This document shows, in pieces, positions 1 to 32,702 of a stretch of 32,702 nucleotides of DNA; within the stretch, counting starts at the first letter, position 1; each line of letters opens with the position of its first letter. The notes under the pieces were generated by a model that was given only the letters and a program-made list of their open reading frames with translations, made no database searches and was not told the DNA's origin. Origin of the DNA: a virus (lineage: Duplodnaviria > Caudoviricetes). The stretch is from positions 1 through 32,702 of the IMG/VR virus record IMGVR_UViG_3300012347_000095. One strand, written 5' to 3'. The position numbers and the translations under genes were made by a program.

Positions 1-121
1 CGAGAACATATCAGGCACAGAGCTTGACCACATATTTACCCTCGCTCTGTGCGGCCAACGCCAACAAGCACAGTCAGAGGCTTTGCAACTAATCTCCCGC
101 GTTGTCGGGCGCCCCATTTAA
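1..121 (+). CDS. 3' end of a hypothetical protein (partial)
   Basis: Open frame from nt 2 (ENISGTELDHIF...VVGRPI) to TAA at 119-121, same strand as the downstream genes. Confidence 0.5.
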   Translation, partial: ENISGTELDHIFTLALCGQRQQAQSEALQLISRVVGRPI

Positions 122-142
122 TCAACCACCAAAGGAAAAACC

Positions 143-655
143 ATGAGACTCACAAACTTTATTCGCGACGCATTCATTCGTGCAGCAATGCACGACGTGC
201 CAAAAAAAGATTATGAAGAGCAGGCGCAAAAGCTTGCGCGAGAATTTGTTAAGGCCAAGTTTGCAAAAGACTTTCCATCGATGGACTACGACAAAGCTGG
301 CGAATCTGGATGGTTCGAATCAAGCAGCCTTGAAATGCCTCGCCACATAGGAAACATCTACATGAAGGTGACCACAGGTTACGGCATGATCAAGCGAGAT
401 GAGAAGACATGGGCCAAGCTTGAAGAGCTGAGTGTTAAAAAGAAAGAGCAAGACGAAAACATGTCAGCGCTTGAGTATCGACTGCGCGGCGTCGCTTATG
501 CCTGCACAACACGCAAGCAACTCGAAGAGGCTTTGCCAGGGTTCAAGGCATACTTACCAGAGGAAGAGGCCAAGGCGGCAAAGACTCTTCCAGCGGTAGC
601 AAACGTATTAGCAGACTTCACAAAGGCTGGCTGGCCAGCGAAAGGTAAAAAATGA
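143..655 (+). CDS. Nmad5-like (nucleotide modification associated domain 5) protein
   Basis: 170 aa; AAGGA SD; N-terminal MRLTxxIR and C-terminal TTRKQLEEALPxFKAYLP resemble the Nmad5 family. Confidence 0.65.
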   Translation: MRLTNFIRDAFIRAAMHDVPKKDYEEQAQKLAREFVKAKFAKDFPSMDYDKAGESGWFESSSLEMPRHIGNIYMKVTTGYGMIKRDEKTWAKLEELSVKKKEQDENMSALEYRLRGVAYACTTRKQLEEALPGFKAYLPEEEAKAAKTLPAVANVLADFTKAGWPAKGKK

Positions 656-882
656 AATTCATCGCCAAGGTAATCGAGTTCATCAAGGCGTCGTTCCGCA
701 TGCCCAGTGCAGAGATGATGGCGCTCACAGAGTTGGAGCAGGCCAAGCGTGAGTTGCTTCAAATGCAGACCGCCAAGGACTACTCATCTCGAATGGTCGA
801 GTACAACCAAGACCGCATTCGCCGACTGACTGCGCACATCGCCAAGTCAACGCAAGTGCCAACACTGACGGACGTTGTATGA
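652..882 (+). CDS. hypothetical phage protein
   Basis: 76 aa; ATGA overlap with the upstream gene; helical heptad-like pattern. Confidence 0.75.
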   Translation: MKFIAKVIEFIKASFRMPSAEMMALTELEQAKRELLQMQTAKDYSSRMVEYNQDRIRRLTAHIAKSTQVPTLTDVV

Positions 883-1046
883 CAGCGACGTGGGCACTTG
901 TATTCATGCTGTGCTCGACCACTAGGTGCGAGCCGCAGTACGCCATCCCCTACAGCACTCGTGGTGAGTGCGTTAGGGCTATTCCAAAACAAGAGGGTAT
1001 GGTCATCAAAGAAAAGTATGTCTGCATCCCAATTTCAAAGGACTAA
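879..1046 (+). CDS. small 4-Cys protein with hydrophobic N-terminus
   Basis: Not in ORF track; read manually as MTATWALVFMLCSTTRCEPQY...ECVRAIP...YVCIPISKD (55 aa); ATGA-coupled. Confidence 0.65.
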   Translation: MTATWALVFMLCSTTRCEPQYAIPYSTRGECVRAIPKQEGMVIKEKYVCIPISKD

Positions 1047-1049
1047 AAA

Positions 1050-1358
1050 ATGAAGATACCTCACAAGCATGCAGAAGTCATTAAGGCGTGGGCCGATGGT
1101 GCAGAGATTCAGTGGTATGACGATTCGCCACGTGAGCACCGATGGAAAGACTGCCCTATATCTTTTATCTGGGACGTGCGATTTCAGTTTCGTGTGAAGC
1201 CAGAGCCAAAGCCAGACCACGTTTACTATGGTGTGTTCGACATGGATGGGTCGATGCATCTTGAGTCTTGCTTCACAAAGATCAATGACGATGGCGATCA
1301 GATCAAGCTTACCTTTGACGGCGAGACTGGAAAACTCAAGGCTGCCGAGGTGTTGTGA
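1050..1358 (+). CDS. hypothetical phage protein (KHAEVIKAWADG type)
   Basis: 102 aa; AAGGA SD; motif typical of proteobacterial phage early genes. Confidence 0.8.
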   Translation: MKIPHKHAEVIKAWADGAEIQWYDDSPREHRWKDCPISFIWDVRFQFRVKPEPKPDHVYYGVFDMDGSMHLESCFTKINDDGDQIKLTFDGETGKLKAAEVL

Positions 1359-1387
1359 ATAAAAAACAACACCTGCAAAAATAATTC

Positions 1388-1415
1388 TTGTATGACTTCA
1401 CAACTGTGATACACT
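1388..1415 (+). promoter_or_regulatory. sigma70-type early promoter P1
   Basis: TTGTAT-N16-TACACT with extended TG; contains TCACA-N2-TGTGA palindrome; AT-rich upstream. Confidence 0.7.
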
Positions 1416-1462
1416 GAGTTCAACGAAGCAGAAAAAGCTTCCCGCCCCCAGCGGTTCTGGGG

Positions 1463-1480
1463 CACTCCAGAAGGACACAA
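1463..1480 (+). repeat. 18-bp leader/RBS repeat, copy 1 (copy 2 at 3557-3574)
   Basis: CACTCCAGAAGGACACAA is identical at both sites, each 1 nt before an ATG. Confidence 0.85.
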
Positions 1481-1481
1481 A

Positions 1482-1661
1482 ATGCAAATCCTAGTAGAAG
1501 TCAAAAACGTTTACGGCGTTCAAACCGTATACCCAATCTGCGAACAAGCAAAGTTCTTCGCTGCATTGGCAGGAACCAAGACCCTCACCCCACAAGCACT
1601 CAAGCTGATCAAGCAAGCTGGCTACCAAGTCTGCGTTGCAACCCCAGAACTCGCAATCTAA
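1482..1661 (+). CDS. hypothetical phage protein
   Basis: Not in ORF track; MQILVEVKNVYGVQTVYPICEQAKFFAALAGTKTLT...ELAI (59 aa); AAGGA SD. Confidence 0.85.
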   Translation: MQILVEVKNVYGVQTVYPICEQAKFFAALAGTKTLTPQALKLIKQAGYQVCVATPELAI

Positions 1662-1674
1662 TTAGGAGCACACC

Positions 1675-1974
1675 ATGTTCAACTTAAACGACATCGACAA
1701 CATTGAATCCAACGACTGCGGCGCTGACGAATACTACGCCTCGATCCAGAACGCAATCAACAGCGGCATGTGGGGTTTGCAAGGTAGCTACGGTCGCACC
1801 ATGATGGAAGCCATCAACTCTGGCTGCTGCTTGCTTGGCAAGTCTCGTGCTCGTGACTACTACGGCAACGTAATCCCAAGCCGCGACGACGTCAAGGCAG
1901 GGACCAAAGGCAGCTACGACTTCGTGGCCGACGCCATGGGTGTTGAGTACGCAGACGCAATGGCTGCACTATAA
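1675..1974 (+). CDS. hypothetical phage protein
   Basis: 99 aa; AGGAG SD; LQGSYGR and DYYGNxIP motifs. Confidence 0.85.
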   Translation: MFNLNDIDNIESNDCGADEYYASIQNAINSGMWGLQGSYGRTMMEAINSGCCLLGKSRARDYYGNVIPSRDDVKAGTKGSYDFVADAMGVEYADAMAAL

Positions 1975-1977
1975 TAT

Positions 1978-1989
1978 CTGTGATACAAT
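1978..1989 (+). promoter_or_regulatory. extended -10 early promoter P2
   Basis: CTGTGATACAAT (TG-n-TACAAT) in an intergenic gap. Confidence 0.65.
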
Positions 1990-2034
1990 AACTTCACTGG
2001 CCCAGCAGATTCTGGGACACATCAGGAGATCATC

Positions 2035-2511
2035 ATGTCAGCATTCATCGTTTCAAATACTCAGATCAACGCCATCGTTCGTGCCGCCAGTCGCATGGGC
2101 TTGTCCTACCAATACGCAGGCATGACTCGCCGCGTTGCAGGCATGGAGCAGGAGATGGCTGAGATGCTTCTCTGCGCAAACTACGACAGCGTCAACGCTC
2201 GCTACAAAGGAGACAACCTGCCACGCGAAATCATTTATCGCCTCGACGCGCCACTCTTGCCTGCTTTGTCGATCATCAAGTTGGCAATCAGCTTGGCCTA
2301 CCAAAGCTGTGAGTTCGACGAGTACGACGCCAGCGAATCCAAAGCTTTTACAGATGCGTTGATTAGATGGTCAGTCAACAAGTTGCCAGGATATGACGCA
2401 GCACCATGGGCAATCGACGACGACGAGCCTGCTGGACCAGTCGGTTTGGTTGAGCAGATGAATGCTCTCAAAAAAGCTGGTCGTTTGATCGTTGTAAAAG
2501 TTGGAGATTGA
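2035..2511 (+). CDS. hypothetical phage protein
   Basis: 158 aa; AGGAG SD; MSAFIVS, NxxSVNARY, YQSCE and APW motifs. Confidence 0.85.
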   Translation: MSAFIVSNTQINAIVRAASRMGLSYQYAGMTRRVAGMEQEMAEMLLCANYDSVNARYKGDNLPREIIYRLDAPLLPALSIIKLAISLAYQSCEFDEYDASESKAFTDALIRWSVNKLPGYDAAPWAIDDDEPAGPVGLVEQMNALKKAGRLIVVKVGD

Positions 2512-2972
2512 TCATGACAAAAATTCTTTTAGGAAAACTCAAGTCAGGCGCAGGCACCTTTGCTGATGGCGAGAACATTTGGCTCACCAAGCAAGAGTGG
2601 GCGTGTGGATGGTATTGGTCATTTGGTTACCTTGGTAACAACAAATGCCACTTTCATTTTGACAGCCTGCTGTACATCAAGGACAGCAAAGGCAGTGTCA
2701 AGTACACAGCAAGCGATCTGTTCGAGTCGACAAACATCAGCGACAAAGAGTGGTGGGTAGTGCGTGACTTGTTTGTTCAAGCTTATGCATTGCAAAAAGC
2801 TGCCGAGGTATACCGATACGGTGGACACCAATCGACAGTGGTAGACGTGACAGACGTACTCAAAGATGCAGACATGGCCAAGCGTTTGAATGCAGATTTA
2901 GAAAAGATTCTCAACGTGTTATGGGACTACGCCTGCAAGGCAATTGAAAAGAAAGAAGAGGTGACAGCATGA
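2508..2972 (+). CDS. hypothetical phage protein
   Basis: 154 aa (start may be ATG 2514); GGAG SD; WxCGWYWSFGYL motif. Confidence 0.8.
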   Translation: MIMTKILLGKLKSGAGTFADGENIWLTKQEWACGWYWSFGYLGNNKCHFHFDSLLYIKDSKGSVKYTASDLFESTNISDKEWWVVRDLFVQAYALQKAAEVYRYGGHQSTVVDVTDVLKDADMAKRLNADLEKILNVLWDYACKAIEKKEEVTA

Positions 2973-3148
2973 TCAAAATCGAAATCAACAACAGCGGCGC
3001 CTCGTTCGTGGACGAGGGTCCACGCGAAGAGATCGCTCGCATCCTGCGCGAGCTGGCTATTCGAATCGAGGAGGGTCAGACCCCAACAATCGTTCGCGAT
3101 CTCAACGGCAACAAGTGTGGCACGGTCACCATGGATTTGGGGGATTGA
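2969..3148 (+). CDS. hypothetical phage protein
   Basis: Not in ORF track; MIKIEINNSGASF...EIARILRELA...RDLNGNKCG (59 aa); GAGG SD; ATGA-coupled. Confidence 0.8.
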   Translation: MIKIEINNSGASFVDEGPREEIARILRELAIRIEEGQTPTIVRDLNGNKCGTVTMDLGD

Positions 3149-3149
3149 C

Positions 3150-3515
3150 ATGCGCATCGAGATGAACATTCGCCTAGACGTCCGTGGTGCTCGCAACAGC
3201 ATCAGGGACTGCGAGATCAGGGCCAACCAAGCCCTAGACTTTATCGGTCGCAACATTGGGTACTACAGGGCTCGACGCTATGACCACCAAGCTGAGCGTG
3301 ACGACGGCACGCTTGAGTACCAACAAAACATTTTGGTGGCGGTCGACATCGATGCCATGTCGCTCAGCTTTGCTGACGACATCAACGAGCTGTGCCGCCT
3401 ACTGCAACAGGACTGCATTGCCATCAATCAACAAGGCACGACCAGCGGCTGGGTGATCGGCCCACACCCAGAACGCTACGGTAAATTTAATTTCGAAAAG
3501 TTTGTACCAGTATAA
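3150..3515 (+). CDS. putative SAM lyase-like early protein
   Basis: 121 aa from ATG 3150 with GGGGA SD; LCxxLxQDCIA, GxxIGP and GxFN resemble phage SAM lyase-like proteins. CDS is secure, function tentative. Confidence 0.45.
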   Translation: MRIEMNIRLDVRGARNSIRDCEIRANQALDFIGRNIGYYRARRYDHQAERDDGTLEYQQNILVAVDIDAMSLSFADDINELCRLLQQDCIAINQQGTTSGWVIGPHPERYGKFNFEKFVPV

Positions 3516-3530
3516 AAACTGTGATATACT
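3502..3530 (+). promoter_or_regulatory. sigma70-type promoter P3 ahead of the recombination/replication genes
   Basis: TTGTAC-N17-TATACT with extended TG (CTGTGATATACT). Confidence 0.75.
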
Positions 3531-3575
3531 TTCTTCAAGACGGCAAGTTTTTTAACCACTCCAGAAGGACACAAT

Positions 3576-3956
3576 ATGAAAACCATTCAAGACCTCGTTG
3601 CTGCACGCATTGCAGCCAAGCGTGAAGAAGACGCAGCCGTGGCTAAGCGCCGCGAGCTTGACGAGCAAATCTCCCTCCAACTCTCGACAGGTAAGGCCGA
3701 AGGCACTGAGTCGTTGAAGCTCCCCGAGCTTGGTGCAAAAGTGACTGTGACTTACAAGGTCACACGCAAGGTCGACACAGAAGCCTTGCAAACTGGTTGG
3801 GAAAACCTGTCTGCTGAACAGCAGGCAGCATTCAAGTGGAGCGCCGACGTCAGCGTCAGCGCGCTGCGTAAGTTCGAAGGCAATGACTTGGTCACGGTCT
3901 CAAAGTTCTTTGAGTCCAAGCCAGCTGCGCCATCCATCAAAGTCGAAATGATCTAA
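3576..3956 (+). CDS. hypothetical protein of the recombination module
   Basis: 126 aa; AAGGA SD; N-terminal coiled coil, then VTVTYKVTRKVD. Confidence 0.85.
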   Translation: MKTIQDLVAARIAAKREEDAAVAKRRELDEQISLQLSTGKAEGTESLKLPELGAKVTVTYKVTRKVDTEALQTGWENLSAEQQAAFKWSADVSVSALRKFEGNDLVTVSKFFESKPAAPSIKVEMI

Positions 3957-3965
3957 GGAAAAACA

Positions 3966-4370
3966 ATGGACAAAAATATTGCAGCTATCTTGCGCCAAGA
4001 TACAAAAACAATCGGCGTTGTATTCGGTGACGGCTTCAATCAAACGAAGGCGTACACCTATGTGAGTAGTGAGTCTGGAATTGAAGTTGGTGACACGGTC
4101 ATTGTGCCAAGTGGATCTGACGACAACTACAAACTTGCAACCGTGGTGCGAGTTGACGAGGATTTGGAGATTGAACCAAACTCCAGCGTTGCATATCGTT
4201 GGATTGTTTGCAAAGTCAACTTCGATAACTACGCAAACAACCTTTCTCGAAACAAAGAGATCGAGAAAAAATTGGCTGGTGCATACCGAACCAATGCGCG
4301 TCAAGCATACGCTCAACAATTCCTTGTTGGCGCAAGCGAGGATGTTATGGCCCTCGTCAATGGTAAATAA
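3966..4370 (+). CDS. hypothetical phage protein
   Basis: 134 aa; AAGGA SD; YTY...VGDxVIVP motif. Confidence 0.85.
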   Translation: MDKNIAAILRQDTKTIGVVFGDGFNQTKAYTYVSSESGIEVGDTVIVPSGSDDNYKLATVVRVDEDLEIEPNSSVAYRWIVCKVNFDNYANNLSRNKEIEKKLAGAYRTNARQAYAQQFLVGASEDVMALVNGK

Positions 4371-4389
4371 TTTTTAACAGGAGACCTTA

Positions 4390-5082
4390 ATGGCAATCGT
4401 TCTTTCATCCACCAAGCAAGCTGCCGAAATCAGCGGCTTGAAGTTCTTGGTTCACGGTCCAGCTGGCGCAGGTAAGACTACTCTGTGCGGCACGACTGGT
4501 GAATCCACCATCATCATCAGCGCCGAGTCTGGCTTGTTGTCACTGCGTCACTTAGACATTCCAGTGATTGAGGTCAAGACGCTTGACCAACTGTACGAAG
4601 CCTATGACTTTGTGGCCAACACGCCAGAGGGTCAAGCATTCAAATGGATCTGCTTGGACTCGATCAGCGAGATCGCTGAGGTGGTGCTCAACCACGAGAA
4701 GAAGGCAGCCAAAGATCCGCGCCAAGCATACGGTGCATTGGCCGAGAAGATGACGGACCTGATCCGTGCATTCCGCGACATGCCCGCACGCAATGTGATG
4801 TTCTCTTGCAAGCAAGAGCGCGCCAAAGACGAGCAGACTGGCGCGATGCTGTACTACCCAGCCATGCCTGGCAACATGTTGAAGCAAGGCGTCGGCTACT
4901 TCTTTGATTTCGTCTTCGCCCTTCGCGTCGAGAAGGACGGCGACGGCAACCCCACACGTTGGCTGCAAACCAGCCGCGACTATAACTACGAAGCTAAAGA
5001 CCGCTCAGGCAGTCTTGAGATGTTCGAGTCCCCCGACCTATCGGCAATCGCCGCGAAAGTCAAATCAACCTCAGCCAACTAA
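4390..5082 (+). CDS. AAA_24 / Sak4-like ATPase
   Basis: Walker A GPAGAGKT; Walker B ICLDSISE; C-terminal AKDRSG; adjacent to SSB. Confidence 0.85.
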   Translation: MAIVLSSTKQAAEISGLKFLVHGPAGAGKTTLCGTTGESTIIISAESGLLSLRHLDIPVIEVKTLDQLYEAYDFVANTPEGQAFKWICLDSISEIAEVVLNHEKKAAKDPRQAYGALAEKMTDLIRAFRDMPARNVMFSCKQERAKDEQTGAMLYYPAMPGNMLKQGVGYFFDFVFALRVEKDGDGNPTRWLQTSRDYNYEAKDRSGSLEMFESPDLSAIAAKVKSTSAN

Positions 5083-5102
5083 TCCCTAGAAAGGACACCC
5101 AA

Positions 5103-5633
5103 ATGGCACGCTTTAATTTCAATACAGGCAGCGTTGAGAAACGCGAAAACAACTACGAACTCCTGCCCGCAGGATGGTACATCGCTCAGGTCTCTGAGTC
5201 CGACATCGTGGCCCTCAACTCTGGTAACGGTCAAGCATTGAAGCTCACCTTCGACATCTTGTCTGACCAAGGTCGTGGCCGCAAAGTGTGGTCGCGTCTG
5301 AACATTCAGCACACCAACCCCAAGGCAGAGACCATCGCTCAGCAACAGCTGCGCGAGCTGTGTGATTCAATCGGTATCGTGCAAATGCAAGACACCGTCG
5401 AGCTGCACAACAAGCCTGTCCAAATCCGCGTGAAGATCCGCAAATCTGATGACCCACAGTATGAAGATCAAAATGAAATTGCTGGCTTTAAGCCTGTCGA
5501 TGGCGCAGCTTCTGGTGGCGCAGCAGTTCCACCTGGCACCGTTCCTCGCCCATTCTCGGCAGCAGCAAACACGGCAGCCGCGCCAGCAGCGGCGGCACCC
5601 ACAGGCTCAGCCCCTCCTTGGGCTAAGAAGTAA
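5103..5633 (+). CDS. DUF669 family ssDNA-binding protein
   Basis: LPAGWY...LKLTF...GRKVW..LN...NEI motifs; Ala/Pro tail ending PPWAKK. Confidence 0.8.
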   Translation: MARFNFNTGSVEKRENNYELLPAGWYIAQVSESDIVALNSGNGQALKLTFDILSDQGRGRKVWSRLNIQHTNPKAETIAQQQLRELCDSIGIVQMQDTVELHNKPVQIRVKIRKSDDPQYEDQNEIAGFKPVDGAASGGAAVPPGTVPRPFSAAANTAAAPAAAAPTGSAPPWAKK

Positions 5634-5638
5634 TTGAC

Positions 5639-5726
5639 GAGGTCGAAAGCGGATGCTGTGCTTGGTTCGATTCCAGCATTAGGCAACGACATGGTAGTGG
5701 CTACCACAGTGCAGCGAGTAGACCTC
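5639..5726 (+). ncRNA. putative structured RNA with loop-E and T-loop motifs
   Basis: Outer helix GAGGTC/GACCTC; GAA/AGTA loop-E motif; GGTTCGATTCC T-loop hairpin; TGGTAG/CTACCA hairpin. Confidence 0.55.
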
Positions 5727-5735
5727 ACCTATAAC

Positions 5736-5780
5736 GGGCGGCAGCTACAGCAGTATTCGGATGGGCCGAATACGCCGCCC
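5736..5780 (+). other. bulged stem-loop in a gene leader
   Basis: GGGCGGC/GCCGCCC plus GTATTCGG/CCGAATAC. Confidence 0.6.
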
Positions 5781-5797
5781 ACCTTTGAAAGAAAACC

Positions 5798-6082
5798 ATG
5801 ACAGAAAATCAAGACACCTTGCCAGTACGCGTGACCATGGAAAGCATGCTGGCCAAGATCAAGAAGACTGAGTACACGGTGTTGGGTGATACCACCACCA
5901 CGTTGTGCATGCTCACACTCGAGAACGGTCACACGATTCTCGGCACAAGTGCATGCGTAGACCCTGCTCAGTACAACAAGGCGACTGGTGAGAAGTACGC
6001 CTTTGAGAAAGCCATTGACCACATGTGGCCACTCGAAGGTTACCTGCTTGCAGAGAAGCGTTACCAAGCAAGTCTCAAATGA
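5798..6082 (+). CDS. Phage_gp49_66 family protein (possible Acb4-like nucleotide sponge)
   Basis: TxCxLxLENGxxxxGxSACVDP...GEKYA...WPLEGYLL signature. Confidence 0.75.
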   Translation: MTENQDTLPVRVTMESMLAKIKKTEYTVLGDTTTTLCMLTLENGHTILGTSACVDPAQYNKATGEKYAFEKAIDHMWPLEGYLLAEKRYQASLK

Positions 6083-6270
6083 ACAAGCCACCAATCATCA
6101 ATATCAAGATGGTCCCCGCTGGCGTCGAGCTAGTGTTGGCTGCTTTGAACAAGATGCCTCGCGAACAAAGCGACGGCGTCTACCAAGAGATTGAGGCGCA
6201 GTACCAGTTCCAACTGATGCAAATCAAATCTCTCCAACTCTCTCAACAACCCGAAGGAAAAACAGAATGA
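6079..6270 (+). CDS. hypothetical protein
   Basis: 63 aa from ATG 6079 (MNKPP...); ATGA-coupled at both ends. Confidence 0.75.
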   Translation: MNKPPIINIKMVPAGVELVLAALNKMPREQSDGVYQEIEAQYQFQLMQIKSLQLSQQPEGKTE

Positions 6271-6479
6271 CAACTCGTATCTACTCAGTCCAATCAACCA
6301 CTGGCGACGGCTTCCACCTCGTCGAAGCAAGCACCAAGAACGCGGCACTGCGCCACGTTGCCGAAGGCTTGTTCCACGTTGAAGTGGCAAACCAAAAGAC
6401 ACTCGTCGCAGCAATGCAAGACGGCGTGAAGATCGAAGTCGCTGGCGCTGAAGTGCCAACAACTCAGACAGCCGAGTAA
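6267..6479 (+). CDS. hypothetical protein
   Basis: 70 aa; AAGGA SD; RIYxV...LVEA...ALRHVA motif. Confidence 0.8.
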   Translation: MTTRIYSVQSTTGDGFHLVEASTKNAALRHVAEGLFHVEVANQKTLVAAMQDGVKIEVAGAEVPTTQTAE

Positions 6480-6484
6480 TCGGT

Positions 6485-6564
6485 GGCTCCCTTCGGGGAG
6501 CCTGCAAATTTGAGGGTCAGCCTCTGGGGGTTCTCGGGGGAGATCACTGGCCCTCAAATTTGCA
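6485..6564 (+). other. intergenic double stem-loop
   Basis: GGCTCCC-TTCG-GGGAGCC hairpin, then a 14-bp perfect inverted repeat TGCAAATTTGAGGG/CCCTCAAATTTGCA. Confidence 0.7.
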
Positions 6565-6581
6565 ACAAGACGGAGAACAGC

Positions 6582-7637
6582 ATGGCAGCATTGCCCGAAC
6601 CAAACCACACCACGGTCGCTAAGATTTACAAAGCCTACGAAGACGATGCCGATTCAGGCAATCGTCCGCATTTGGGCGCCTCCCTGATTGGTCGACCATG
6701 CGAGCGGCAACTGTGGCTGACCTTTCGATGGGTCGATGCCAAGAAGTTCAGCGGCCGCATGCTGCGCCTATTCGAGACTGGCCAAATGGCTGAGGCCCGC
6801 TTCACTGCAAACCTACGACGCATCGGCATCGAGGTCCACGACGTCACGCCAGATGGCAATCAGTGGCGCGTGCAGGCTTTGGGTAACCACTTCGGTGGCA
6901 GCATGGACGGTGCAGGTGTGGGCTTCCCAGAGGCGCCTAAGACTTGGCACGTGCTCGAGTACAAAACCCATGGCGAGAAAAGCTTTACCGAGTTGGTAAA
7001 GAAAAAAGTCCAAGGCGCAAAGCCAGAGCACTACGCACAGATGCAAATCTACATGGGCCTCACTGGCTTGGAGCGCGCGTTCTACTTGGCCGTCAACAAG
7101 AACACTGACGAGCTGTACAGCGAGCGCGTCGACTTCGACGTGAACGAGTTCGCCAAGCTGAAGGCTAGGGCTGAGCGCGTCGTGTTCTCGAACGAGCCAC
7201 CACTCAAGATCAACAACGACCCGAGCTGGTTCACCTGCAAGATGTGTGACTTCCACGCCCACTGCCATGGCGAGATGGCGCCTGCCGTCAACTGTCGCAC
7301 GTGCGCACACTCAACCGCTGAGCCTGATGGTGATGCACGTTGGTCTTGCGCGCACCACAAGTTTGATCTCACGCTCGAGGTCCAGCGTGAGGGCTGCACC
7401 AACCATCGCTACATCCCAATCTTGTTGGACAACTTCGCCACCATGACCGACTTCGTGGACGGTGACGTTGTATATACAACCAAGGCCACTGGTCAAACCT
7501 TTGCCAACGGTGAGCGCCTAACCTCACTCGACTCGCAAGAGATCCGTGACTTGGAAAACAAGCTGCTGCTTGGTGACGTGGCCAAGCTGAAGCTTGATTT
7601 GCAGGCACAAGGTGTGAGCGGAACGGTGGTGAAGTAA
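6582..7637 (+). CDS. Cas4-like PD-(D/E)xK exonuclease
   Basis: Start at ATG 6582 (GGAG SD); HLGAS..G.PC, GSMDG, LEYKT, HYAQMQ.YM, CxxCxF...C and CRTC motifs. Confidence 0.85.
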   Translation: MAALPEPNHTTVAKIYKAYEDDADSGNRPHLGASLIGRPCERQLWLTFRWVDAKKFSGRMLRLFETGQMAEARFTANLRRIGIEVHDVTPDGNQWRVQALGNHFGGSMDGAGVGFPEAPKTWHVLEYKTHGEKSFTELVKKKVQGAKPEHYAQMQIYMGLTGLERAFYLAVNKNTDELYSERVDFDVNEFAKLKARAERVVFSNEPPLKINNDPSWFTCKMCDFHAHCHGEMAPAVNCRTCAHSTAEPDGDARWSCAHHKFDLTLEVQREGCTNHRYIPILLDNFATMTDFVDGDVVYTTKATGQTFANGERLTSLDSQEIRDLENKLLLGDVAKLKLDLQAQGVSGTVVK

Positions 7638-8242
7638 TGGCGCAGATTCAATCGGTCAGTCATGACCAAGACTACATCATCAAGTCGATCATGGAGCTGT
7701 GCGACCTTGATTGCTTTGGCGCCGACATCACTTACGGTAATGGCGGGTTCTGGAAAAACCTGCCACAGCCAGCACTCAAGTTCGACTTGGACCCACAGAC
7801 ATTTGATACGCACCTTGCAACCAGTGTCGACCTACCACTGAAAAACAACACGCTTGGCTCAGTGATGTTTGACCCGCCGTTCTTGACGTACATCAAGCAA
7901 GGCCGTGAGCACAACTCAGTGATGGGTAAGCGCTTCAGCGGGTACTGGCGTTACGACGAACTCGAAGAGCACTACCGTGGCACGATTAAAGAAGCGCACC
8001 GCGTACTGTGGAGCAAGGGCATCTTCGTGATCAAGTGTCAAGACATCATCCGCAACCACAAGATGCACTGCACCCACATCAACGTGGTGAACTGGGCTGC
8101 TGGAATGTTTCGCTTGAAGGACTTGTTTGTTCTTGCTGCAAAGCACCGCATGCCGATACCACCAACCGCTGGTCACAAGGCCAAGGTGCAACGGCATGCA
8201 CGCATTCATCACTCATATTTTTTGGTGCTTGAAAAATGCTAG
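7637..8242 (+). CDS. amino (N6-A/N4-C) DNA methyltransferase-like protein
   Basis: DITYGNGGFW SAM-binding motif; catalytic DPPF; EAHRVL..G..VIKCQD. Confidence 0.75.
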   Translation: MAQIQSVSHDQDYIIKSIMELCDLDCFGADITYGNGGFWKNLPQPALKFDLDPQTFDTHLATSVDLPLKNNTLGSVMFDPPFLTYIKQGREHNSVMGKRFSGYWRYDELEEHYRGTIKEAHRVLWSKGIFVIKCQDIIRNHKMHCTHINVVNWAAGMFRLKDLFVLAAKHRMPIPPTAGHKAKVQRHARIHHSYFLVLEKC

Positions 8243-9837
8243 TCCCACGCCCATACCAATCACGGGTGGTCGAGGATCTGTGGTCGTTCTTTCACAAGCA
8301 CCCAGAGGGCAACCCGATTGTCGAAGCCTGCGTAGGTGCGGGCAAGTCGATGATGATTGCCATGATCGCGCAGCGCGCCATGACCGAGTACGCGGGCACG
8401 CGCATCTTGGTGATCGTGCCAAGCAAAGAGCTGCTCGTTCAAAACGTGGAGGAGCTGTACTCGGTGTGGCCAGAGGCGCGCGCTGGGGTTTACTCTGCGG
8501 CCGTGAAAAGCAAGCAGCTTGGCTACGACCTGACCTACGCCACGATCGGATCGATCTACAAGCAGGCCCACGTGATGGGTCGTATCGACCTCATCTTGGC
8601 AGACGAGTGCCATGGCATCAACCCCAAAGACACGGGCATGTGGCGCGGCCTCATCAATGACCTGCGCAAGTACGGCAGCCCAGCCCGCGTGGTGGGCCTG
8701 ACTGGCACGCCATTCCGTGGCAACGGCGCATGGCTCACCTGCGGCGAAGACCCACTGTTCACCAACGTCTGCACTCGCGTGACCATACGTGAGCTGTTGG
8801 ACCTTGGGTTCTTGTCACCGCTTACCACCATCGAGACCAAGACCCACATCGATGTGAGCGAGGCGCGCACCGTGGCGGGCGACTACAACCTCCAAGACCT
8901 GGCCAAACTCACTGACAAGGATGAGTTGGTGCAGGCAGCGGCCGACGAGATCGTGGTCATGGGTGCGCCGCGTAAGAAGTGGTTGGTCTTTGCAGTCAAC
9001 GTGGCCCACGCAGAGCACGTTTGCGCGGCCTTAATTGATCGCGGAATACCAACGGCAGTGGTGACAGGAGACACGCCTTCTGCGCAGCGTGACGGGGCCA
9101 TAGCGGCATATCGTCGCGGCGAGTTACGCTGCTTGGTGAACGTGTCAGTTTTGACAACTGGTTTCAACGTGCGCGACATTGACTTCTTGGTCTTGCTGCG
9201 CGCCACCAAATCGCCTGTGCTCTACGTTCAGATCTTGGGTCGTGCCTTGCGCACAGCTGACGGAAAGACCGACGCCCTGATCGCCGACTTCACCGACACC
9301 ATCGCCACCCTTGGCCCAGTCGATGAGATCAAGGGGCGCGTGCCAAGCGGTGGTAAGAAGGGCGTGGCTCCCACCAAGATCTGCCCCAACTGCGGCAACC
9401 CAAGCCCAGCCAGCGCACCAGAATGCTTGGAGTGTGGCCACATCTTCCCGCCGCCAGAGCGCATCACCCATGGTACTGAGGCCAGTGCGGCGGCCGTGCT
9501 CAGCACGCAGAAGGAGACCATGTTCAAGGTCGTGCCTGTGGACCGCGTCGCCTACAAGCTGCATAAAAAAGAGGACAAGCCAGACAGCTTGCGCGTCGAG
9601 TATTACAGCGGCGTCATGCGAGTTGCCAGCGAGTGGGTGTGCCTATCCCACCAAGGCTTCCCACGTAAGAAGGCTGAGTCATGGTGGCGTCAGCGCGCAA
9701 CCATCGATGCGATCCCGCCAAGCACTGGTGATGCCATTGAATGGCTCAATTACAGCGAGGCAATTCTGCGAAAGCCCACGGAGCTGACCGTGAGCAAAGA
9801 GAAGTACCCATCAATTCTTTCTTACAACTGGAGTTAA
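8236..9837 (+). CDS. SF2 helicase with Zn ribbon (RadD/YejH-like)
   Basis: RPYQ, GAGKS, DECH, TGT, LTTGFN, QILGRALR motifs; CPNC...CLEC. Confidence 0.9.
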   Translation: MLVPRPYQSRVVEDLWSFFHKHPEGNPIVEACVGAGKSMMIAMIAQRAMTEYAGTRILVIVPSKELLVQNVEELYSVWPEARAGVYSAAVKSKQLGYDLTYATIGSIYKQAHVMGRIDLILADECHGINPKDTGMWRGLINDLRKYGSPARVVGLTGTPFRGNGAWLTCGEDPLFTNVCTRVTIRELLDLGFLSPLTTIETKTHIDVSEARTVAGDYNLQDLAKLTDKDELVQAAADEIVVMGAPRKKWLVFAVNVAHAEHVCAALIDRGIPTAVVTGDTPSAQRDGAIAAYRRGELRCLVNVSVLTTGFNVRDIDFLVLLRATKSPVLYVQILGRALRTADGKTDALIADFTDTIATLGPVDEIKGRVPSGGKKGVAPTKICPNCGNPSPASAPECLECGHIFPPPERITHGTEASAAAVLSTQKETMFKVVPVDRVAYKLHKKEDKPDSLRVEYYSGVMRVASEWVCLSHQGFPRKKAESWWRQRATIDAIPPSTGDAIEWLNYSEAILRKPTELTVSKEKYPSILSYNWS

Positions 9838-9839
9838 AA

Positions 9840-10037
9840 ATGGAAGATCAAAAAGTAATTGAAAGCCTACGTAACCAATTGCGCGAGGCAACAAAGCGAG
9901 TACCAGCTCGAATAAATAGCGCATCAGTGCAGGCGGTTCGAGACTACAAAGACGCGTACAAAAAAGCCGTCAAGCTAATCGATAAGAAAGGCGCTAAAGA
10001 GACTGAGCTTCGATCAGCCTTAGTGGCAGTGCAATGA
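9840..10037 (+). CDS. hypothetical protein
   Basis: 65 aa from ATG 9840; GGAG SD. Confidence 0.75.
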   Translation: MEDQKVIESLRNQLREATKRVPARINSASVQAVRDYKDAYKKAVKLIDKKGAKETELRSALVAVQ

Positions 10038-10234
10038 AACCAGCAGAGATACAAGTCAAGATCAATGTCGCTCGTCGTGAGATGGAGTTTTGGCAGAACT
10101 TGCTACAAAGAAAGTCGTGCAAGGACTGCGAGAATTTTCAGCAAGGTCAGTGCACACAGTTCAACGCAACCCCACCACCCGAAGTGCAGCAAGTTGGCTG
10201 CGATGAGTGGAATTGGGATTCCATACCTTTTTAA
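10034..10234 (+). CDS. small 4-Cys protein
   Basis: CKDC...C...C; C-terminal DSIPF; ATGA-coupled. Confidence 0.8.
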   Translation: MKPAEIQVKINVARREMEFWQNLLQRKSCKDCENFQQGQCTQFNATPPPEVQQVGCDEWNWDSIPF

Positions 10235-10249
10235 CCACGGAGAAAACAA

Positions 10250-10588
10250 ATGTCATTGACAGACACAAGACGATACCCACTCAAGTCGTGCTCTTATCCA
10301 GCATGCAATTGCTCACATTCCGAATGCAAGTTTGAGAATCAGCAGCAACTAGAGGCCGCAAAGATACAACGCGAGGGTGATCAAGAATTACCCACGCCAA
10401 ACAACAAGCCAGCGATCCAAGACCTCGTCATGCAGGACATGCTCGCTCGCAAGCTGCTCGGCCAACAACGCTACGGCACGCCGCTTCAAGCACATAACGG
10501 ACGTGATATGATGCAAGACCTTTACGAAGAACTCTTAGATGCATGCAACTACATTCGCGGCATGATCTACGAGCGTGACGGTAAGTAA
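10250..10588 (+). CDS. protein with an all-alpha NTP-pyrophosphohydrolase-like C-terminal domain
   Basis: R..LG..RYGTPL...GRD...DLYEELLD..NY; Cys-rich N-terminus; GGAG SD. Confidence 0.55.
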   Translation: MSLTDTRRYPLKSCSYPACNCSHSECKFENQQQLEAAKIQREGDQELPTPNNKPAIQDLVMQDMLARKLLGQQRYGTPLQAHNGRDMMQDLYEELLDACNYIRGMIYERDGK

Positions 10589-10612
10589 TTTTTAACCAAC
10601 TGGAGAACGAAG

Positions 10613-11122
10613 ATGCAACGCTATATCGGCACAAAGATCATCAACGCTGAGCCAATGAACCGACAGAAGTACAACGACTTCCGTGGCTGGACATTGCCAG
10701 AAGATGAGGACGGAATGGACGAGGGTTACCTTGTCGAATACCTTGACGGCGGCAAGCCCAACACAGACAAGTTCGAGGGCTACGTTAGCTGGTCACCGAA
10801 AGAGCAATTCGAAAAAGCTTATCGTCAATCAGACAACCTGTCGTTTGGTTTGGCGCTCGAGGCTTTGAAGGATGGCAAGCGCATCGCTCGCGCTGGCTGG
10901 AACGGCAAGGACATGTGGCTGTCACTGAGCTGCGGTGAGACTCGTGAAGTTTCTTCGTCTGGCTTCTGGTCACAAAACAATCGTGAGTACGCTGACTCTT
11001 TGGGCGGTGCTGCTACTGTGTTGCCATGCATCACCATGAAGGTTGCCACTGGTGAGATCTTGATGGGTTGGCTCGCATCGCAAAGCGACATGCTCGGCGA
11101 AGACTGGGTGATCCTCGAATGA
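10613..11122 (+). CDS. two-domain protein with C-terminal DUF2829 (Tad2-like)
   Basis: FG.ALEALK.G.RIAR.GWNGK.MW...GWLASQ.DML.EDW; N-terminal YIGTK...GYLVEY...SWSPK domain. Confidence 0.8.
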   Translation: MQRYIGTKIINAEPMNRQKYNDFRGWTLPEDEDGMDEGYLVEYLDGGKPNTDKFEGYVSWSPKEQFEKAYRQSDNLSFGLALEALKDGKRIARAGWNGKDMWLSLSCGETREVSSSGFWSQNNREYADSLGGAATVLPCITMKVATGEILMGWLASQSDMLGEDWVILE

Positions 11123-11442
11123 GTAACGCACACGCAGTGTTCAACGTAGGTGCTGCCCTACAAATCTTGAAAGAGCAGATCGATCCAAGCAAGTGGGGCG
11201 AGACGCCTCTGCCAATCATTGCTGCGCCGCACTGGTGGTTGGAAGAGTTGCGCATTGAACTGGGTGCTGACGAGGGCATGGAGCCTGACACGATTCACAA
11301 CTGCACCGTGGTTCGACGCGATGAGTTGGAAGAGCCAATGCTCGTTGATCATGACGGCAAGATGTACCCAGTCCTGCCAAAGTGGCAGCGTAAACAACAA
11401 ACAGAAGGGGACTCAAATGAGCAAAGCAATAGTGACGCTTGA
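11119..11442 (+). CDS. hypothetical protein
   Basis: 107 aa from ATG 11119; ATGA-coupled. Confidence 0.75.
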   Translation: MSNAHAVFNVGAALQILKEQIDPSKWGETPLPIIAAPHWWLEELRIELGADEGMEPDTIHNCTVVRRDELEEPMLVDHDGKMYPVLPKWQRKQQTEGDSNEQSNSDA

Positions 11443-11605
11443 AGATCAAGAGGACGGCACAGTCGCCGTCGCAATAGAGTTTGGTGAAGGTGGTGGAGAT
11501 CCAACTAGCGGCGCCCACAACATGGCCGTGACAATGGTCAACATCACCGCATCAGCAATGGGTCAAATGGTTAATGAACAAGGAGAGATGAACAATGGAA
11601 AATAA
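11417..11605 (+). CDS. hypothetical protein
   Basis: 62 aa from ATG 11417 (MSKAIVTLED); AAGGGG SD. Confidence 0.7.
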   Translation: MSKAIVTLEDQEDGTVAVAIEFGEGGGDPTSGAHNMAVTMVNITASAMGQMVNEQGEMNNGK

Positions 11606-12044
11606 TTTTTACCGCACAGCGGATTGGTTGACAGCCTGCGGCAAAGTGCCGTCGGTCGAAACTGCATCATTGCAAATCGGTTGCGACATCGAAGAGCAGG
11701 TCGAGTTCCTCGAGTGCTTGATGCTTGGCCATGACGGCAATCAAACGCTTTTGAATGAAGCCATTCGTGGCTTGAAGCGCGTGGCCACAGCACTGAAGAC
11801 TGGCGCAGACACTGCAACAGTTGGCGAAGGTGATCGCGTGAATGCACTCGATGCATTGTGCGATCGTGAAGTGACAGGCAACGGCGTGGCCCACCTGCTT
11901 GGCTTCAACAAACCCATGGCCGACCAAGCTGTGTTGGACTCCAACGAAGCGAAGCTCGTTGACGGTGAGCCGATCATCCTCGAGGGCGGCAAGATCGGTA
12001 AGCCTGAAGGCTGGACCGCACCTGACTTGTCGGACTTCGTATGA
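11595..12044 (+). CDS. MazG/PRA-PH-like NTP pyrophosphohydrolase
   Basis: EE..E, LDALCD..V...G, SN..K, GKI.KP.GW..PDL motifs. Confidence 0.8.
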   Translation: MENNFYRTADWLTACGKVPSVETASLQIGCDIEEQVEFLECLMLGHDGNQTLLNEAIRGLKRVATALKTGADTATVGEGDRVNALDALCDREVTGNGVAHLLGFNKPMADQAVLDSNEAKLVDGEPIILEGGKIGKPEGWTAPDLSDFV

Positions 12045-12277
12045 GTGGCGACGCCAAGTTCATGCTGACGAAGTGGGGCGTTGGCCTCTACGTTGTTTTC
12101 GTCATGTTCTTTGGCGGTGTCGGTGTGTTGTGGTCCATGTTTGATTGGACCTGCGGCACATCGATTCAACCTTGGTATCACGTCCTATGTTTCATTGTCA
12201 GCTTCTGCACGATGCTGGCCTATGAGTATTGGGCAGTGCGCCTACTTGATTGGATAGCAGACAAGCTAGACATCTAA
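12041..12277 (+). CDS. small membrane protein (2 TM)
   Basis: Two hydrophobic stretches; ATGA-coupled; last gene of the + arm. Confidence 0.7.
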   Translation: MSGDAKFMLTKWGVGLYVVFVMFFGGVGVLWSMFDWTCGTSIQPWYHVLCFIVSFCTMLAYEYWAVRLLDWIADKLDI

Positions 12278-12305
12278 AAAAAGGGAGCCTCGGCTCCCTT
12301 TCTTA
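12276..12305. terminator. bidirectional intrinsic terminator
   Basis: AAAGGGAGC-CTCG-GCTCCCTTT stem; A7 on the left gives the - strand U-tract, TTTCTT on the right; sits between convergent arms. Confidence 0.9.
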
Positions 12306-15035
12306 TTCGTCTATCGGGTTGCCCTCGATGTCGAGACCCTCTTTCAATCGTTGGATCTTTAGCTTTTGGAAGTCGCGTTCTTTGGCTGCGTTCTCAGGTG
12401 TGATTGCACCCTTGTTCTCCAGCCTATTGACTCGCTTGACCTCAGCCTCCAAACCTTGTATCAGCTTGCGACGATCAGCTGCCTCAAACTTCTCAGACAA
12501 GTCGAGGTCGACTGGCCTGATCTTGATGCCCACCGTTTGCGCAATAGCGTACTTGGCCTGCACTGGTAGGCCGTCCTTGCCCACGCCTGTGTAGCCAAGC
12601 ACTGGTTCGCCAACTTGATTTGCGATCACGTTGAGGGCGCGATCCCAATGGTAGTTGCCGACGGCCACCGCAGGGGTGAACTGTTGCCACATCCACTTGC
12701 CACGCTTAGCTGCGGCCTCGGCGCTGGTATCGTTCTTTTCAACGATCTCTTTGCCGTAGAAGGGGTCTTTGTTCCACAGCATGGCGCCGACCACGTTGAG
12801 GATGGGGCTGCTGGGGGTGAGGGGCTGCAGCAATGGAATGCCGCCAGCGTTGGAGTGAGCGTCGAGCAGGTCGCCGCCAGGGAACACTCGGCTCACGTCC
12901 AAGAACAACGGCAGGTTGGTCACGTCATCCATACCCATGCGGATCGCCTTGGGTGTGCCCAACGTGGCGCTTGCACCCTTCATCCATGGCGGCAGGTTCT
13001 TACGTTGGTCTTTCTCCAACTCGCGCGCACGCTCACGGAACTCAGGGTCCGTTACGTAACGTCGCACAACTTCCCACCAATCCTCATCCTCGCCACCACC
13101 AAGGCTTGCGGCCATGGCGTACATCATCGCGTTGACGGTGTACAGCGCAGCGGCTGGGGCAGCATAGCGCCATGGCTGCTCGAGCGCAGTTTGGGCTAGG
13201 GTTGGGACCACCTTGTAGGTGTAGCTGAAGAACGGCAGCGCATAGTCGCGCAGCTTGCGCGCACCGCTTGGCAAGTCGTCGTAGGTGAAGATGTACTTCT
13301 GCGCATAGTCAACCGCATCATCAGGGCCTAGGCCGCGCTGACGAGCCTCACGGTATATCAGGTATCGGAAGAACAAATCTTCGGCCTCGTAGGCTTTTCC
13401 TGCAGGTTTGCGCAGCCAAAACGACAGAGCATTCCACACAGCATCCACACCTTGGGCAGCCTTGGACTCACTGGCTGTGGCCAACACCTTGAGTTGCTCG
13501 GGCATGTCGTTAAGCAAGTCGGCGCGATTGAACGTGCCGCCAAACAAGCCAACGCCCTTGGCCTCCTCGATCATGGGGTGACCCTTGACCAAGTCACGGA
13601 TCGTGCCGATGTACTTGTGCGCATCCCAATAGGAGATGCCAGCGAAGTGTGCCATGGTCAAGTTGGACAACACGTTGTTGGCGTGCGAGACTGGGTTGAG
13701 AACTGTCTTGCCCTCTTTCCACATGCTCAAACCCTTGAGGTAGATCTTCATCAGATCGCTCTGCATGGATGAGTCAAATGCCACGAGGTGGTCCATCACT
13801 TCGGCGGGCACCCACTTGTTGGCCAGCTTGCCATAGGTCTTAGCCTTGGTTCCTTCGACCGTACTGTTGGGCACCTGCACGTAGCCCTCTTGCTCGCGCT
13901 TGACAGCCACGGTGTTGGCCAGGTTCTCATACAGTCGACCAAGTGCGATGTCGCGTTGGCTCTTGTTGTAGCCCATCACGAAGCGGAACATGGCATCACG
14001 GATCTCGCCCATGTCGTCACGCTCATCGCGGGTGTAGTCACGCCACATGGTGATCTCGGTGTCGTTCTGCGCATCGAAGTCATCGTCGCGAACTTCCCAC
14101 CCTTGGTCAATCCAATCCTGCTTGTCAGCGACAGGCACGTTCTTGAAAATGCCACGAGCCTTGAGGCTGGAGCCGCCGATACCTTGCATGGTTTTCTTGC
14201 GGCCAAGCAATCCTTTGACGGCTTTCATCCACGCCTTGGTTTCGTCCTTGAGCTTTGACTCATAGAAGCGTGGTAGGTACTTGCCGTCCCATCGACCAGC
14301 GGCGTCTTCGCTCAACATTCCCAAGCGGACAAGCTCAGCCGACTGCTCGGACATGATCGACTTCATGGATGCGGCCAACTCGAGGATGTGCTTAGGCGGC
14401 TTTGATCCGCGCTTGAGTTCGCCCTCGATCACGTCGCTGATCATTTGACGTTCTTGGTCTGACAGATCTTTCATCTTGCCAGCCACCTCGACGGTGAGGT
14501 TTTGCGCGCGCTCGATCTCCACCTTCATCTTGCGCAGTGCGCGAGATAGGTCTTGGCTGATGGGCTTGAGTTTGATTTTCTCCAACACCACGTTGGCCAC
14601 ATCGGACACAGCACGATACGCTTTGGCGCCAGCACCGAAACGAAAGTTGCCCAACTCGTCACGCGCCAACAGCCACCCATTGGTGGCCTTGCTCACGGTC
14701 TTTGTTGGTACTGATGCCGCACCCTTACGCTTGGCCAACATCATGTCGGCTGGGTGTTCGTAGCGCCAATCAGCAGCAGCCTCGACGAAGCCGTTGTAGT
14801 CGTTGTCCACAAACTCGTCGATGGTTTTGTAGCCAGCCGCCTCGGCGCGCTGCTGCAAGTATTCTTGTTGAGCCTTGGCATCTTCAGACAAGTCAAGCGT
14901 GCGATTGCTCATCTGAATGTCGACCTTGCCGACGATAGAGTCGACACCATTCAACACGAGGAAAGCCTTCATCTCGGCCATGCCGACGATGGTCTGCTCC
15001 CCGTCCTTGGTGTTGAACTTGTAGGTGCAGCTCAT
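12303..15035 (-). CDS. large putative internal virion/ejected protein
   Basis: 910 aa, mostly helical; last gene of the structural arm; no catalytic motif recognised. Confidence 0.75.
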   Translation of the reverse strand: MSCTYKFNTKDGEQTIVGMAEMKAFLVLNGVDSIVGKVDIQMSNRTLDLSEDAKAQQEYLQQRAEAAGYKTIDEFVDNDYNGFVEAAADWRYEHPADMMLAKRKGAASVPTKTVSKATNGWLLARDELGNFRFGAGAKAYRAVSDVANVVLEKIKLKPISQDLSRALRKMKVEIERAQNLTVEVAGKMKDLSDQERQMISDVIEGELKRGSKPPKHILELAASMKSIMSEQSAELVRLGMLSEDAAGRWDGKYLPRFYESKLKDETKAWMKAVKGLLGRKKTMQGIGGSSLKARGIFKNVPVADKQDWIDQGWEVRDDDFDAQNDTEITMWRDYTRDERDDMGEIRDAMFRFVMGYNKSQRDIALGRLYENLANTVAVKREQEGYVQVPNSTVEGTKAKTYGKLANKWVPAEVMDHLVAFDSSMQSDLMKIYLKGLSMWKEGKTVLNPVSHANNVLSNLTMAHFAGISYWDAHKYIGTIRDLVKGHPMIEEAKGVGLFGGTFNRADLLNDMPEQLKVLATASESKAAQGVDAVWNALSFWLRKPAGKAYEAEDLFFRYLIYREARQRGLGPDDAVDYAQKYIFTYDDLPSGARKLRDYALPFFSYTYKVVPTLAQTALEQPWRYAAPAAALYTVNAMMYAMAASLGGGEDEDWWEVVRRYVTDPEFRERARELEKDQRKNLPPWMKGASATLGTPKAIRMGMDDVTNLPLFLDVSRVFPGGDLLDAHSNAGGIPLLQPLTPSSPILNVVGAMLWNKDPFYGKEIVEKNDTSAEAAAKRGKWMWQQFTPAVAVGNYHWDRALNVIANQVGEPVLGYTGVGKDGLPVQAKYAIAQTVGIKIRPVDLDLSEKFEAADRRKLIQGLEAEVKRVNRLENKGAITPENAAKERDFQKLKIQRLKEGLDIEGNPIDE

Positions 15036-15523
15036 TAGGCGCCCAATTCTTGGTCAATGATGATGAGGCCGCACTTGTCGTCGCCAATCAACTCGAGGCG
15101 TGCGAGCAAATCGCCGTACTCACCAACGCTCTTGCGTTGGGTCTCGAGGAATTGGAGAAGGAATTGTTTTGTGATCGCGCACTTGCACTCGTCGTACCAA
15201 GTGGAGTAGTTCTCCATCAGCTCGACCTCAGTGTCGAACGCAACTTCAATAGCGTCCATCAAACCAGATGGTTTGTCGCGCATAGCTTCGATCATTGGGA
15301 TGTTTGCAACAGAGCCACGATCGTTCATGTAGTCGGCCAGCTTCTGATAGTGAGTCAGCTCATCAGCACTCTCGCCAGCAAAGAACTTTTGCGCACCGAA
15401 GAAACCCATGCGCTGCATGTGATTCGATAGGTGCTTGTATAGGTTGGATGCGAACAGCTCCGCATGCACAGCCTTGTCCAAAATAGTTTGAGTCTCTGGC
15501 TTGAGAAAGTTACGGGTTGCCAT
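15035..15523 (-). CDS. ferritin (non-haem ferritin-like)
   Basis: E..AS..Y, GAQKFF...S.DE..H..KL.DY..DRG, then E and Q ferroxidase-type residues; AAGGA SD. Confidence 0.85.
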   Translation of the reverse strand: MATRNFLKPETQTILDKAVHAELFASNLYKHLSNHMQRMGFFGAQKFFAGESADELTHYQKLADYMNDRGSVANIPMIEAMRDKPSGLMDAIEVAFDTEVELMENYSTWYDECKCAITKQFLLQFLETQRKSVGEYGDLLARLELIGDDKCGLIIIDQELGA

Positions 15524-15532
15524 TTTGATTCC

Positions 15533-18500
15533 TTACTTGCAATTGATTTTGATGAGGCCGTCTTCTTCGAGTTGGCCAACGATGTCGTAGAAGTTCTCTT
15601 CGACTTTTTTGATTTCCGCGCTGAGCGGGTTATTTTCCACCTGCTCTTGCACGCGGGTAAGCTTCAGGCCACGAGCACCACGAAGGTCCGTGAACAACTT
15701 GGTCAACGAGAGTTGTAGTTGCTCAGATCCAGCCCGTCCTTGAACGCTGCCTTGAACTCCTCGTCGAACTGCTTCGCCACCAAGTCCCGCTTGATCACTT
15801 CCTCGGGCGTCAGGATACGAGGCGGTTGTGGCTCGATATACGGCCTCCCCAATTCGTCCTTCTTGAAATTCACTTTCTGTTGCATTTTGTAACCTCTCTT
15901 TCAGTCCTGATTGTATCACAGGTGTGATGTCTCTCAGGTTTGCAATCTTTGCATTACCTTGTCCACGTGAGTTGTCGACCACGATCAACTTAAACATTGG
16001 GTTGTCACCGAACTCTTCTTGTAGTTTTCTTACAACAGAGCTTGAGCCAGCGTGACCCTTGACCAATGCGTCAATGGTAACGGTGCGACCCATGCGTTCT
16101 GCTCGGGTAAGCACGCCGTTACGCATAGCTTCAACAGGCTCTCGATAGACATAGACAATGCGCACTTTGTTGCCAGCCTTGAGCGCCGACTCCACATTAC
16201 GCTTGGCCTTGTCGTAGCTGGAAAGTGTCCCGTCCAAAACGGTGTGAGCCTTGTTAAGCATGTTGCCTACCAACTCGTTGGCTGTAGACTTGCCAGCGCC
16301 GCCACCGCCAGCCATGAATGCAACGATGCCAGCGTCGTTGTTTGCAATTCGACTTTCAAACATTGCTTGCGTCAAGAAGCTAGAAGCCTCGTGCACTTCA
16401 GCCGCACGTGAGCGATCAGCACGGTACTCGGGTGACAGCTCGCGCACCATGTCGGTATCCAAGATGCGACCGCCGTCTGTGCCTTTGAGGTTCTCGTACT
16501 CGCCAATGACCTGCTCAATGTCTGCATTGATGCGCTCTTGAAGGGCGTCGCCAATGTTGGTTTCAGCACGCTTGCTGAACATGAACGTGGAGCCAGCCTT
16601 CTCAAACACTGCGTTAGCGTCATCGGCTTCTGACTTGGCCACACGGGCTGCGCCAAACTCCAACTTGAATGAAGGGGCTGCGGTGTTGAGTTGCGGGCGC
16701 ACCTTGATGATGTCCATCATCTCGCGCTCGGTAGGCTTGCGCACCAAGTCGTTGCCAGATTCTTGAGTGCTTATTTTTTGAGCAACCATCTGCGGCTTGC
16801 GCTGCACCATGGTCTGCTCTGACGACTTGCCCACGGCCTTGACTGGCACATCAGAGTTGAGTACCACGGCCGTGCCTTGGGCGCGATTGATGTAGCCACG
16901 GAAGCCAGCGTCAAGAACGCCAGACTCGAACGCGTTAGGTTCAGCAGAAAGCTTCAGCGTCCCAAGAGATGGGTCATACAGATTGCTTAGGTTTGCGGTG
17001 TAGACATTGGTGCCCAAGCCAATCTCTGGTTGGGGAATGCCACCCTCCATGGGGAGGTAGAAGTAGACGCGGCGCTTGATGCGTGGGTCAACGCCAGCGC
17101 CAGACAGGCGCGCTTGCTCCGCGCCCTTGATGCCAGAACCAAAGCTGGTTCCAGACAGTACGCTTAGCCCTGCGCTTCGTCCGTAGTGGATGGCGCCTTC
17201 GACCTTGACTGCATCGCCCTGATCGCGCCCAATGCTGGATCTTCCGATAGGTTCTGGAGATCCTGCACGCTTGCTGAATTGGACGCCGCCGAGGGATTGC
17301 TTGAGCTTGGCGACTTCGGCTGGGTCGAGTCCGAGGTTTCGGATGTCGCCATCGCTGAGGCTGGCAAGCTCTTGGATGCTGTCGTAAGCTCGTCGGACCA
17401 CAGGTGCTGCGTTACCAGCTCCTTGATCCCCTCGAGCCTGTCCACTGTCAGCGCCTCGACCCCGTCCTTGTTTAGCACGCGATTGATTGCGTTGTCCGTG
17501 AGCGTCCGCTGTTGGGGCGCCATTGAATCTAGCAGATCCAACGGAAACACTTGTCTCACCCTCGCGTACATATCTTTCAATTGACGTTGCTCGTTCATCA
17601 TCATTACCTTTCCACTTCATGACCACCACATCTGGGTAGCCATCGGATTCTTTCCACCCACCGTCTGCCCAAAACTTTTTCAGGTCAGCTATTTGGTTGG
17701 CGTCGTAAAAGCTTTCGTCGAATGGGATTGAACCAATCGTCTCGAAGCCGAATTGGCTATACATCTCTGGCAAGAATCCATCAGGGAAGCGCTTGCTCTT
17801 GACGGCGAACGCATCCAAGATGGTCGCACCTTCTTGTATAGCTTTTGTGATGATAGCAGGAATTCCAACACCTTGCGCACCAACCTCGTTGTTGGTCACC
17901 GACACGACCTCGACCTCGTTATCCGAGACGCCGTCGATCATGTCCTTGTACCAAGGCGCGCCGCGCTTGAGGCCAAAGAAAACTTGGATGCCCTTGTCGC
18001 CACCTTGCTTGCCGAGTTGGTAGACGCTGAAGGACTTGTCCTTGATGCCAGCCTTGACTTGGTCGGGCGTGTACATGGTGAGCGCGGCAGCACCTTCGTT
18101 CGCGGCAAGTGCGTCGACGAACTCTTGCACAGACACACCGCCCTCGGCCTTGGTCTTGCCAGACACGAGCCAATTGTCGTTAGCCAAGGCGAGTGAAGCC
18201 TCGGCCTGTCGTGCAGATTTGATGGCCTTGTAGCCGCCCTCTGACACGGATGCCGCGATCTCTGGCGTGATCTCTTGCACGGGCAGCACGCGATCGAATG
18301 CGTACCATGCACCAGCCTCTTTGTTGCCAAGCGTGGGGACTTTGTTTTCGAAGTAGTCGCGGTAGATCAACTCATAGTTGATACCCTTGGCGAGCTTGCC
18401 GACCACCTTGCCACGAAGGCCAAGCGGGTAGGAGGGGTGCATCTTCGTGCCCTCTTCACCAAGCTTGATGGTGGGGTTTTGTTTGTCGACCTCGATGACC

Positions 18501-21500
18501 AACATGGCGTCGCCTTGACGATAGCCTGCATACTCTTGATCGATGGTCTCGCGACGGAAGCGATCGAGGTTTGGCAGACCGTGGATCTGCGCCTCTTTCT
18601 TTTCCAAGATCTTAGCCAACGCACCGCGTTGATCAAACGACAAGCCATCGATGTACTCGATGATGTTGGGTGACTCAAAGCCAACGAAATCTGGCAGTGA
18701 GTTTTTATTTGCGGGTGAGCGAACAATCTCGTCCAACGCGCGCAAGTTTTCAACGCTGATTCGCTTGTCCTTGAGGTACGCCTCAACGGTTTGAATGTAC
18801 GCCTGAGAGATGGTTGCGTTTGTCAAATGGCTGTTGCCATTCATGGCGTGCACAAGGATGTAGTCGCTGTTGTTGACCACGTTCATGATCTTGGTCAGCG
18901 TTGCGCCACCACGCACAGCCCACACCACATTGCTCGCTACGTTCGCAGGCAGAGCCACAAAGTTTGGACCACCCATCATCTCGATGGGGAACTCGAGTTG
19001 GCTGCCGTCGATACCTGTGTAGCTCACGCCAGCGTCGGTCAAGTCGGCCTTGATACCCATGACTCGCTTGCCCACCAAGTCCTTGATCTCAATCGTTGGC
19101 AGCTTCACCAAGTCGCGCGAGCGCGCAGAGTACATGACGCCATCGATGACGGCCTCTTCTTTTGCGACTGGGCCAACTGTTGGTGCAGCCTTCTTAGGTT
19201 CAGCGGTGGTGTCCTTCTCGTTGATTGCCTCAGCGTAGGCTGTGGTCAACAAGTCGCGCGCCTTCTCCACGTCTTTGATGTACTTGGTGACGAAGTCATT
19301 GCCGTACTCTTTGCGTGCACCAGTGAGGATGTCATTGAGCTTGGCCAAGATCTGCTTCGCAACCTCGGCAAAATCTTTGTTGCCCATCTTCGTGCGCAAC
19401 TGCTCCCAAAAGTCAGCGCGCTTTGAGATCGCCTGCACCATGAAGGCGGGGATCTCTTCGTCGAGCTTGTCTTCTGTGTAGTTGAACTCGCGAGCAAACT
19501 CGCCACGCATCTCTTCTTTGAACAAAGAGTTGAGCGCAGCATTCAGCTTGGCGCGAGTCTCTTGCGGCAGACCGTGGTGAGCCTCATGCATTACCACAAA
19601 CAGCGGCGAATCTTCAGTGTCGTCGGCAACAAAAATGTTGTCACCACCAAGGCGATCGATCAAGCCATTTGGCATGGCCGATTGATTGCCTGACTCGTAG
19701 CGCATGACGGTGAGCGTCTTGCCCAACAGCTTGGCCACGGCACTGGCCACCTTGTGAGACTCGTTCATCTCAGCCTGTGGCACTGCGGAAATCTCGACGT
19801 TGTCCTTGATCAACTCTTTGCGAACTGAGCTGATGACGCGCATCGATGCGGCAGGCGCCAGCTTCAGCTCGGTAGGTTGAGCACCTTGCACATCGGGCGC
19901 AACGGCGCCTGTTGTTGGGGCGACTGCGGCTCCAATGGTAGGTGCTTGCTGTCCTTCTTGCGCTGCTTGGATGGCTTGAGTGGTTTGAGTGCCAAGGGTT
20001 GTCTCCTGTGGGGTTGCGGTTTGATAGCCAGCAAGACGGAACTTGCCAGTGGGTAATGGTTCGACCGTCCATTGGAGGTCGGGGAACATGCGTTGGCGAC
20101 CAGCCAAAGCCTGCTCAGCGTCAGGCTTTGTGAGGTATCCATCGCCGCGTCGACCGTACCACTCTTGGGTCAGAGTGGTAGGCTGTTGGCCGTTGACCGC
20201 TCCAGCAGCAGCAACCTGTCCACCGCCGAGTTGAGCTGCGGTGGTAGCAGCAGCCACTCCCCCTGTTGGGCCAGTGACGCTAGATTCTGTAGCGCCCACG
20301 CCTCCGCTAAGCTCAACGCCTGCGCCTGCACCGCTAGGTACATTCGTGGTTCCAACTGCGCTTGGTACGCCGACATTGGTTGTCCCCAATCGTAGTTTGT
20401 CGAGACCGAACTGCTGCTCGATCTCTGGGTTGATTTGCACCTCTGCCAACGGCGTGACAGCAGGGGTTGCCACGGGCACGGGCACAACGACATCCACCAA
20501 GCCTGCAGCCTTTGTGGGGCTGTCGGCTGGGGTGAAGTTGGTGAGTTGGGTAACGGGGCGCTGAGGCGTAAGGAAACCGCGATCGCGGGCCATTTGCTCA
20601 GCGGTTGATACCTCGGGTGCGGCAGGCTGAATTGGCTGCTCGTTGGCCCCGCTAAGGGTTGCGGCGACCTGCGGCGTTGTCATCATGGCGCCAGTCAAGC
20701 CGCCGACAACACCAGCCTCAGCCAATCCCTTGTTGAGTTCGATGTCCTTGCCCTGCAAATACTTGTCGAGCACGTTGCCGCCAAACTGTGCGGTCGTCTC
20801 CTCGATGGCATTGGTCAAGGTGTTGGCAGTGACCTGCGTGCCAGCCTGAAGCAGTCGCTGCCCAGCCAGTGCCAAGATCGCATTCTGCTTGGGCACAGGC
20901 ATGCCTTTAAACATGTCGCCCACTTTGTCGAACACGCCAAGCGGTAGCTTCTCTGTGCCGTACTCGATCGCGCCCTTCATCATGGCGATGCGCGAGTCAT
21001 CACCCTGCGCAAAGCTTTGGCCAGCGGCGGTGGTGGACATGCCAAGCAACATGCCCGCACGAAGCGGCGGCACGAATGCGGCGATCAATTGTTGTGCGAC
21101 CTGCGGCGAGTTTGCTGCCAACTTGGACATCAGCCATGGCGCCATCTCGTCACGGTTCCACGCACCAGCCATGGACTTCTTGCCAATGGCAGGGGTGAAG
21201 TCGCTCGCGGCCTTGGCCAAATACTCAGTGCCGAACATGTTGCCGACGCGCTGCATTGGCGTGAAGCCTGCGACTTGGAGGAACGGATCAATGACGGTCT
21301 TGTTGAAGACGTCGGCCGCCACAGTGGGGGTGTTGATGACGCCAGACAACATGCCTGCGGCGCCAGCTGCCGCACTGCCAAGCAGTGGGTTCTCTTCAGC
21401 GAATTGCTGACGACTGATCTGCCTAGCCAGCTCAGCTTCACGCTCTGGGTTGCGTGAGATCTCAGCGAATGTGGGGGTGTTCTGCGCAGCCAAGCCTTCG

Positions 21501-21817
21501 GCTGCTTTTTGGACTGGCAATGTGGCTGGCTCTTTGAGCATGCCACTGCGCAAGAGATCAGCCTTGGCGGCTGTCTCTTTGCTGATTGGACCAGCACCCA
21601 ACGACAAGCGTTGGTTGACGTTAGCCTGCTCTTGTTGTGGCGTTGGGGCCTGAGTCTCGAGCACGCTCTTGTACTCGGGCGCCACCACATCTTTGATGCG
21701 CTGGATGATGCCGCGCTCAGGTTCTACAAGCTTTTCGGTAGGGGCATCAAGCTCACCGCTAAACTCAACGAATCCTGTGGGCTTGTCAAGCTCGCCACTA
21801 AATTCTTCAAACGCCAT
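15533..21817 (-). CDS. giant polyvalent virion protein (HExxH peptidase, GNAT, ART-like, zeta-toxin-like kinase)
   Basis: 2094 aa; HEAHH at 19574-19588; LDAF..LP..Y..FGF at ~17607-18140; HY...YFY...NLYD...GFRGY at ~16850-17205; GGGGAGKS at ~16286-16309. Confidence 0.8.
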   Translation of the reverse strand: MAFEEFSGELDKPTGFVEFSGELDAPTEKLVEPERGIIQRIKDVVAPEYKSVLETQAPTPQQEQANVNQRLSLGAGPISKETAAKADLLRSGMLKEPATLPVQKAAEGLAAQNTPTFAEISRNPEREAELARQISRQQFAEENPLLGSAAAGAAGMLSGVINTPTVAADVFNKTVIDPFLQVAGFTPMQRVGNMFGTEYLAKAASDFTPAIGKKSMAGAWNRDEMAPWLMSKLAANSPQVAQQLIAAFVPPLRAGMLLGMSTTAAGQSFAQGDDSRIAMMKGAIEYGTEKLPLGVFDKVGDMFKGMPVPKQNAILALAGQRLLQAGTQVTANTLTNAIEETTAQFGGNVLDKYLQGKDIELNKGLAEAGVVGGLTGAMMTTPQVAATLSGANEQPIQPAAPEVSTAEQMARDRGFLTPQRPVTQLTNFTPADSPTKAAGLVDVVVPVPVATPAVTPLAEVQINPEIEQQFGLDKLRLGTTNVGVPSAVGTTNVPSGAGAGVELSGGVGATESSVTGPTGGVAAATTAAQLGGGQVAAAGAVNGQQPTTLTQEWYGRRGDGYLTKPDAEQALAGRQRMFPDLQWTVEPLPTGKFRLAGYQTATPQETTLGTQTTQAIQAAQEGQQAPTIGAAVAPTTGAVAPDVQGAQPTELKLAPAASMRVISSVRKELIKDNVEISAVPQAEMNESHKVASAVAKLLGKTLTVMRYESGNQSAMPNGLIDRLGGDNIFVADDTEDSPLFVVMHEAHHGLPQETRAKLNAALNSLFKEEMRGEFAREFNYTEDKLDEEIPAFMVQAISKRADFWEQLRTKMGNKDFAEVAKQILAKLNDILTGARKEYGNDFVTKYIKDVEKARDLLTTAYAEAINEKDTTAEPKKAAPTVGPVAKEEAVIDGVMYSARSRDLVKLPTIEIKDLVGKRVMGIKADLTDAGVSYTGIDGSQLEFPIEMMGGPNFVALPANVASNVVWAVRGGATLTKIMNVVNNSDYILVHAMNGNSHLTNATISQAYIQTVEAYLKDKRISVENLRALDEIVRSPANKNSLPDFVGFESPNIIEYIDGLSFDQRGALAKILEKKEAQIHGLPNLDRFRRETIDQEYAGYRQGDAMLVIEVDKQNPTIKLGEEGTKMHPSYPLGLRGKVVGKLAKGINYELIYRDYFENKVPTLGNKEAGAWYAFDRVLPVQEITPEIAASVSEGGYKAIKSARQAEASLALANDNWLVSGKTKAEGGVSVQEFVDALAANEGAAALTMYTPDQVKAGIKDKSFSVYQLGKQGGDKGIQVFFGLKRGAPWYKDMIDGVSDNEVEVVSVTNNEVGAQGVGIPAIITKAIQEGATILDAFAVKSKRFPDGFLPEMYSQFGFETIGSIPFDESFYDANQIADLKKFWADGGWKESDGYPDVVVMKWKGNDDERATSIERYVREGETSVSVGSARFNGAPTADAHGQRNQSRAKQGRGRGADSGQARGDQGAGNAAPVVRRAYDSIQELASLSDGDIRNLGLDPAEVAKLKQSLGGVQFSKRAGSPEPIGRSSIGRDQGDAVKVEGAIHYGRSAGLSVLSGTSFGSGIKGAEQARLSGAGVDPRIKRRVYFYLPMEGGIPQPEIGLGTNVYTANLSNLYDPSLGTLKLSAEPNAFESGVLDAGFRGYINRAQGTAVVLNSDVPVKAVGKSSEQTMVQRKPQMVAQKISTQESGNDLVRKPTEREMMDIIKVRPQLNTAAPSFKLEFGAARVAKSEADDANAVFEKAGSTFMFSKRAETNIGDALQERINADIEQVIGEYENLKGTDGGRILDTDMVRELSPEYRADRSRAAEVHEASSFLTQAMFESRIANNDAGIVAFMAGGGGAGKSTANELVGNMLNKAHTVLDGTLSSYDKAKRNVESALKAGNKVRIVYVYREPVEAMRNGVLTRAERMGRTVTIDALVKGHAGSSSVVRKLQEEFGDNPMFKLIVVDNSRGQGNAKIANLRDITPVIQSGLKERLQNATESEFQEGRIGEAVYRATTASYPDARGSDQAGLGGEAVRRGVQGSVQGRAGSEQLQLSLTKLFTDLRGARGLKLTRVQEQVENNPLSAEIKKVEENFYDIVGQLEEDGLIKINCK
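15703..15885 (-). CDS. nested +1-frame ORF after the zeta-like domain (candidate antitoxin)
   Basis: 60 aa; GAGAGG SD 7 nt upstream; own promoter copy; charged, helical sequence. Confidence 0.7.
   Translation of the reverse strand: MQQKVNFKKDELGRPYIEPQPPRILTPEEVIKRDLVAKQFDEEFKAAFKDGLDLSNYNSR
15910..15931 (-). promoter_or_regulatory. intragenic copy of the early promoter
   Basis: GACATCACACCTGTGATACAAT; 19/22 identical to 1394-1415; last 12 nt identical to 1978-1989. Confidence 0.75.
17164..17598 (-). CDS. nested +1-frame ORF after the GNAT domain (candidate antitoxin)
   Basis: GGAAAGGTA-ATGATGATG start region; first ~70 aa look globular and helical while the host frame is an R/G/A-rich linker. 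Confidence 0.55.
   Translation of the reverse strand: MNEQRQLKDMYARVRQVFPLDLLDSMAPQQRTLTDNAINRVLNKDGVEALTVDRLEGIKELVTQHLWSDELTTASKSLPASAMATSETSDSTQPKSPSSSNPSAASNSASVQDLQNLSEDPALGAIRAMQSRSKAPSTTDEAQG
19864..19995 (-). CDS. nested +1-frame basic peptide
   Basis: AGGAG-N7-TTG; MALKPLKPSKQRKK... (43 aa). Confidence 0.3.
   Translation of the reverse strand: MALKPLKPSKQRKKDSKHLPLEPQSPQQQAPLRPMCKVLNLPS
20170..20376 (-). CDS. nested +1-frame ORF
   Basis: GGGGA-N7-ATG; 68 aa Leu-rich helical sequence under a G/A/T-rich host linker. Confidence 0.5.
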   Translation of the reverse strand: MSAYQAQLEPRMYLAVQAQALSLAEAWALQNLASLAQQGEWLLLPPQLNSAVDRLLLLERSTANSLPL

Positions 21818-21826
21818 AAGTAACCT

Positions 21827-22789
21827 TTATTTACCGATGAATTTTTTTCCGTCGGGTGTTTGATAAACAGGCTTGCCGCCACTTGTTCCAATTTGAACTG
21901 CGCCTTTTGGCAGATCTGGAATTGTGGGTGCAGCTGGTGTTGCATTATCCGCTGAATCCTTTGGCTTGCGCTTGTAGCCCTGCCATTCTTTGAGCGCGGT
22001 TTGGTACTCATCGAGATAGCCTTGGGTGTCGGTGTCAACCTTGCCCTGCTTTTTCAAGCGAGCAACTGTCTCAGGCACATCCTTCAGCGGCACACCCAAC
22101 TGCAGCGCCAACGCACGCTCGGCCGCCTTGGCTGTACGCTCAAGGTCAACACCAGTGATTGGCTTGTCTGCGCCAGCGTTCTTAGCCTTCGCATCCGAAG
22201 CGGCTTGACGTGCGGTGGCACCCTTCTCCATGATGTCGAGGCGACGATCCATTTGCTCGGAGCGGGTTTCCTCACGCTTCTCTTTATTCTCTTGGCTAAT
22301 CAAGGTGAGCGTATCACGCTTGGCCTTTGAGTAGGCGTCAACCATGGTGGCAGAAGCACCCACCTCGCGAGCGGCTTGCTCCTCTTCGGTGGCGCGACGC
22401 AGGCGTGGGTCCATCTTGTCCTCACCGATGAGGCCAGCCTTGCGGTAGACCTCGCGGTATTGAGGGTTCTCTTTGATCATCTTGAGAACTTCCTCTTTGG
22501 TGGCCACGGGCGAATCGCCCGCCACCTTAGAGCCAGCATCAACAACGGCAGCAGCCTCGCGCTTGAGCGGGGCCTCGTCTGCACGTCGAGAGATCTCAGT
22601 CGCTTGAGCCGCGCGCTTCTCTTCTTTCTGAGTCTCGAGCTGATCAGCCAAGCGGAGTTGGCGTTGTTCACGCTGAGCCTCGCGCTCTTGCTGCATCTCG
22701 AACTCAGCCAACTTTGACATGCCGCCACCGTAGGCGGCGCCTGCGTCAGCGATACCTTTTCCGATGCCAGCAAGAATAAGTCCAGCCAT
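21827..22789 (-). CDS. putative internal virion protein
   Basis: 320 aa; Gly/Ala N-terminus, coiled coil; GGAG SD. Confidence 0.75.
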   Translation of the reverse strand: MAGLILAGIGKGIADAGAAYGGGMSKLAEFEMQQEREAQREQRQLRLADQLETQKEEKRAAQATEISRRADEAPLKREAAAVVDAGSKVAGDSPVATKEEVLKMIKENPQYREVYRKAGLIGEDKMDPRLRRATEEEQAAREVGASATMVDAYSKAKRDTLTLISQENKEKREETRSEQMDRRLDIMEKGATARQAASDAKAKNAGADKPITGVDLERTAKAAERALALQLGVPLKDVPETVARLKKQGKVDTDTQGYLDEYQTALKEWQGYKRKPKDSADNATPAAPTIPDLPKGAVQIGTSGGKPVYQTPDGKKFIGK

Positions 22790-22791
22790 GA

Positions 22792-23286
22792 TTAGGCTCC
22801 TTGTGATTCTTCAAAAACTTTGGGGTCAATCTGACTCATGGCTTGGTCGAGCTGAGTCGTGTCCATGCCGTTCTCACCCAAGAAGCGCAGCAGCATTGTC
22901 TTGAATGCGCCAGCGATTTCAGCTGCGGTCACCTGAATGCCAGCAGCCTCGGCGATGTCACCAACTTCTGTCAACACCTTGATGGCCAACAGCATGATCA
23001 ACTCGTCTGGCACTTGGCCTTCGGTCTTCTCATCGATGACAGAGGTCATCTCGTAAGCGATGTCAGCGAGGCCCTGCACGGGGTCTTGCGCAGCACGCAT
23101 TTGATTGGCCACGTCTTGGGCTGCACCCTTTTGATACAGCGCCTCCATGGCTAGTTTCGTGGCAGCCAAGAACGCAGGGTTTTTCTCATCAGGCTCAGCG
23201 CCCTCTTGAGCTTCGCCCATCATTTGCTCTTCAGGCATCTGCTCGGCTGGGTTGCCAGCCATTTGTTTGTTGATCAATCCAGCCAT
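22792..23286 (-). CDS. hypothetical acidic virion-module protein
   Basis: 164 aa; AAGGA SD. Confidence 0.8.
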   Translation of the reverse strand: MAGLINKQMAGNPAEQMPEEQMMGEAQEGAEPDEKNPAFLAATKLAMEALYQKGAAQDVANQMRAAQDPVQGLADIAYEMTSVIDEKTEGQVPDELIMLLAIKVLTEVGDIAEAAGIQVTAAEIAGAFKTMLLRFLGENGMDTTQLDQAMSQIDPKVFEESQGA

Positions 23287-23297
23287 GATGTTTTCCT

Positions 23298-24167
23298 TTA
23301 AGCCATGTTGCGCGACACCAAACCTTGGCGTGCGTTGTATTCGTTGAAGCGACGATTGCTCACAGCATTCGCCTCGGCGAGTGGGTCGTATGCGTATGCG
23401 CCAGATGGTGCAGAGACGCCACCAGACACTGGTTGTCTCTCGCTGAACAAGCGAGCGCCAGCGTTCTCGTTGTAGCGATCACGCGCCAATCGAGCTTGCT
23501 CCATCTCGTATGCGCGTTGATCCTCTTGCTGCTCTTGTGCGGCCTTGCCCTGCATAGCGCCGCCGATGATTGCTGTGCCAGCCTGAATCTTTGCCGCGCC
23601 CATCAAGCCCTGCCCAACGGTCATGCCAGCTGCAGGTGGTGGGGTTGTTGGTGCTGGTGCGACAGTAGGTGCGCCAGCAACTGTGGTTGGTGCACCAGTT
23701 GTGGCAGGGCTGGCGCCAGCGCCACCCAAATCAACGCCGCTCACTGGGGTTGATGTAGCGGCTGCGGCAGCTGCAGCGTCAGCACCAGCTGTTGCGCCAG
23801 CGGTGCCAGCAGTACCCCAAGCATTGCCCACGGTAGAACCAGCAGCACCGAACTCACCAGCCATGGCAGAACCCCATGCGCTAGACAAACTGCTTGCCGC
23901 ACTCGATATGCCCGTGCCCATGCCACTTAGGAAGCTACCCCCTGCACCCGCCGATCCGAAGCCGCCCGCAAGGGCTGCACCTCCAAAGTAGATGACTGCG
24001 GCAGTGATCAAGATCTTGCCAAGCTTTGACTGAGCCACATCCTTAACTGCGTTGACAACGCCCTTAACGTTTGACTTGACCAAATTGACTGCGCCTTTTA
24101 CCACGTTGGTAACGTTGCGCGCCACACTTGAAACTGCGCCGCCGACGGCCTTGACTACCTTACTCAT
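23298..24167 (-). CDS. putative pilot/DNA-ejection protein
   Basis: Basic amphipathic N-terminus, TM-like segment, long Gly/Ala tract. Confidence 0.65.
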   Translation of the reverse strand: MSKVVKAVGGAVSSVARNVTNVVKGAVNLVKSNVKGVVNAVKDVAQSKLGKILITAAVIYFGGAALAGGFGSAGAGGSFLSGMGTGISSAASSLSSAWGSAMAGEFGAAGSTVGNAWGTAGTAGATAGADAAAAAAATSTPVSGVDLGGAGASPATTGAPTTVAGAPTVAPAPTTPPPAAGMTVGQGLMGAAKIQAGTAIIGGAMQGKAAQEQQEDQRAYEMEQARLARDRYNENAGARLFSERQPVSGGVSAPSGAYAYDPLAEANAVSNRRFNEYNARQGLVSRNMA

Positions 24168-24607
24168 GATGCACTCCTTGCATAAGTGAGCTGGGTCGAC
24201 TCTCTGTCAAACCCAACCCTTTTAAAAAACTTCACCAAACGCGGGTCTGCATTTGGCTCCAATGAAATCACTGCCAACTTGATACCGCTGCGACTCTTCA
24301 CCCAGCGGGCAAACTCGCGAAGCAGTGGCATGCCAGCGGCAGGCTTGCGCGTGTAGAACAACAGCACAGAGCACTGCAACTTCTCAAACCAAAAACCAGT
24401 CTGCACAAGTGCAACAACTGATGCGACGATCTCACCATCCTCATCCTCTGCAACCCACGCGAAATGAGCGGGCTGCATGCAAAGCTTTATGGCATCAGCC
24501 ATGGCGGCGCGATCAATCTTCACAGGCAATGGATCTTGAGACACCGACTCCACAGCGATTTCAACAATCGCTGAGACATCATCAAGCTTTGCTTTGCGAA
24601 AGATCAT
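24164..24607 (-). CDS. GNAT-fold protein
   Basis: IFRKA...D...I start; L...F..WVK; FFKRVGF motif; lies among ejection-type genes. Confidence 0.7.
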   Translation of the reverse strand: MIFRKAKLDDVSAIVEIAVESVSQDPLPVKIDRAAMADAIKLCMQPAHFAWVAEDEDGEIVASVVALVQTGFWFEKLQCSVLLFYTRKPAAGMPLLREFARWVKSRSGIKLAVISLEPNADPRLVKFFKRVGFDRESTQLTYARSAS

Positions 24608-25479
24608 GCGGGTGCCGTGATTTGCGGAATGGTTGTGCCGTAGAACTTCTCAGCCCAAGCGATTTGGCTATTGGCGTATGTCACCAAGTTTGCGATCGCA
24701 CCCTTCTTGGCATCGGCAGTCATGTTGCCGTCAGCCATGATTGAGTTCACGCCAGTCATTGCAGTGTTGGCAATGTTCGCGGCAAACGTTGTGGGGATGG
24801 TCTGCTTGTTCGCATTGATCTGCAAGCCCAAGCGATCAAGCTGCGCTTGGTTGTCAATCAACTGACGCTCCGCCACGGACTTCTCGGCTTGAGTTTGAGC
24901 CTGCAAAGCTGCGGCTTGCTGCTGCGTGGCCAAGTTGGTTTGCAGCTTTGCGTTCTCACCGAACTTGTACAAGTCGTTGGTCGCGGATGTGTTGAACTGG
25001 TTGGCTTGGTTCGTGGCTTCAGTGTTGACCAATGCGCGCTGCGAGTAGGTCTGCGCATCTTGTGCGCCGATCTGTAGCGCCTTGTCCGTCATTGCCGCAA
25101 CACCTGCGCCAGCATTCATTGAGCTGTTGACCAAACCACGCTGAGCCATTTGCTGCGTGGCCAAGGTGCGCGCGCGCTGCATGAGCGGGTTGTCCGTGGC
25201 CAAGATGCTGTTGACCTGACCTTGCACGGTCTCGGTCGGTGCGTTCACCTGACTGGTCGTGGCGTTGTAGGTCTGCGGCGTGACGCCTGCGGTTGGGTTT
25301 GTAGCGGTAGCGCCAGTGTCAATTTTGTTTGCAGTGGCAGCCGTGTTCACCAAGCCAGCGGTTGATGGAGCTGTCGTTGTTGTTGGCGCTTGAGCGACAG
25401 TCGATGTGGTCGAATCGATGCCTGTGCCTGTGGCCGACGCCTGCTGCGTGTCAAAAGGATTTTGTACAGTGGTAGCCAT
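24604..25479 (-). CDS. putative virion protein
   Basis: 291 aa, Thr/Ala/Gln-rich; QRGLVNSSM motif. Confidence 0.75.
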   Translation of the reverse strand: MATTVQNPFDTQQASATGTGIDSTTSTVAQAPTTTTAPSTAGLVNTAATANKIDTGATATNPTAGVTPQTYNATTSQVNAPTETVQGQVNSILATDNPLMQRARTLATQQMAQRGLVNSSMNAGAGVAAMTDKALQIGAQDAQTYSQRALVNTEATNQANQFNTSATNDLYKFGENAKLQTNLATQQQAAALQAQTQAEKSVAERQLIDNQAQLDRLGLQINANKQTIPTTFAANIANTAMTGVNSIMADGNMTADAKKGAIANLVTYANSQIAWAEKFYGTTIPQITAPA

Positions 25480-25532
25480 GTCGGCCTTTCAATGGGAAGT
25501 CAGCCCCACGAAGACGTGGGTAGCCGAGGTGG

Positions 25533-25561
25533 ATTCTAGATCAATTGACGCGGTCAAGCAA
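25533..25561 (-). promoter_or_regulatory. sigma70-type promoter with overlapping palindrome
   Basis: TTGCTT-N17-TAGAAT; TTGAC-N3-GTCAA at 25545-25557. Confidence 0.6.
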
Positions 25562-25562
25562 A

Positions 25563-26177
25563 TCATGCTAGGACTGGACCAGCGTCAAAAACATTCATGG
25601 CCAACGAGGTGTGGCGAATGCGGTCTTCGAGACCAATGGTCCCGCCGTTGATCTTCTTGGTGAGGGCAACCCAATTGCTGGTCTCGGCCAAGCGGTTGCA
25701 GTCGTGCGTCGCCCAAAACCAACCAGCCGTGAGGGCCGCGTGCTTTGGCGTGCGAACCAAGTCTGGGTTCATGACATAGTCAAAGCCACAGGCTTTGCCA
25801 GCGTGGTAGAAGTTGTCGTGCCCAGTTAATTGGAGCCAACCAGACCCACGGAAACGATACCCATCTCCAGACTTCTCGTCACGATTTCCCATGCGATTGG
25901 CGTACACGAAGTTGGCCAAAGCCTTCTCGTTGCGCGCGTACTTGTTGGCGATCTCCATGGTGGGGAATCGCTTTGGCCAGATCTTCATGAGGCGATCGGC
26001 TGCGTAGCTGAGGCCCTCCTCGAGCTTGGTGAAGTTGCCGCACTCGTGGCCAGCTTGCCCAAGGAACGCGGCCTGTTGGCGAGGGGTGCTGATACCCCAA
26101 CGCTCGAACGTCTCATTGAAGACGGGCGCTAGATCGGGGTTGATGTGTAGGCGTTTGAGTTGTTCAGCGCTGATCAT
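25563..26177 (-). CDS. glycoside hydrolase family 19 endolysin
   Basis: AAFLGQ.GHE, LEE, FRG.G..QLTG..N, AGWFW, INGG..GL.DR motifs. Confidence 0.9.
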   Translation of the reverse strand: MISAEQLKRLHINPDLAPVFNETFERWGISTPRQQAAFLGQAGHECGNFTKLEEGLSYAADRLMKIWPKRFPTMEIANKYARNEKALANFVYANRMGNRDEKSGDGYRFRGSGWLQLTGHDNFYHAGKACGFDYVMNPDLVRTPKHAALTAGWFWATHDCNRLAETSNWVALTKKINGGTIGLEDRIRHTSLAMNVFDAGPVLA

Positions 26178-26628
26178 TTACTTGGCTCCTGACTGAGTTG
26201 TAGGCGTCGATGCAGGCGTTGAGTTGGAGGATGGCCCTGTCGCCGTCGGCTGCGATTTGAGCAATAAGCTCGAGAGTCTGTCTGTCAGATTCGCTTCCTG
26301 CTTGGCTATTCCCACTGGCAGGGGCGGCACCTGCATTGGCTTGTACGCAACTTGAGGAGGGGAGGCGCACCCTGCCAGCACTGATAGCGCGATCAAGAGC
26401 AGACTGTTTTTGATTGATTGCATCATTGGCGTCTTTCAATTGGGTTGAGGTTTGGTTGAGTTGCTCGCCAAGCTGTTGCTCGCGCGCGCGTGACTCTTCA
26501 TTCTTGATGGCGATCTCACTTTGCATCTCAGCATCTCGCTCGCCCCAGCCCTTGCTGAAGCCAAAGCGATAGATGCCGAAGATGACCAACAAGGTCACCA
26601 ACACAGTGATGGCTGTGCGCTTCATCAC
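26164..26628 (-). CDS. Rz-like inner-membrane spanin
   Basis: N-terminal TM, coiled coil, AD.....LNAC..AY motif; adjacent to the endolysin. Confidence 0.85.
   Translation of the reverse strand: MMKRTAITVLVTLLVIFGIYRFGFSKGWGERDAEMQSEIAIKNEESRAREQQLGEQLNQTSTQLKDANDAINQKQSALDRAISAGRVRLPSSSCVQANAGAAPASGNSQAGSESDRQTLELIAQIAADGDRAILQLNACIDAYNSVRSQVNDQR
26178..26426 (-). CDS. Rz1-like outer-membrane spanin embedded in Rz
   Basis: Signal peptide with lipobox LAGC; Pro-rich; alternative frame inside Rz. Confidence 0.8.
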   Translation of the reverse strand: MMQSIKNSLLLIALSVLAGCASPPQVAYKPMQVPPLPVGIAKQEANLTDRLSSLLLKSQPTATGPSSNSTPASTPTTQSGAK

Positions 26629-27131
26629 TGCTCCTTGGCGGCGGCCGCGCGCTCGTAGGCGATCTCTTCACGCTCTGGGTGTAGGTGATCTGGCGGCGTG
26701 GTGGGCGGTGGTGGTGCGCGCCACTCCTCGTCGAACTGTACGGGCGCTAGACCCATCCAATTCATGTCAGGCATACCAGAGGCGGGGGCAACTGCGATAG
26801 GCGATTGTGGAGGCGTTGGCGTTGGCGTGACGACGGCAGGCGCAATCTTCTCGGCTAGAGCCTTGGCGCCCTTGTTGACAGCAAACATTGCGATCAGCGT
26901 GGTCACCGAGCCAGTCATCAAAAGCATCACGTCGTTGAGCATCTTGGTGAATGCCATGTCGATGGGTGACATCGACTTCATGGGTTGCTGGTTGAACATG
27001 ACGGACCAGAGCATGGAGCCGACAGTGCCGCCGAACACAGACATGAGAACGAGCACGACGAACGACCAAGCGAGTGCTTGGATCAAGAACACCAGCTCAT
27101 CGACTGAGCGAATTCTGAATTCTGAAAACAT
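26625..27131 (-). CDS. membrane protein (2 TM), holin candidate
   Basis: Two hydrophobic segments, Pro-rich tail; in the lysis cassette. Confidence 0.6.
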   Translation of the reverse strand: MFSEFRIRSVDELVFLIQALAWSFVVLVLMSVFGGTVGSMLWSVMFNQQPMKSMSPIDMAFTKMLNDVMLLMTGSVTTLIAMFAVNKGAKALAEKIAPAVVTPTPTPPQSPIAVAPASGMPDMNWMGLAPVQFDEEWRAPPPPTTPPDHLHPEREEIAYERAAAAKEQ

Positions 27132-27347
27132 TTACTTCTCCGATGATGCGGCAGACGCGGGTTGCTGAACTTGCTTTTCCAAAATGGGTGCGACCAAATA
27201 ATCTGGGCAGTCTTGAGTGAACAAGCAGTCAGGTCGCTGACAACGCTTTGCGCTGAAGTTCTTTGGGTCTTGGCAGTAATAGCGGTAGCGATCCTCGCAA
27301 CCCACTAGCGCCACCAAGAACATGGCCAACAAAATTAAATGCTTCAC
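27132..27347 (-). CDS. small Cys-rich lipoprotein
   Basis: Lipobox LVGC followed by 4 further Cys; GGAG SD. Confidence 0.8.
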   Translation of the reverse strand: MKHLILLAMFLVALVGCEDRYRYYCQDPKNFSAKRCQRPDCLFTQDCPDYLVAPILEKQVQQPASAASSEK

Positions 27348-27544
27348 TTCAGTCTCTCCTTAACTTCCTCTTTGAGCTTGCGCAACTCGCGGGCTTCTTT
27401 CTTGATTTCATCTTTCATCCACAAGGTCTCGACGTAGGCAATGAACGACAGTGAGAACACGACGATCAACACTGCCAACACGATTAGGTGTGCCAGAAAG
27501 ACGCTCGTGCTATCGCTTGGTTTTTTACCTGCCACAACAACCAC
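27344..27544 (-). CDS. single-TM protein with basic coiled-coil tail
   Basis: 66 aa; ATGA-coupled to the lipoprotein gene; start uncertain. Confidence 0.6.
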   Translation of the reverse strand: MVVVAGKKPSDSTSVFLAHLIVLAVLIVVFSLSFIAYVETLWMKDEIKKEARELRKLKEEVKERLK

Positions 27545-28170
27545 CCCATAAAAATCAAACCAACAAAAGCCAAGCCAGCGTCAATCGATTTGACACGAAC
27601 CTCTTCCATCAAAGCATCTCGCTCGCGTTGCATCGCTGCATCCTCGCGCGCCTGCTTCTCTCTCGCGATCCGCTGCTCCTCTTCAATCTGCTCACGCATC
27701 TCCTCGAACTGTGACCACAGTGCACCAAGCTCTGGTGGGGAGTGGTAAACCATTTGCTCCCTCAGCTCAACCTGCATGGCCAATAGCTTGTTGCGAATCA
27801 TGATTCGCCTCAGCGCCATTCGCTTCAGAGATACGTCAGCGGATTGCAGTTTCTTTGCCTCTCGCTCTTGCTCCCAAAACAGAGCTTCAAGTCTGTCGAA
27901 TGCGTCGAACATGTTGCCCAACTCATCACCAATCTTGAAGATCACATCATCAGGATTTGCAGCGGCCACCTTGGCAACTCGCTGCTTCTCCTCCTCGATC
28001 TTCTTGGCCTGCTCTTTGGAAACTTTTTTCCCAGCGAACTGACCATTGATCTCTTCATAGATCTGCTTGACGTTACCCGCTACACCCTTGACCTCCTTGT
28101 ACAGCGCGCACCCCTCTTTAACGAGTTGGAACGCTGTAGTCGCGGCGAATAGCGCAGTCCCTATCGGCAC
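27484..28170 (-). CDS. coiled-coil protein with C-terminal TM
   Basis: 228 aa; GTG start. Confidence 0.75.
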   Translation of the reverse strand: MPIGTALFAATTAFQLVKEGCALYKEVKGVAGNVKQIYEEINGQFAGKKVSKEQAKKIEEEKQRVAKVAAANPDDVIFKIGDELGNMFDAFDRLEALFWEQEREAKKLQSADVSLKRMALRRIMIRNKLLAMQVELREQMVYHSPPELGALWSQFEEMREQIEEEQRIAREKQAREDAAMQRERDALMEEVRVKSIDAGLAFVGLIFMGWLLWQVKNQAIARASFWHT

Positions 28171-28171
28171 A

Positions 28172-28489
28172 TCACTTCACCACTACACCGATGCCGAACT
28201 TCGCGGAGATGCCAAGCACAACGAGGCCGCACAGTATGGTGAGAATCGCCCACGCGCCACGCTTAGCAATGTCAAGTTTGAGGGCTTGCCAGAACTCAGT
28301 CTGAGCCTTGGCAGACTCGATCAAAGCCTCGTGGTATTTGCGATGACCCTCGTAGTCAATTTCGCCGTCTTTGTTTTTTGGGAATGCACCAGTCATGTGG
28401 TTCATCTGCTCGAGAATCAGATCAAGCTTGTGCTCGATGCTGATCTCTGCCGATGTCTCTTTGCGATTACCTTGATCGTCAGTAAACAT
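28172..28489 (-). CDS. small protein with C-terminal TM (lysis-associated?)
   Basis: 105 aa; GAGGTG SD. Confidence 0.75.
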   Translation of the reverse strand: MFTDDQGNRKETSAEISIEHKLDLILEQMNHMTGAFPKNKDGEIDYEGHRKYHEALIESAKAQTEFWQALKLDIAKRGAWAILTILCGLVVLGISAKFGIGVVVK

Positions 28490-28497
28490 TTATCACC

Positions 28498-28791
28498 TCA
28501 AGGTTTTGGATATTTTGTTTTCACAGCTTGCACAGTTGCAAGCATCGCGGCTGCGGCTTCGCCACCCTTCCACAGAGCATCGAGCTGGTCGCCGATGGGT
28601 GGGTACTCTGCGGCGCGTTGGCGCTGGTATTCTTTACTGTCGTACTCGGCTTGTAGACGAGAAATCTCTGCATTGATCTCATCTTCTGTAGGCTGTGCAT
28701 ATTCAGCGTCCAACCATTCAAGCAAATCGCCACGGAGAACCCATTCAGAATTGGGGCGTAAAGAGCGAATAGCGTCTGTTTTTGCAATCAT
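28498..28791 (-). CDS. tail-fibre assembly/chaperone-like protein
   Basis: R...YPPIGDQLD.L...VK..YPKP; paralog of 30990-31250. Confidence 0.75.
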   Translation of the reverse strand: MIAKTDAIRSLRPNSEWVLRGDLLEWLDAEYAQPTEDEINAEISRLQAEYDSKEYQRQRAAEYPPIGDQLDALWKGGEAAAAMLATVQAVKTKYPKP

Positions 28792-29249
28792 GCTGCCACC
28801 TCAAGTAACGTAATTGTTCCGCGTCTAGTTCCTGACATTACTTCGCTATTGCCGTATCTGTTACTCATAGAGTATTCACGGAAGTCAATGTTATATGTCA
28901 GCGCGGAAGTAGAGCTTGGCGAATCTAGAAACACCATTGTCTCTTTGAGACCGCCCATTTGCACAATGTACTGCACGTTATTTACTGTCCACGCACTGCT
29001 AATGGTTGCCCCGTTTCTTGCCAGCAAAAACTCTAACTGCGCGTTGCCTCCGTTTGTTCCAGACGTATATGGAAATTCAGCAATAACCAGAACTTTGCTA
29101 GATGCGCTTGACGGTGTAATGATTGCAGATAACCCAGTTGCTGTGTACGAAGACGAATTATTGACAACAGCAGTTGATGTTGTCCCTTGCACAACCTGCA
29201 ACACAGCGCCAGCACCCATCATCTGGGTTGGGACTTTTGTAAGTGCCAT
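28788..29249 (-). CDS. short tail-fibre tip-like protein (VLQVVQ type)
   Basis: G.VLQVVQ, GLSA.ITP....SKVLV, LDSP..TSA.TY, LLEVA; paralog of 31247-31765. Confidence 0.75.
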   Translation of the reverse strand: MALTKVPTQMMGAGAVLQVVQGTTSTAVVNNSSSYTATGLSAIITPSSASSKVLVIAEFPYTSGTNGGNAQLEFLLARNGATISSAWTVNNVQYIVQMGGLKETMVFLDSPSSTSALTYNIDFREYSMSNRYGNSEVMSGTRRGTITLLEVAA

Positions 29250-29251
29250 GC

Positions 29252-29482
29252 TTATTCCCCTTGAGGCATAGCCGCTTTGATTTCATCCACTGCAGCAGCA
29301 GCGTCAATCGCAACTTGCATCTCAGCGTACTTCACACGCACAGCTTCACGCGCAGCTTCTGCGGCAGCAGCTTGCGATGGGATGGTAGCTTGCACATCCA
29401 AAGGCTTGAACTCTTCTGCGCGTGCAGCACGGCGCACGTCATGCGCGATGGCTTTGGCTTTGTCGATGTTTACGGTGATCAT
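29252..29482 (-). CDS. tail-associated small protein
   Basis: 76 aa from ATG 29482 (MITVNIDKAK); ATGA-coupled. Confidence 0.75.
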   Translation of the reverse strand: MITVNIDKAKAIAHDVRRAARAEEFKPLDVQATIPSQAAAAEAAREAVRVKYAEMQVAIDAAAAVDEIKAAMPQGE

Positions 29483-29670
29483 GCTGTGTACTCCCATGCG
29501 TTGCGGAACGTGCGATCAGTTGGCACATCAGCTGTGTCAATGATCTTGAATGGCTTACCAGCGGGTACGTCCTTGGCTGCAATCTCTTCGATTGTTAGGC
29601 CGCACTCTGGTGCTGGAATGATGACGGCAACGCCGCCTTCGTCTGTTGGGTAGATGATTCGTTTTGTCAT
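29479..29670 (-). CDS. tail-associated small protein
   Basis: KDVP.G..F.I....VP.DRTFRNAW motif; AAGGA SD. Confidence 0.8.
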   Translation of the reverse strand: MTKRIIYPTDEGGVAVIIPAPECGLTIEEIAAKDVPAGKPFKIIDTADVPTDRTFRNAWEYTA

Positions 29671-29688
29671 GTTGGTTCCTTTTGTTGA

Positions 29689-30060
29689 TTAGCGGAAGAT
29701 GGAAACGCAATTAACAGCAACGTCAGTAGTGGCTGAATCGTTGTTAAAAATCGATGCAAGTCCGACGCTTGTTGTTGTGAAAGTGCCATTACGCGCACAC
29801 AAGATATTTGAGGTGACTCCAAATGTTGCGTCGGCACCAGCTACTACGTTGTAGTTTGTATCAGGCATCGCGTTTGTTAAATTGACCGTATAAAGACCTA
29901 CACCGTTGTCAGTGATCGAACTCACGTTCCCGCTACCGCGAATCGCCACAGTGCCAGTGCCATTGAAGTTCACCCACGCTCGACATTGATACGAGGGAGC
30001 GTCACCTGTTGGTACTGTAACTACAGAACCAAGGGCCGCTAAGTTTGCTGCTTTTGTCAT
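29689..30060 (-). CDS. short tail-fibre tip-like protein (RAWVNF type)
   Basis: CRAWVNFNGTGTVAIR.S.NV.SITDNGVG.Y. Confidence 0.8.
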   Translation of the reverse strand: MTKAANLAALGSVVTVPTGDAPSYQCRAWVNFNGTGTVAIRGSGNVSSITDNGVGLYTVNLTNAMPDTNYNVVAGADATFGVTSNILCARNGTFTTTSVGLASIFNNDSATTDVAVNCVSIFR

Positions 30061-30072
30061 TGTGTGTCCTTG

Positions 30073-30993
30073 TTAGCGGAATACTGCAACACTGATGAAC
30101 GCGTAATCGGTGTCAGAGTTACCGTTCCAGTTCATCGTGTGCAAATAAATAGAACCAGTATTAACCTGAACCTGAGTCACCGCTCCATAGGAGGCTCCGT
30201 AAGCTCCGCAAACACCAGTAACTGCCGCATTAGTATCAGGTAATGATGAGGTTAAGTTTGCAATGTAATTGCCAACGCCGTTGTCCGTGATGCTAGTCAC
30301 GTTAAACGAAGCACGAATCGCTACAGTGCCAGTACCGTTGAAGTTCACCCAAGCACGGCACAGCGTACCGATTTGAGTGCCAGCAACGTCAGCAAACAGA
30401 GGAGGTGTAGCTGCCGCAGCAGAGTTAATCTTCTCGATGCTTGGTGTCGTCAAAGTTAAATTGGAAGCCAAGTATGTTGAGTTCACAGCGCCAGCGACAG
30501 CAGGGATGGCGTTCAACACGCTCGACACATAGAAGCTCTCGACAGTGATGAGGTCACCAGCCGCAGCAGCGGTAGCCAGCACGACAGTCGTGCCGTTTGT
30601 CGCTGTGAAGTCGGCAGCACCTAAGCGCACGCCGTTGCGGTACACGTTGATGTAGCCCACGGTGTAGCTTGGCACAGAGAAGGTGGTCTGGCCAGCGGTG
30701 GCTGTACTGTCCGTCACGGTGCGATAGGCGGTCGTCGCCACGCCACTGGCAGGGATGCCAAGGTAGCGCACAGAGACGTTGCCTGTACCGCTTGGAGGGG
30801 CCGCAGAGAAAGTCAGCGTCGTGCCTGCCACCGCGTATGTCGATGGGTCTTGCAGCACGCCTGAGACAGCCACAAGCACTGAGCCTGTAGTCGCAGGGGC
30901 CACCGACATGGTGAACGCTGTGGTGCTGCCGTTGCCGCTGAATTGATCAGTTAGGAAGGCCACCGAGTTGATTGGGTTTCCGATGTAGCTCAT
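30073..30993 (-). CDS. tail fibre protein
   Basis: MSYIGN start, beta-rich shaft modules, C-terminal RAWVNF domain. Confidence 0.8.
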   Translation of the reverse strand: MSYIGNPINSVAFLTDQFSGNGSTTAFTMSVAPATTGSVLVAVSGVLQDPSTYAVAGTTLTFSAAPPSGTGNVSVRYLGIPASGVATTAYRTVTDSTATAGQTTFSVPSYTVGYINVYRNGVRLGAADFTATNGTTVVLATAAAAGDLITVESFYVSSVLNAIPAVAGAVNSTYLASNLTLTTPSIEKINSAAAATPPLFADVAGTQIGTLCRAWVNFNGTGTVAIRASFNVTSITDNGVGNYIANLTSSLPDTNAAVTGVCGAYGASYGAVTQVQVNTGSIYLHTMNWNGNSDTDYAFISVAVFR

Positions 30994-31250
30994 GGCTTGG
31001 GGTGCTCCTGTTTGACCGCCGTGATCGCTTCACGCCAAGCATCCATGCCGCCGTGGTAGAGCAGGTCGAGCTGGTCGGCGATGCTTGGGTATGCTTGGGC
31101 GCGTTGTGCCTTGTATGCGTTGGGGTTGACCCACGCATTGACAGCAGCCATGTCGATCTCGACTTGGTTTCCTTGTGCATCCATTGCGCCAGCGGTGTCA
31201 TCAACAGACACCACGCTTGGATAGAGTGCGCGAATTGCTATGTGGTTCAT
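30990..31250 (-). CDS. tail-fibre assembly/chaperone-like protein
   Basis: R...YPSIADQLD.L...VK..HPKP. Confidence 0.75.
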   Translation of the reverse strand: MNHIAIRALYPSVVSVDDTAGAMDAQGNQVEIDMAAVNAWVNPNAYKAQRAQAYPSIADQLDLLYHGGMDAWREAITAVKQEHPKP

Positions 31251-31765
31251 CCTGCAACCTCCATCAAAATAACGGTAGATGTCGTCCTCGTCGCATCGTT
31301 AGCGAGGTTGCTGTCTCGCCCATCTTGGTTTAAGTAGATAGTCACAACACCGTTAGTACCCATCGAGAATGTGTAAGTGACCGCGCTTGTAGTTGCTGGA
31401 GAGTCAAGGTACATAATTGAGCCTGGGTTTCCACGCCACGTGTAACCTGCTCCTCCTGCAATACCACCCGCGATAGCGCCAGTTGAACGTGAGCCTGCCG
31501 CATCGCCAGCGTTAATCTTGGTACCGTTTCTATACATATAGGCAGCCCAAGTTGTCTCCCCTGATGCAGAAAACTCACCAAAATTAACCAGCACAAGCAC
31601 TTTACTTGACGCTGCTGTTGGCGTAATTGACGCAGAAAGACCTGTGATTGTTGATGGGCTTCCCTGACCAGCGGTGGTTGAGAAGGTGTCTGTCTTAACC
31701 GCTTGCACAACCTGCAACACTGTGCCAGCGCCAAGCGCCTTGTTTCCGATTTTGCTGATAGCCAT
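31247..31765 (-). CDS. short tail-fibre tip-like protein (VLQVVQ type)
   Basis: TGATG-coupled start; VLQVVQ...LMEVA. Confidence 0.75.
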   Translation of the reverse strand: MAISKIGNKALGAGTVLQVVQAVKTDTFSTTAGQGSPSTITGLSASITPTAASSKVLVLVNFGEFSASGETTWAAYMYRNGTKINAGDAAGSRSTGAIAGGIAGGAGYTWRGNPGSIMYLDSPATTSAVTYTFSMGTNGVVTIYLNQDGRDSNLANDATRTTSTVILMEVAG

Positions 31766-32025
31766 CACTCACCTCCGATGCGCGATGCAGCGGCCACCTG
31801 CGCTTCATAGGCAGCGATGACCTCTGGCGTCCACGCGGCCTGTGCGATGGCAACAACCTGCGATGGCACACCAGTCAGGTCTTGCGCTGGCACGAGCGAT
31901 GTACGGTGGAATGTCTGAGCGATTTGTTCGCCATCTTTGAAGATGCGAGTTGCCTCACGGTACAGCACAGTGCCGTTTTCGGTGACGGTGATTTGGTCGA
32001 TGACTTTTGTTTCTGTGAGTGACAT
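31765..32025 (-). CDS. tail-fibre-associated small protein
   Basis: ID.I.V.ENG.V..R.AT....DG.....FHR...WT motif; AAGGA SD. Confidence 0.75.
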   Translation of the reverse strand: MSLTETKVIDQITVTENGTVLYREATRIFKDGEQIAQTFHRTSLVPAQDLTGVPSQVVAIAQAAWTPEVIAAYEAQVAAASRIGGE

Positions 32026-32036
32026 GGTGTGTTCCT

Positions 32037-32702
32037 TTAATTTGTAGTGATGTAGCTGCCTGAAACGAATAACGTGTTATATCCACCCGAACTGTTGCTC
32101 GCATCGCCTACGGTTGTTTCATTCCACGCGCCAGTGCTTCTATAAATACAAACAGCTCGTGTTCCTGCATAAAAATTCAAGCCGCGAGGTGTATTAGCGC
32201 CCGTTCCCCAACTTGTTGCCATTTCTGTAGACGCGCTAAATCTCTGACCAGTTGTCGAAACATCAACCGTGAATGGCCATCCATCAACAACAACTGAACC
32301 ACTACCTCCAGTAAAGCTGTTGGTCGATAAGCAAAATTGGAAATAAACAAGTTTACCGATTTTGATGTAACGACCAGTCTGTATGTTGTAGGTAACAGTT
32401 GGGTTAGAACCCTGTGCGCCATAAGTCGGTGTCCAAGTCCCTTCCTCATAATCATCAAGCGTGTTTGCGTCAGCGCTTGGTACTTGAGTTGCAGGGAATG
32501 ACACGCCATTCAATGCAAACGTCTGACCAGAGGCAACCTTGGCAGAAGTCACTGCGCCAGCAGCCAAAGCGCTTGTGCCAACGCTTCCATCAGTAGGAGA
32601 AATAACCTGCGTGATGGGGCTGGTGTAGCGCACATAGATGTTGCTGCTGCCAGATGGTGGTGCGCTGGTGAACGTGATGGTGTTGCCGTTGACGGTGTAC
32701 GC
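32037..32702 (-). CDS. tail fibre protein (5'-truncated by the window edge)
   Basis: Frame open to the window end (AYTVNGNTITFTSAPP...); ANTLDDYEEGTWTP and Y.KIG..V motifs. Confidence 0.8.
   Translation of the reverse strand, partial: AYTVNGNTITFTSAPPSGSSNIYVRYTSPITQVISPTDGSVGTSALAAGAVTSAKVASGQTFALNGVSFPATQVPSADANTLDDYEEGTWTPTYGAQGSNPTVTYNIQTGRYIKIGKLVYFQFCLSTNSFTGGSGSVVVDGWPFTVDVSTTGQRFSASTEMATSWGTGANTPRGLNFYAGTRAVCIYRSTGAWNETTVGDASNSSGGYNTLFVSGSYITTN

Follow-up and report, generated by a model that had tools for sequence, protein, structure and literature searches.

Putative inhibitor genes nested out of frame in the gene for a phage polyvalent protein

Results

The 2094-aa gene and the ORFs in its +1 frame

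The window, by which we mean the whole stretch of 32,702 nucleotides that was analysed, carries its replication genes on the plus strand. On the minus strand the order is tail-fibre, spanin, endolysin and acetyltransferase genes, then a gene for a protein of 2094 aa (the host gene and host frame in what follows), then a ferritin-like gene and a gene for a protein of 910 aa. Four smaller ORFs, A to D, all lie in the +1 frame of the 2094-aa gene. The features of this region are listed here, with the basis of each assignment in parentheses.

15533..21817, minus strand: gene for a polyvalent multi-domain protein, host frame, 2094 aa (sequence; shuffled domains in relatives)
20170..20376, minus strand: ORF A, +1 frame, ATG start with GGGG 7 nt upstream, 68 aa, helical (conservation)
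20003..20161, minus strand: small host-frame domain marked by a WYGRRGDGY motif, lying after A and before B (found, in variant forms, at A loci)
19864..19995, minus strand: ORF B, +1 frame, TTG start with AGGAG 7 nt upstream, 43 aa (conservation)
19208..19855, minus strand: zincin-like metallopeptidase domain, HEAHH at aa 744-748 (motif)
17558..18217, minus strand: GNAT-fold domain, aa ~1201-1420, with a GAQGVG loop at aa 1313-1318 (model and fold matches)
17164..17601, minus strand: ORF C, +1 frame, a conserved helical domain (17601-17377) followed by a read-through tail (78/80 loci)
17205..17262, minus strand: segment with a DLQNL motif in the tail of C, directly before the domain that begins at aa 1543 (conservation in +1)
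16748..17191, minus strand: host-frame domain, aa 1543-1690 (no Pfam match)
15833..16522, minus strand: zeta-toxin kinase domain of the N. gonorrhoeae zeta_1 type (Pfam E 4e-15; 6EPH E 2e-9)
15703..15885, minus strand: ORF D, +1 frame, ATG start with GAGG 7 nt upstream, 60 aa (78/81 loci)

The four ORFs had been noticed in a preliminary description of this DNA, which gave each of them an SD-like site about 7 nt upstream; all are indeed found on the minus strand in the places where it had put them, and a purine-rich site precedes every one. The start positions given for A, B and D hold, but B begins with TTG rather than ATG, and the conserved start of C is 17601 instead of 17598. It had also been proposed that each ORF starts where the host frame degenerates into low-complexity linker: this is true of A, which begins in the middle of a long linker, but not of C and D. 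The start of C falls within the final helices of the modelled GNAT domain, that of D within the final helices of the stretch aligned to zeta_1.

Unrelated effector domains are joined in the single 2094-aa chain (an HExxH motif, a GNAT fold and a zeta kinase). The latter two had been described as GNAT and zeta-like from the translation, and these assignments are corroborated at the level of fold for the first (Z 11.1, rmsd 3.2, 153 aligned) and of family for the second (Pfam E 4e-15). Zeta_toxin is the only Pfam match in the window's own 2094-aa protein; PF18857, PF18760 and PF18834 are matched by close homologues, and LPD38, LPD22, ART-PolyVal and other domains are present in relatives, in shuffled order. 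Since these domains are shuffled among relatives, we regard the 2094-aa protein as a polyvalent protein sensu Iyer et al. 2017. The passages of that paper (PMC5512222) on such proteins describe the same giant multi-domain build with a metallopeptidase motif, a GNAT fold and a zeta kinase, as well as the LPD38, LPD22 and ART-PolyVal domains common to the relatives found here; the naming of the metallopeptidase domain as MPTase is also taken from them. Neither the metallopeptidase domain nor the domain with the WYGRRGDGY motif has a Pfam match, and Pfam gives no domain assignment for the host regions at aa ~890-1200, 1543-1690 and 1690-1750, none of which has a nested start of its own. The domain at aa 1543-1690 is perhaps ART-like, solely by its H/Y motifs; an assignment as L5_gp82-like was dropped, this domain being different from the L5_gp82-matching region of P0021.

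The ferritin-like gene lies between the 2094-aa gene and the 910-aa gene (window 12303-15523). In many relatives the sequence of the 910-aa gene is fused behind zeta and D, and the zeta-D unit is found in either gene.

Coding signal and frame of conservation

Coding scores within the window are coding-like for C (15.7) and D (28.2), while A (-12.0) and B (-2.3) fail this single-sequence test, so that the case for A and B rests on conservation. When the host gene was shuffled synonymously 1000 times, no shuffle yielded two positive-scoring, SD-led ORFs in the +1 frame (mean 0.017). The composition of the host protein is clearly different under the nested ORFs, with 66-77% of G/A/R/S/T/P/Q as against 37-44% in the domain cores.

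Alignment of homologous genes frame by frame had been suggested as a check, and it shows that the frame of selection moves to +1 over A (identity 0.65 in +1 versus 0.45 in the host frame), over C (0.32 versus 0.23) and over the C-terminal half of D (0.35 versus 0.26), while the GNAT and zeta cores behave normally. Stops in the +1 frame of homologues, which would have spoken against nested genes, are not seen to break the ORFs: C is open in 78 of 80 loci and D in 78 of 81. Entry of ribosomes into the +1 ORFs by programmed frameshifting was discarded as an explanation, because the SD and ATG are conserved across loci and are retained in an orphan copy described below. Searches of Pfam and PHROGs with A, B, C and D returned nothing. 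Matches in RNA runs were to scattered contigs only, and matches of this kind say nothing on frame or expression.

ORFs A and B

ORF A has 68 aa and an ATG in each of 18 loci, and likewise in all 7 distinct loci that had not been fetched by A itself; one homologue is longer, probably through an N-terminal miscall, and no fusion of A to other families was found among the homologues. A start signature written as a narrow pattern for the host protein recovers A in only 12 of 21 host proteins. A is modelled as a small helical protein (pLDDT 79). The fold search in the PDB gave no clear match (best Z 3.8), the search against viral models gave only A8HNW3 (E 0.43, TM 0.67), that among cultured phages gave no meaningful match, and the Atlas search nothing usable. 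Judged by its conservation, A is a real nested gene.

ORF B consists of a basic head, a variable middle and a Cys-containing tail, and ends just before the metallopeptidase domain. In 15 distinct relatives the start is always TTG, the SD is usually AGGAG, and the length varies from 24 to 79 aa. Identity over the first ten codons of the head is 0.93 in +1 and 0.79 in the host frame for relatives picked by the head motif itself; in a second comparison, over codons 2-17, the values are 0.70 and 0.69. The Cys tail is present in 12 of the 15 (0.50 versus 0.39), and in 13 of them the stop lies 92-94 codons ahead of the HExxH motif. B is probably a real nested gene by these signs; for B alone, a by-product of linker composition is a plausible reading, to which we give a clearly smaller weight. 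Its tail may be a cysteine-switch-like block of the peptidase, an assumption of ours from the motif and a candidate only.

The SD and head of B (window 19941-20006) also match many otherwise unrelated wastewater contigs, in some of which they have an SD and start of their own. In two loci (L010:3976 and L011:4519) a ParB-like domain, recognized by motif, is inserted before B, and an SD and ATG of its own lengthen B N-terminally.

ORF C and the GNAT-fold domain

Three ATGs (17604, 17601 and 17598) could start C, which ends at 17164 and has 145 aa; the one at 17601 is conserved, with an ATG in 75 of 80 loci versus 14 of 80 at 17598. Of 81 GNAT loci, one without the anchor position was left out. 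In 78 of the remaining 80 the GNAT-fold domain is followed by a C ORF of at least 72 aa in the +1 frame, and the other two end at contig ends. Only the first ~75 aa of C form the conserved domain, the length of the family being mostly 79-82 aa. The most variable base over C is the third position of the +1 frame. In the GNAT core the relation is reversed (host 0.55 versus +1 0.27), and the +1 frame is open in only 6 of 54 control windows. The SD before C is strong in 17 of 54 loci and loose in 52 of 54, as compared with 16% for a loose SD in a background set of 8178 +1 ATGs.

The model of the GNAT module (pLDDT 83) matches acetyltransferases (Foldseek E 1e-4), and the domain is toxin-like by fold, which by itself is no proof of toxicity. 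The linker at aa 1427-1470 has pLDDT below 50, i.e. it is predicted to be disordered under the core of C; C sits between the GNAT core and the terminal helices of the GNAT module (aa 1473-1510), which lie beyond the overprinted linker. Co-folding of C with its neighbour, another of the checks suggested beforehand, gave a complex model with a score of 0.86, the best of three controls reaching 0.24; the mark against which this score is read was reached by 116 of 157 solved pairs and by 2 of 215 mismatched ones, and it transfers only roughly to the alignments used here. The runs share at least 62% of contacts, and the pLDDT of the partner is at least 84. The predicted interface covers aa 1315-1320 and 1342-1355 of the host protein, i.e. 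the GAQGVG loop and the helix that follows it, which by GNAT anatomy we take to be the part that holds acetyl-CoA. C is therefore predicted to bind the GNAT domain over its likely acetyl-CoA cleft and, because the contacts fall on this loop and helix, it is likely to be a GNAT inhibitor. Profile searches of the PDB with C and with the GNAT module found designed-repeat or chance matches only; the Atlas search with C gave nothing usable, and there were no matches to this GNAT domain in the cultured-phage records.

Within the tail of C, the DLQNL segment is again better conserved in +1 (0.74) than in the host frame (0.58), as calculated from 6 distinct segments. It terminates three different nested ORFs and is also present in the protein P0188, and is possibly a second, fused module.

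ORF D and the zeta kinase

The zeta domain retains D1789, K1843, R1905 and R1911 (the catalytic Asp, the P-loop Lys and two Arg), which match D56, K115, R175 and R181 of zeta_1 and are invariant in 23 of 23 aligned sequences. The zeta loci compared were 80 fetched ones and that of the window. In 78 of these 81, a +1 ATG occupies the same position and opens an ORF of 48-61 aa; the other three (L064, L069, L092) have instead a different +1 ORF of 62 aa, possibly an antitoxin replacement. Of 59 distinct loci, 49 show a strong SD ahead of D, versus 7% of the 8178 +1 ATGs. A start signature of the host protein, [ND]-[AVE], a dipeptide able to spell the +1 ATG, is found in 117 of 120 zeta protein homologues. 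Over the first ~20 aa of D it is the host frame that is conserved (0.56 versus 0.39 in +1), the +1 frame taking over only in the C-terminal half.

The host frame reads through D, which is then nested, in 39 of the 78 loci. In the other 39 a stop codon closes the zeta gene 4-13 codons beyond the domain, so that D extends past the 3' end of the gene; 26 distinct loci of this stand-alone type have an open frame of ~250-350 codons up to the end of the zeta domain, two of them being cut by a contig end. The simplest reading of these sequences is that D first lay downstream of zeta in a stand-alone pair of genes and was enclosed once this pair had joined the giant gene. At least for D, then, it looks as if the toxin frame was extended across a gene already present behind it, and not as if D had originated on top of an older gene.

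In the PDB the D profile found designed-repeat or chance matches only and did not match epsilon_1; D is short and fast-evolving. In an AT-rich relative D is shorter (40 aa) and is missed by the D profile. The zeta domain itself has a single match in the cultured-phage records. Taken with its place behind the kinase, the conservation of D makes it a likely zeta antitoxin.

Pairing, orphan, tandem and fused copies

In the fetched loci D comes after 102 of 106 zeta matches and C after all 103 GNAT matches, with no case of C or D paired with the domain of the other (0/106 and 0/103); some contigs are counted more than once here, and it was from these very loci that the profiles had been made. With the C profile 270 clusters were matched, of which the best 150, with 16 cluster members, were examined, and among these there are proteins with 2-5 copies of C in tandem. 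P0188 is a single protein made up of C, the DLQNL motif and a tail of the D family (E 5e-9), and its N-terminus resembles, by eye, a fourth nested family. P0188 and the tandem repeats are known here as proteins alone, apart from their DNA context, and no viral locus was found for P0188.

C also occurs as an orphan. In a Pseudomonadota assembly, a C 77% identical to that of the window lies at the 3' end of a tRNA-Ser, in a cassette beside a seryl-tRNA synthetase-like gene (L191:3700-4672, JBDKFA010000360.1). Its parts are co-directional and comprise a gene of an antisense family, C following this gene, and the SD and tail of B, with the tail motif at the end of C; in phages the gene of the antisense family is nested in antisense after a RelA/SpoT-like domain. 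The SD and the open frame of this orphan C are intact, whereas the host frame carries a stop, and no match to the GNAT core was found in the assembly. A second orphan C, in the genome G300, is fused behind an IS transposase-like frame, and G300 likewise has no GNAT match. Altogether, among 301 bacterial genomes of one family, the first assembly included, two carry C but show no match to GNAT. Both orphans may be decaying prophage relics; the DNA that has survived in them is mainly the part with the nested genes. Four other genome matches were treated as chance (L192 and L193, and G290 and G214, which lie inside long ORFs).

Adjoining or fused to free C homologues there is a domain of ~130 aa (L205:1724-2128; P0202, P0288, P0300), perhaps a host-side partner in such cassettes.

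Other nested families

In 269 host ORFs of at least 500 aa from the fetched loci, 448 SD-led nested ORFs were counted in +1 as against 50 in +2; this excess is in part due to the lower number of stops in +1. At least four more protein-like +1 families were recognized, each at a fixed domain boundary. They include those of L031:1486, L023:8333, L040:4525 and L038:3582 with their relatives (11, 11, 6 and 3 members), where the adjoining domains are without assignment. An additional family, after DUF7178, was a guess that was dropped after the Pfam domain check.

One nested family is antisense and likewise sits at a fixed domain boundary, in 5 loci (L184:5675-5878, L185, L099, L100 and L190). It is a minus-strand gene of 68-75 aa with AGGAG, and covers a Ser-rich linker. 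The domain immediately ahead of this linker is RelA/SpoT-like, by a Pfam match that stays below the cut-off (E 0.0025); the antisense gene is a candidate inhibitor of a synthetase toxin. Inside the giant gene of the window no plausible antisense nested gene was found.

Discussion

The preliminary description had proposed that domains and overprinted immunity genes are concatenated as units in one virion protein. For C with GNAT and D with zeta the existence of such units is well supported by the pairing, the stand-alone zeta-D loci, the complex model (for C) and the orphan and fused copies. This does not carry over to A and B: both precede all the toxin-like domains of the chain, and no toxin partner was found for either; as neither follows a toxin, the label of immunity gene is not earned for them. 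The explanation that we consider probable is that C and D are nested inhibitors of the enzymes that they adjoin in a polyvalent protein, with A a real gene and B a probable one. Their strict pairing, the complex model for C and the orphan, tandem and fused copies are the reasons for which C and D are likely to be cognate inhibitors.

According to this explanation, the mRNA of the giant protein would also serve for C and D, with ribosomes starting at internal binding sites, and each of the two products would bind and silence its own enzyme while the giant protein is made, so that the producing cell would stay alive until lysis. The giant protein would then enter the virion and reach the next host free of active inhibitor, and its enzymes would act there. 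We infer the virion location only from the gene neighbourhood. Each enzyme with its inhibitor gene would form one recombination cassette and, upon joining the giant gene, the host frame would read the inhibitor gene as a Gly/Ala/Arg/Ser linker; because the host frame reads through the inhibitor gene, domain shuffling could not separate enzyme from inhibitor. Bacteria or other elements would sometimes retain the inhibitors alone, as orphan or poly-immunity genes.

The small proteins might instead bind their domains as chaperones, activating subunits or packaging adaptors. A binding model is blind to the difference between inhibition and activation, C lies inside the GNAT module with the core on one side and the terminal helices on the other, and A and B have no upstream toxin at all. 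Against this, the contacts predicted for C fall on the GAQGVG loop and the next helix, presumably the acetyl-CoA site, and it is hard to see what an activator would serve for as an orphan, in tandem or in a fusion of several families; we regard this alternative as unlikely.

Inhibition could also serve another end, if C and D were antitoxins of addiction or superinfection-exclusion modules acting in the phage-carrying cell rather than protecting it during production. The stand-alone zeta-D pairs do resemble ordinary two-gene modules, and the remnant at the 3' end of tRNA-Ser suggests that there are relatives that integrate. However, the giant gene is co-directional with the tail-fibre, lysis and virion-type genes and comes after them, and polyvalent proteins are called virion-embedded in a passage of PMC9503650. 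The two roles can coexist; as a replacement for protection during production, we hold the first to be quite unlikely.

A third view, which would suit A and B, is that these are independent small genes parked in tolerant linkers and linked to the domains by descent only, since adjoining DNA is co-inherited. For C and D it is hard to reconcile with the fact that each stays with its own domain across shuffled architectures and in stand-alone zeta genes, and that the complex model of GNAT and C passes its controls, so that for the set as a whole it appears very improbable. Finally, that the +1 ORFs are untranslated by-products of linker composition, as might be thought from the low number of stops (46) in the +1 frame of the 2094-aa gene, from the abundance of long open stretches there and from the basic, low-complexity, length-variable B, has, B apart, a negligible probability in view of the frame-shifted conservation, the fixed starts and lengths and the free-standing homologues.

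The reading of C and D as nested inhibitors can be compared with known systems. In the GNAT toxin-antitoxin systems AtaRT, TacAT and KacAT a GNAT-fold enzyme is neutralised by a small protein, the antitoxins being upstream ribbon-helix-helix regulators; C differs from these in lying downstream, inside the host gene, and its sequence, which matches no Pfam family and nothing meaningful in the PDB, has the pattern of a helical protein. A precedent for a small gene wholly nested in +1 whose product binds the host-frame product is offered by lambda Rz/Rz1; it is a single structural lysis pair, whereas here there is an array of domain-specific modules.

In the polymorphic toxin-immunity systems, as portrayed in passages of Zhang et al. 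2012 (PMC3482391), one finds the same association of a toxin domain with an adjacent small cognate gene, the same shuffling of cassettes, and orphan, tandem and fused immunity copies such as those of C. Unlike what those passages describe, there are here several enzyme domains per chain, the inhibitor genes are inside the toxin gene and out of frame, and delivery is likely by the phage virion; set beside those systems, C, D and A have no Pfam family match. A layout in which one toxin closes the chain and its immunity gene stands apart behind it is absent in the window, and present in the stand-alone zeta-D relatives.

The epsilon_1/zeta_1 system of N. gonorrhoeae (Rocker et al. 2018, PMC5923241) has a homologous kinase, whose D56, K115, R175 and R181 have equivalents here, and epsilon_1 is described there as wrapping its toxin in extended form. 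The coil-plus-helix make-up of D could, by analogy, allow a similar wrapping. Unlike epsilon_1 as presented in those passages, D has no sequence match to epsilon_1; it overlaps or nests in the toxin frame, its zeta is one domain of a 2094-aa chain, and no OB domain is visible. As for the polyvalent proteins themselves, they are predicted in PMC5512222 to enter with the DNA, and zeta is suggested there to weaken the cell wall. The word 'overlap' does not occur in the main text of that paper and the passages on these proteins do not name cognate inhibitors, putative nested inhibitors being a feature of the present case.

In the literature searched, with most subscription papers outside its scope, there was no description of nested inhibitors in polyvalent proteins. 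The nested arrangement is real and widespread, and apparently undescribed; going by the sequences, it would work like a toxin-immunity system built inside one gene, with toxicity and rescue both putative. A broader proposal, on which we are evenly divided, is that polyvalent proteins are a hidden multi-toxin/immunity class, in which the inhibitor of each effector lies out of frame, sometimes in antisense, in the linker, and from which bacteria and other elements harvest inhibitors into orphan or poly-immunity cassettes against the injected enzymes. If this were true, the linkers would be an immunity array that has gone without annotation.

The arrangement suggests a testable answer to the question of how a phage can mass-produce a protein laden with toxic enzymes without early death of the host, and of how toxic domains can be shuffled safely. 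A nested partner would mark which polyvalent domains are likely to be toxic, and would supply the partner needed for cloning them. Putative inhibitor families that are easily overlooked by gene callers come to light as well: in MW202577.1 a D-like ORF of 40 aa (L202:3224-3346, approximate) overlaps, without annotation, the end of a zeta gene labelled as thymidylate kinase. The orphans hint at bacterial defence by means of captured phage antidotes.

Two genes in the early region of the window may be mentioned in addition: one with a Tad2-like anti-Thoeris domain (window 10613-11122, Pfam E 6e-22) and an Nmad5 gene (window 143-655, Pfam E 4e-18).

Follow-up and report, generated by a model that had tools for sequence, protein, structure and literature searches.

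A conserved nested gene with a promoter-like element of its own inside the zeta-1-type kinase domain of a giant phage gene

The window studied here, the whole stretch of DNA that was analysed, is a phage record of 32.7 kb. Its + strand carries genes of the replication type, and its − strand those for tail and lysis along with some that are very large. One of the very large genes contains, within a zeta-1-type kinase domain, a copy of the promoter motif of the phage, followed by a 60-codon gene in another reading frame. The motif exceeds what chance would produce, the site, its Shine-Dalgarno sequence, the start codon and the open frame are conserved among homologues to an identity as low as about 30%, and the surrounding domain has the fold type and the catalytic residues of zeta-1. 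We think that the embedded promoter probably expresses the nested gene early, and that the product would be an antitoxin that silences the kinase around it. The original prediction, which concerned the promoter copy, included neither the toxin-type kinase around the site nor the nested reading frame as a conserved partner gene. The features are as follows.

1394-1415, + strand: P1, intergenic promoter motif with palindrome (from sequence)
1978-1989, + strand: P2, intergenic extended −10 without palindrome (from sequence)
3519-3530, + strand: P3, third intergenic extended −10, CTGTGATATACT, without palindrome (from sequence; not in the original prediction)
15533-21817, − strand: 2094-codon polyvalent-type host gene (from domain content and homologues)
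15827-16567, − strand: zeta-1-type (permuted) P-loop kinase domain, residues 1751-1997 (from profile, fold and catalytic residues)
15910-15931, − strand, read 15931-15910: 22-nt copy of the phage promoter motif within the giant gene, GACATCACACCTGTGATACAAT (from likeness to P1; kept in homologues)
15910-15920, − strand: extended −10 element TGTG-A-TACAAT (above all kinase-domain control windows; synonymous-null p 0.002)
15915-15928, no strand: palindrome ATCACA-CC-TGTGAT (TCAC-N4-GTGA), probably the operator of an HTH regulator of the phage (from recurrence of the sequence)
15893-15898, − strand: Shine-Dalgarno-like GAGAGG, then 7 nt and ATG at 15885 (from sequence and family duplex energies)
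15703-15885, − strand: nested 60-codon gene, +1 frame, candidate antitoxin (from homologue conservation)

The embedded motif

The embedded site agrees with P1 in 19 of its 22 nt and with P2 throughout the final 12. In the 2094-codon frame it encodes DITPVIQ (residues 1963-1969, in the last helices of the kinase domain) with an ATA codon, one of 4 among the 99 isoleucine codons of the giant gene, and it is followed by GAGAGG-N7-ATG, the distance from the extended −10 to the nested ATG being 24 nt. The match to P1 and P2, the palindrome, the encoded peptide and the ribosome-binding layout are all as they were first described. A motif scan for the background frequency had also been suggested. The best match to P1 in 500 shuffles of the giant gene, which kept both its protein and its codon pool, was 18/22 (in 4 of the 500), and 19 was never reached. 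The looser pattern TGTGNTAHAMT was produced on the coding strand by 8 of 2000 shuffles, and occurs four times in the real window, at the three intergenic + strand sites (1405, 1979 and 3520) and at the embedded site. The embedded motif is real, beyond chance, and has the make-up of a sigma-70-type extended −10 element, with TG-N-TAnnnT at a usable distance from a start codon. Its −35 match is poor (score 2.0), as it is generally in the clade of the window, and any promoter here would thus be of the extended −10 type, with a transcription start predicted near 15903, 6-8 nt past TACAAT. Four of 14 RNA runs were examined; all consisted of contigs from relatives, evenly covered and perhaps derived from DNA, which give no reading of start, strand or level.

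The kinase domain and its giant host protein

The domain has a Pfam Zeta_toxin match, and a profile of 12 homologues matches gonococcal zeta-1 (6EPH) at an E-value of 5.5e-18. Its predicted fold (pLDDT 95.8) has a Foldseek TM of 0.84 to 6EPH, against 0.44-0.48 to classical zeta and PezT, and shows the permuted topology in which the catalytic Asp block lies ahead of the P-loop. Residues D1789, R1792, K1843, R1905 and R1911 align with D56, K59, K115, R175 and R181 of gonococcal zeta-1, in which D56, K115, R175 and R181 are catalytic or phosphate-binding (Rocker et al., PMC5923241), and the catalytic D1789, K1843, R1905 and R1911 are invariant across 57 sequences. The domain and the gonococcal epsilon-1/zeta-1 system (PMC5923241; PDB 6EPG/6EPH/6EPI) thus have the permuted kinase fold and the catalytic D, K, R and R in common; the differences are that the kinase here is one domain of a 2094-residue phage protein, and that the alignment gives no sign of a C-terminal OB domain. 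Among the contacts of zeta-1 to UNAM, K59 is aligned with an invariant Arg, and N75 falls inside an insertion and has no counterpart, so the substrate may differ. Judged by profile and model, the domain is of the zeta-1-type fold with the catalytic residues kept, and its toxicity is a prediction; zeta-1 itself lyses E. coli unless epsilon-1 is co-expressed (PMC5923241).

Homologues of the host gene (1191-3507 aa) carry the kinase at varied positions, mid-protein in many relatives, together with PF18760 and PF18857, which is the shuffling of unrelated domains that marks polyvalent proteins. These are giant multi-domain phage proteins, and zeta-like kinases are among their listed domains (PMC5512222). 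The original prediction referred to earlier notice of −10 elements embedded in genes for polyvalent proteins; Iyer et al. 2017 (PMC5512222) gives this no backing in its main text, where the word "promoter" occurs 0 times and neither promoters nor overlapping genes are mentioned. Host residues 1190-1498 had a pLDDT of 38 in a single-sequence fold, too low to be of use, and an atlas search with these residues and with the nested protein gave zero matches at 0.9 or more. From the place of the giant gene among tail, spanin and acetyltransferase genes, a neighbourhood that we take to resemble podovirus ejection clusters, we infer that the giant protein may be packaged and injected with the DNA.

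The nested gene

The homologue set consisted of 128 loci and the window. Two loci without an anchor (L136 and L137) were left out, and the 127 anchored ones comprise 95 distinct sequences in 58 clusters at 90% identity; L087, which lies at a contig end, was dropped from the alignment-anchored test, leaving 57 clusters. An ORF of 50-79 codons in the +1 frame, with its ATG 64-115 nt past the DNS codon and in the same helix, is present in 53 of the 58 clusters, and the other five are one contig end, two with an open frame but no ATG in the search window, and two in which the frame starts nearer the host stop. The overlapping ORF is also found in 17/17 held-out loci from bacterial genomes (28-61% identity, many of them Acidobacteria), and when a nested-protein profile was run against 1166 six-frame segments, the 13 best were these overlapping ORFs. 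A toxin-type gene and a small partner gene are in other words conserved together in 53/58 clusters and 17/17 held-out loci, which is the linkage that characterizes type II toxin-antitoxin pairs.

The sequence around the frame is also shaped by it. The +1 frame is open in 50/57 clusters and +2 in 8/57, against 64/228 and 55/228 in control windows, and where a host codon that can form the ATG allows T or C, T is used in 52 of 54 cases vs 18.7 expected. The median Shine-Dalgarno duplex energy of the family is −7.1 kcal/mol (n=43), vs −1.1 kcal/mol for 190 off-frame ATGs. In the kinase core substitutions favour position 3 of the host codon (0.54), whereas in the linker they shift to positions 1 and 2 (0.39, 0.51 and 0.31 for the three positions), and the fewest there fall on the base that comes second in the nested codon. 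Amino-acid identity in the linker is only a little higher for +1 (0.43) than for +2 (0.39) and the host frame (0.35). The host frame crosses the 3' half of the nested gene as a linker rich in R/G/Q, which make up 43% of it. By these sequence criteria we regard the nested ORF as a real, conserved gene. In 12/57 clusters the kinase gene ends soon after the domain, and the small gene overlaps its end in a toxin-first operon layout.

Residues 1-25 of the nested protein are dual-coded and of low complexity, and track the constraint on the host frame. The first half is flexible, the second half has an amphipathicity above its own shuffles in 49/53, and the median net charge of the family is +5. A profile of 47 nested proteins matched neither epsilon-1 nor any solved antitoxin at E up to 10, so that by sequence homology they fall outside the epsilon-1 family; Pfam, PHROGs, NCBIfam and PADLOC returned nothing for the nested protein, and the protein database holds one near-identical entry.

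Some related loci are worth mentioning in their own right. In the Acidobacteria loci L159, L160 and L162-L168 the zeta-1-type genes end just past the domain. A +1 ORF overlaps them and a sigma-70-like site is embedded in them, and on sequence grounds these are candidate unannotated toxin-antitoxin operons. In the only public phage record that matches (L169, MW202577), around 3233-3355, the zeta-1-type domain bears the annotation "thymidylate kinase", and a 40-codon overlapping ORF with the LN motif of the nested family is left unannotated. The window itself holds a second +1-frame nested ORF (17604-17164, − strand, 146 codons, of which about the first 72 are conserved). It follows an unnamed domain that is GNAT-like by eye, has a Shine-Dalgarno-like run and an R/G/Q-rich host linker, and is present in all 8 distinct sequences having that linker; no sigma-70 −10 was seen before it. 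It is a candidate second partner gene.

Proposed role of the nested gene

In the reading that we favour, the sigma-70 holoenzyme of the host would transcribe the small gene from about 15903 upon DNA entry, an early timing suggested by the likeness of the site to P1-P3. The small gene would then be translated, and the late mRNA could supply the product again when the giant protein is made. The 60-residue product may lie on the kinase and block it as does epsilon-1, which is an extended helical chain wrapping the kinase over the ATP site (PMC5923241). Both are small partners and helical rather than globular, the nested one by prediction; unlike in epsilon-1/zeta-1, the partner gene here lies downstream, with a +1 overlap, a promoter of its own and no sequence match to epsilon-1. 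The nested proteins are thus candidates for a new family of antitoxins to zeta-1-type kinases. The arrangement may have originated as a toxin-first overlapping toxin-antitoxin operon, a layout that 12/57 clusters still show, which was fused into polyvalent genes, after which the polyvalent frame would have read through the antitoxin gene as a linker.

It is conceivable, if unlikely, that the promoter and the nested gene are real and that the product does something other than inhibit, as a helper in folding or packaging, an activator, or an unrelated early effector travelling with the kinase domain. All of the conservation evidence speaks for expression and not for function, there is no sequence match to epsilon-1, and the net charge is compatible with other partners. 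Against such a role, the small gene stays closely linked to a toxin-type kinase all the way from the phage fusions to the stand-alone genes of Acidobacteria, and its product resembles epsilon-1 in size and in extended helical make-up. Phage toxin genes also keep such company elsewhere, as 89.4% of 191 MuF toxin genes have small ORFs after them (PMC5576092).

An antitoxin role has parallels in known systems. The toxin-first modules mqsRA and rnlAB have promoters inside the toxin gene (as cited in PMC10098735), and have in common with our case an antitoxin-specific promoter within the toxin coding sequence and a toxin-first, overlapping order (PMC10098735). They differ in that the antitoxin candidate here lies wholly within an ORF that continues, that the promoter bears the palindrome of the phage, and that a kinase domain in a probable virion protein takes the place of the toxin. 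The Rpn genes-within-genes likewise have an intragenic antitoxin with an internal promoter and an internal start, but RpnS is a separately translated C-terminal domain of RpnL (PMC10327210), whereas the product here comes from another frame and has no sequence in common with the toxin. In the MuF toxins of temperate phages a phage-borne toxin domain is followed by a small candidate immunity ORF, as here, but that ORF lies downstream of a C-terminal toxin domain (PMC5576092). A partner gene overprinted on the linker leaves the kinase domain free to sit anywhere in a polyvalent protein. The ShiLan element, an HNH gene hidden in phage methylase genes, also leaves the host frame free of stops, but is a homing element, whereas the cargo here is a small helical protein tied to the domain that it overlaps (PMC11855218). 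Internal promoters are found in rhs genes as well (PMC7043789). The portions available of PMC13551039 and PMC4803016 contain nothing on a layout with a nested partner. Each part of the arrangement has a precedent, and in the literature searched, which included few subscription papers, we found no paper that describes, within a zeta-type domain, a partner gene in another frame under a promoter of its own.

Conservation of the promoter and the palindrome

The promoter was scored with a generic sigma-70 score whose weights were fixed after the first loci had been seen, which makes the held-out loci the cleaner test. A promoter-like site ranks within the top 5% of kinase-domain windows in 36/57 clusters, the synonymous null is beaten in 28, and both hold in 27; as the clusters share ancestry, these are not counts of independent events. 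Among the promoter-bearing clusters the −10 has the register of the window in 9, a shifted one in 3, and 24 have a −35/17 nt/−10 layout. In the held-out bacterial-genome loci the promoter-like site is present in 16/17. A first version of the test, anchored on the first ATG, had 22, 25 and 20 of 53 clusters passing the synonymous, the positional and both tests, and was replaced by alignment anchoring because the −10 itself often makes an upstream ATG. The original prediction had staked itself on conservation of the motif at synonymous positions in homologues, and in many clusters it is kept. This supports that the embedded site behaves as a selected host-type promoter for the nested ORF, as far as sequence comparison goes.

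No high-scoring site was found at the place of the promoter in 21/57 clusters. Ten of these form one clade inside the group of the window (L028, L098, L021, L085, L022, L106, L040, L031, L037 and L039; FastTree support 0.999), which has kept the small gene and lost both the −10 and the palindrome. A wider upstream scan of this clade found weak, non-universal sites only, such as, in four members, a weak one that begins with TTGACA some 190 nt ahead of the DNS codon. In nine of the ten, ferritin lies upstream of the kinase domain. The promoter showed no tie to a temperate lifestyle, a tyrosine integrase having been found in only 2/6 near-complete relatives.

The palindrome has a narrower distribution. 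In the window it is carried by P1 and the embedded site, and P2 and the site at 3520 lack it; it is confined to the clade of the window, as the promoters of a distant group lack it. Across five related genomes there are 20 distinct TCAC-N4-GTGATA sites, 4 of them being the embedded site, against 0 for the reversed control. Most of the non-embedded sites fall in one + strand cluster, which in G003 and G004 begins at a divergent pair of HTH genes, and the sites whose context was inspected adjoin a −10-like hexamer. A palindrome common to intergenic promoter-like sites and to the embedded one is what defines a phage operator-promoter class, and since it recurs at promoter-like sites of relatives beside a divergent HTH pair, the likeliest reading of the sequence is that an HTH regulator of the phage uses it as an operator, which overlaps the −10. 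Such a regulator would control the embedded promoter via TCAC-N4-GTGA. In 119 of 121 pattern-matching proteins the residue that supplies the left half-site is one of two: 35 have Thr, in each case together with V-I-x or V-K-I, and 84 have Pro, in no case together with either, a split to which shared ancestry contributes. A CRP site was rejected, since relative to the CRP consensus the half-sites stand in the opposite order and are separated by 2 nt. After the intergenic promoters there is also a short hairpin, CCCAGC-(A)G(A/G)-TTCTGGG (at about 1445-1463 and 2001-2016 on the + strand of the window, and in L139, L141 and L145), which is absent downstream of the embedded promoter and which, we presume, resembles an antitermination site.

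It is quite improbable that the embedded site is instead a repressor operator or a silent relic, and that the long late mRNA is the sole source of the small protein, which would be made along with the kinase. The poor −35 match in the clade of the window, the ten-cluster clade that keeps the gene without the site, and the intact palindrome at the embedded site would all suit such an explanation. The element in common is however the −10 hexamer and not the palindrome, as seen in L017, which retains TGTTATAAT with the palindrome broken, and in the 24 clusters and most of the held-out loci that use the −35/17/−10 layout in another register.

Downstream genes and the end of the transcript

Two more features bear on what a transcript from the embedded site could include.

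15035-15523, − strand: ferritin-like gene, possible passenger on the same transcript
12280-12301, no strand: hairpin between the converging + and − gene blocks, the only strong terminator-like hairpin listed by the scan

The hairpin is likely a two-way terminator, and in this phage a transcript from the embedded site could run through the ferritin gene to it. That the promoter serves early expression of ferritin and the following genes, with the nested ORF incidental, is nevertheless very improbable. The ferritin gene does start 180 nt past the nested stop in the window, with the only strong listed hairpin further on, but it lies within 600 nt of the site in only 4/36 promoter-bearing clusters, and in many relatives the kinase is mid-protein. 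The conserved target is therefore the nested gene, and ferritin is at most a passenger; as a conserved target it is largely refuted, with co-transcription possible in this phage. Host RNA polymerase had originally been predicted to transcribe the nested ORF and possibly ferritin, and of this the first part has gained a conserved promoter-like site that behaves as if selected, while the second has been weakened. The Tad2-like (10613-11122), Nmad5 (143-655), MazG-like (11595-12044) and ferritin-like (15035-15523) genes of the window are a set with possible counter-defence functions.

That motif and ORF are mere by-products of the protein sequence and codon use of the host gene, given that the common I-T and V-I codons yield ATC-AC and GTG-AT and that +1 is open in 64/228 control windows, is hardly credible, being contradicted by the codon-preserving nulls, the 52/54 ATG-making codons, the Shine-Dalgarno energies, the three registers and the held-out set.

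Implications

An embedded promoter that expresses an antitoxin to the surrounding kinase would explain how a giant phage protein can have a potentially lethal type of enzyme in its midst although no immunity gene is visible. A bolder extension, which we offer tentatively and think rather doubtful, is that a cell-wall-precursor kinase is injected and its early antidote is encoded by the genome, so that a cell that destroys or silences the genome poisons itself, and that each toxic polyvalent domain has its own out-of-frame antidote cassette and is shuffled with it as a unit. If the first part is true, the only quick source of the antidote would be the operator-controlled promoter hidden in the same gene, and if the second is true, the nested gene at 17604-17164 would be another case.

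Some zeta toxins that are regarded as orphans may have partners that have been missed. The PezAT survey looked at upstream genes (PMC10532202), and this, together with the unannotated ORF in the matching public phage record, is the reason to think so. Linkers rich in R/G/Q in polyvalent-type proteins may then serve as a search signal for hidden genes.
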